Source of the DNA: Takakia lepidozioides
Lineage: Eukaryota > Plantae > Bryophyta
Direction of reading: 5' to 3'
NCBI GenBank assembly: GCA_030704615.1
Contig: CM060733.1
Span: 11,780,001 to 11,844,000 of the forward strand
DNA length: 64,000 bases
Part shown: in pieces, positions 1-64,000 of the stretch
Position numbering within the stretch: the first letter of the stretch is position 1
Layout: every line of letters begins with the position of its first letter
Made by a program: the position numbers and the translations under genes
Notes under the pieces: generated by a model
Seen by the model: only the letters and a program-made list of their open reading frames with translations
The model's database searches: none
Told to the model about the DNA's origin: nothing

Positions 1-143
1 TAGTTGAAGAGAGAAAGAGAGACACAGACACAGACAGAGCACAGAGCTCAAAGGAGGAGGAGAAGATCGGGAGGAGAGAGCCCAACATAGATATCGAAGC
101 CCAAAGAGTGAGAGGATAACAGCTCTTAAATGTCCGCCAGAAT

Positions 144-450
144 TCAGACAAAGAGAAGTTGCGAGAAGCACGCAACGGAATCTAGACTCACTCGATCACC
201 TCGAGAGGGGGGCACTGTAAGCTCAAAGCACCTCTCCAAGTAACTCTGGACAAAGGAAGAAGACAAAGAACAGCGTAGGGAGAAAGCGATGAGGACGGGA
301 TCTCTACCCACACCAAGTTTTAGAACTGGATAAAGTCCAAGCCCATCACTGTAGGGATGAGGGAGAGCGAGAGAGAGATACAGGAACTGGATGAGCACAA
401 AGGAGGGGAAGGTGGCGGGGTCAAAGGTGGACCCGGAATCCATAGCCATC
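144..450 (-). pseudogene. Possible decayed LINE ORF1 (DUF4283-adjacent) remnant
   Basis: FDPATFPSFVLIQFLYLSLAL resembles the FDP...vWvqFpxLpl segment of plant L1 ORF1; no other support. Confidence 0.25.
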
Positions 451-995
451 TCCCTCACACCCCCACCCGCAGTGACAGTAAAATACAGAGCGCAGCGTGG
501 AAACACGCGACGCTCATAATTAAATAAAATCTTCCCTATTTGCGGACAAATCAATGCAAAAAAGCCAAACCCCCACGTGGCCCTCAGATCCCGGACGCCA
601 CGTGCCTACCTTCCACAGGGCTTCGACGCTGCTGAATTACACTCTACCGCTCCCAATGACCCCGCTCTTTTACCTCTACCCCTCTCCTGCTAGCTTTATC
701 CTCTCTGCGATTGGCCGGATGGTGGATGACGACTGTAGCTGTATGATGATATCATCCATCCGTTGACGTTGGCTCCTCCTGGAAATACTCTGGCTATTCC
801 CAAGAGGTAACTTCCGGTGGTTGATTAACTTTTAGATAAAAGTATATAATGGGTGGGACCGGGATGCACAAATTGTGGCTTAATTTCCTGGCTAACTGTG
901 GTTTCATAGATTCCAGATGCATTCCAGTCATTTTCTGTTTTACTTTGTTTTGAAAGTTTTTTGGGTCTTAATGTTTGCTTAATAAATGTTTTTAA

Positions 996-1055
996 GGCCT
1001 GATTTGTGAGCGGTCGCCTCCTGGTGTTTCCCTTTCTCAAAAAAGGAAAAACAAA
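996..1055 (+). mobile_element. 5'-truncated copy (3' end only) of the SINE at 1652-1898
   Basis: GGCCTGATTTGTGAGC...GGTGTTTCCCTTT plus an A-rich tail matches the SINE 3' end (about 1829-1870). Confidence 0.7.
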
Positions 1056-1651
1056 ATGTCTCAACTATAGGTTATGGGAGTGAATGGCTGAGGGCAGAGC
1101 AGAACAGAAACAGAACAGTCTCTCGGGATGTGATTCCGTCGACTTTCGTCGGTCGGTCGGCGCATTGGGTTGGATCTTGGATAAAGGATCATCAACTGCC
1201 AATCACAACACTCCTGCCCAGTTTTTAAATTTGCATATTTGGGAATCTTGGACGGCCGAAGATGCTTTTCATGGCCATGGAAGTAGTATCAGCAACTTCT
1301 GGTTTCCTGTATTTCGAAAAAAGAAAAAAAGTAGGCAGAAGGTTTTCACAAACTCGTTGGATGGTGGTGTAGGTAATTGTTGTGGATGAGTACTAAACAC
1401 TAAACATCTCATATCGAGTATTAGTTTCTTGTAATTCTAATCTACTTAACGGCATCGACGCAATGCAATAAATAACATTGCTATTATTATTACACGGTAA
1501 GTAAGGAACATTTGGGTGGTGATGTTGGCGTTCGCAAGTGAGGCAGGCACCCACGATCCGGATTTGTGAGTTCGGGGAGAGGTCCCATTATTAATTGCAC
1601 CTATTTTAAGTCGCATGTAGAGTAGATCTTTGGACCAAAGTATAGTGTGAC

Positions 1652-1898
1652 CAACAGTCAGTAGCTCAGTTGGTAAAGTGCACTGAGTGCCATCCGGATG
1701 ACCCTGGGTTCAAATCCTGCTACTTGACGGGTGTGGTACGCTCTGCTCCCCCTTCCCTGCGCGGTGACGCATCTGAAAGCCTTATGGCTAGGTTACTGAG
1801 AGGTTATTTTCTCCTCTCTCTATCAAGGGGCCTGATTTGTGAGCTGTCTCTCCCAGGTGTTTCCCTTTTAAAAAAATAAAAAAATAAAAAAATAAAAA
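1652..1898 (+). mobile_element. tRNA-derived SINE, full length
   Basis: A-box GTAGCTCAGTTGG, B-box GGTTCAAATCC, A-rich tail, and a 10-bp TSD ATAGTGTGAC at 1642-1651 and 1899-1908. Confidence 0.9.
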
Positions 1899-2274
1899 AT
1901 AGTGTGACTAAAATATGTGCTACAGCGGCATTTTGAATGCAGCTAAACCCGTCTATTGATCTCGGATAATTGACCATGAATCATGGGTACCCATGAAATT
2001 CGTTACACCGGGGAGAAACATGGGTACCCAAAATTCAATCCTCCCCACCAACACAATATTGTCTGGAATGCAATCGCGATAATGCGCAGTCCCGCCCTTA
2101 TCCGCCCACGTAGAACTGGCAGAACTTCCCCACTGTCATGTCACTGATGATTCGTTCGTTGTCAGCTAAAACAGAGAGCTGAAATTGCGGCAATCACAAT
2201 GGGACGGATATTGTCGGTCCGACTGTGACTAGCATGCGCACAATATTGGTTGCAGTCGCATTCGCGAGTGGCCC

Positions 2275-2941
2275 GCCATGGGCTTCATCGAATGGGAAAA
2301 TATGGGCGGTGATGTTAGGTGTATTTTGTGGGTCAGTGTCGGCCAACACGCCATGTCTCTTCCTTTAAAAACAATTAAGCGAAAGGGAAGGAGGCCCTGC
2401 TAACAATATTAAAAATTAGGGAGTGCCATAACGCACAAGACAAGACGTGGAAATTATTATTTAAGTTGATTCCTAACGAAATTTTGGGATTATCGCCCAT
2501 AGTGTAACTTAGTAGGGTTAAGTTAGAGTAGGGTTAAGTTAGAGTAAGGTTACCCTACTCTAACCTAAGTTACCTTACTCTAACTTAACCCTACTGTAAC
2601 TTAGGTTACCTAACTTAAGTGTAACTTAGTTGTTCAAAAGTGACAGACTTGTAACAACAATTAGTTACATGGTACGAAGGGTCAAAACTTAAAAGTGATG
2701 GACGCATGTAATAATTATCTGCTGTTCCGACTTCCGACAGCTCCCATGTATAGGTGAGCCACAAATCCAGGCACTTGTTATGAGTACCATGTACTTTGAC
2801 TGACTAGTAATTTAGTGGTGACTGCAGTTTGACTCCCTTGGATTCGCTGTTTACTAGTAAGACTTTAGTAAGTCATTAGTAAGTTACTATCGAGTATTCA
2901 ATTTATGAGAGGTTTTTTCCCCCTCGGAAACTTAGTATGTA
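2275..2941 (+). repeat. Dispersed repeat, copy 1 (possibly non-autonomous Helitron-like)
   Basis: Collinear, near-identical to 34958-35459 apart from insertions; both copies end in a GC-paired stretch followed by GAAACTTAG-T. Confidence 0.85.
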
Positions 2942-3045
2942 TTTGGAAGATAATAGGAATAATGTAAGAACTTAATGTTTTAAAGGGCCTCTGTGACCTG
3001 TCCCCTGTTAAGAAAAAAAAGAAAAAGAAGTATGTATAACTTAGA

Positions 3046-3440
3046 GTCATTCACATGTTTCCAAATTCCCACAACCCGGATTATTGACACCCATCATCCT
3101 CCGCAACATGTATGTATTTTCTCGAAAACAAGGGAAGCGGTGAAAACGATGGTGGCCGATTTCATTCACATGATTCCCACATCAAAGCCCTTGTTCATCA
3201 AACAACATGATACCCATCATCCATCAACAATATATTTTCTCGATAATGATGGATAACTAGACTCTCCGATTTCATTCACATGTTTCCGCATCGAAGCCGT
3301 GTTCATCAATATGATACCCATCATCTGTCAACAATATATTTTCTCGATAACGATGGATAACTAGACTGTCCAATTTCATTCACACGTTTCCGCCTTGAAG
3401 CCGTATTCATCAAACAACATGACGCCATCGTCAATACTTT
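3046..3440. repeat. Tandem repeat, about 105-bp unit, about 4 degenerate copies
   Basis: TCATTCACA(T/C)G...GA(T/C)ACCCATCATC...ATTTTCTCGA recurs at about 3047, 3160, 3270 and 3375. Confidence 0.85.
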
Positions 3441-6400
3441 TTCATCAGGTCAAAGGTCACATTTGTCATAGGTCATTTTTAAATAATAATAATAATAAAG
3501 GGATTTTTTCTGAGCAACTCATGAAATGAAAAATAATACATTATGATACTAAAATTATTTGGCATGCGACCCAGTTATGGTTGGGTGCACATGGGATTCA
3601 GAGCACTCTTGTAAGCTCGAAAAATCAAACAACCCAAACAAATTTAAGAAAACAAATTCAATGTTCAAAATTGCAGATCTACTAAAGAAGCTGAGTAAGT
3701 AGTAGTAAGTCACTAGTGAAGCTAAGGAACTAGCAACTTACTTTCTAGCAAGGGCGGGCGTGGGTACAGCCATAAATGAGGGGTACTGATTAGAGCGGAA
3801 TTAAGGAAATTAGCATCTGATCAAGAGCCCTGTACTTAGTGCTCTGACTGACTGGGCGCATGGCAGTGATGCCTTTTGGATAACAATTGCAGGTACTCTT
3901 ATGTTGCCTGCAGTCTGTAGCATTCAATGACACTTCGCTTTGTAAGCCTCTGTCAGTGCATGAATCACATTGTTTATTGGTCCTTTTATAACCAACTGTT
4001 ACATGTTGAGAGGTAGTGAACTTGAAGCAGCAGCACTGTTGTGTAATGGCCTTGATACGATTCAAAAGAATACAAAACATTTTTAGAGCTTGAGTTGTAG
4101 TTAGGTCCTGCAATGATGATGTTGGTGTTGATGGTGGAAGGTATACAGAAAATTCACAATATGATTTGTCCTTTCATGATGTTTTTCTTTTGATGCAAAG
4201 TGGGAATATCTGTTTCCACAAACTTTTTTCGTATGTGGGTTCCCAATAATTGTCCTCATATTTTTGAAGTGAGAGAGAGAGAGAGCTTGCCTCATGTGGG
4301 TCCTTCTGCCTTGCACTGACGAAGTGTTAGAAGGGATCTACAAATAAATCAGTACTACGCCACTGCCACCTTAGGCCGGTCAAACCCATGCAGATAAAAT
4401 ATCAATCCTAGCAAAATATCTGCATCTATTTTAGACAAGAGCACGGTGCCAGGATGCTTGTTTCCGAATCATGAAATGTTGTTGGTTGCAAGTAACCAGA
4501 ATATAATATAAATGACTAGATGAGATAAGCAAGGGGATGGATGGCTCCAGACTTTGGCTGTTTCTGTAGACTTTTTGGCACTTCACTGTACTTGTGCAAA
4601 TCTCTCTTGGCTTTTGTGCATTTGAAACTCCATTTGAAATGCAAACATTGAGATGATAAGGCCTAGATGGGCAGGTTGTGTATAACTTGAGTCTTGGACC
4701 AGCATCTTAATAAATCTCCACTCTTCAACCGTACAAGTTTCCTCTTTGATTCAGCTTTTCCCAAAACAAAATGCAGCAATCATTTGAATTTGGCCGATCT
4801 ATTCTCCGCCTTTTCCTGTGAGCAAGTCACAATGCCGCGATGATCTAGTTGAAGTACCCTGACCCACTCAAAAGTGAGCAGGACGACTGCAGACTCAAGG
4901 GGGTAGGACAAATATCATCATTCTTCACGTCCCTCTAGGTAGCTCTAGCCCTGTGCATGCAACTATATGTGACCGCACGTATCGTATACGCACCCAGCAT
5001 TCACAACCACAACCAATCCAAAAGTTATCAACCTATAACACTGATCTGCAAAGCTTCAGATTCCGCCCAGACTTTTTTCTTCTTCTCTTGTTTGGCTGCA
5101 TTCACCATTCACAAACACAATAGAGCCCACCCCTGAAAGGAGGCAGTACCCGCAACGGAACGAGGCTCTTATTTACTCTAACTTCAGCTGGCGTCTCTCT
5201 CTCTCTCTCTCTTTTGGGTTGCTCTTGGCCTGTTTTTTGACTCTGGTTTTGTCTCCTCTCAAGTTTTTTCCATTCTGTCCCATAAGCTCTTTGAGCTTTC
5301 CGCTCTCTTTATAAGCTCTTATAAAGCACCATTTCATTTAATTTCTCTCTCTCTCCAAGAAGCCCCCCGATACTGAATGGGTGAGCGAGCTGGGAAACAA
5401 TTCGGAACCACAGAGCAACAAGTCCGAAAGCTATAACAACCCGGACGTTATAAAGTACCATTTCATTCATTTCTCTCTCTCCACAAACACAGCAACAAGT
5501 CCGAAAGCTATCATAACAAGGGATACAGAGCTTGGGATTTCGTGAAGGGTTATAGGTTCGTATACTTACTTATGGTTGCGTGATTATGTGTTTTTCAAAG
5601 GGTAGTAGTTGTGGGTGATCCGGGTCCTGCAAACACTTGAGTAGAAGAGAAAGGGAAGGAAAGGACGAGGGACGGAGTGAGGGACCACCGTCAGTTGCGC
5701 CATCGTGGTCCACGTGCCGGCCGAGGGCCTGGTTGCCGAAAGCAAAGGGGATGGTGGTTGCTCTCAGATTTCGTGCAGTATTTTAAATTCTGGCTTCACA
5801 CTCCTGTCTGAGCGATTCTTAGATTCACTGTACGTGGCACTGCACTGCACAGCAGATGCCAAGATTTAACCGAACCAAGTGTTGTATTGATATGCATCGC
5901 GTTGCTCTGTCGTCGTTTGCATGTCTCGGGTAGGTTCACCGATTTGGGCTTTTTCGTCAAGTGATCTTATGTTCAGAACCTTGACTGTCGATAGAGAAGA
6001 AACGAAAAGTTTAGAAAGGGCAGGAGGGGCCGGCTAACAAAACAAAGAGACCTGAAATGAAATGGCGGAAAGCTGTGCGATAAGAGAAAGATATGAAATG
6101 AAATGATACGTTGTAACGTTCCGCGAGAGAGAGAGAGAGATTCAGAAGGGGTGATGCTTTCGCATTATATACATGATCTGGACCACCTTCAAACTGGGTG
6201 GAAGTCTGTTGATAGAAAGCAAAAACTTTGGGTCCACAAAACTGCGAGAGGGAGGCGACCTCATCAACCTCCAGGATGTTCCAGGAACAAACTCACACTT
6301 GAGCACTTGCCGTGTCGTGGGGCTGATGAAGGGCGGGAAAAACCTCTCAAGTATCGAAGCTCACGGAAAACTCGAAGTGCTAAAAGTATGAGATCCTCAC

Positions 6401-6458
6401 CTTCCACACCCACATGATTATTCTAGAGTGGAATGAATGAAGTTGAGTTGCATTTTGC

Positions 6459-7633
6459 TCACCCCCAGCGCCCCACTCTCGCGCTCTCATACTCGCTTTC
6501 GCTGAACTCCTCCCAGCGGTCATCCGTGTCAACAGGCTTCGTGCTTATCTTACTCCCCGTGAATTGAAAATTTCCATAGCTGCTCTTGAAGAGCCCTTCA
6601 ATTGTGTCGTGTTCAGAAAGTGGAAGTTACCTATGTTCACGTCACCTTCATAATCAAGTTGGATCTCACCTTCTCCGGTCTCACGACCTCGCCAAGTAAA
6701 AGGAATTTTTTCCGATGGGAAGGCGGAAGAGGAAATTGGAGGAGAAGAAGACGAGCGGAGTATGCCTTCCAAGATCCCCATGTCGAAGTTGGCGCAGAGA
6801 CGGAGAGAGGGGTTACCAGAGATCCTCTGAAAAAAGATGGACATCCTTTTGTCAGACATCCGGTACTCTCGGTCGATTCCATCGCAATCGATGCTCCACT
6901 CGCCCTTCACATCCCCAAACTTTCCTTTCCCGCTTGCCTCGCACTCCTGCCGCTGTTCCTGCACCTTCTGTCTTTTAGCGGCCCTCTTCTCTATCTCCCA
7001 CTGAGAACGCTCACTTTCAATCTCGCTCATACGCTTCAAAACTGCAGAGTGATCCCTGCCAACAATAATCCACCGAGCCCTATCGTGACCGGGAGCATCG
7101 GCGCTAACGGTGTGGAGGCCCATCTGCTCAGAAGCTTGGTGCACCTGCATGCGACCACCAATCTTCAGAACTAGAAGATTTTCCTGTTTCTCTCCAAAGA
7201 ATTTCTCTCGTAGGAAGCGCTCGGAATCAAACTCAGCCCGTGATTTGTCATCCAAAGCAAGGTACCGCTTCTCCCTTGCACATGCATTCTCAAGCAAAAA
7301 CCTGCGGTTGAGTTCCAATTCCAGCTTGGCCAAGTCCTCAGGTGGGCCTTTTAGTGTTCCATCGGACAGAGCACTCTTCAGCCCCTCTGTTAGAGTCGCA
7401 ACTGTGGCTGTCGATTTCATCTCAAGCCCATAGAGCCGAAATTGGGCTTGCCACCAGTCTTTCTTTCGCTTCAGAGGTGTCGCGTTCTTGCGCTTGGGAA
7501 AGAGCCAGGCCTCCAGGTTGGCTATGGACTCCCGAGTGTGGCCCTTGTAACTCAGCCCTTCGCCATAGCATTCAAACGGTGGTGACTAGATCCTGCCGAT
7601 CACAATGGGCAGCCTCGCAGGCAGAGGATCCAT
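6459..7633 (-). pseudogene. Intronless gene or pseudogene for an uncharacterised fungal-type protein with an R3H-like motif
   Basis: ATG 7633 is in frame with ORF 7420-6545 but interrupted by TAG at 7588-7586. A frameshift near 6610 restores the C-terminus IEGLFKSSYGNFQFTGSKIS...WEEFSESEYESARVGRWG* (stop 6461-6459). Motifs: WWQAQFRLYGL, RMQVH..EQMGLHTVS, FTWRGRETGEGEIQL. Confidence 0.7.
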
Positions 7634-9360
7634 CTTCTCTTCCTCAATTTCTTCCTCTCAGTCTGAAAGATACACCACAGATCCACAACTGCGAATGCTC
7701 CCGCGCTCACGCAGCTTTGAAGCTGTTGGGCAGAGGCTTCATGCACAAGCTCCGATAGCAGCGCAGCCAAAGCCGGGTAGGGGTGACTGCGTTCCCACGT
7801 TCCCCGAAGTCAAGTTCCTTGAGAGGTATGGCAGCTCAGATTGTGGGCCTCTTGTACCATGAATTGTGCTTCAGTCTTACCTTACCAAGAAAAATGTATG
7901 CATTCCAATTGGATCATAGCTGTACAGGGCTAATTCATCCTGTAGTTGTGTCATGAAGCCACTGGGATTCAAGTATACGTCCTCTGAGAAAGCAGATGAG
8001 CAGGTGGGTAAGCAACACAGTACAAGAACCTGTAGAACTAAAAACGGGGCGAGCAATACCTGTATCTTTGCTCAAGTGACCTCGCCAATCCAAGGCGCTC
8101 TGCCCAAAAGGAGAGTGATGCTTGTGAATTGACAACCAAGTACCAAGAGTGCTACCTTATGACAGGGCACACAGAGCTCACCTGAAAGTAATCAAGGAAG
8201 TTACCTAGAGAAGCACTTGATCTTCCTTCAACACAACAACGACAGTGCTCGCACGATAGTCAGAAAGGCAAGCAGAGATAGAGGCATACAAACCTACACC
8301 TGTGGTTGGTGGTTGAAGTTGAACAGAATGATTTCAGCACTGAAATCACATAAGGATTTGCCCAGGTCTGTAGTCTGTACAAGAACACAGCGTTGTGCTT
8401 GAGCAGGCAGTCCAGTGGTTAGGTGTTCGTGCCTTGCCTGTGCATAACCAGGGTCCAATCTGCCTTCAACCATCCATTGGCCCCTTGCTGAGCAGCAGAC
8501 TCTGTAAATCCAATGTAAAATTAAACGAACTTCAGCTTTATCATAAAGGTAACTCAGAACTCTCTTGGCACGAGGCTTTGTCAGAATCTGGTGCGTGATA
8601 CAGTGTACTCTGTTGAGACCCAAGAAATTCAGCCACTCCAATGGGCAGAGGGTGACTGTCTACCTTAGTTAACCTGAACCCTGCCTTGACACTACTTGCA
8701 GGAAGCTGCAGAGTCGAAAATATTTAATGCAGAGCTGTAGCCAGGTAATTGTTATGGGCCTTCACCACAAATCTGTTCCCATGTCCAAAGACACTGGGAA
8801 ACACCTCTCAAAGCCACGCGGCCGCCCACAGTAATACCTCACAACCCCAAAATGTATGCCAATCAAGAACCAAAAGAGAAGCAAAATTGAGACTTTGTGT
8901 TTACAGTCCGAGAACCATACTTTATTACATCTCAAATAATCAGAACCTGACATTTATGCCACAGAGAGCTGCCAATGGAAAAGCCTGCCTCAAACCTTGA
9001 TCAATGATCGAGGCTCCACATTTTAGTGAAATCTGAGGCAAACAGTGAGGTGTAGCCTATGGAATGACATGATGTACATATCACCTACAGAACTGGCCTT
9101 CCTCGCAGACTACAAGCCTGGCACCAGTTCAGTGTTGAAGAACTTAACCAACCCATCCATCCACCTCAATCGCCACACCTCCTCTGGCTGGAGGCTGTAC
9201 TGGCATAGCCAACAAAAGGCTTTGAGAGATCAATCCAGTTGGCAATGAGTGAGTGACACAAAATTTGGTGCACAAGGCTTTTCCGGGGATCTCCAAGAAA
9301 GTGTCGGGTTTCCAAAACACGTGGTGGAGGCGTCAAGTGAAGATGGTTCCCGTATTTTCA

Positions 9361-12300
9361 TCAGCGTTCACTTCGTACAAGCTCTGGTCTCTGAAGCTCT
9401 GGGCAGGGCTGGGGTAACACAAAAGAGGATGAACCTGCTACTTCTGAGCAGTTCCAGCCAAGTAATCCTGACGTGATCTCAAGGGCTATATTATTCAGGA
9501 AAATGTCATGGAAGGGGGCCTCCTGCAAACCCAAAAGCTCGCCAGCCTGCATTATGTTTTCCCCCACTACATTGTTTATAGATATCCTTTCAACTACAGG
9601 GTAGGCACTTCGGTCCCAATTGTCGTCAGGGTGCTGCCCATACAATCCCGTAAAAACAATCGCCTTTTCCACATTTCGCATTACTATGTTTGATATTGAA
9701 ACGTTCACAATATAGCCTCCCCGGCCCACTGATGTTGACATCTTGATGCCTAACTTCGTGTCCAGAATGACCATGTCCTCTACCTGCACCACAGGGGTAA
9801 TTAGATTGATGATGCATAGTAGAGATAGTCTTAGTAAGATGGACAACTTCTGACACACCTCTTGGCTTGAACCGGAACCTTCAGTAGTCTGCCAATTCTA
9901 TGTATGTTGAATGAGCAAGTACATCACCTACTGCTTGCAGCAGTCAGTCATTAGTCACTTTTTGATTGATTAACCTAAGATTACATAATGAGTAGATACT
10001 GACCTTGACGCCTGAGACACCACCTGACATTTCACTGCCGATGGAGAATCCAGCACTGGTTGGAGACGATGCTATGACTCGTCGAATATGAACAAGAGAA
10101 CTCGACAAACCATATGCCATCCCATATTCATCCCACCCGCTTTTGATTGAGATTGCATCACCACCAGTAATGATGGAACAATCCTCAATACACACATCTG
10201 TGCAGGAATCTGCACCCACAAAGTAACGTGATTCTTATGAGGGCCTTTTTGGGGCTCTGATATAAAAACTTGCAAGTTAGACCACAATTTTGTGAGGAGT
10301 CATAAGCCATAATATTTCCCTACCTCTTCAGCCCACAAACTCACCAACAGATCTTTCAACACCAGACACAGGTAGCAAAAACATCTTGTGCAATTGAACA
10401 CATACGGTATTCTGCCATGAGTGTTATGAAAAAGACAGATTGATCAGGTCAGACTGTAACTTAAGCATACATTGACCCACCCCTACTTAGGTTGCAGCCT
10501 GTGGACAGTCGTAGGACAGCATGATCTCTCTCTCTTTCTAGGCTACGGCAAACCATGTCTTATGAGTACATCCTCTCTTTCTCTCTCATACTCATACCAC
10601 CGTCGACAGCCCCTGACAAAGGTAGTTTCTGGCCCTTTGTGTTCCGCTCAAACTGAGCACGGGGTCAATGGCCACAGCTACGGCAAACAACGTCTTATGA
10701 GTACAATCTGTGCATGATTTGAAAGGGCACCTGGATCAATGCCATCGGTGTCAGGCGAGTCGATAGGGGCACGGATGGTAATATTTCTTATCGCCACATT
10801 GCTGGGGACACACCCAAAAAACAACGTAGACCGATCAGCAAAACAGTTTACATGAACCAAGTAAACCCCTGACAGGAATACAGGCAAGCCGAGGTGGACA
10901 GCATACAATACCGACAACAAAAGTGAAGAAAAAACATGAGTGCCAGGGAGCTTGGATGTAAAGTAGTGTATTCAATTGTACGTCAAGAGTGTAAATATAG
11001 TCTAGAACTGTTCAAGAGACAACGAGAGTGCATTAAGATATCAATGATAAGTACTATGTTGCAGGGATTGCATGCATGTGAGTGTGAGAGACTGTGCACC
11101 CATCGGCAGTTCCCTACAAACCTTGCCTGTAAGCTATGCTTGAAGCATAGTTCTGCTGGTTACTCAGGAAAGAAAGACAGAAAGAGAGATAGAAATGACT
11201 ACCTGCAATAGACAGGATGTATGCTCCAAGATGGTGGGTTGAGAAAGTTGAGGTTTGAAATCAGAATCCTGTTCGAATTGGCAATCTCCACCAAATAGCC
11301 GCGACTGTAGTCCAATGTCTGATTGCGAGCCATTTCCCACCATATGGATCCCTGGCCGTCGATTGTTCCATTGTCACCTGTGGAGGCAGGGCAACAGAAG
11401 GCAAAACTGAGCCCCATCCATACAGCAGCCCACCGCAAAATTGCCAAGTGTGTTAGTTGCTGTCATCCATGTCAGATGGAATTCCTCCTCTAACAAGATA
11501 GATAAGATTATCCCAGACGTCTGTTGAATGATTTTCAAAATGAAAAGAGCCAACATTTTTGGCAGTCCAAAGCTTTTCAAAACACTCCATTTTTCTGAAG
11601 GTAGAGAATCATCCACAAATTACAGAAAAAAACTTCCAATCACTAATAAATCATTCTTACAGAGATGCCCTTCTGAACAGCTCACACTTTCAGCCTGGCA
11701 GCGGGACTGCTGAGCTCTGAGATCAGGGCAGTTAACTGGCACATGCAGGAGTCTAGAGTTGATGACAAGTTGAGAATTCCATCAAAAAGTCTCTAACATT
11801 ATTAGACATGGCTAACAGAATCCACCAACGATTCATTTCCCTTGGGTGGTTACAACAGCCAGCAACACCCTACAGCAGAACATGTGCGACCAGTTAACCA
11901 ATTAGAAAACTACTGAGTCCATTGATGCTCGATAAAAAATGGATCCTCTGTAGAAGTTCAGACTTATCAAGTATGTCATGACGTTCATGGAGGACGTTCT
12001 GCAGCATACAAGCTAAAAAATATCCTATAGCCATGGATTTCCAACTGCATAAGTGGAGGCCTGTACAGGGAGCATGACTCATTCTACCTGTGGACACTGA
12101 AAGAGAGCAAAACCTTGTTTTCCTCCTAAACACTACAGCTGTATCACCACTTTGCTGGTACCAAGTTTTTGATCCAGGAATAAAGTCAACCCAAACTTTT
12201 GTAAAAGCCTTACGACAAACCTGAGTAATTGCCACTGTGAACTAGGCACCCTCCACCGTTTACCTTCACACTGTGGTTAAGGCCTTAAATTACAGACCTG

Positions 12301-13905
12301 GTGTTAAAGTGGAACAAGCAGTTGGTAGACTGACAAATCAGCAAGCTGGAGATCATCACCTGTGATTACGACATCTGTAAGATTATCTCCCTGGATGAGG
12401 CTGCTGTATCTTCCACCAGGAAGCTCTAGGCCACGACCATAGGATGGAAGAGGATCAACTACTGGGAACAACTCTGTTTCCTGTCATGACAACAAGAAGG
12501 ATTGAGGTAAGCATTACACTCGATCTTACTAAAAAATGAGAACACCCAACAAACAGAGATCTGGATTTTAACCTTCAGAGTTTCCACATGAAGGACATCC
12601 AATCTCAGAGTAAGACCTAGCTTTTATAATTCATTGAGTGGACATTCCATCGACCTCTCATTTCAGATATTGACAGCTATGATCCACAATAACAATGTAG
12701 GAAGTCTCTTGCATGTGACACACCCAGCCATCGCACTAACACAAAAGGTGGGGGGGAACCTATTGGCCTCCATTTCTTCTAAATTCTGACCTCACACCAT
12801 AAACGCGCCTAACAGAGCAAAATGAGGAGAAACCTAAGCACATGCCAAAGATAACTTAATGCTCCACAGAAGTTGATGTTTTGAATCATTATGGAAAAGG
12901 TTGAATTGCTACAGTGATCACTGGGATCAGCATTAGGTGATAGAGCAAGAAGGAGAGACTACCAATCACTGTTGCATTCCTCCTTTCTATCAGGAACGGC
13001 TGCTTCTGAGCTGCTTGGCGAAGTGGCCTCGTCCATGTCACATCATGGTCTGGCAGATGAGAGTAATCACCTCATGATTAAACTTGTCATCATCCTAAAC
13101 AGTGATCCATCATCAGTCATCATCCTAATCACCTCAGTCCAAATATAAGGAGATCATACCTGCGATCCAAGAAGTGTGGCCCCTTCATCCAAATACAGAG
13201 TAAGATGGCTGATAAGATTGAAGCTCCCAGTCAGCCATTGTCCTGGTGGGATGTATAGCTGTGCGCCTCCTTTGCCAGCAAATGTGCGCAAATAGAAGAT
13301 TGCATTTTCAAATGCATGGGTGTTCAGGAACTTGCCATCCCCTATGGCACCAAACTCTGTAATTGACACAGAATGTGGCCGGACCTGGCGGTCACTCACT
13401 CCGTGTTCACAGCTTGCTGGGACCTGCCAGAGAGTGTTTTATATGAGGGAAACATTTCTTTCGACTGAGATAGGAATGGAGAAAATCGTCTGCTTCGTTC
13501 CAGAAAGTGATTATCAATTGCTTATAATTGAATCCGTGCTGCAGAGGCCGAAGAAGGCCTCTGACACACAAAAATGTAAATGACCAGTTTCATCAGTTTC
13601 TTTTCAAAAGTTTCCAGCATTCTCATTCATGCAGGAGGTAAATTCATACTACACTAGATGGTTTGGTATACTCACCACAATCATAGAGTAGAGTTACACT
13701 GTAATTCTAGAAGCGGACGGGTATTCGGTGGCCTTACTCTTATATCAACGAAAATAGTCTCCTGGAAATCTGAATCCGTCCCGGACTCATTGGTGGCATC
13801 AGCTGAGAGACCAAAATTGCAATTTTGCCATCGATTCTCGAGACTAAGGCAGCTAAGCATCAGCACTAGAACGCGAAAAGCCTGGGACCCTGGCTTTCCC
13901 CACAT
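9361..13905 (-). CDS. Polygalacturonase-like GH28 protein (clade E type), 7 exons, 475 aa
   Basis: Exons 13905-13738, 13423-13160, 12480-12360, 11377-11203, 10801-10731, 10209-10004, 9783-9361 all have GT-AG boundaries and consistent phases (1428 nt). Motifs WLTGSFNLISH, PLPSYGRG, GTIDGQG, SPDTDGIDP, IKSGWDEYG, GSEMSGG. Exon 1 is the least certain. Confidence 0.92.
10540..10709 (+). mobile_element. Two stacked 3'-end fragments of the RTE-like LINE found at 61.7-62.4 kb, inside a PG intron
   Basis: 10594-10709 matches the reverse complement of about 61727-61840. 10540-10587 is a shorter copy of the same end (GCTACGGCAAAC..GTCTTATGAGTACA) followed by (TC)n. Confidence 0.8.
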
Positions 13906-15049
13906 CTCCAACCTGCCGCCTCAGTGTGACAGCACTCTTCTACCGGCATATACCATGCTCCCTCGCCTGAATCTACAGTCAAATCAGCTTGGAGATTCCA
14001 TGCCAAACCAGCAGTCTTCTGCAATCTCAAAGCGACATCAGAAGCAGAGGAAACCGATAGTAGAGCACGCAGGCTGACGAGAATCGCACTAAAAAAAATT
14101 TCCAGCTTCTTCGCCGTCCGCAAGCTCACAAACCTTTCAGCCTTAGTCGACCTGACTAATCATAGCACACACAGCACTCCTCATTAAGACTTTTCTTAGC
14201 CGCGGGGCCAGAAAAATTCCGTGGTGACACCATCTCCTTCCGAGCAACACAGCAAAAAAAATGTGAGAGATTTCCAGTCGTGTGATGGATTCACACGGTC
14301 GACGAAACCTACAACTGGCGACCTCTGTGATTATTGCTCTCGCCGTTCTGCTTATGTACACAAGCCGATCACTCCTCCTCCTCCTCCTCTTCTCGCACAC
14401 CGATCTGCACAGCACGGTCGTCAGCCATAAAAGCTCCGATCCAGCTGCGCAGCATCCTCTGTTCTGCGCTCGCTGCGCCCGAGACTCTTTAGTTTTGCCA
14501 GAGCCCTCCCTGCGCGGCGATACTCCCTCCCTGCGTGGCGACCGCCCTCTCATGTGCTCGCCCTGCCACGCCTGCCTTCCTTCCTTCTTTTCGCCCCCCC
14601 ACGTCACTTCTTCGACCGCATTCATCCATTACACGATCATTCATCCATGGTCGAACGTCTAGAAACGGTTGACGGGAAAGCCTGGTGACTTCCCATGGTT
14701 TCTTTTTCATTTTATTTTCTATTTTTATTTAACAATTGTGTTTTACAGCTATACTTGGAGTCAGTTGGAGTGCCTCTTCGGGAGCCGGATAACTTATAAA
14801 TATAAAGCTTAAAGAAACAAAATTAGGGGCGTAGTAAAAATGGCACGTGGCCCCTATGGGCCTGGGTGGGCCCATCCGGCCCTAAAGTTGGCAATACTAA
14901 ATAGCGACAATTGAAAATGTGATGAAATGGAGCAATTTGTGGCGAAACTGAGGCGCAATCACGGCCTCACTGATCTAACTAACCATGGTTGTGTCAGGCA
15001 CATGCTGCTTTTCATGTAGCATCTCGAGGGAACCTTCCCCTGGTTATCG

Positions 15050-15390
15050 AATATTCTACGTCGCTTATCGAAAGCTGTTTGGATTCTGTCCTTCGGATGA
15101 CTCTGGAAGAAGAGGAGCAAAATGACGCTCCTCTATGCCACCATAGCGAGAAGCTTGCGGTTAAGTCCCAAGCGTAGTGAGGATGGCGATGGCTTCCTGG
15201 AACACCTACCCATGAAACCTTGAAGCTTTCTTCATGGCCGCAGTGACCTGGAGGCACCGTGAGGGACCATGTCCTTGTTGCATCCATGTCAGTCACTTCA
15301 CAGACGATCCAAATTAGTTGGGCGAGAGCCTTTCAAATTCAACGAGCTGATGCGTCAGGTAGGAGCCATTTCCATCCTCTATCTTCTCCC
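15050..15390 (+). pseudogene. Decayed PPR DYW (cytidine deaminase-like) domain
   Basis: SVLRMTLEEEEQNDAPLCHHSEKLAV, then LPGTP and RADASGRSHFH in broken frames, resembles the DYW consensus VLHDVEEEEKE..LC.HSEKLA...PGTP...RDA.RFHHF. Confidence 0.75.
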
Positions 15391-16987
15391 TTGATCACAG
15401 CTAAGGCCATGCAGGTCAATCTTGTGGGTGATTTGGAGCCATAGCTTAACATTGTAAAGCACAGCCAAATCAGCAGCTTTCTTCAGGGTCCAGTGCGATT
15501 TGCTATCCTGGAAGTTGCCATCAAGTAACTTTCAGATACCGGTATCTTTTTGATGACTGAAGCACTGAATGGGGGACAATGAGCTAAGATTGAATGAAGG
15601 AGCGAGTTCATTTGTCGTGTCTGAGAGAAGAGAACTGTTGGTTTGAGGGAAGTCACAAGCGTGCCAGGTTCTGAGTTCTGAGACTAGGTGCTAGGATTCA
15701 CTTTGGTGTCGAGATCGTTTTCTTCGGTCCACAGTTGCTGCAACGAGCCTACTTGTGGTTTGCGATTCTTGCCTGAGCTGTCGCACGGGTGTAGTTATGG
15801 GAGTGCGGTTCGCTGCTCTCCTGAGCGGACAGGAGAGGCCATACTTGAGGCCCCGTTTCTCCGCCCGGTGAAAGGGAGAGGAGCCTCATGTCACGCAGAC
15901 TATCGGGCCCGGCTGTGAATTGGGTTTCCAACTTGGCAATTCCAGACCCAGGACATCGCGGGTGATGGCTATGACGGCTCCCCGGCCTCCAGGGATAATG
16001 AAGAGAGGTATGGACTTGCAAATCTTTCATACGAGCATTCAGGTCTCTAAACTGCGTGCGGACAGAGCAGATCAGATATTGTATAGAACCCATCTCAGCA
16101 GAAACTCCATCCATCTTGTGCTATGGTCAAGGAGAAGTATAATCGACAAGCCTGTCCTCCTTCCAACAGCTCCTCAGTTGCTTCCTGGCATAACTCCTGG
16201 GGGAAATTCAGCAGGAGTCGCAAGAGGATTACTCCTTAATGTAAAGAGCCAATTTCCACAGATGCGCGGCACATTGCTACGGGCAGTGCAGAGCGGCAAT
16301 CGCCTATCAAACCGAGGGTTGGATACAGGGCAGATATTTATGTGATCATGAGCCAAACATCAAACCTCTTTCAGCTAGTTGCCGGGATCATGATATAGTT
16401 CAAAGTTTTGGACTTTGACAATGGCATCCCCAGTTTCAAGAAGATTGGGTATGTGGGCGATCTTGTTTGGTATGATGGGGGAGCTTCCAGTACCCTGAGA
16501 CAGGTTGACACCTATTCCTTCTACTGGTCAAATCCTCCAAGAGGTTTCAAAGTTCACTAGCCTGGATTTTTTAGTTACAAACAAGAGACTTGAGCTCCCA
16601 GCTTTACAGACACAATTAATCTGAAGAAAGAAATAAGATAAAAATAAAGTTAACATCCAAAGAACTGCTGTTTGTTCTGGGTACTTATTAGCATGTACTC
16701 AACAGAGACTGTTCCGGTTTCACTGTCAGCCATGTTGCTCAGCCTGTTCCTGGTCCAGTGAGGCCTACGTACAATTATGAGGACCAGAAGTTGAACATAC
16801 CGATCCGTTCCGATGAGGCAAGAGAGGTAGGAAAGGCTCGACTCTGTCAGTGATACTATGCAGTTCGGACAGGCTCCTCCCTGTCAGTCTGAGACAGGAA
16901 TCTGCCAACACAGTGCCCACAACAATATAAAACCGTTCAGTCAATCCAGGGGTTTGTGCCTCGGTATATGGAGTGTCATTACTACTT

Positions 16988-18669
16988 GGACTGCACTTAC
17001 ACGTTCGAACAATCTGCAGTTCAAACTCCTGAGTTAAGAGTCAAGACCACACAATCTAGCTATAAACATTGCCTTCCTTTCGGCAATCCTTGTCTTCCTG
17101 GAGGCGTCTTTGTAACTGGAAGGTACAACGAAGATAGGAAACCATCTAAGGATTGAATGTCTTGTTGCTCTCAAATTATACAGACTAAACATGTTGATGT
17201 GCGGGTTTTTTCGCTGGAGTAAGAAAATGGAGGCCTGTTTTTCAGACAGGGCTGGACGAATGTGAGCGAGCGAGGCAGAGGCAGCTTACCTTCCCCCTCG
17301 GCAGGCGTCCAGTCTGCCACAGATTCTGATCTGGCGCTTGGGGATCCTTGTAAGTGAGAGTCTTTCTGTGTGTTGGATACGGGAAAGTTATTTTTGCTGA
17401 AGTTTGCCTACCTGGGTTGGCTTCAGGGGATCTGTATATAAGTGAGTCGATTGGACACCTTGGTCTCACCTTCTAGAGTCTCGTTCTCTTCGGGGTGCTT
17501 GTAAGAGAGTATCGGGAAGTTTACAAGTCGGTTGCTCATTCTTCGGGATACTCACAGGTTACAGTTGCTTTGATGTTCAATTGCTGTCGTCATTTCGCAG
17601 GTGTTTGATTGTCCAGATTATCACAAGCTAGAACTGCCTGTTGTTGAACCTCACAGACTGGAGTTTCTTATTTTCCGATTGTTTACATTCTCAAGGGTGC
17701 TTTCCATCAGTTTGTGACCGGCTAGATTTGCGTATTGTTGGAGATTTTCAGTCTAGAGTGGATCTCCTCAGAAGTCTAACAAGCCAAGCGGCTTGTTCTC
17801 ATAGGAAGATGTGTTTTGCTCAGACCCTCAGAAATTCTGCACTTGGCTGAATCTTTGTGTACCCCAAAGAGAACCATTTTTGCCATTTCTGTTCCACAAG
17901 AAAATACATATGAAATGTCTGAGAGCATACAGCAAGTCTGCCTGGCCGAAGATGAAAGCAAAAGTTGCACGAATAGCACACATTTCCGCAGATTCAATTG
18001 CAACGTCAGTTGCGGCATTTAGTACTAAGGGCTTGCTCAAGCTGGCTCGCCTTCTTGCTCCATGCCTGCTTCTGCAAGTCTCTTTCCTGCATACAGACAA
18101 TTTATGTCAGTGTCAATGGATGGCCTATGAAGGACCCCTCAACCACTCAGGCATTGTCATCAATGATCCCAATTGACATCGAAGCTAGGGATTAGTGTAG
18201 AACTTCTGACTTTTTTGCTCAAAATTGGATGCTTCAATGATGGAAAGGGCTCAAGAAAATGTGTTGCAATCCCACATGGCTACAACAAATGTACCTGTCT
18301 TACATATTTATTTGGCACTCTCAGCTTGTACCTACCAGTCTAGACAATGTCTGAGCAGCCATGAGGCTCTTAAAACTCATGTCCGTCTCTAGTTGGCCTG
18401 GTTACTCTTTCCTCTCGTCTCCTGGGATAAAGAAACGTAAGTTCAGCTAACAAAAACCCATAACAAACCAAGAAGCTGAGACTGAAACCTAAGGGTAAGG
18501 TTCTACAGGCATGTGACTCTTTTTGTTAATAGCTGGGATATCAAGAGATTGTCAGTCTTTTGACAACCACTCAGTGCCATCTTTCAGTGATTTCCCCACA
18601 AATCCTTTGCAGGATCCAACACCATAATTTCTACATCATCATGATGCTCATATTCACAATTACAGGATA
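16988..18669 (+). repeat. Local segmental duplication, copy A (internally deleted)
   Basis: 16988-18300 matches 28426-29800 and 18312-18669 matches 31294-31659. The about 1.5-kb interval between them in copy B is absent here. Confidence 0.93.
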
Positions 18670-18907
18670 GATCACTACAGAACAAGGAGTTAGATGTATA
18701 ATTTCTAGTTAACAATGAGGGCGCAGTAGCTTATTTTGTTGTGGAACAGCTCAAACAAGGTTTGAGGCCTTCTCTTTAGACCTCCAAATGAGAGGAATAA
18801 CTGCTTCAGCCTTTCTGCTTGAAGTGCAAAAGAAATTTTCGAGAATTTGTGCATTTCTATCACATACAATATCCAGAATGTAGCCTTAAAGGATCTGATA
18901 TGCATAC

Positions 18908-19960
18908 CTGCCAGACAGGATAGTAACCCCGGCATAATAAAAGAATTCAGTTCCAGGTCCTGTGGGCCAGAACTTGTATGGGAATTTAAGAAATATTTTT
19001 GTGTAGATAGCCATGTCAAACTGAAATATTGCTTTGAGCTTCCAGAACTGTACAAAAACACACAAAAATTACATCCATACAAGCAAAACTCTAATTCTTC
19101 AGCAAATATTCAAGCTCCACAAAGTCATGGAGCCATGCTTGTGGACCAGCAACCATATTGTATTAAGCAGAAAGAGGCAGACCTTACCGGTAGATCTGGC
19201 TCAAATCTGATTAGTTTACTCTGTAGGACCCCCAGACTCACAGTTGCAATTGCATACTCAGCTGTGTACAGTGACCCATCTTCCGTCAGCACTGTGACCC
19301 CTTTTGACGAATGTTTTATCTGTCGAACCACCTGAAAGCATCCACGAAACAGGAGCCATATCATACATACATGGTCCAGTTGAATTTCTAGGAGAGTACC
19401 TTTATTGATCTCATCTGGCTTTCCTGTCCACCTTACTGGCAGTATGTTTCAGTAAACACAGGACAAAATAAAGAACCCTTAACAGCTGTTGAAGGGTGAG
19501 GTGAGCTTATTTAGAACAGATTTCAGCGCTACCCAACTATTCTGCAGACTGTTTGCACAACTGCTGTCATCTATGAACACATTGAATTCAATATCACCAC
19601 AGAGTCCCTGGGGGAATGCAAGCAGAACAAAACACAGCGAAACTCGTCCACTGTAGGAGCTTGGACCTTGAGCCAATCTTCTCAAATCAGCTACCAACAT
19701 GAAGCATTGCATGTCCCCAAAGTTGGGCAGAGACACAGAAGACAGGGTTCCTAGTAGACCATAGACTCTCACCCACCTTACCTTGTTCAACTTGACATGG
19801 GGATCAGTGATCACACCATCATGATTTTCAAGGAATTGGTTTGCCAAGTGTTCAACTATCACTTTACCTCGCTTGTCACACACAAAGTAAGTATCCTGCC
19901 CGAAGTTGGCAAAAGTGGGGAGTGACTGGGTGTTCTTGAGACCCGTTATCCGGGGTGGCT
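18908..19960 (-). pseudogene. PAO: Polyamine oxidase (PAO1-like) fragment: three middle exons
   Basis: Exons 19960-19782 (EPPR...FGQDTYFV...DPHVKLNK), 19331-19188 (VVRQI...GVLQSKLIRFEPDLP) and 19047-18908 (WK...[17 protein letters not shown]...RGYYPVWQ; 140 nt, frameshifted by an apparent 10-bp deletion). No 5' or 3' exons adjacent. Confidence 0.88.
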
Positions 19961-20445
19961 CTGCATTCAAAACATCTCATCAAACAATGATTTACTACTT
20001 TGCTCTGAGAGTAAATATCAAATTTCTGATGCAGCGATCTTGGAATCTTGATCCTGAATGCTGCAAGTGTTCCCAGGAGGGGTGGAAAGAGAGACTCTCA
20101 TTAAGGAAAAGTATCAAGTGACGTGAAATGGTACTTAATTCCGTGGGAAGGTCAAAGAAGGAAAGGAATGAAGAAGCAGCTTTACTAGCTTGAACAGAAT
20201 AGTGACACTGAAGAAGGATCTTCTGTCTGGGACCTGGTCACCATTTTTCAGCTGCAACCGCTGGAGCATAAAATCCAGAAGTATGTTGACAAATAGCACA
20301 AAGACAACCCGTGGTCTAATGGCATTTTAGGGATCTGCAGAAGTTTTCTGTGGTGTGTGATCTGAAAACTCACTACAGTACCCTACTTGCGACTATCATA
20401 CCTAATCTACAGTATATGACAACAACATCACAATGTATCCGTATT

Positions 20446-22026
20446 TTATGTCCTTCTGTTAAAGAATCTTCCCCCTTTCTGACCCACTCCTGTGCCTGCA
20501 AGACCAGCAGCCAAAAGAGACTTGGCATCCGGCCTCCAGAGCAATTCCTTCATTGTTAGAAAGCGGCCAGAAAGAGCAGGACTCATCTCTGAATCCCTAA
20601 TGTTGCCACAAAAGGTCACTCGCAATCTCTGCAGATCCTTGCAAGCCTGTACCACCTGATCCAATCCAGCAGTGGTGACCAGAGAGCAACCTGCTAATCC
20701 TAGCAGCTTAATTCGCTTGCAACTAGCGGCAAGACCGAAGGTTAGGTCGTCCAATCCCCAACAATCCTGAAACTCGAGCTCCCTCACAAAAACGCATACA
20801 GTCAGCAACGCTGCAAAGCCTGCCCGGTCCCGGAGATCACAACGCACGAGTTGTAGACGTTCAATAGCCTTACAACGGCCCAAGTGCTGTGCTGGCCCAG
20901 GGTTTCGATCAATCTGCTTGCACCCTTCGAGGCGTAAGGTCTTCAAACAAGTCAAAAATGATATCGCTGCAACCCAACCCTCGTAGAAACCCTTGTTTGA
21001 GAGGGTTAACTCTTCCAACATTACACAACACTTTCCTATAGCAGAAATTCCTTCATAACTAGCTTCGCATCCGCTCAGTTCTAAGCTGACCAATCTGCGA
21101 AATGTGCGGCTCATAATTGTGAGACCAATATCAGTAAAGGTGCAGTGATAGAAGCCTGTCACAGATCCCATCAATCTCACAATCTGCAAATTCTCACATG
21201 CAGAAACCGCTCTTAAAGTCTCATCTGTGCACTGAAAGAGTTCCAACTCCTGAAGCATAGGACAATTCGTGGCTATCCTTGCAATCCCTGTCTCTGACCC
21301 GGACTTTTTCTTGACGAATTGCTCCCCTCCAGTCCAACTAATCACCGTATCTGTCGCGCCCTTCAAGGGAGGACTATAACCAGATAAAGACTCTGCTTTT
21401 GTATCCGTTTGGAAAATGAAATCACCACCGACATCCTTCTCCCCGTTTCCATCTTTCTCCCCCTTGCTGTCTTTCTCAATGCCATTTGGCACAGATTCCT
21501 GAGCAACCTCCCTTGCAATGGAGCCATCCCTGCCCAAGTAAGTTTCTCTTCTGACGTCGACTACACACAGTCTTTGCAGTCCGGGGCAGGTATCGGCCAA
21601 AACCTTGAGGCCATTGTCCAGCTTGGCGGGAGAAAGCTGTTGCTCCTCTATACAATGCTCGATTGAACAAGGATCCACTGCATCACAACTAAGCTGGACA
21701 GTGAGGCCCTGATGAGTGAGAAGAATAGCAGAACCCCTTTGCTGGCGGGAGGTGGAAATACATGCCCGCGTGAGGTCCACATCCGTCAAGTTGGGAAACC
21801 TTGCAGTCATGCGTCCACTCTCCAGAAACCTCCATTCCTGGACCTTTATCGAGAGCTTCAAAAGGCCATGTAGTTTCATCCAACGCTTACAAACGAGAGA
21901 ATAATGCGGTGAGGGAGGTAAGAGCTTCAAAATCCTCACTAAAAGTTCGTCATTCCAGCTGCTAGTCAAGTCCCCGCTGGTGGTTTTCCAAAAGTCTATC
22001 TTGTTTCCCAGGCCTTTGCTCCGCAT
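20446..22026 (-). CDS. F-box/LRR protein, At5g07670/At5g51380-like, intronless, 526 aa
   Basis: F-box (DELLVRILKLLP...SLVCKRW), then FLESGRMTARFPNLTDVDL, LELSGCE.SYEGI.AIG.CC.MLEELTL, and the family-typical C-terminus WRPD.KS.L...L.GTG.G.KGG.FF. First ATG at 22026. Confidence 0.9.
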   Translation of the reverse strand: MRSKGLGNKIDFWKTTSGDLTSSWNDELLVRILKLLPPSPHYSLVCKRWMKLHGLLKLSIKVQEWRFLESGRMTARFPNLTDVDLTRACISTSRQQRGSAILLTHQGLTVQLSCDAVDPCSIEHCIEEQQLSPAKLDNGLKVLADTCPGLQRLCVVDVRRETYLGRDGSIAREVAQESVPNGIEKDSKGEKDGNGEKDVGGDFIFQTDTKAESLSGYSPPLKGATDTVISWTGGEQFVKKKSGSETGIARIATNCPMLQELELFQCTDETLRAVSACENLQIVRLMGSVTGFYHCTFTDIGLTIMSRTFRRLVSLELSGCEASYEGISAIGKCCVMLEELTLSNKGFYEGWVAAISFLTCLKTLRLEGCKQIDRNPGPAQHLGRCKAIERLQLVRCDLRDRAGFAALLTVCVFVRELEFQDCWGLDDLTFGLAASCKRIKLLGLAGCSLVTTAGLDQVVQACKDLQRLRVTFCGNIRDSEMSPALSGRFLTMKELLWRPDAKSLLAAGLAGTGVGQKGGRFFNRRT

Positions 22027-22143
22027 AGTTGCAAAGTTCAAAACCCTGTGCTTGATCCTCCTCACGCGAATCTGAACATGTACCCTCTGTCTCCTTTCCT
22101 CCTCACACTAATTAATCTAAATACCTATCTCCGTCCCCTCTTC

Positions 22144-22181
<38 letters not shown>

Positions 22182-22439
22182 CTGTGCAAAGTTAAAGCAC
22201 TCGTGGCTCTATCTCTGTGGCAAGCTTCACATGCAATCCCTGGAGCCTGTACAAGACGCGTGCGTGTGGACCTTCCTGGCCACGACCCCTTTCGGCACAA
22301 CTCCAGCGTTGCTCTTTTTTTTTTTTTTTTTTTTTGGTTTTAAAGAGAAATATTGCATTTATTCCCAAAATTATGGGAAAAAAAATAAAACCCCTTTTTG
22401 CACCACGAGGGCTACACACTGTAGTCAATGAAGGGTGAT

Positions 22440-25400
22440 CAAATACGCTAAAGTGCAGCATTGTGCTCATAGAGAGAGGACCACTCGAAACAACTTAGCC
22501 CTGTCCGAGAGACTTCCAAAAAATGTCTAAGCCTGTAGATGAGATTACCGAGGAACTAATCTACAGCTACGCTTTAACGGAAATTTAGCCTGGAAGTAAT
22601 GGCGGGGTGCTTGACGTGTTTCCAGTTCACGTCTCTCTCAAATTCCGGCGAGGCCGTGGAGTGGAGCTCTGAGGTCTCTCCAGCGCTGAGGGGGGAGAGC
22701 GTTCCAAACACAGTGTTCCTACTCGTCGCTTTGACAAATGATGCCATGGCAGGCCCACGTCGCTCTGAATGTGGCATGGATTGTTGGCGCCTGCCCGGGG
22801 TCCTGTGACAATCTGCAACACATTTTGCCCAAGCTTTTTTCGACTCCGTTAAAAGGTCTTTGTACACCATCACCAACAAAGTGGAGGTACTGATTATCTC
22901 CTTGCTAAACATCTAGCACGCCATAAGTGCCATAACGTAGATGCGCGAAGAGTCTCAAAGACCGGACGTGGAAAGGATCGGGCCATGGTTGTTTTGTTGT
23001 AAATAAGTAGCAGATCCATAGGGCCAATGGCCGAGAGGCTCCAATGTCTGTAGAAGACTTGATCAAGAGCCAGATTTTGGCTGGCGCTGTACAGGCAAGA
23101 AGGCAGTGCTCATGAGTTTCAATGATACCCGAAGAGCAGCATCTACACAATAAAGCTTCATGGAATTGCAACCATCTCCCACTTTTAGGGCTCTGTTCGC
23201 TACTTGCCATAAAAGTGCCGAGGTCTTGGCAGGCCTAATGTTTAGCCAGATAGAAGACCAGATTGCTGACCAGTTCTCATTCAAGAATCCAAAGTGACTC
23301 CATTTGCTATTCCACTTAGTGGAGAGGGATGGCTGGATGTTAAGAGCCCTATAAGCCTTCTTGGGGGTGAAGGTAAGAAGGGGTGTTGCAGTGCGGCCGA
23401 AGGCCCATTCCCATTTTTTGGGTCCAACTGGAGGTCCGCCAGAGGTCTTCCCAGGATCCACACAAATGTGGAGGCATTAACCCAAGACAGGACAGGTACG
23501 ATAAGAGGTGGTTGGGGATCAAACTCTTTGAACTTAGATGACCAATTGCATATTCTCACCGGGGTATGATTGAAACGAGGGAAGAGGGTTTGGGATTGAG
23601 AAACCAAGATTAGAACTAGAGTTTCGGGGTTGATATGGTAAGGGAACTCTGAGAAGTGGGTGTCTGTGGCAACAATCACGAATAGGATGGTGAGTCTGTT
23701 GCTTATGACTCCCAATGTCTAGAAGGTCCCGCCTGTAGAGACACGGTCCAAGTTTGAGGTATAGAATTTATGACCGTTTGAAGCCCGGCCTTGGCTCTGA
23801 TTGACCCCAGTATAGGGCTAATTGTGTCAATATGCAGGAAGCCTGCAGGCGACCACAGGTGTTTTAGTTGACTGATGCCCCTGCTGTCCCAGACATACCA
23901 CTTTTTTGCCAGCGATTTTTCAGTTGGTGTGGGCACGTTGGTGTTCAAAAATAGGTGCTGGCAGAAGGGTTTCCTCGTAAGTTTCTGCTTTTCTTTGTGG
24001 AGAAATGGTCTCAGTGCAGCCCAAGCTTTCCAGATGACGTTCCATAGGGATGATCCCACCATTTTGTGCTTGAATCCTTGTGTGATCCAACGAATGGAGG
24101 GGTGCCATTTAGAGGTCTTAAGGCGGCTTGCCATCATCAGATTTCCTACCACCAAAAACTTCCACCAGCCTCCTTCTGGGCCTAAGAATCTTGGCAGCCA
24201 CTTCCCGAGGAGGGATGTGATTGGATCTCCGGGTCCAGAACCCCCAGTCCTCCCAGTTTTTTTGGCTGGCAGATCTGTCTCCAGGAGACCTGTGGCCTGA
24301 CCTTTTGGCCTACTTTGTTAAGCTCCCCATACAAAATTTCACAATAAAGCTTTGTATTCACATATTTGCCTTTTGGAAGGGCACCAGGATGCTACATAGA
24401 ACCATAGGCCAGCCGAGAAAATCTGGTTGGCCACAAGTGCCTGACTTGCACATGATTGAGAAGAACTTAGAACCCCAAAAAGTGAGGTTTCTTTGGATCT
24501 TGGATAGAATGGGTGCAAATTGTTGCTCATTGGTGATATCAAGCCCATAGGTGTACCCTAGCAACGTTGTCGTCTGGCTAGGTTGCAGCCATGAGAGGCC
24601 CAAGGCCTGGCCCCAAGAGGGCAACGTCCCAGAAGGGATTTTGATGTGTCTCCAGCGAGGATGGCACAAGTTTTGGTTCCAGTTGACCTTGAAACTAGAG
24701 GCGTCACAGAAGGCCTCCAAAGTTGTTGCAATTCTGTCCAAGTTGGTTTGGCTTGCTTGAAGCATAAGGAAAGTGTCATCTACATACATGGATTCCCTGA
24801 TGTAGGCAGGCTGGTTAGTTATTTAGTTAGTGATTCTAAGACCTAGAATCTGCCTGTCTGCTTGTAGCATGTATGCAAGCGTGTCGGCGACAATAATGAA
24901 GAGGAAATGAGCCAGGAGGCAGCCTTGACGGACAGATCGATATAGGTTGAATGGCTTTGACACCGAACCGTTGATGATTACCCTGCTGGTTGACCCATCA
25001 TTTGACAGAGTAGAATGGCCTTTCCTAATGGGCACCTTGGCCAAGATTGATTTGCCTCCCTCCTTTTGTCAATAGGTCGAAGTCTAGAAGGATTAGGGCA
25101 ATAGCCTGCTGGGTTTGAAGGGCGTACTGGGGAAGCTCTTGTGCAAGAAGAAGGTTATCCATGATGTATCTCCCCTTAATGAAGCCCAATTGGCTAGGTC
25201 TAATGATTGAAGGAAGAAGAGGTTGAAGACGTAGAGCCAGGCTTTTGGCTATAATCTTATATGCAACATTGAGGAGAGTTATGGGCCTGTAGTTGCTTAA
25301 GTCCGTCCTGTGTCCCTTTTTGAAAATCAGGGAGATGACTCCCTGTGACATGTTTCCCGACATTTGGTTCGCTTGGAAAATGTGGTTGGCCATGGCCCAA

Positions 25401-26700
25401 AAATCTAGCGAAATGTCAGGCCAAAACTTTTTGTAAAATTCCACAGGGACTCCATCCATCCCTGGACATTTCCCATCTTTCAGCTTGGATAGGGCCAGTT
25501 CAAGCTCCTCTTCCGAGAGAGGCCCTTCCAGTGCCTCGGCCACAGGTGGGGCAATGAGAAGTGGGGAGTGAGCCAGGCAAGCATTGAGTGTGGCTGTTGC
25601 TACAGGCCTGTCACTCTCAAAGAGGGTCTGAAAGTGGCTGGCAGCGAATGTAGCCATGGGTTTGGGGTCTGTGAATGACTGCCCCGAGGCCCGGTTAGCT
25701 AGTTTAGATATTGTCTGCCTTTCTCTACTCATCTGCTGACTGGCTGCCCCCACTGCTTTGAGCTTGGCCATGAACTTATCTGATGGGTTTTGGGAGACAG
25801 TCCCAGCATGAGACCAAGTTGTCTGCAAGCCTTGTGTGAACTCTGGGATGTGTAGCAGAGAGGCATTCATTTTGTAAAGACCCTTGCCCCTTGGGCGAGT
25901 GTTTGGATATCCAATGAAGCCTCAATGACGGCGTGATCAAAGCCGGGGTGGATGGGCTGTTGGGGCAGCCTCCGAGACCATTGGATACAGTCCAAGGAGG
26001 CCAAGAATCTGTCCAATCTAGCCATCTGGAGGTCCACGAGAGCTCTGTTGTTTGACCAAGTAAAGACTGGGCCAGAGGGGGGCATAGGCCGCCGATTTGC
26101 CACTTCTATTTCCACCAAATTGTGGTTGAGGGTGAGGGAGTGCCAGTGTTGTGTCTCTACCACGTCTGGGTTAAACTGTCCAAGACCCCGCCTGTCAGTA
26201 GGAGACTCAACCATATTGAAGTCCCCTGCCAACACCCCGAAATCTATGTCATGTTTCAGTTCCATATTGGTATTTATGGATCCCAGAGTTGTGCCCTCTC
26301 TGCTGGCGAGTTTGGAGCATAAATATTAATTAACCCCAGCCGGCCTCCTTTGGCTGGAAGGTCTATGGCACAGTACTGAACTCTGCCTGGAACCCATGAG
26401 CCTTCCGAGACTGTATATTGAAAGAAGGATGGGGAAACCAAGATGGCGGTGCCTCCTCTGGAACCTTCGGAAGTTGGTTTCTAGAAGGAGTTTGCCCGTG
26501 GCCAGAGATTATCTGAGAGAGAAGCAATTTTCCCTAAATCGAGTTTGTGTTCTTGTAGGAAGAGAATTGTTTCTTTTCGAAGGTAAGGGGATAGAAAACT
26601 CTTAACGTTAGCGTGCTTAGGGGAAGCACTATCCGCCCCAAGGCCCCTGATGTTCCAAGAGGCCATGTCAAAATTTGGAAAAATTTCCTGAGAAGTGCGT
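22440..26700 (-). mobile_element. L1/Tx1-clade LINE, ORF2 only (EN-RT-zf), frameshifted
   Basis: APE motifs SWNIRGL, FLQEHK, GDFN, RLDRF; RT motifs PGMDG, NYRPITLLN, VRQGC, YVDD; C-terminal C..C....ETHEHCLL.C. Boundaries approximate; no ORF1 upstream. Confidence 0.92.
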
Positions 26701-26779
26701 AATTGCTCGAAAATTATGAAAAACACCAAAATGTCCAAATTGTGAAAAACACAAGCTAAGAGAAGTAGGGTTGTGCCAG

Positions 26780-27466
26780 ATGTTTAGGTATAGGAAAAAA
26801 AAACAATAAAACAGGTTAAAGAAAACAGTTGGAAAGGTTTAGGGTTTAGTACATACAGCCTTCACATTCTTTTATCACATATCAAACATTATGTTTTAAA
26901 AAAAAGAAAATTACCTCAACAATAGTTTTTGAGGGAGGTCAAAAACAATTATTGAGATAACAAGTTTTTTTTAGAGAACAGGGGGATGCCCTGGATGAAT
27001 TTTATTGAAGGTTATTTGAAGGGAAAAAATTAAAACCCTTAGAATGCCTGCAGGCTGCCATAAGGCGTGTTCACACGGCAAGCTGTGTTGGATGACCCTC
27101 GATCAATAAGTGAGAAATGGTAACATCTATTTTCAAGACCATTATGTTTTTTTTAAAAGAAAATTTGAGGGAGGTCAAAAACAATTGTTGAGATAACAGT
27201 TTGTTTTTAGAGAACAGGGGGATGCCCTGGATGAATTTTATTGACGGTTATTTGAAGGGAAAAAAATTTAAAACCCTTAGAATGCCCGAAGGCTGCCATA
27301 AGGCGTGTTCGCACGGCAAGCTTTGTTGGATGACCCTCGATCAATAAGTGAGATACGGTAACATCTAATTTCAAGCCCACTATGTTTTTTTAAGAGAAAA
27401 TTACCTCAACAATAGTTTTTGAGGGAGGTGCCTAACAATTGTTCATTATTTATCCAGGGTCGACTG
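26780..27466 (-). mobile_element. Partial pogo/Tc1-like MITE (same family as 32135-32562) with an internal about 240-bp tandem duplication
   Basis: One TIR TTATCCAGGGTCGACTG|TA at 27450-27468; 26800-26865 resembles the reverse complement of about 32395-32465; 26887-27140 is repeated at 27141-27430. Confidence 0.7.
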
Positions 27467-27494
27467 TAATACATGCCGAATGTTTGGAAATTAC

Positions 27495-28304
27495 CAGTGT
27501 TGGGCGGTTACCCGCGGGACCCAGGTTAACCGCCGGTTCAGGTTCAGGTTAACCGGAACCGGGCCCATTCCTACAGAACCTGACCCAGAACCGGAACCCA
27601 CCAATGGGGATCGGCGCAGAACCGAACGGGCGGTTCCTGCTGGGTGTGAGAACCGGAGAACCGGGGCACAGGGCGGGGGGTAAAAACAAGTTCCGGTTCT
27701 TGACCCCTTGGTGGGGCTGGTGGGCCCAGGGCAAAACTTATTTAATGCTCTCAAGCTCCTGAGATCCTGGGTTCAATGCTTGAAGGCCATGTTCAATGCT
27801 TCAGCGCCAGGAGATCTTGGGTTCAATCTCTAGCTGCATGATATCCTGGCTAAGTTCATTAATAAAATGTTTGAAGATGCCAATACTTGCCAGGTAGCTG
27901 AATAGTACTTTCAACCCATAAAATTTTACCCATTTTCTTCTACAAGTTTATTTAGAGTATTTTATTTTTTATTTTTTATTTTTGTGTTAGTGAAAACTAA
28001 CAAAATCATTGGATTTTAGTTCAAATATGTGAATACACTGCTATTTAATCTACCGGACTGATAAAATATTTTAAATCTAATTAAATTAAACAATTGTTTT
28101 TAAAAAATAGAACCGGAACCGATGGTTTTTATCAGCAACTAACCGGTAGCCAGAACCGCCCCCATGTTTAAAAGTTGGATCCGGAACCGGACCGGAACCG
28201 GCTCAATAAAAAAAAACCGGAACCGGATCCGGAACTGTCTCTTGAAATAATTGTGGAACCGGAACTGAAGGTTCCTTCACAAATGCAAGAACCGCCCAAC
28301 ACTG
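27495..28304. mobile_element. Non-autonomous hAT element, 810 bp
   Basis: Perfect 15-bp TIR CAGTGTTGGGCGGTT, 8-bp TSD GAAATTAC (27487-27494 and 28305-28312), dense subterminal AACCGG motifs at both ends. Confidence 0.93.
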
Positions 28305-28425
28305 GAAATTACTTAGGTGAGGTGCCTAAATAATAATAAACGAATCTGCCTAATAATATTCCATTTTTATTAATTATTAGGCCCCGGAAGTGCCTAGTAA
28401 GCTAGGACAGTACGGTACTCGGTTG

Positions 28426-31400
28426 GGACTGCACTTACACGCTCGAACAATCTGCAGTTCAAACTCCTAAGCTAAGATCATACAATATAGATATAAACAT
28501 TGCCTTCCTTTGGGCAATCCTTGTCTTCCTGGAGGTACAAGGAATATAGGAAACCATCTAAGGATTGAATGTCTTGTTGCTCTCAAATTATACAGACTAA
28601 ACATGTTGACGTGCGGGTTTTTTCGCCGGAGCAAGAAAATGAAGGCCTGTTTTTCAGATGGGGCTGGACGAATGTGAGCGAGCGAGGCAGAGGCAGCTTA
28701 CCTTCCCCCTCGGCAGGCGTCCAGTCTGCCACAGATTCTGATCTGGCGCTCGGGGATCCTTGTAAGTGAGAGTCTTTCTGTGTGTTGCATACGGGGAAGT
28801 TATTTTTGCTGAAGTTTGCCTACCTGGGTTGGGCTTCAGGGGATCTGTATATAAATGAGTCGATTGGACTCCTTGGTCTCACCTTCTAGAGTCTCGTTCT
28901 CTTCGGGGTGCTTGTAAGGGAGTATCGGGAAGTTTACAAGTCGATTGCTCATTCTTCGGGATACTCACAGGTTACAGTTGCTTTGATGTTCGATTGCTGT
29001 CGTCATTTCGCAGGTGTTTGATTGTCCAGATTATCACAAGCTAGAACTGCCTGTTGTTGAACCTCACAGACCGGAGTTTCTTATTTCCGATTGTTTACAT
29101 TCTTAAGGGTGCTTTCCATCAGTTTGTGACCCGCTAGATTTGCGTATTGTTGGATATTTTCAGTCTAGAGTGGATCTCCTCAGCAGTCTAACAAGGCAAG
29201 CGGCTTGTTCTCATAGGAGGGTGTGTTTTGCTCAGACCCTCAGAAATTCTGCACTTGGCTGAATCTTTGTGTACCCCAAAGAGAACCATTTTTGCCATTT
29301 CTGTTCCACAAGAAAATACATATGATCTGGCTGAGGCCCTCTCCTAGCATGGGAAGAAACTGTCTGAGAGCATACAGAAAGTCTGCCTGGCCGAAGACAA
29401 AACGAAGATTAGTGTTGGGTGGTTGAATAAATATCACAGGAAGGAAACAAATGTAATGAAAGCAAAAAGTTGCACAAATAGCCGCAGTTTCAATTGCAAC
29501 GTCAGTTGCGGCATTTAGTACTGAGGGCTTGCTCAAGCTGGCTCGCCTTCTTGCTCCATGCCTGCTTCTGCAAGTCTCTTTCCTGCATACAGACAATTTA
29601 TGTCAGTGCCAATATCTGGATGGCCTATGAAGGACCCCTCAACCACTCAGGCATTGTCATCAATGATCCCAATCGACATCGAAGCTAGGGATTAGTGTCG
29701 AACTTCTGACTTTTTACTCAAAATTGGATGCTTCAATGATGCAAAGGGCTCAAGAAAATGTGTTGCAATCCCAAATGGCTACAACAAATGGACCTGTCTT
29801 CCATTTTAGTAAATTCTAGCTTGCACACATTCCTAACTAACTGAAGTTAGTTAAGACATCTGTATGCTCTTTTTACAGAGAGGGTTTGGAAATCACTAGG
29901 TTGTATCATTAGTCGACCAGCATCTGCTGGGTACCTTTTGAATTGCACCAATGCATGCTCCTGAGAGCTCGTCTGCCCAAATTTTCCCCTTTTGAGAAGG
30001 CTCTATACCTTCCCTGCAAGTTCCCTGAGCCTGGCAATGCAGGACCGCATTCGCTGCATCGATACCTGCTCCACCGGTTACATGGTTAGTGTTTTTTCGT
30101 CCAGCCACGGTGTGTAAAAGCTGCTTGTACGTGATCATCATGAGTGATATATCAAGTCTGCAAGAGGCTGTATCTGCGCTTGAGTGTCATTCTCCTATGC
30201 TGTTGGAGGAGAGACACAAAGAAACTTCCTAATGTCCACAGGAAGCTCAAAGAGAATTAAAGAATGAAGGGAGAGACAATTGAGGCATCAGACCTTGTCA
30301 ATCCTTGCCATGTCACCATACCAGGCTTCAAGTCACTCCTTTCATAGGTGACGTGAATGTCTTAAGGTGTACTGAAGCCAAAACAACAGTGATTCAAAGA
30401 AAGGAAAAAAAAGGCAGATTAAAACGAAGACAATGGACCAAGATTTACCAGAATAGTAAGCACCATGGACGTAGCCATTGTATTTTTCACTGGTGTGCTC
30501 CCCACTGAAGTAAAGCTTCCCAACTGGAGCCTGCAACGAGATAAAGAAGGAAATCTGTAAATTCAAGAAAAGAGATTGGGTGCAGACGTGGGTTATTGGA
30601 CTATTTTGCATGTCCCTACATCTCCTCGGGAAATTCCAGCAACAAGCAGCAGTTGTTTCACAAAGCACCCATTAGAGATAGGCCTCAAATACAGATGACA
30701 TTTCACACACCACCACACTGGACTCCCCCTGCCGTTTTTAAACAATTTAGCATGGAAGTTCCTAATGTCAGGCTAACAGCAGGATAAACTGAATGGAGTC
30801 ATTTCAAAATCATTCTCATACTTTTGACTTAGATACAGTTCCGGTTACTTACTGCAAAATGGATGGATATGGATGCTGACAGGCAAGGAGATTGACAAAC
30901 CTGGAGTTGTTGAAACTGGTGCTGGTCGACGCCAATTGGCCAATTAGAGAAAGTCCCACCAAAGAAGCGATTTTTCCACCACCTGGGCACCAGAATATCC
31001 TCCGCTTGTGGTATCTCACCAAACATCTTACGAAGCACCACCATAATCTCTGCTAGTGTTTGATTGTCTGGTTGCTGTTCAATCCTTCGTGACTCATCAT
31101 CTGTCACTGTCACAAAGATAATATTTGAACCTGGGTATTCATTCTCCAGATGCTGTGCACACCAATCACAGACCACCAATTTCGACAAACAACATTATCA
31201 GAGCAAACCAAATAGCCATCAGAATAAACTACATTAAGGGAGATTGGACATTGTAGAGTAAAAAAACATGCGTTCAGATTACGAGATGCTTAATTGGCAC
31301 TCTCAGCTTGTGCCTACCAGTCTAGACAATGTCTGAGCAGCCATGAGGCTCTTAAAACTCATGTCCGTCTCTAGTTGGCCTGGTTACTCTTTCCTCTCGT

Positions 31401-31659
31401 CTCCTGGGATAAAGAAACGTAAGTTTATCCACAAATAGCTAACAAAAACCCATAACAAACCAAGAAGCTGAGACTGAAACCTAAGGGTAAGGTTCTACAG
31501 GCATGTGACTCTCTTGTTAATAGCTGGGATATCAAGGGATTGTCAGTCTTTTGACACCACTCAGTGCTATCTTTCAGTGATTACCCCACAAATCCTTCGC
31601 AGGATCCAACACCATAATTTCTACATCATCATGATGCTCCTATTCAAAAGTACAGGATA
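28426..31659 (+). repeat. Local segmental duplication, copy B (retains PAO 3' exons)
   Basis: Flanks match copy A (16988-18669); homology ends at 31659 inside a PAO intron. Confidence 0.9.
29896..31152 (-). pseudogene. PAO: Polyamine oxidase (PAO1-like) fragment: last three exons
   Basis: Exons 31152-30901 (HLENEYPGSNII..VTDDESRRIEQQ...PRWW.NRF), 30530-30449 ([25 protein letters not shown]) and 30065-29896 (GIDAAN...*), in phase with GT-AG. No upstream PAO exons. Confidence 0.9.
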
Positions 31660-32134
31660 TCAACTCTGCAGTAGCTGAGGCACGTTGTGAAGCGCAGAGA
31701 CGCAGCCCCAACTTTCCTTGACGCATATGCTTGCTATTCTGGGCTAGACACCCAATGCACGATCCTCCTGCAAAGCATAAACCAACAACCATCCAACAAA
31801 CTAGTGAGGAATTGCACAGCTTATCAGCGCTACAATTGCTGAGGACGGTTGGGAAGGTGGTGGGCAGGGAGAGACGCAGCTTCCACCAGCGAACTGTCAC
31901 CAAGGGTGGTGGGTAGTCTGGAAGCCTTGGGAGCACAATCAGCTAATAACTTAACTCAGGGCGGGTATTTCAATGAAGCATCCATCTCTGAACTGACTTA
32001 AGAAATAGCTATGATCACTGATCACTGATCATTGATCAGACGATCAGACCTCTGTAACTTGGAATCCTGGCTACCATAATTGCATGTCAGGGTCCTGCTC
32101 TTCTACATGCACGCCTTTCATGTGTTTTCATATA

Positions 32135-32562
32135 CAGTCGACCCTGGATAAATGTTACCCGCTTTTTTGTTATGTCACCCTTAATGTTATGAAATCTCTG
32201 CTCTGTAAGAATTTACACTTGAAAATGGCATGAGAGCGTTGTTTTATGAAAATATGGCTCTCCTCCTTATGCGGAGCCTTAATATAGTTGGTTTGAGAAA
32301 ACATTCATCCACTCTTATCATTCATCCATGTGTATTTTCAACCATCTAATGAATAAATATTGTATTCTGTTCGATTGAAGAAATACTATAGGCAGTGAGG
32401 ATGTATGTACTATGTACTAAACCCTAAACCAGTCCAATTGTTATTTTTTACCTGCTTTATTGAGGTTTTGGATTTTGACCTCTATTTCTGTTATCTGATA
32501 TATCTACATAAATGTTATAGATTTTCTGCTCTATAGGCATTACAATTATCCAGGGTCGACTG
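32135..32562. mobile_element. pogo/Tc1-mariner-type MITE, 428 bp
   Basis: Perfect 17-bp TIR CAGTCGACCCTGGATAA flanked by TA on both sides. Confidence 0.9.
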
Positions 32563-32752
32563 TAGTACCTTCATTTGGGTCTTATATAGACTGGTCCGGG
32601 CACATGTTCCACAATATCCACTCTCAAGATATAAGGTACGTAAGATCCTTCGATGCAATGAATACCAATGATAACACGCATTCACCAATGGAACACATAG
32701 GAGACATAAAGAACAGAGCATGTGCCCAATTGAGACCCACTCAATGCATTAA

Positions 32753-33767
32753 CCCTGAAGAACTAACCCCAATTTTTGGGTCCACCCCCAAAAATTTGAC
32801 CCTTCCCCACTAAATAATTTATATCTTGAGCTTTCCTCAGGCCCTGTAAAACTGACCGTTCTAATATGTTTCTACCTACCGCAGCTATGACCACAAAAAG
32901 TCTGCTCCAAATCGAACCGCCGGATTGCAAGATTAAAATGTTGAAAGTTGGGCCAAAAACAAATTTCCTATTTGCAATGGGGTAAAAGACAGCTTTTCTT
33001 TTCGAATTTCCCAGCTGTGAAATTTTTTGACATGACACAAACCATAATCTTGTACCTTGCCAGGTAAGACGCCCTGAAAATTTCAGCTTTTTCTGACATG
33101 TTCTCATGTGGGCTGCTTTGTATGGCCAATTTAGTGGGTCAAATTTCTCAATTTCAAAGGGGCAAGCACAAAACTGTATTAGAAAACTCGGCGAAAAGAT
33201 CTGAACCGTTGAATTGTCAATCGCTCCGGTTGTTCTGTATTGGGCAGGTTTTTGTAAGCACAAAAAGCGCCAATCGGAGCGTCCTTTCATATGATTTTTT
33301 CCCCTCCCCATGACTTATCCATGTGCACCTATTTTTGCCTATACTTTTTGGCCGGTAGCCCTAAGGTATGTGGGTTTCGGGGGGTGCCTTTGCCTTTGCC
33401 TGCCAATGGGGGCGCTTTAGGGTGGAGGGAGCGTAATAAAGGGTGTTGGGAGACGCGCCGTCCTGCGCAAGCGGGGAGAGGGGGGGGGTGGTGTGGAATT
33501 TCTCCTTAACCTGACCCTAGTTGACACTTAGGATGGTGGGCAGGTTAGCTGCCCAAAATGGGGCCCAAAACCACGACTGTGGCAGCCTCTATGTGTTCCA
33601 CGTGGCTGGGCCAGGCCCAATGACGAATTGGGAAATGCCACCTCATAGCTGACGCGATCACCTATCCAATGAGCCTAAACATGCCCAAATCAGGCTTAAC
33701 CCCAGTGATAACCAGACACATTTCTAAACCTAACCGACCCAGTTTGGGTTGCTTCGTCCTTTAAGGG
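32753..33767. mobile_element. Possible piggyBac-like non-autonomous element (imperfect TIRs)
   Basis: TTAA|CCCT...AGGG|TTAA; the ends align only loosely beyond 4 bp. Confidence 0.45.
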
Positions 33768-34252
33768 TTAAGCAGAATTCGTGCTGTTAAAAAGCAGAAT
33801 TCATCGCTTGGCTAGGGCAGCACATTACACGCGGGTTTAATGCACCGGACAGCGAGGGGCGATGCATTTACACCCTAATGCACTGCGGTACCTTTTCTTT
33901 TGTTGTACGTGCTTTATGTAGGGGAGGGCCCCATGTGGGCCATTCCCTCTGCTCCCGCCTTGGGGACAGTGCCCTTATATCAAGGAATGCCCTCCACTAA
34001 GAGCCCTCCACTAAGTGCCCTCCCCTAGAGGCATTTGTCCACCGAAGCAACAATTTTGACAAGTTGCCACGTGGTTTGTACTTAAGAGCTTTTTTAAACC
34101 AATCATACTCTTGACATGGGATAAGGTCCCTTGACCAGATTTTCTCCATTGACTTTAACGGACAGAGCCAATAAACATGTTCCAGTCGTCAGGGCACATG
34201 TTCCTTGTGCATGTCCCATTAATGGATGAATGGAGATACCGTCCCTTATCAA

Positions 34253-34886
34253 CCGTTTAGGCATTTTTGCGCCTAATAATTATTAAAAACCAAACAGAGT
34301 GCTTAGGCACGTTTCTCAAACCATTTTTCACATTAGGCATCTTCATGCTATAAGTTTTTTGAATTAGGCACATGAAAAGAGAAAACATATTTTCTTAAGA
34401 AAAAAATAGAAACCCAATGCCCATGGCCCCTTGTCCCATGCCAAGAGGTCCAGCTCAAATCTCCTCCAAGCTTGCACCTAGCCGGCTCCGCATCATAAAT
34501 CCATACTCCATTAGGTTTTTGTACTTAATATGACATTGTGGAGGGGCCTTTCGAAGTTACATGGAGCTCTCTCAAATATATTTGGATTTGTAGGAAGTTA
34601 TTTCCCCACATATATTTGTATTGATTTTTGGTCCATGAAATTTTCATCTTATTACAAACAACATGAGAATAGGCGCTCTCACCACAGATCCACTTTGCAA
34701 CGAGCCAACTTACAGAATTCAACATGCAAATTTAGGGCTGAGTCTGATGAGAGAAAGTTTTTTGTTGGAATTTTTAGGCATTAGGCGCACTTTGGTCCCA
34801 TAATTTTCGTGCAATTAGGCCAAAATTTGAAAAATTCCCAAAACGCGTTAGGCACTTTCAATTTGAATTAATTATCGCCTAAACGG
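34253..34886. mobile_element. Possible MITE with 10-bp TIR
   Basis: CCGTTTAGGC ... GCCTAAACGG with many internal TTAGGCA/GCCTAA motifs; no clear TSD. Confidence 0.45.
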
Positions 34887-34957
34887 ATATAGGAGTCTAT
34901 TAGTATATCACATTAAAAAAACATAGAACTTGAATCTTGAGTGGGTCCAGGGCACAT

Positions 34958-35459
34958 GCCATGGGCTTCATCGAATGGGAAAATATGGGCGGTGATGTTA
35001 GGTGTATTTTGTGGGTCAGTGTCGGCCAACACGCCATGTCTCTTCCTTTAAAAACAATTAAGCGAAAGGGAAGACAAGACGTGGCAATTATTATCTCCAA
35101 ACGAAATTTTGGGATTATAGCCCGTAGCGTAACTTAGTAGGGTTAAGTTAACTTGTTCAAAAGTGACAGACTTGTAACAACAATTAGTTACATGGTACGA
35201 AGGGTCAAAACTTAAAAGTGATGGACGCATGTAATAATTATCTGCTGTTCCGACTTCCGACAGCTCCCATGTATAGGTGAGCCACAAATCCAGGCACTTG
35301 TTATGAGTACCATGTACTTTGACTGACTAGTAATTTAGTGGTGACTGCAGTCTCTGGATTCGCTGCTTACTAGTAGGACTTTAGTAACTTATTAGTAATT
35401 TACTATCGAGTATGTAATATATGAGAGATTTTTTTTCCCCCGTCGAAACTTAGTATGTA
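34958..35459 (+). repeat. Dispersed repeat, copy 2 (possibly Helitron-like, about 34896-35454)
   Basis: Matches 2275-2941. It is preceded by TCTATTAGTATAT (34896), which resembles a Helitron 5' end. Confidence 0.85.
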
Positions 35460-35681
35460 GAAACCGGGAGATGTAGGGGGTTAGCTCCACATTTGCGGTG
35501 AGGGTTAGACTTGGTTTTTCTCAACCTCGGGTTGAGCTGCTTGCTTTGGCTGCTTTTCCCTTTTCGGCTGCTGATTTCCCCTCGTTTTAGATTAAGGGGT
35601 CCGCTTCCTCGCTTTTGCTTTCGAGATTCTCGAGCTCTTTGGGGACCTCCCAAATCGCTATCTTTTCTCTTGCTATGTTAA

Positions 35682-36499
35682 CCTTTAAGTTCCCAAGCGA
35701 CCTGAATGGGGTCACTTTGAATTTGCAGTTCGACCTAATTTTTGCAGATCTTATATGATGGGGCCCACTCCTGAAGCTTTAATGACAAGGGATTTGTCTT
35801 GAGTATGATGAAAAAAACAAAATTAAGAAAAACAAAAGCTACGACCTGCAAAAAATATCTTAGATCTCTCATTAACGTTTTGGGGCCTGAAAAGGGCTTG
35901 TTGACCGCTGACGTGGCAGTAAACAAGCCCAAAACAGATTGCACTCCAAAGGCCATTTTTGGCAGAAAATTAGCAATCTTGGAAAAAACACTTCACCTTG
36001 TGGTGTGTGAGCATTACATACACACATCCACCATTGGCTCTTAAAAATTTTATAGAAAAAAAAGTACCTCATTTGGAGGCACATTTTCTGTTGTCAATTT
36101 TGAGATTTCAACCCCCATGTAATTACATGCAAAGCAACCATAAGTGAAAAAATCAGTTGGACCTGCAATTTAGTGGGGTCATAGCCACTCCACTATTGAT
36201 TTGGAAATGGTGGGTCTTGGGGCGAGCAAAATTGGATAAAGCTAGGTTTGATTGGTCAAAACTAATTTCTTTCTCACTTTTTCTTTGGGAACCTGATATT
36301 TGAGTTCGGCCAACGCTATAATCTCACAATTCCATGGTGGACTGGCTCATTTTTTTGGTATGTCATGCATAAATGAGCTGGGCCCATCTCCATAAGGCTG
36401 GAATCTCTGGATGATTTTTGGTAGGTTTCTAGGAGCAATTTACTGCATCTGGGTACCCAAAATTGGTAAAAAATCAAAAATGGCTTGGGAACTTAAGGG
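35682..36499. mobile_element. piggyBac-like MITE, 818 bp
   Basis: 17-bp TIR CC(T/C)TTAAGTTCCCAAGC (1 mismatch) with TTAA on both sides (35678-35681 and 36500-36503). Confidence 0.8.
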
Positions 36500-37099
36500 T
36501 TAATTCTGCCAGTTTTTGGTTTTCTTAGAGGGTTTCTTTTCGTTCTCCCTCCTCCCTCTCTCCATCTGACCTTAGGTTAGCTGCTTGCCTCCCTGTATTT
36601 TCGGTCTGTTGGTCGGAGAGTTTGTCAGGGTATATTGATCGCGGCTCTTAAGTTTCTTAGTGATGGCGGCCTTCTTTAGATTTTTCTCCTCCTCGTCATG
36701 TTCTCGAGATGCGAGTCTCTTAAGTTCCAGTGCGGTGTCTGATCACAATCCTGCCTCTTAGTGCTCGCATGCTTGGCAACACTAGCTTTGTTTCTGATTT
36801 TTCTGTAGCTCTGTCCGCTTCACAGCTAGTGTCTCTCTCTTTGGTGTTGCAGTCTTTGTTATTTAGCTTCTGCTATAGTTTCACTGTTCGTCTTCTTTGT
36901 GTGGTGAGTTAATCCTTAGTCTGTTGATTTGCTCTTCCGTTCTTTGCTTCGTGTTTCTCTGCCTTCGGTCCTGTGTGCTATGGCTTACCGCAGGGGTAGA
37001 CGCGGGACTTCTTCTTTCAGAGGGCAAGGAAGAGGTTGTAGCTGGGGTTTTCAGTTTGGGTCCTCGGAAGATACCTCTTCCTCTTTTTCCTCGTTGTTG

Positions 37100-37813
37100 G
37101 GGAGAGGCCCCTATAGCATGGCCTCCCCTCCGGATCCGGTGGAAACTTCAACTTGGCCAAATGTTGTTGTCTCAGGATGACCACATTTTGCAGCTTAACA
37201 TGGACACTATCAGAAGTCAGACGTCCAAGCTCTGTAGTCGAGCTGTCCTCCTGCATTTCCCTGGGAAGATAAAATATCGCAATTGGGTTTTCGAGTGGGT
37301 CATTGAGCATCTGGGCGGGGAGGGACAGCTAAGCCGGCTTTTTTGCCTACTGATGGGTAGGGGTTTTCTTGTTGTTATGTTTGAGTCTCAAGACGCAGCC
37401 GCTAGAGCCCTCGCTTTCAAACCCTCATTTGTCTCGGCACAAAGTGCACATCTTTCCATGGTCTCAGGATTGGGGTCACAAGAATGGTGTGACCTGCCGT
37501 CCTAGGGTCATCTCCCTTCCTTATCTTCCTTGTCAATACTTGGTATCTCTCCCGGAGATTAGAGCGGGCTTTGGGGATTATCTTGGATGCTTGCAGCTCA
37601 AGTGTTTTTTACCCAGAGGCTAGCAACACGATGGTGGCACAGATGACTGGGTGGGGCCCTTTATCTAACATTAGCCGTATTGGAGATATCGGGGCTCCCA
37701 AGATAGTGGTTCTCATGCCCAAATCGGCCATTGTCCCAAAGGCGATCAAACTGCCCTCTTTGGTAGCACCTTTCATTTCAGCGGCGTTATTTGAGGAGCA
37801 ACTTTGCAGCTGA
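37100..37813 (+). pseudogene. LINE ORF1 (DUF4283/RRM-like) remnant
   Basis: AVLLHFPG...WV..HL...MGRGFLVVMFESQDAAARAL...IFPW....ISLPYLP is typical of plant L1 ORF1; frameshifted. Confidence 0.7.
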
Positions 37814-38679
37814 TATCTTCAATCCAACCCAGCCCTCTGGAACCAAGAGTCTATAAAGCCCGTACATGTTTTTCTCAAAAAAAACCAAAGCTTGCTTTTA
37901 GAAGAGGAATTATGGGACCCCACCAGCCCATGTTTCTTGTGCTTCTAGGCATCATTCAATGTCAGAGCAAAAACAGTGAGTCCTGTGTTCTTTTATTGTA
38001 ACCCAAAAGCCATAAACAAAACTGTATACAATCTGTAATTACAGAGTAACATGAAGAGGTAGCAGGTTACTTACCTTAGCAGATTGTATGCAAGGGGAAA
38101 AAAAAAAGGGGGGGGGGTTCAGAAAGCCATAGAGGTTCCATAGATTGAGCACATAAAGGCATACAGGGCTTAGAACAAACCAGATGCAAGCTCTGACCTC
38201 TCCCCTACCATGTTGCTTGACAGCATACACATCAGAGCAGCAAATTGTGCTCTGACCATGAAAATAGAGCATATATTTGGTCTGGAAACCCTACTTCCAG
38301 TACCATATTACAATGCAGCGGAAATCATAACCCAGAGTCATTAATAGAATCCATGTGTTCTAAAAAGGCTCACTAATGAACTTGCTGCTTCAACATAGAG
38401 ATAAAGGTTGTAAGCATATCCAGATTGGTCAAGGTAGGGAGGCAAAAATGAGACAGCTCCCAGGATAATCAGCTGATGTCGTTGTCACTTCACTTGCAAG
38501 TTTGTCATCAGATTCAAGCTTCAAAAATCACATTAAGTGAGGACCCTCACCTTGTCCCATCACAAGCCCCTACAAGAACCAACAGGTTAGTGAGAATTGT
38601 GAAACCCCAGGTGAATCAAGTCTCACGCTTTTTATCGTTGTACAACATGAGTTCTAAAGCAAGAATCAATTCTAAACAC

Positions 38680-39250
38680 AAGCAAGGTTATCACAAACCT
38701 TAATCGATTGCGGAAGAGGACTCGACATCGCTCCAAGCACTTGACAATCAACAGCACAAACAAGCAATGGTTTGCTGAAATCTATGCGCATTTTAACAGG
38801 TAAAGAAACCCCCTGAGTTTTTATGAGCGGTGCTGAAACTTTAATGATCCAGAGAGGATCGACAAGCAATCCCAGCCTAAGGTAGATTGCCCGCCAAGGG
38901 AATAGGCCACCATGCTAAGGGAATTGAAGCACCGCCGCCGTTACGCATCCCAAGGGAGATGAGAAATGACTGGAATCTTGCCAGAGTACTTGTAAGCAAC
39001 CTTGAAGCGTCTCCATAGCCATCAAAATCATAAAATTCATGCTAAGAGATCCCTCTGACACCATCACTTCATCTCCCGTAGGAAAAAACGCACGAGTATC
39101 GTGCAAGTTTTATGGCAGGAGAGGAGATATGGCAAACCATCGTGATTTCATCCATGTCGGATGAAAAACAAGGAATGAAAGGTGAATATTCCCCTGTTGT
39201 CATCGCCATGCCATCCAGCAGGGACGACACCCAAAAATCGATGACCAGAA
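38680..39250 (-). pseudogene. Highly decayed second LINE ORF1 remnant
   Basis: VKMRIDFSKPLL resembles the ORF1 V.iD.skPL motif; frames are broken. Confidence 0.35.
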
Positions 39251-39537
39251 ACTGACATTCATTAGGGTTAGATATAAATTACCTTAATAATCCAAAAGAA
39301 CCAGGTAAAAAATGATAACCAGAATGAACATTTAATGGAATTCATCCATTATTAACTACATCCGGTATGGATGAAGATAGCAAAAAGTTAATTAGGGTTT
39401 AGTCAAAAATTACCTTAGTACCAAACCCTCAGGGTTATGGAATAGGTTAGAGGGTGCATGAAAACAAAACAAAAAAGGTGGGGGGGGGGGGGGGGGAACT
39501 GACCGAGCAGCTTTTTTTTTGTTTTTTTTTGTTTTTG

Positions 39538-39630
39538 TCTCTCTCTCTCTCTCTCTCTCTCCTCTCTCCTCTCTCTCTTCTCTCTCTCTCTCTCTCCTCT
39601 CTCTCTTCTCTCTCTCTCTCTCTCTCTCTC
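39538..39630. repeat. Imperfect (CT)n microsatellite
   Basis: About 90 bp of CT repeats; it generates spurious low-complexity ORFs. Confidence 0.95.
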
Positions 39631-41121
39631 ATGTTTTTCTTTCCATTTTGTCCCATAAGCTATATGAGCTTCCCGCGGACGTTATAACGCACCATTTCAT
39701 TTCTCTCTTCTCTCTCCCTCTGCCCTTGTCCCTCTCTCTCCCTTTGTTTTGTCACTCCCCACAAAAAGGAACAAAGGAGAGAGGGAGAGGGAGAGCGCCT
39801 AACTATGTGGCGCCGGCGCTGCTGCCTATGGCGCGTGTCCCCGCCGCCGGAAGGCCTCTCTCCCCCGCTCCCCCGCGCCTCTCTCTCTCTCTCTTGTGCT
39901 GCTGTTGCTCCCGCCTCTGCGTGGCTTTCCTACCACCCAGGGGACAGAGGTGTTAGCACCCTCTTAGGGTTTGGAGAGGAAGAGTGGAAGTGAGAGAACG
40001 AGGGAGCCTACCAACGGGGTTGGAGCGGGGTTAGAGCGGGGTTGGAGCGGCGTTGGACGTCTCCGCGTGGCGACCACCTCGCGCTCAAGAAGAGGTTAGT
40101 TTCTCCTCCAAACTCTCCCCTACACTCTCAGCCCTGTCCCTCCCAAAGCAGAAATGAAAACGGGGTGGAGAGGAGGTGCTTCAAGCACTTAGAAAAAAAA
40201 AGGGCGCGGCACTGATCTGCCACGCCCGGCCGTCGCATGTCGGCGCCCCGCCTTTTTTTTAAAATGTACATTGAAGCTTGCCACGCCCGGCTGTCGCCGC
40301 GTGCGACCCCCCGGCGCGGCAAGGTCAAAAAACTCGTCGCATGATGCGATGCTAGGTAGTGGCATGAAGCATGGCAGAGCGTCGCATGCCCAGGCTCCCC
40401 TTTGTATGCTGGGCAAGCAGGGGGGCACTTTTTGGGGTTTTGGGTTTAGGGCCTTTTGGGGTTCATAGGTTTTTTTTTTGGTTTTTTTTGTGTCGTGCCT
40501 TCTCAAGGCAGGACTACGGAAAGGGTTCAGCCACATGAATGAATTGTGTGCATTTGTTTTCTTTCCTAGGCCCTTGGGCAATGTTGGACTGGTCATTTTG
40601 GGATTTTCTTTTTTTCTTTATAGTATTTTTTTGATACTGGGTTCTGGAGTTTGAATTTTGCAGGGTCATTATGGCCTCCCGGCGTTGGGGCGTAGCGACC
40701 CCTTGCTGTCGTAGGGTGGAAAAGCGGCATAGGCTTTTTTTTGCCAACGAGTTTTGAGAAATGAAAGTGCTGGTTGTGTGTGTTAATTAGAATGCGACAG
40801 TGAGCAAACATCGACCCGTCTCCCTCGAGGATGGGGAGGCAGTACCACAGATGGAATGGGGCCTAATTCCAACCATATTTCGTGGCGAGGAGCGATCCGT
40901 TGCACCTGAGGATGGCAGACACGGTCGTAGGAGGGACCGGGCCTAAATTTTAGGTAATGCGGAGGATGTTGACACTCCGGGATCCAGTCGGGCGCGCCGC
41001 GGGTTGCCCCCTTGCGGACCACCCCGTGGTGAGAGCCCTGCTAGTCCAGATGCACAATGCCCACGCACATCCACCTTTGACCCCCCAGAGGATTGAGTGT
41101 TGGTGCACTAAGTGTTAGGCA

Positions 41122-41391
41122 ATGATACCGCCGGGCGGCAGTTCTTTTGGTCATCCTAGGAGAACCAATGTAATATGGGACGAGCGAAGCGATGGGCATG
41201 AGAGCTTTTGTGGTCATGCGTCGGTATATTGTGAAGGGATGCACATGTTTGTGATGACATGTGCTAGTAGGACTATTACTAAAGCTGGCAACGAACTATT
41301 TGCATCATACGAGTTCTCCCGGGATGATTGGGACCTCCGATTACAGCGTGAGTGGGATGTGTATGATAGAAATAAGGTTTCTTTGATATAA
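41122..41391 (+). pseudogene. Possible C-terminal half of a SET domain, upstream of the CACTA transposase
   Basis: GHPRRTNV...FVMTCASRTITKAGNELFASY resembles SET motifs NH..pN...A.RdI..GEEL..dY. Confidence 0.35.
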
Positions 41392-42407
41392 GGATCACGT
41401 AGAGGGGCATTGTAGATATATTCTCATGATGTACTTTGTATACATCTGATTAATCAATTGATGTAAATATTTTTTCTTGTTGCTCGTGTGGGTTGCGACT
41501 TTGCATATGTGATATGAACATACTTATGCACGTGTGGACCAAATATGAGCTTGAACCAAGTTCATTCAATGGGTCATTCAAGTGTTGAACGTAGCTACGT
41601 GTCGTAAAGACGAAAAATTGCATTTCGTCTGCACGTGATTTTTTTTATTCCATTCTGAAGCCATATGCTTAATGACAGCATATGCAATGTGTGTGCACAA
41701 TTTGGGAGTAAACAAAAGTCATTTCGACCCAGAACCATATTTTCTTCTCTCATTTGCACTCCAAAGTTGAGTTATCTTCAATTTCATATACTCTTCATAG
41801 AGAGTTTTGCAAAAATGACCCTAAAAACACACTTTTTTTTTGTCCGATTTTTTGCATGGATGTAGTGGTGCAAACCCCGATGTCACAGAACAAATTAGAG
41901 CCAAAAATAAAATCATTACGCCCCTCAAACCGCAATCCTATATTTTCCAAATGAAAATATTCATTTTAAATTCGATTTAATTCAAAATTGGTTCAAGGGT
42001 GAGTGCGTCGTTGGGGAGGTTTTTTTTTTTTTTTAATTTTTAATTTTTTAATTTTTTATCTGTTGAATCTTTGCACATGTGTTGCACACATATCCAAGCA
42101 CATGTGGGAAAAAATGAAGCTTGAGCCACATCCGTTTGATGGGTGCAATGGCATAAGAGGATTTTCCTTCACATTAATAAACAAAATTGGTTGATAGGGT
42201 GAATGCGTCCTTGGGGGGGGGGGCAAATGATTTTTTTTAGGTCTGAAACTTTGCATGCGTGACGTTGCGCACATACATGTAATTACTGAATGACATATTT
42301 GATGCATGCGCACATTGAAGGTTGTTGTTTACATTTCGCTTATGATAAGTTGTATGGTTGCAATGACACATTATAGTATATGCCCGTATGTTCATTTGTT
42401 CATATCA

Positions 42408-44205
42408 GGACTTTGTCCCCTGCCCCTACGATACTGAACAATGATGACGATGACAGTGACAGTGACAGCGACAACCATAATGATGATGGAATTAACCAGG
42501 AGGATGTGCAAGCCATGGATGATCTCTTAATGCATCATGTGGGCGCCGATGATCTGATGGAGAGGAAACCCGGCCAATCGATGATCCGGATATGGCCCCC
42601 TCAAATGACATGGAGAGGGAGGCGAGAACTCCCTTGTACGAAAGGGGCGAAAGTGAGTCGACTTTCATCAACAATCTTACTTTTGCTCAATCTTCAAATT
42701 CGATTTGGCATAAGTAATGTTGGGATTCTGTCATAATGCGAACTATTGCGGACTATATCCTTGCTCCACACTTGAAACCCAAGATGTCATGGTCGCAAAA
42801 AGAGGCGCAAGAAGTCTTGGACTCTGTGGGGATGGGCTATAAGATTTTTCATGTATGTCCATGTGATAAAACCCTATATTATGGAGATGATTTGCGTCTG
42901 ACCAAGTGTCCAAAGTGCAAGAAAGACCGATATCGGGATGATGTCCAAGGGAAAAAAGTACCACACAAGGTATAAGCGTCATTCCCCCTCGCATTGAAAT
43001 TATTTTCTTTAATCTTCTCAATGCATGTAAAGTGTATTCCACAAAGTTTAGGGTTTAGAGAGTAGTACTCATGCAAGATCTTATTGTGGCTTTGGAAAGA
43101 GTGAGTAATATTAGCGACGTTCTGGGTGATCATTATTTTCCTAATGAGGGAGAAGGTGCATAAAGGGAAAGACATTGAGGGTGTTGTATTATGTGTGCTA
43201 TTGGGATGATTACATGTGGGGGACGTGAGGTATTTCATCCTAGAAAAAACATTACTTTCCAATCATCCCGCAATTGAAAGCACGGTACTGAAGCCCCACA
43301 TTGGCTGTTCTGATGAGATGACACACCTCGCATCGGAGCCCCCCGTGAAAGGTGTGCGGGCCACAAGATTCAGAAGCATGGAGGCATACTGAAGAGATGC
43401 GGCCTTTTCTCTTGGAGGACCCACGACATGTCCACCTCGGCTTCTCCTCGGATGGGGTCAACCCGTACTCTGTCCAGCCATGTAGTCATTCCACGTGGCC
43501 GGTAACCATGGTGAACTACAACATCCCTCCATATCTTTCAATATATAAAGGCCATATCATGTTGGCTGCCATTGTACCAGGTGAGTGTTCCCATTTCATT
43601 CTTATTATTCCCTTAGACTTTACATTAATCTTCTGATCTCTGGCACAATTCGGATGCAAGATTGATGAGTGACCTAATCATGGAGTAAGACGTGTATTTC
43701 ATTATGTAGTATAATTTGCATATTGGTGGAGCATTGAAACAATGATGTGAATGTCTCATAGGGAAAAAAAAAAAAGTGGCAAACATGGACACGTACTTGC
43801 GACCTCTAGTTGATGAACTTAAGGAGCTATGGAGGGGGGTCTCGACATTAGATGCTTCACTTGACCCTCTGGCCGGACAATCTTTTCAGATGAGAACAAA
43901 CTTGCTTTGGACAATGCATGATTATCCAGATATATTATGTTCCCCATGAAGAACCCACGTACACACTTGTTAAGGCCGGATCCTCGATGAGGATTGGATT
44001 GATGAAGTAGCGGCGATAGTCTTAGTGCACCTTAGTTGGGTAGATGACATTATTGGTCATGCACATTATAACTTTTTGTCTTTGGCTAATGGCGGGATGT
44101 GTACAGGACAACGGTTTGTCTCGGCTAAGCACCAAAGTGGACCATGCATGCTTGCATTGTGCGATGATCTTGATTGCACATCTCCTGCCATCTCACAAGA
44201 TGTGT
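42408..44205 (+). mobile_element. CACTA/EnSpm transposase (Transposase_21) #1, intron-containing, truncated by Ty3 insertion
   Basis: FHVCPCD..LY...CPKC...RY, DSEAW, LGFSSDGVNPY...STWPV..VNYNIPP, MDTYLRPLVDELKELW, WTMHDYP, STK..HAC..C...HKMC, ending exactly at the LTR at 44206. Confidence 0.9.
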
Positions 44206-45806
44206 TGTCGCGCACCTCATTCGGTAAGCTCCCTTCAAGTCATAGTTACTCGCGCTTTGATGCGCGCGCCTGACTCCCAACCTGGCCGCCCGGGCCAACT
44301 TGGAGCTTCGGCTGCTCACCGGGACATAACGGTCCCCCTTCGTTCCCCTCTAAACCCTCCACCTATTTGGGACTAGGAGAATTCCCTTTGGTAGATGGCA
44401 GTCCGGAACAGCTCCCCACTCTTTGGTCGCTTTCCGGCTCGCTCGCTTACTCACTAGTTTTTGGTCACCAACGGGCTTGCACCGTTCTCGGGGTTACTAC
44501 TCCCCTATATATACTTCTGTAGCTGTCCGCGGGGGTTTCATAACCAGCCATGCCATTTTATGGCGAACCACCACGAAAACCCTCGACTCCCGGTGATGAG
44601 TCGCGGTGAGTCTTGGCCCACTCACCACGGCCCCTATGGACCGTGATGAGTCCCAAGACTCCCCACGACTCCCACCACGAGGTCTCCGCCCCCATGGTGA
44701 GTCCTATGCCACCCCCACTAAGTCCCGCTAAGCTACCACCACCCCTTGTGGAGCCACCCCCACCGCAACCCGGTGTGCGGGGCTCCACCTAGTGAGCGCC
44801 TCCGCCTCCTTGAGTGCCTTGGGCACTCAAGGGTGCTTCAGCCCCCCATACCTATCGCTATCGCTGCCGCTGCCCCACCACAGGGGCAGCCCCTCATGTG
44901 TCCCGACCCCCTGCCCTCAAGGCAAAGGGCCGCGACACACCCCCTACCAACAGGGAGTCGATGTCCTCATCGACTTGTCATTTTGTAGAAACGAACATCC
45001 AAGTTGTGGCGTCCCACATCAAGGAGTTTGTTTCCGTACCATGGCGTCCCATGGCAAAGAACCAAACCCCACACTTGACTCTACTCTCCACTAGCTAGTT
45101 CGGCCGACTTCCTCCAAGTCCCGGCCAAGGGTGGAGCCTCTCCAGCTCCTCCCAGTGCACTCTTCTTGGCCTACTTCAAGGCCAAGGAACGATCCTCCCC
45201 GAGGATCGAATCGCCTTACTGCAACAACATTGCTTGCGATCGCTCATGATGCCGCTTTTGGCATCACCTTGAGCAAGGGTTCCCTGGAACCCTCTTTGAC
45301 TAGGAAGATAACCTTGAACCAACCGTGCGCCCCAATCACTACAATTGGGTCCGCCTTGGAATGCTGGCCTGAGGTACGGGAACACGCCGAAGCCGCACTA
45401 CGACTTCGTCCCGAGGCTACACGATTATAGTACGTGAACGGAAGCACGTAGCTTCCGCGTTAGCCCGCACTACAAGGCAACCCCCTCGGTAGCGCAGTTA
45501 TAGTACGCGCACGCGCCAGGTGCGCACTAGCACGTGAACTCCCAAAGAAGGCGCAAGTTTCCTTGCCCCTTGGATGGGGGTCACCCGATTTCGGCACTAC
45601 GCAAACACACGATTAACCCAATTTACCTCTCCCACTTTTATAAGCTAGCATGCATTCTACACACTAGCCAACCATACCATGCATCACCATTCCAAACAAA
45701 ATAGGACGCACAACATTTGGAACCCATTTCCTTTATAACAAATTTTTGTACAATACAAGTTTTTGTAATCGGATTCCTAAGCTAGCTAAGCCGGGCTAAG
45801 CATGCA
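44206..45806 (-). repeat. 3' LTR of element A (about 1.6 kb, TG...CA)
   Basis: Starts TGCATG immediately after the PPT GTGGGGGAGGAAA (45819-45807) and ends ...GCGACA at 44206. Confidence 0.8.
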
Positions 45807-45840
45807 TTTCCTCCCCCACGCTCCAAGGTTGATGTCCCCA

Positions 45841-48800
45841 TCAACGCTTCTTCCGCTTTTGAGGTCGCCCTTCGAAAGCTGCAACCGCCTCGGATGCGTT
45901 TCCCATTTCTGAGGCACGCACCCAAGATGCCTCCACATGATGATAGCCCTTCCATTTGACGAGATACTCCGTTTCTCGGTTCTTGAACCTCCTCGACTTA
46001 AGTATTGCCTCCACCTCGTACTCAGGTTCATTTTCATGATCCAACAGCATAGGTGGCGGACGCAACACTTGATGCCGATTCGGACGCGCTTCATCTTTGA
46101 AGTAAGGCTTCAAAAGGAGACATGGAATACTGGGTGCACCTTGCTGTTTGCCGGCAGCTCCAATTCATACACATCCTCATTCATAACCTTCCGAATGCGA
46201 AAGGACCCGCATACGGAGGTACGAACTTCGGACTCACTTCCGGAGGTAGTCGGAAATTCTTGATGTTCAACCAGACCTCTGTGCCTGCCTCAAACTTCAC
46301 TTCCCTCCGCTTCCGATTCGCCTGCCTTTCATACCGTTTCCTAGCTTTGGCAATGTTGTACTTTGCGAGCTTCAACAAACGCTCGCGTTCTTCCAGTACC
46401 GCCGCTACTGCCGGTTCCTCAACGTCCTGGGCGGCCCAACTTGTCGGCACCAGAGGTGCTTTTCCATAGACCAATACGAAAGGGGAAACTCCCGTTGCGG
46501 AGTGTTCTGTGTTATTATAACAGAACTCTGCCGCGTCTAAGTGTTCCATCCAGTCTGATTGGTCTGCCGACACGTAATTCCGCAAGAATTGCTTCACTAC
46601 GGAATTCACTCTTTCCGTTTGGCCGTCCGTCGTAGGTCGGAAGGCGGTGCTCATCTTCAGCCTCGTCCCCATCTTCTTCCAAAGTGTCCTCCAAAATTTA
46701 CTCGTAAACTTTGGATCGCGATCCGAGACAATATCCTTCGGGACTCCATGACTCCATGATGCTTTAAGACGTGGGCGAAGTAAAGTCGCCCTGTCTCCTG
46801 CGCCGTTGCCGTCTCCTTGGTGGGGATGAAATGGCCCATTTTACTGAACCTATCCACCACCACCATGATTGCATCGAATCCTTTTGACAGCGGCATAGCA
46901 GTCATGAAATCCATCGAGACGCTTTCCCAAGTCCCCTCTGGAATCGGCAAGGGTTGTAACAGCCCCGCTTGCTTTTTGTACTCGCTCCGGTTTTGTTGGC
47001 ATGTGGTGCATGTCTTGACATACTCCTCTGCCTCCTCCCTCAGTTTGGGCCAGAAATACTCTTTCTTCAAGAGTGCCGCAGTGCGCTTGGCTCCGCCGTG
47101 GCCCGCAAGCGGGCTATCATGGCATTCTCTCAAGAGGCTATCTCTGATCCCTCCCTTTGGCACGTAGAGACGTTTTTGCTTATACCGGAGCAGTCCATTT
47201 TGCAAGTGGAACTGCGATTTAACCCCCATCCTCAAGTCCTGCATCACGGACTTCGCCAGCTCATCCTTCCGGCAAGCCTTCCGGATCTTCCTTTGGAGCG
47301 CCGTCTCGCCCTTGTACACCAACAAGAGCTGCTGCTTTCTACTTAAAGCATCGGCCACCACGTTGTCTCGTCCCGGTTTGTACTGGATATCCACGTCGAA
47401 CACCGCCAAAGTATCTTGCCACCTAAGTTGTTTTGGGGACAACTTGGGCTGCGTGGCAAAATACTTCACCGTGACATTGTCCGTGAACACCTTCACTGGG
47501 TTGGAACCAACATAGTGGCGCCAAAGCTCAAGACAGTGCACCACCGCCTTCATCTCTTTTTCGTGCGTCGGCCACCGTCGCTCCACTTCATTCAGTTTCT
47601 TACTTTCGTAAGCCACTGGACGTTCATCTTGCATAAGTACACCCCCAATCGCGAAGTCCGACGCATCTGTATGAATCTCAAATGGACGATCGAACTCCGG
47701 GATTTTCAAGACTGGAGCTTCCGCCATCCGCTGCTTCAATTCAGCAAAAGCTTGGCCACAAAATGTGTTCCATACCCAGACTTTGGATTTACACAGAAGG
47801 TCCGACAGCGGCCCCGCGATCTTGGCGAAATTTCTCACATACTTCCGGTAATAGGAGGCGAGTCCTAGGAAGGATCGCACTCCCGGGACCGAAGTCGGAG
47901 GCTCCCAGTCCAAGATCGCCCTCACCTTTCTGTCATCCATTTTGATCCCATCCTGTGTAATCACATGCCCCAAGAACTCCACTTTCGTGACCCCGAATTT
48001 GCATTTTGAAGCTTTGGCGTACAGCTTCCCTTCCCGCAACTTTTGGAACACCCTTTTGAGGTGCTCCAGGTGTTCCTCTTTTGTTTTCGAGTACACCAAG
48101 ATGTCGTCGATGTACACGATCACAAAGTCATCCAACCACTCCTGAAAAAGGCTGTTCATCAGCGTGCTAAAGGTCGCCGGTGCATTGGTGAGCCCAAAAG
48201 GCATCACCAAGAACTCATATGAACCATACCTTGTCCTGCACGCGGTCTTCTCCTCATCTCCTTCCGCCACCCGAATTTGATGATAGCCGAGCGCAAGTCG
48301 ATCCGGCTGAAATACTTCGCTCCTGCCAACCGGTCGAAAAGGTCGTCGATCCTTGGCAAAGGGTACCGGTTTTTAATAGTCACCTTATTCAAAGCCCTGT
48401 AATCGACACACATCCGCAGCGTCCCATCTTTCTTGTCTGCGAATAGCACCGGGGCTCCGTAAGGTGACTTACTCGGCCGGATGTACCCCTTTGACATTAG
48501 ATCCTTGAGCTGAGTCTTCAGCTCGACCAACTCTCTGTGGCTCAACCGGTAGGGCGCCTTGGCAGGCGGTTCCGATCCCGGTATCACCTCAATCTTGTGG
48601 TCAACTCCTCTTCGCGGTGGCAAGCCGCTTGGTAAATCCTCCGGCATCACATCCTGGTATTTCTCCAAAATCCCCTTGATCCAATCTGGGCTCGGCTCCC
48701 CATCGCCTTCTCCTTTCACTTCTCTAATGTAAAGCAAAAACTGGGACTCGTGTGCCTCCTCCACGGCCCACTCCTTTGCTGACAAAAGGTTTATTCGCCC

Positions 48801-50406
48801 TCCCACGGATTTGGGCGTTTCCGACACTCGTAAAACCTCGCCACCATTCCCACATGGCAGCGTGACTACTCTCTTGCGGCCATCTATGACCGCTCCGGAT
48901 TTGCTCAAAAAGGTCATCCCCAAAATGAGATCCACTCCATCGATCTCGCAGATAGTGAAGTTCTCACGTCCCTCCCAACTCCCCAGTTGAAGAGGAACAT
49001 CAAACGCCAACCTTGTCGCCAACTGAGGTTCTCCTTTGGCAGAGCGCACCTCAATAGAGGCCCCCACGTCACTTGTCGGGAGTCCCAACTTTCACGCCGC
49101 CGCCGGCGTCATGAAGGAGTGCGACGCTCCTGTGTCCACCAACAACGACAAGTTAGTTCCGGATATTATCCCATCCACGAACAATAACTGACTCCCTTTA
49201 CGCAGGGCGCCAGTTTCCTGATACAACTCACAAGAATAGTTGCCTACCTTGCAAGTCCTGGCGACCACCACTTCCACCAAGCGACTGATTGTATCTTCCG
49301 ACAGCTCCGTGGTTGCCCGAGTCATGTTCAATTGTCGAGGTTTTGTGCACTTCTTGGCTATGTGCCCGGGCTCCCCGCAATTGAAACACACTCCATCAAA
49401 GTTGCCTTCTGTCCGCCATAAGCCGCTCCACCCGCTTTTCCTTTCGAAGCACCGGGTGCCGCCTTGACGTGTGAAGGCCATCCCTTCGATTTCCACGTGC
49501 CATTATCGCCGCGTGGCCTATCCCACTTCTTTTCCGGTCGGAAGGAGTCACCTTCCCGCCGGGTCTTCTTGTGGTTCAGCTCCGTACGGCCTTGTCTCTC
49601 ACCCCTAGGGACATCCGAGAAACATTCAGCCCTCTCAATTGCCTCGTTCAAAGTCTTGGGTGGCTTCTCCTCCAACTTCCGCCTGGCCCATGGGGCCAGT
49701 CCCGCCACAAAGTTGAAGACCATTTCTGGTTCTGCCATGTCCGCGACTTCGAGCAACAGCACATTGAAAGCCTGGACATACCCCCGAATGTCATCTGTTT
49801 GCTTCAAATTCCTCATCTTGTCCCGGGCAAGCCAGGACGCGTTAAGGGGCACAAACTGTCTCTTCATCAATTCCTTAAACCCACTCCAGTTCAAGGTTTC
49901 CGGACTTGGACCTCGGTCGTGAAGGCGTTTCTGCCACCATTGTTGAGCATAGCCCCTCAAATAGGTGGGAGCCACTTCCACCCGATCCTCGTCACTCAAC
50001 TTGGCCGCCCGGAAGTACTGCTCTAGCTCCAAGAGCCAGGTGTTGAGTGCCTTCCGATTTCGGACGCCCTCGAAGGTGCCGGGTTCCTTAGGCTTCACCT
50101 TAAACTTTGCCTTAGCGGAAGTGGCATTAGCCGCCTTCAACACGTCTTTCAACGTCCCGCCAAACTGCGCCAACAACCCTTCCAAAAGGCTGCCGGCATG
50201 GGAGGCATCTCTTGGTTTGTCGGAGCTCTGAAGGATTCCTCGGGCTCCGACTCCTCGGATTCCTCCCGCTCTTGGGCGGCCTCGTTTTCGGAAACATGAA
50301 TCGCTTCCTCAAACGGCCGCCTCGGTGACACGCCGCCCCCATCGGGCTCACCGGGATCATCATCTTTTGGGCCGTTCCGCTTTCGCTTCGGCTTGCCCGA
50401 CCCCAT
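45841..50406 (-). pseudogene. gag-pol of element A (Gag, CCHC knuckle, protease, RT, RNase H, integrase, chromodomain)
   Basis: CFNCGEPGHIAKKC; LLVDTGASHSF; YRALNK, YIDDILVYS; TDASDFAIG; H..H..C..C; TDGQTERVN; GPF; EYEVEAIL...EYLVKWKGY...SW. Five frameshifts and one stop. Confidence 0.95.
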
Positions 50407-50447
50407 GATGAGGCCAATCCCAAGGACGATCGCGTACTGAACTCTAA

Positions 50448-50459
50448 GCTCTGATACCA
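50448..50459 (-). promoter_or_regulatory. Primer binding site (tRNA-iMet) of element A
   Basis: TGGTATCAGAGC, 2 nt after the CA end of the 5' LTR (50462). Confidence 0.92.
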
Positions 50460-50907
50460 AGTGTCGCACACCTCAATTCGGTAAGCTCCATAGTTACTCG
50501 CTTTGATGCGCGCGCCTGACTCCCAACCTGGCCGCCTGGGCCAACATGGAGCTTCGGCTGCTCACCGGGACATAACGGTCCCCCTTCGTTCCCCTCTAAA
50601 CCCTCCACCTATTTGGGACTAGGAGAATCCCCTTTGGTAGATGGCAGTCCGGAACAGCTCCCCACTCTTTGGTCGCTTTCCGGCTCGCTCGCTTACTCAC
50701 TAGTTTTTGGTCACCAACGGGCTTGCACCGTTCTCGGGGTTACTACTCCCCTATATATACTTATGTAGCTGTCCGCGGGGGTTTCATAACCAGCCATGCC
50801 ATTTTATGGCGAACCACCACGAAAACCCTCGACTCCCGGTGATGAGTCGCGGTGAGTCTTGGCCCACTCACCACGGCCCATATGGACCGTGCTGAGTCCC
50901 AAGACTC

Positions 50908-52031
50908 GCAGGGGAAACTTATTGCTGATCTGAAGGCTACTCTCCGTCGCAATGAGGATACTTTCCAACAGTACAAACTTGACATGGCGGAGGACTATGC
51001 ACTCCAGATGGCAGAGAAGAAACGACGGGGATCTCTTATGCCTGAGAGGTTACCTCGTTATCAACAACAGGAGGGTCAGACATTTCCATTTGGTGCTCAA
51101 TCGCCTCCATCAGCAAGTGACAGGGCTCGAGCTCGCACACAGAGCCCTTCAAGAGACTCTCACCGACAAAAGGGTGTTCGTTCACAAAGGGTTGCTGTTC
51201 CTAAACAGTAAACCGTGAAGACAAGGCTTTTTGAGAGGGGGAGGGGTAATGTTAGAAGGCTGTCTGGGACTTAGACACTTTTATGGGTTTTGTGGGGTAC
51301 CCTTAATTTTTGCGCAGACTTACGGATGGTAGACTTAGACCAACAGAAGCCTTAAGGGTGACAGGCGCAGGCTTTAGGAGGGGCGGGGGGGGGGGGGGGG
51401 TAGACAGGCTTACACAGCCAGTCACAGCCCGACACAGCCTCACACAGCCAGTCACAGCCCATCACAGTCTATCACAGCTCGACACAGTCCGACACAGCCA
51501 GCCACAGCTTGGCACAGTCACAGCCCAACAGAGTTTGGCACAGCCCGTCACAGCGTATATAGGAACGGTTATCATTGGCAGGGAACGACTGTGTGGGAAC
51601 GACATCTGCAGAGGGAACGTGTTTACTTCTTAGGTGACAGTTAGTTAGTTAGGCGGTTAGAACAGCTTGTAGATAAAATAGGTAGAGCAAGCATCATAGG
51701 GGAGTTAACGGGGGCACTTCTTGGACATTCGCGGGAGGAGAAGGGGCAGAGAGCAAGAACGGGAGCAAGGATGGTGAGCACGGTGAAGGAGGAGAGATGA
51801 ACAGTAGATGCTTATTACATGCAAAGCTGTAGTGATACTGTAGAGCAAATTAAAGACACAATCGCTTCGGGCTGATACCTGATAAATCTTAATCTGATAC
51901 TTATTCGAAACAATCACACTGTGTAGAGAGACATGAATGAAGCTGCGGAATGAATAGATGAGTGAATGAAACCTGGTAGATACTGAAGCAATCTGATGCT
52001 TCAGTATACACAGTAAGGTAATTTGCTAACA
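50908..52031 (+). mobile_element. 3' remnant of a second LTR retrotransposon (element B): ORF tail, PPT, 782-bp LTR
   Basis: GAAGACAAGGC-TTTT-GAGAGGGGGAGGGG PPT (about 51232-51246), then TGTTAG (51250) ... CTAACA (52031). The LTR carries about 10-bp CACAG tandem repeats (51409-51555). Confidence 0.75.
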
Positions 52032-52088
52032 TGAAGGCAAGAAGGAATACAAATAGGAAGCACAACCATGATTCACTAGCTGTAGGTC

Positions 52089-54827
52089 ATGATTGATTGT
52101 TCTGAGCGGGCTGAGTGCTTAGAGATATCCAACTCTTCTATCTTGGAGTTTCCACCTCGGATAGCGAAGGGATGGGTGAGTAAAAGCCGCTCAACAAAGA
52201 CCAGTAGCACGAAAATTGCTGATGGTGTTCGTGTACGATACGTCCTGTGTGCGGGGAAGCTGAGGTGCCTCAATCCCGCCTACTTCCACTTTCTCTCCAA
52301 AGGAGGGCGGAGAAACAAGACGGATTGGACTGGCACAACCCATCATCCATTCATTATCTCTAGCAAAGCTCCGGCAGGTACTTTCAAGTGCGCACGTTGC
52401 AATGAACCACCGACGTGCATGTCCATGTGCAGAGCCAAGCAATATTATGTAATCCATTTGCTCCCGGACTTGACTAGAGCTTGCATACACGTTGGGGTCC
52501 ACTGCCACCCCTTGGCAAGAGGCAACATCCGTGAGGCTGTGCAGGAAGCACACGACATCATAAAAGAGAAGGTGAAATTGAGCCCCGGAGCCAGACCAAA
52601 GCAGATTCAGCTCAAGGCAGCCCACAAGATTGCTCTTGGCAAAATCATGTCTGAAGATGGAAATGACCAAGTGCCTTTGAACGAAGAGGAGATGCTTGAC
52701 CTGTTGGAGTCCGTCTCGCACGTTTGTAGTCCGAATGTGCAGAATCACATCGTATCTTGCAAGCAGGAGTTCGGCCAAGGGTTGGACATGCACTCAATCC
52801 TGTAGGTGAAACGAATGATTGGATATGACTACATCCAAGGTAGCAAATTTCCAGGGCAAGGCAGCGAATCCGATCGTTGTTACATTTTTAAAATGTCGAC
52901 GTGTGAGCCTGGGAGTGGAGTCGACTTGGTCACTCGCATGACAACTGGAAACTTGTCGAATGCTTGGGTGATGTTTGACCACATCAAGCGAATTACAAAT
53001 CATCAGTGGGTGACCATGGGTGCGCATGTTTATGACTATCACTCCAAGAGGCTCATGACGATTGCAATCTATGAGATGAAAGGGGAGGACACGCAGTCAG
53101 AGATGCATCTGTGGGAGGGCATAAACGACCAGATGGCAAGGGCGGGTTTGCCAGAGCCCAATTTCAGGGGATTCATGGCAGACAACGCTCAGACCAACTG
53201 GGCAGCGGTGCGGTGTGTGTACGGTGAGGACCCCAATGTTCCAATGGAGGGGAAAGAGAGATCATGTGGATTCCATCGGATGCAAAGTCTATCTCACTAC
53301 ACTACCAAATTTGTTGCTAGCTCATTCCAAGCTGAACACCGTGTTCTTTGTACGGCGTGGAAGGATGCACCCACATTGGATGACGCGGAGGTTAAGATTG
53401 CTAGCATCGAGGCTTGGTGGAGCACGTCAGGTGCAGTGGAGACAACCAATTTGGGAGCCTTGGCACAACTGGTTGGGGTGTTGGATTTCCTTATCGACAG
53501 TTCGGACAGTGCATGCGGGAGGTATGATGCCAAACTTTTCCTGCAATTGTCACTCTATTACGGACCTTTCCATTGGTCCCTCACCATTGTTTCTGTCCTT
53601 GTAGGAACGGTGCTTGGGTTCCGACACGGACATGCCGAACGAATATGGTAGAATCAGTCCACTCCTCCTAGCGAGCGTCTTCTGCCGCACATCTGGTGGA
53701 CGTAGTGACGGCCACAACGGAGGACATCGACAGAGCAATCATGCAGCAAGCCACGTACTACAAGTTCCTGAGCGGGAAACAATGGGGATTTGGGCCGGAC
53801 AGGGAGGAATTGTTGGTACATTCGGACATCACCTCGAGGTCCCGTCATGTTGCCGCACAATGTGTCTTCCAGCAGTGGAAGCCCAAGAGTTTCCAGATCG
53901 CCATCGCCTTCAAGCGGGGATTCCGTGCGAGAAATTCCCACCGCTCGCTTGCCCCAGATTCCGCCCGCTGTTATGCAATATGGCCAAGCCATTGTGGAGA
54001 CGACTGTGTCTGCGTCACAGTGGAGAATTGCTCGCACAAAGCCGGCGTTTTGAGGCAGGTGTTCTGCAATTCGAGTGGATACACGGCAACGTTGTTTAGA
54101 GATGATAAAGAGGAATCCTACTTTCACAGGAAGATTTGTCCATGCAAAGTTTACCGAGGCGACAACCACCTAGTTCTGGTTCTGCAGGCACGACATTATG
54201 ACTTGCGTGTATGGAAAGCCCAAGTATGGCATGCAAACAATGCCAGAGGCTCCCCTGGTGTGGCCGGTGGAACCAGGCTGCGATCTGAGTCAGGTTGAGG
54301 CCGACGCCCTTACTGCCGCAGGATTTCGGATGGTGCAGCGCACTGACGTCCCTAAACAATCATTTCCGCTTCCACAGCCTCCACCACCGACCCCTGTGAG
54401 AGCAAGAACAATGGGACGCGACAACTCTAAGCATCCTACACACCGTTGGGGGAAACCGAAGAGGTGACGACCTCCCTCAAAAGTGAACGAGACAAGGATG
54501 GGGAATGCACTTCAGATGAACTGTACAATCCAGAGCTCGACAGAAGTGCCCCCACCAGGCTTCGGGCGTGTGTATCAGATGGCCACGGCAGGCTCAGCTA
54601 TTTGCAATGAGGTGTACACCATCACCATTTCAGAATTACCCACCTGCAATTGCACCGACTTCCAGATGGCGAAGAAGGGGGCATCATACTGCCCTTGCAC
54701 GCATCTGTACTACATGTACCTAAAGAGACTCCGGTGTAATTCCACAACTCCTCACTTCATACATGCACCAGGGTTGAGCCCCCAAGAGGTGTACACTTTT
54801 CTGAATATGGATCCAGGGGACCAGTGA
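52089..54827 (+). mobile_element. Mutator-like (MULE) transposase pseudogene with GCM-like Zn finger and C-terminal SWIM
   Basis: C.G.L.C...C..C...C...IHVGVHCHP (GCM/WRKY-like); WVMFD...GFMADN...CGFH (DDE core with CxxH); TCNCTDF...CPCTHL (SWIM). In-frame TAG at 52803-52805. No TIR identified. Confidence 0.75.
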
Positions 54828-55904
54828 GCTTGGCTTGCGGGCCAAAACACAATGTTACACCCATCCTTTTCGGAGTTTCAGTTATTGTAGAACTGTACTG
54901 CTACAAGTACCTCTGACTTTGGCCACACAAAGGTTCGACTTATGTCTCTCCTACCAGTAACATGTTTTGCTCGGACTAAGATAATACTATGTCCTTCACT
55001 TCTGTTTCCACATGCTTGTATTTTTGTTTGTTGGAGGGTTCTTGTTTTTCTGCTCTCCCAAACTTTGCTTTCCTCATTCCATCCCCGGCAAGGAAATGCG
55101 GCGCCGCATTTCCAAGTAACGCCGTAGGTACTGGTAGTTGCGGCCTTCGTCATAGCAAGATAGTCGCACCCAGTCTTCAGGGAGCCGACCGTCGCCAACA
55201 GCGAACCCCCTAGAAATTTCGCACGTGCGAACCATAATGCGGCACCACATTTCCCAGTTGACTCGCAAACCTTTCCCACCGAATACCCGAAGATGATATA
55301 ATTGTGAAGTACTGCAGATTCTATTGGTGCAAACTCTATTCGTTCAATCGCGGCAGAAGGGTCAGCTTCATTCCAATGTTAAGGCATGTAAAACCGCGGA
55401 ATACTCTATACATGCCAGTATGCGACGTCATTTTGCCGTGGTATCCTGGATTTCTCGTTGCACGGTCACTCATTTCCATGAGCGGATCTAAAAAACCATG
55501 AGCGGAGTTATTACTGACGACATATCTTCGCCGCATTACAGGATCTGGAACTTCCAAAAACGGCAAGGTCAAATAAAAAACTATTATTCTAATACTTGTT
55601 TAATCTGCCGCATTTCCAAATTTGGAGGAGTCCGCTCATGAAAACCGCGTGTCTTAGACTCCGGCTCACCGCTCATGCGGCTCATGCGGCTCATGGCTCA
55701 TGGCTCATGCTTTCTGATCATGAAATAGTAAACCTCGGAGCAATGACAACCTTGGACTTCACCATGAATGATCACGCAGCTCACTAGCACACACCGCAAC
55801 AGGTAGATATATTGTAGAGAGAGCACTGAGGACACAAAGTTGCAAAGGCTCTACAGGGCATTGCATACTACGAGCTAGGAACGTTCAACGTCTGTTCGGC
55901 TGTC

Positions 55905-58900
55905 ATGGTGCATGAGCCACGCATGCGATTACGAGATGACAGACTATGGTGACTCGAGGAGGCGTACGCCATATCAAATGGGAACAAGAAAATGCTTTGC
56001 AATTGCACTGAATGTCATGGATCCAAATTGCAGTTGTTGGAGACAGTGAGGAAGCACTACCTCAAACATAAGAGGGATCCAACTTTGCGCAGCTGTACTA
56101 TTCCGGTACATCCACAGGAAGTACACTGTCCTTCAGGATTTAGCAATCTCCAAGTTTGAATTTTGAAACCATTTTGGTGTGGTAGTACCATAGTAGTAGC
56201 CATGACTTCACCACTCCACATGTCAAAAGTTGATTGACGAGCTGTAGTCATGTAGTTGTGTCTATGACTGCCCCTTTATACACATGTCGATATGTCGTTG
56301 GCTAGTTGTAGTCGTGTAGTCATAAACACATATAGGAACACGACTACGTCACTAGAACTATCTGCCTTGTGTCACAAAGTCGTTGCTCAAATCGAAGTGA
56401 TGAAGTGATAGCCGTGACTACATTTGTCCACATGTCATAATCTGTATATACTATGAATGAACCGTGGGAAACACGGGATGCAGGGACATGCTGATTCTGA
56501 TGACGAGGAGAATCGAGCTGAGTTTGGGCTGGTGCCTAATCAGAGGGAGAACAATACGGATCATGAAGGTGGTGTGGAGACAGAAATTCAACGAGCATTG
56601 CAGGAAGCTTTTGAGTTTGCGGATGCAAACAGAGAGGATCCCATTAATGATGGAACTCGGGCTGAAGACAGCCCCAACAACGAAGGATCCATGGACAATG
56701 CAGAGAATGCAGAAAATGGCCCAAACCTGGAGTCACGGAGTTGACCCCAATTATGATACGCTATTTCCACAATCTCAGTGTAAACTCTACGAAGGGAGCT
56801 CGATCAGCCGATTTGAAGCTACTTTGCACTTGCTCAACTTGTGCACCACCCACAAGTGCACCAATGGCTTTGTGGATGAGCTTCTTGGATTGTTGCGCAA
56901 AAGTTTTTTGCCGAAACAGAATTCTCTGCCAAAAACTATGAAGCTAGAACTATGATTGCGAAGATGGGATTGCAGTACACCTAGATCCATGCCTGCGAGA
57001 AAGGTTGTGTACTCTTCTGTGGGGAGAATGAAAAAGCATATTTTTGCCCGGAGTGCAAGATGTCGCGTTACATTCCTGGTCGTGGGACTGTACCCGGAAA
57101 AATACTACGATATTTCCCTGTCATCCCAAGGTTGAAACTCATATATCGATGCAAATCAATCGTGCACCTTATGACATGGCACTTCAGACATAAGAGTCAG
57201 GATGGATTGGTTCGACATCCAGCTGATAGCAAAGCCTGGGCCCACGTTGACTCCACATTTGCGGATTTTGCTTCAGAACCACGAAATGTACGATTAGGAT
57301 TAGCCTTAGATGGAGTAAATCCATACAGTGCTCAATCCACGAGTTGGAGCACATGGCCCATCCTGTTGGTCAACTATAATTTGCCTCCATGGTTGATGAC
57401 AAAGAAGTTTTTCGTCATGTTAGCACTCCTTATCCCTGGAAAGGAGTCTGTTACATTTGCAAACATTGATGTGTATTTGATGCCCCTAGTAGAGGAGCTA
57501 CAGGAATTGTGGAGAGGCATCATAGCTTATGATGTTTCCCAAGCTCTCCAACAACGCCAATTCTTGCTACGGGCATTGCTGCTATGGTCAATCCATGATT
57601 ACCCTGCATATGGCTTGCTCATAGGTCAGGTTACTAAAGGTTATGCTGGTTGTCCAACCTGTGGACCCGAGGTGGATCCACAGCATTTACATGCATGTTC
57701 GAAGACTATGTTCCTGGGCCATCGGAGATTTCTTGCCCACAACCATATGTATAGAAGATCAAGATTGTTCAATGGTGCTATTGAGCATAGAGTGGCTCCA
57801 CAAACACAGACGGGAACACAAATAAATGAACGTGTAATTGACCTGATTGCATGGATAGCAACACGGGGGAAACCAGATACGCCATCAAACCCTTCCAAAT
57901 CTCACGGAGTGAAGCGATTATCAATCTTATATGCCTTGTCTTACTGGGAGGGCCTCCTCATACGACATACGTTTGATGCTATGCATTGCGAGAAGAACTT
58001 TGCAGATAATATCATTAAGACAATTTTTGGGGAGAAAGATACATTGAAGGTTTGGCGTGATCTTGAATTACTTGGGCTGCGTCCATCATTGTGGTTGCAA
58101 CGACATCCAGACAGGGCAAGTACGTTAATCATGCCTCTTGCTCCTTATGTTCTGACTGAAGCTGAGTTGAAAGTTTTCTTGGACACTGTGCGAAACCAAA
58201 GTACCCACAGGATATGCATCAGCTTTCAAAAAACATGTGGTAAAGAAAAAACTATCTGGCATGAAATCACATGATTACCATGTGTTCATGCACCAAATTT
58301 TACCGTTGGCTATTTGTGGGCTCATGGCAACAGGTGTGCGCACTACGATTTTGCGAGTATGTCGTGTATTTAGGAGGTTGTGTGCAAAAGTAGTGAATCC
58401 TGCAGAGTATGAGGAGTTGAAACATGAAGCAATTATTACTCTCTGTCTAATGGAGAAAGAGCTCCCACCATCATTCTTTGATGTGATGACATATCTGTTT
58501 GTCCACCTAGGGGACGAGCTCGATTTATGTGGTCCTGTGGCTTCACGTTGGATGTACCCCATGGAGCGGGCAATGAAAGAAATTAAGAGGTACGTCCGGA
58601 ACATGGCAAAACCCGAGGGCAGCATGGCTCAAGGATACATTTTTTATGAAGCTCTAGGATTTTGCACGGAGTATATGGTAGGATACGATGGAACCGCATG
58701 AAGGGTGTGGGATACAGATGAGGAAGAATCTGTGGCCGGCGTAGTTTTGGAAGGAGGCGGCAAACCTTGGAAATTGGGTGACTTGCATGCTATTGTACAC
58801 GATTACATCATTCAAAATCATCAAGCCTATCCGATATGTTGAAGTAAGTCCTCACCCTTTCAGATCTGAATATTTTGTTGATTTGATCTTTTTGTACTGC

Positions 58901-59560
58901 CCCATGCTTAATTTGTGTTGTGGGACAATCATCCATTTGTGTGGACCCCTTCATATTTCCTGGCACAAATGTCGAGGCTATTTAGCCATTTGCTGCTTGG
59001 TTGCCAAATGTTGTACGGGAACATCTATATGGAATTCAAGAACATGTGCTTGAAGATGGCGTACGACAAAAATTACTGGATCTTTCAAGACCCCCATCAT
59101 ATTATGCCTTGACATACACGAGTATGTCAGGATATGGCAACCATTACAGGGCTACATCCCTAGGCATGAACACATCGAGTATGGCATCCTTTGATTGTGG
59201 AGTCTCATCAGTTTTCAAGCATGAGACAGAATCTGTACCGTATGTGGGTCTTATCAGGGAGATTTTGCAAATTGACTATGGCACTACACGGCCTGTGGTG
59301 TTTTTGTGCTCCTGGGTACAGGCCCAAAATGTGGGTCGTCAACCCAGATCAATGAAGGAAGATGATTGTGGCTTCACGTTGGTCAATTTCAATCAAATGC
59401 TACCACCTTCTGAACAACCTTTTGTATTGCCAGTACAGGTTGATCAAGTCTTTTTCTCTGAATGTGTGAAGGAACGACAATGGAAAGCTGTATTAGAGAA
59501 GAGCCCCTGATCACGGAGAGTGGTGTGTGATATCTCAATTTCTATTGATAATCTGACAAG
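55905..59560 (+). mobile_element. CACTA/EnSpm transposase #2 (Transpos_assoc, Transposase_21, DUF4218, DUF4216), disrupted
   Basis: CNC..C...TVRKH; HPADSKAW...RLGLALDGVNPY...IHDYPAYG...GHRRFL...DAMHCEKN; GMKSHDYH...GPV..RWMYPMER; YVGLIREIL..DY...GFTLVN...PFVLP.Q..QVFF. Confidence 0.95.
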
Positions 59561-59930
59561 AGTTGAAGGCTTGTTAGCTATCCTGCAAACCTGGCCCTGT
59601 GCATCTTCACCCCTTCTACCACTCAGAATCGCTCACATCTGCTGTCGCCATTGAGTGGTCAGATTGTTGAGAGACCTGTAAGACCATTCCAGTGGAACAT
59701 CAGTTGGCTTGCTCCCCACCCCCTCTCTAGCTTGCAATTGAATCATAATCTTATCTAGTTTTTTTCTCTCATCTCCAGGAGAATGACCCGCTATCACATG
59801 ATAGTACTGCAATTCTGCCAAAACCTTACGATGTCAGGCTATGGCTGTCATCGTAGCCTCCACACCAATGTATGGATGTGTCCTTCATGAGCAACAATAC
59901 GCCAAGTTTGCCTTCACCCTGCCCTAACCA
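59560..59930 (-). pseudogene. Possible CACTA accessory (TnpA/Ptta-like) exon, antisense to the transposase
   Basis: Coding-like helical segment (LAELQYYH...LNNLTTQWRQQM); weak resemblance only. Confidence 0.25.
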
Positions 59931-61047
59931 CAAAACGAAATTAAAGAATTCCAGTCAACTATGACCAACATGGGAGGTTTTGGGTGGTTCGAAGCTATTT
60001 CATGAGTAAAACACTTACACCACTTGGTTGTGGTGGAAGACCTACAATTATACCATATCCTACACATCGCTTACTTGTGGTGGCAATCTTGCAATCCAAT
60101 ATCCACAAGTAGGCAGATTTATTTCGTCTTGACCAAGCTGTGATGGCAAGCCTATGGCATCTCAGGAAAAGCAAAGCATTAGAGAGGTGAGTTCAAACAA
60201 TCGTGCAATTAGTTTTCAGCCCACTGAGCTAGTGAGGAAGTGCCAAGTATACGACTTCTGTGTCACACATTAGTGGAAAAATAAACCAACACCAACTTTC
60301 ACATCCCTCATCCCATTAGAGTTTTGCCAACTTCACTGCCTCCCTGGAATCCCCCCTCGTGAAAAAGCAAATATAAAGCAAATTCCCAAAGACATGTTTA
60401 CCAGTGATATATGTCTCACTGGTAGTCGTTGAGAAACAAGGCTCTTAAGCTTTGCCCACAAACTCAACATCAAATACGAGTGTTGAATTGGGGGGTTTGA
60501 CACACAACCCTGCAATCGAGCAACTTCTCACGGTTTAGAAGAGAAGGAAGAGAATTGAAGGGAACTATGTGGTTCAGGGCTGGATTAAATGGGGCAGCTT
60601 AGCATCAGATGGGCCTTGGGTTGCTGCCTACGACCGCCAATTATGGCGGTCGTTATTTCTTTTTTAATTTCGAAAAACAAAGCGACCGCCATAATTGGCG
60701 GTCGCGTTCATTTGTTAATTTTCAAAATGTATTTGTCACCGCCACCGTGTCGGCAACGTGGCTGCTTAAGTTGCAATATTTTATCTGGTACTATTTTTAT
60801 CAGAATATTCCCCGAACCTGACGTGACGGAGGTCTTGTAAGAGTCAGGTCTGCCGTGAAACAGAGAATAAGGCATGCTACTGGAGGCATATCAATCGCTG
60901 AGGCTATGTGCTTCCCCAGCCATAGCTTAGCAGAAAAGATCATGATGCCCGTGATATGTTTGAGAAGCCTGGTACACCAGATTCAGGTATGCATGATTCG
61001 TTGGGGAATTCACATGGGGAGATAAGACAGATGCTACGACATTTCAA

Positions 61048-61440
61048 TTGGTTGTGCATCCCACTGGGGCTGATATGTTGAAGCCAGATGAGCATTTACA
61101 GTCTCCCCCACCTCGCAAGCACTTGCTAGTTCTGGATGTGAATGGATTGCTATGTGAATCCATTCATGTTGCTAGTGGTCCAACAACTGTTCCCAAAGGA
61201 TTTGTGGGGAAGTTGTGTGGGAAAAAAATGGTAGTTTTGACACCCAGCTGTATTTCTTTTTTGCAAAAGAGTTTTGCACACTTTGAGGTGGCAATGTGGT
61301 CTTGTTGCAAAGCTTGCAACTTCATTTTGATGGTGGACTTTATTTTCAAAGGGCACACTAATCTTATTTTCCAGTGGGATGCCCTTTACTGTGAAGAGCT
61401 TAGTGACCCATTGGCTAGGGGGGCTGATGCAAAGCCCATA
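61048..61440 (+). pseudogene. FCP1/NIF HAD-family phosphatase-like fragment
   Basis: PRKHLLVLDVNGLL...P.CISFL...F..FEVAMWS...IFQWD...C matches the plant FCP1-homology (DxNG) subfamily; C-terminal half missing. Confidence 0.75.
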
Positions 61441-61675
61441 TATTTGGGATATATCCGGAGCCATGGAAAATGCGATCATCAGGGCCAAAAGATGGCTGAA
61501 AGGCCCCAAGCTTTCCAACTAAATCCAATGCACTACCTTACCTGAAGCAAAGCGCTTCAGGTCGAAACAAACAAGAACACGAGGTCACAAGGCCGACATT
61601 TAGTCACAAAGACATTAATGTACTCCCGTTTCAAGTCCACCCAATGTCAATAGGCTTCCTAGAGGACAGGGGGAT

Positions 61676-61676
<1 letters not shown>

Positions 61677-61733
<57 letters not shown>

Positions 61734-62400
61734 CTCATAAGACGTTGTTTGTCGTAGCTTTGTGGCCATTGACCCCGCGCCCAGTTTGAGCGGGAACAAA
61801 AGGGACAGAACCTACCTCTGTCAGGGGCTGACGTTGGTAGTAAGACTTACCTCCATATAAAAAATTAATCCGGGTTTTCCAGATATCCTCTACAAATCCC
61901 TTCACACAAGCATCAATCTGCTATGTGTGATTTGCCCAAAAACTAGGCCTCAGGAGGGCCTGGGCTTTTGGCTCAGCCTCGAGACTTTCAAAGTTGGTAA
62001 ACAGGGGTACAGGCACAATTCCCTTAATAGATTTGAAGAGAGCGTCTCTTTGGTGAGAGAACCCCGGACAGTGTATCAGAAAATCAATACTGTCTTCAGA
62101 TTGCCCACACAACGGGCAATTGCACTCTCCCTTTCCTCTCTGCTTCTGTTTGATGTTCAAAGGTAGGCTTCCTGCCCTGAGTTTAAATTTCAGTCTAGTG
62201 CCGAGAGTGGGTAGACCCTTGAGGTCATCCAAGATGTCCTCCCCCATGTCACAGACTGGAAACAAGTTCAGGGAAGTTTTTTGCCTAACTTCATTTTCAT
62301 CAGACAATCTCATGGCAATCACTTCATCCCAAAGTCTTATGTGTTGTGGCCGTTCTTGGAGAGGGCAAGCAAGACTCCAAGTATTTCATAGTTTCTGAAG
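61677..62400 (-). mobile_element. 5'-truncated RTE/RTEX-like LINE with (TC)n(TA)n tail
   Basis: KLRAGSLPL...CNCPLCGQSEDSIDFLIHCPGF...R C-terminal Zn finger; the 3' UTR ends GTCTTATGAGTACAATC into the microsatellite. 5' boundary uncertain. Confidence 0.7.
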
Positions 62401-62639
62401 TCTGAGCCTCTCTTTGGACAACAGCCCTACAATTCTGCTCAGTGTAATCGTCAGAAGGTACAACAATGTACTGTAAGTCTGGTCCACATTTGGAATTCTT
62501 GGGTTGCTTGTGAATTGCATGAGCTCTGGGTTTCTCTTGATAGCTGCAGCCCCCCTCCCGGTACTTAAGTACCGTAATGCTTGGACCTCCGTAGTCTAGC
62601 GTGCATGGTATTTTCACTCATTATTTTTGCTGGTGGGTG

Positions 62640-62915
62640 CTGGGATGACAGTTTAAGGTGGGAGACCAAGTTCGGCTCCTTAACGTGATGTCCAAACGGA
62701 CCAAGGTTGGATCGGGGATTATATGTTCTCTGTAAGGCTGCAAGGTAAGTGAGGGCTACCCTGATGTGCCAGCTGAGTATGCGGCTATATACATCAAAGA
62801 GGCATCCATCACTAATGCTCTTTTACCATATCTCAACGATGTTAAGAAACATATTGTGTTGGGGGATGTGGTAGGAAGCACCACACTTTGGAGTTTGAAG
62901 CTACTGAGACATGAG
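62640..62915 (+). pseudogene. CACTA ORF2 C-terminal (TNP1/DUF8039-like) fragment
   Basis: FKVGDQVRLL...KVGSGII...AIYIKEASITNALLPY....LGDVVGSTTLW resembles the VA.G....V.V....a.LP.p...lgda.G..i.W pattern. Confidence 0.5.
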
Positions 62916-63429
62916 GTTTAAGAAGTTCTACTGCTTTGTTTTACTTCTAGCAGTATCTGTTCAATCTAGTTTTTTTTCCAGGTAAGTGCTTAGCGACATT
63001 GTGCTTGAACAATGAAGCATATAATGTGAATTTATATACAAAGACTAATTCGAACACCACATGAATGTGTGTGCTGTAATTGTGATGTTGTTGTTTCTAT
63101 GGATGGCATGTTTGATTGTAGTTGTCTTTCAGACTGTATGATATTGGTGCTTCTGTCAGTCTATGCAATGGGGTTGGTGGTAGAATCTTTCTTGGTCACA
63201 CTTTGCAATTGCTAGCAGGGTTGGGGGTCCACTCTTTGGTCATTGGAAGATTAATGCAGGCTCTCCTTCCCTGTAGAGGGGGTGTGTCTTGATATAGAGG
63301 GCCAATTGCTTTGCCAATTGCTATGCTTATGAGAGCTCCACATGGTTTGTTTATATTTCATATTAATTTATTTTAATTTACTATTTAAATTAGTCATTTG
63401 AAATTGAAAATATATAACAAATTTTAAAA

Positions 63430-64000
63430 TCTACATGACCTACACGTGTCATTCACACATACTCCAACAAGACCACATGACATCTGTAGTGTTGTAGTGA
63501 TATAGTCACACTTTTAGTAATGTAGTCATACATGTATTCAGGAAATGTGCCACGTGTCATCCTCAACGATGTACTGAGTAGTTATGTAGTCAATAGTGTA
63601 GTCACACAATGTAGTCATGTAGTCATAAAGTTACGCCTACATCACTATACTCCATCCCACGATTTGGACACGTGTCATAGTAGAGGGTTACGTATGTCAC
63701 GCAGACAACTGTCCATATGGGCGGACTTCTGTAGTAATGTAGTTATCATGGTAGTCATGACATGTAGTCGTGTAGTCGTGTAGTCCACTGTACCATATGG
63801 AGATGAATACACATGTCAAATCCCAAGGATCCCACGTGTCACGCACAAGCCTCTCCATGTAGGCGTAATGTTGTAGTGATGTAGTCATAACTTACAGTCG
63901 TGTAGTTATTTTTGTTATGACTACATCACCAAACCCTGCATCACTATTCCATGCCACGTCCTTAGTGACGACCATGGCTTCGCACTTATCACTCCGTAGT
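63430..64000. repeat. Array of TGTAGTC/GACTACA motifs, likely CACTA subterminal repeats
   Basis: About ten TGTAGTC(A/G)-type motifs in both orientations; the same motif clusters at 56240-56430. The window ends ...CCGTAGT. Confidence 0.6.

Follow-up and report, generated by a model that had tools for sequence, protein, structure and literature searches.

Intron-poor accessory genes of fungal derivation are well documented in bryophyte genomes, and a survey of horizontal gene transfer (HGT) reported 1,809 gene families of foreign origin in 49 streptophytes, with 90 events in the ancestral embryophyte (PMC12513842). The gene considered here resembles such families, and a part of its predicted product resembles the R3H domain (PF01424); literature searches turned up no paper on the family to which it belongs. 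The gene lies in a 64 kb window (the whole stretch of DNA that was analysed), and a preliminary description had read it as the record of a fungus-to-plant transfer into the present plant. We find that the locus is best described as an ordinary pseudogene in a little-known plant branch of a fungal-type gene family.

Results

A disrupted reading frame

The whole gene remnant occupies positions 6459-7633 on the minus strand and is intronless, with about 390 codons including a TGA stop at 6459-6461. When read from the ATG at 7633, it follows one frame that is broken by a single TAG at codon 16 (7586-7588, minus strand), in place of the first Ser of an SSPP motif; most moss homologues carry the first S of 'ISSPP' at this aligned position. 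The second lesion is a one-base frameshift (6592-6596, minus strand), a deficit of one base at about 6593 in a GGGC context. It falls right after TQLKG, and the conserved reading resumes in another frame (LFKSSYGNFQFTG...RWG), in which the last 44 codons, including the RWEEFSESEYESARVGRWG motif, run to the TGA. The program-made list of open reading frames (ORFs) holds a 291-aa ORF at 6545-7420 (minus strand).

A tblastn comparison of 18 homologues with the window covered 7633-6462 in two collinear pieces, with the switch of frame at 6593-6602, and detected no second copy of the gene within the 64 kb. Across the frameshift site, blastn against a Sphagnum-like locus aligned 347 nt with 346 nt. 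Both lesions fall in columns that are conserved coding sequence in the 18 homologues, and together the TAG and the frameshift, which precedes the last barrel strands, would block production of the full protein. Translation and tblastn thus confirmed the earlier account of an intronless gene of ~390 aa with a 291-aa ORF and a TAG at codon 16; the frameshift proposed at the same time is likewise real and of one base, but lies ~17 nt away from the position of ~6610 given for it.

Apart from these lesions, the window copy is well preserved. The sequence motifs quoted in the preliminary description are all present on the minus strand, namely the N-terminal conserved motif WWQAQFRLYGL (7456-7424), which is helical in the modelled Sphagnum protein, RMQVH (7153-7139), followed by GLHTVS and RWIIVG, and FTWRGRETGEGEIQL (6700-6656), inside the C-terminal barrel region. 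With the family motifs WWxAQ, GLHxxS, WRGRETGEGEIQ and AYExARxxRW and end-to-end collinearity, the copy qualifies as a member of the family described below. All invariant or nearly invariant family columns are kept, including the Gly, Trp and Arg of the barrel, and since the terminal branch is also not longer than that of Sphagnum, the inactivation looks recent. An acidic disordered loop of ~45 residues, seen in the aligned moss and fern homologues, is missing at 6806-6823 (minus strand). Upstream, the TCTTTCAG that had been taken for a plant-like acceptor is indeed found at 7670-7663, 30 nt before the ATG, but a transcript-like contig that is collinear with the genome over 7540-7731 makes its acceptor role putative.

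A fungal-type family with a plant branch

We queried databases with the separate reading-frame pieces; for alignment and trees only, the gene was read through with X at both breaks. The main piece retrieved 18 proteins, the best match having an E-value (1.3e-129 among 5.8 billion proteins) far beyond chance, and the remnant can be aligned over its whole length with intact proteins of 413-448 aa. Sphagnum proteins lead the matches as one cluster (57% identity, 430 aa); after them come two proteins of Ceratodon purpureus, one of Adiantum capillus-veneris (33%) and, distantly, one of Ilyonectria. None of the 18 matched proteins has a Pfam domain on record, and the family is without a Pfam model.

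Among 1.84 billion cluster representatives searched with a profile, 1,846 clusters had E ≤0.001 and 302 had E ≤1e-30; the clusters are defined at 50% identity, and most matches carry no taxon. All named non-plant members are Dikarya (Ascomycota or Basidiomycota), among them Trapelia, Sclerotinia, Rhizodiscina, Xylona, Trichoderma, Chlorociboria, Ilyonectria, Gloeophyllum and Neolentinus, and the closest ESM Atlas clusters, whether by language-model features or by shape, are hypothetical proteins of Ascomycota. The family is therefore overwhelmingly fungal, in line with the fungal family proposed in the preliminary description. The named fungal proteins are at most ~28% identical to the window copy. 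Named plant members come from Sphagnum, Ceratodon, the liverwort Riccia sorocarpa and the fern Adiantum. A further word-index search with the alignment, limited to 8,000 candidates, contributed few names. We found no seed plant or alga among the named matches, nor in the plant clade of the best 150 of the 1,846 clusters, and no member from hornworts, lycophytes, animals or other eukaryotes among the named matches. The earlier view of the gene as foreign to plants thus stands insofar as no seed plant appeared, but not beyond that, given the intact genes of Sphagnum, Ceratodon, Riccia and Adiantum.

The Sphagnum-like, Ceratodon and moss-like genes that were checked are intact and intronless, and two of three fungal genes checked (Trapelia and Gloeophyllum) are likewise intronless. 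Orthologues of other plants lie on contigs of 16-170 Mb overall, those of Ceratodon on chromosome-scale records and those of Sphagnum, Adiantum and Riccia on contigs of 30-170 Mb. Ceratodon has two intact paralogues, on CM026423.1 and on chromosome 11, and Sphagnum species carry several near-identical copies, indicating that the family has been duplicated and maintained in other mosses. No microsynteny was detected by tblastx of the window flanks against the Sphagnum-like and Ceratodon loci. Blastn of all fetched homologue loci against the window matched the gene itself and nothing else; thus no shared repeats tie these loci to the present genome. Gene neighbourhoods in Ilyonectria, Trapelia and Gloeophyllum were ordinary and gave no hint of function.

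Two unrooted trees, one built with FastTree (157 rows) and one with IQ-TREE (67 rows, LG+C20+F+G4), agreed with each other. We treated 13 rows as plant, of which six are named (the window copy, Sphagnum, two Ceratodon, Riccia and Adiantum), and the remaining seven, which carry no taxon name, were assigned by their grouping in the first tree. In the IQ-TREE analysis the window copy falls within a clade of 11 bryophyte rows with support of 100/100. It branches close to the base of the moss sequences, with Sphagnum nearest, in a moss-like position; Adiantum and one sequence without a taxon name form a second clade (99). The end branch of the window copy (0.21) is not long, and its path to Sphagnum measures 0.63. 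Judged by this placement, the window copy is inherited vertically within bryophytes and was not obtained from a fungus by the present genome alone.

The 13 plant rows form one clade (UFBoot 88, SH-aLRT 38, 87% of bootstrap trees) in a tree that is unrooted and in which most tips are unnamed, and the branching inside it matches the species tree, with ferns outside and bryophytes together. This clade pairs, again without a root, with a 16-row subclade of Ascomycota that includes Xylona, Ilyonectria and Trichoderma (95/86). From the distribution and this tree, unrooted and with mostly unnamed tips, we infer that the plant lineage likely stems from one old fungal transfer, at the land-plant base or close to it. 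Because the tree is unrooted, plant monophyly is moderate (88/38) and 7 of the 13 plant rows are unnamed, the direction of transfer and its having been a single event both stay short of proof. Seed plants and some other groups would have lost the gene after such an ancient transfer.

Among the alternatives, the one that fares best involves no horizontal transfer at all, the family being an ancient eukaryotic one that descended vertically in fungi and plants and was lost from most other lineages. A root on the plant stem of the unrooted tree would make plants and fungi reciprocally monophyletic, and the position of ferns outside bryophytes would fit such a history as well. However, many independent losses would be needed (in algae, hornworts, lycophytes, seed plants, animals and other eukaryotes), and none of these lineages contributed a member among the named matches. 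The plant stem, at ~0.3-0.4, is also not longer than the branches between fungal subclades (0.4-0.7), the plant clade joins one particular subclade of Ascomycota, and the absence of introns is common to all plant copies checked and to two of the three fungal ones. We therefore regard purely vertical descent as unlikely.

Fold and putative function

An AlphaFold2 model of the Sphagnum orthologue, built on an alignment of 124 rows, reached a mean pLDDT of 91.3. It begins with short N-terminal hairpins and helices, continues with a beta-alpha-beta-beta-alpha unit (residues 155-200) and a long helix (197-234), and ends with an eight-stranded barrel (238-405) broken by the disordered acidic loop, followed by a C-terminal helix. 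The acidic loop is of low confidence in this model (pLDDT <60). Projected on the window (minus strand), the R3H-like core corresponds to 7040-7177, with R-x3-H at 7153-7139, as supported by a sub-threshold Pfam match and the fold of the model. The long charged helix joining this domain to the barrel corresponds, by the model helix 197-234 and the alignment, to 6923-7039, and accounts for the 'coiled coil' noted earlier. The eight-stranded beta-barrel and terminal helix correspond to 6462-6910, with the final strands and the helix displaced from the reading frame by the frameshift.

Several lines of evidence bear on the R3H-like domain. The Pfam R3H model (PF01424) scored 14.1 bits (E 0.048) and so did not reach its gathering threshold (26.8 bits); Pfam searches of both reading-frame pieces yielded nothing beyond this match. 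Across the family, 4 of 18 members had a PF01424 match of any kind (best E 0.018). The weak top match of the family profile among solved structures was the R3H domain of Smubp-2 (1msz, E 0.09-0.15); a single-sequence search of solved structures gave no match. When modelled alone, the middle unit of the Sphagnum orthologue reached a pLDDT of 94.7 and could be superposed on solved R3H domains. VIA-align returned 6 of 48,161 chains with Z ≥5, and three of these were R3H domains: Smubp-2 (Z 6.4, rmsd 2.0, 53 residues, 32% identity), SPAG7 (Z 6.2) and Fap1 (Z 5.7). The R3H proteins of the Jag/KhpB type scored lower (Z 4.0-4.2). With the same domain model, the four best Foldseek rows were all R3H, but at E 0.06-0.3; with the whole model Foldseek found no significant match, and a domain-wise search was needed.

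At the sequence level, the window copy has the R-x3-H followed by GL..S (RMQVH, GLHTVS), with both the Arg and the His, each of which is kept in 46 of 100 family members. The designation 'R3H-like' is thus supported for the predicted fold and for probable homology, and not for formal Pfam membership. To this extent the R3H consensus pointed out in the preliminary description holds, in that the modelled fold matches R3H domains and the R-x3-H...GL..S pattern is present, but the Pfam score stays below threshold. Judging from the fold, binding of single-stranded nucleic acid or of a nucleotide 5' phosphate through this domain is probable for intact members.

The barrel (238-405) matches small up-and-down barrels with Z 9-10.6, namely eight-stranded outer-membrane barrels, avidins and designed barrels, and Gid4 more weakly. 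As these matches define a common fold, they assign no function; on its shape, the barrel of intact members is probably a ligand- or partner-binding module.

We considered whether the locus might still be functional, either through a shorter protein started from an internal ATG (Met72, the 291-aa ORF at 7420-6545) or as a regulatory transcript. Patchy transcript-like contigs lie on the locus, the 291-aa ORF retains the R3H-like domain, and no additional stops have accumulated. However, this ORF is without 71 conserved N-terminal residues, and the final strands of the barrel, together with the invariant helix at the C-terminus, are replaced by 20 unrelated residues. Since no homologue has such an architecture, we give continued function only a slim chance.

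Read support and surroundings

Contigs were assembled from the reads of four public runs and compared over 5000-10500. In the probable source sample a single contig spans 5446-10500 with zero differences, at a depth of ~25 that equals the flank depth, and physically connects the gene remnant with the adjoining GH28 gene. The TAG was replicated without differences in the contig of an independent sample (7540-7731), and a plant-metagenome run contains an identical stretch at 7328-7570. Read coverage of the frameshift site comes solely from the run that is the probable source of the assembly.

These data bear on whether the remnant could be fungal contaminant DNA, or an intact gene in which misassembly or sequencing error mimics lesions. 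The frameshift does lie next to a short run of G, and its read support comes from the likely source run only. Against both possibilities, the source contig ties the gene at uniform depth to a spliced plant GH28 gene, the TAG recurs in an independent sample and the plant-metagenome run carries the identical stretch. As the source contig joins the two genes and a second sample has the TAG, contamination and misassembly are very unlikely. Two earlier proposals can be judged on the same evidence. The gene is integrated beside a plant polygalacturonase, which one contig of uniform depth now links to it, and of decay and mis-assembly, put forward earlier as alternatives, decay is supported, as the source contig is without differences and the TAG is found in a second sample.

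Two runs, made from other samples of this species, have the character of RNA and join 9781 to 10002. Small transcript-like contigs were obtained at 7540-7731 and 6122-6444 (run X5) and at 7271-7429 (run X6), which suggests weak, patchy transcription of the locus; as such contigs overlap both gene ends, it may still be transcribed.

The neighbouring GH28 polygalacturonase gene lies at 8900-10219 (minus strand). Its intron (9782-10001) is removed in the RNA-like contigs of two samples, its transcript reaches down to ~8900, and at 9175 an A>G difference is present in two other samples. A very high-copy repeat (5184-5551 and 6041-6116) follows closely downstream of the pseudogene, with a summed contig depth of ~72,000 against a baseline of 25. 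Many of its alternative joints skip ~140 nt, and it contains internal direct repeats as well as a partly inverted partner at 6041-6116; it resembles a MITE or satellite family. A high-copy element of ~50 nt (8398-8449), situated between the pseudogene and the GH28 gene, has a summed depth of ~5,400, and contigs of all four runs diverge on either side of it. We considered capture of the gene by a transposon and rejected it, as no repeats or terminal inverted repeats on both flanks suggest it.

Elsewhere in the window we noted ORFs of plant transposons. Those of Ty3/gypsy type (gag, RT, RNase H and integrase zinc-binding), together with a second RT fragment, lie at 46181-50185 and 25025-26265 (both minus strand). 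A 404-aa ORF at 57060-58274 (plus strand) matches Transposase_21 (tnp2, CACTA-type; E 1.6e-74). An uninterrupted 539-aa ORF at 20446-22065 (minus strand) has weak, sub-threshold matches to leucine-rich-repeat and FBD-associated F-box models.

Discussion

Taken jointly, the lesions, the homologues and the tree argue that the locus is probably a pseudogene, a recently disabled and vertically inherited copy of an ancient fungal-type plant family. The least probable of the alternatives is a recent, independent fungus-to-plant transfer into the present genome, now decaying, for which the lack of introns, the overwhelmingly fungal family and the lack of seed-plant homologues among the named matches would speak, but the closest relatives are those of Sphagnum (57%) and other mosses rather than a donor-type sequence, named fungi reach no more than ~28% identity, the window copy is nested in the bryophyte clade at 100/100, and orthologues lie on chromosomes of four other non-seed plants. 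The original proposal that the locus records a transfer into the present plant fails on the same nesting and on the intact orthologues elsewhere. Homologues are distributed vertically across non-seed land plants, which in part is the outcome that the preliminary description itself had named as contrary to its proposal.

These results correct the reading of a fresh cross-kingdom transfer, which was attractive but mistaken for the present locus. In annotation, the locus should be labelled a pseudogene and not a 291-aa protein. Beyond the locus itself, they document a large family without a Pfam model (~1,800 clusters at 50% identity, almost all fungal) and give it a confident predicted architecture, an R3H-like domain followed by an eight-stranded barrel, that may merit a domain description. 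The small plant branch is a further candidate among the fungal-type genes retained by non-seed plants, and the pseudogene shows that loss of such genes is still going on.

A broader scenario, which we put forward tentatively and consider rather doubtful as a whole, is that an unrecorded ancient fungus-to-embryophyte transfer introduced a putative nucleic-acid-binding protein with an R3H-like domain and a beta-barrel, and that only bryophytes and ferns kept the family. The locus would then show, in a moss-like lineage that branched early, the gene in the course of being lost, much as it was lost from seed plants.

Among known proteins, the closest are those of mosses (Sphagnum CAK9267683.1 and KAH9569660.1; Ceratodon KC19_3G172000 and KC19_11G032600), which are collinear over the full length at 40-57% identity and have motifs, domain order and lack of introns in common with the window copy. 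They differ in being intact, with 413-448 aa, whereas the window copy has a stop and a frameshift and no acidic loop. The hypothetical proteins of Dikarya (Ilyonectria, Trichoderma, Xylona, Trapelia, Sclerotinia, Gloeophyllum and Neolentinus) are related by profile, with E-values down to 1e-97, and share the architecture, down to the WRGRETGEGEIQ motif of the barrel and the AYExARxxRW helix at the C-terminus; in contrast to the moss proteins, they are ~23-33% identical to plant members, fall in separate clades and in some cases carry long inserts or extra regions.

With the R3H domains (PF01424), as solved for human Smubp-2/IGHMBP2 (1msz, 2lrr), SPAG7 (2cpm) and yeast Fap1 (7zw0), the family has in common the predicted beta-alpha-beta-beta-alpha fold and an R-x3-H that opens the first helix and precedes GL-x2-S. 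It departs from them in its sub-threshold Pfam score, in keeping the R and the H in under half of its members, and in partner domains, an N-terminal module and a beta-barrel, that are unlike those of any described R3H protein. Finally, the locus is similar to the bryophyte families of the HGT survey (PMC12513842) in having few or no introns, a bryophyte-centred accessory distribution, fungal relatives and a transposon-rich setting, but the present copy is a pseudogene and not a working acquisition.
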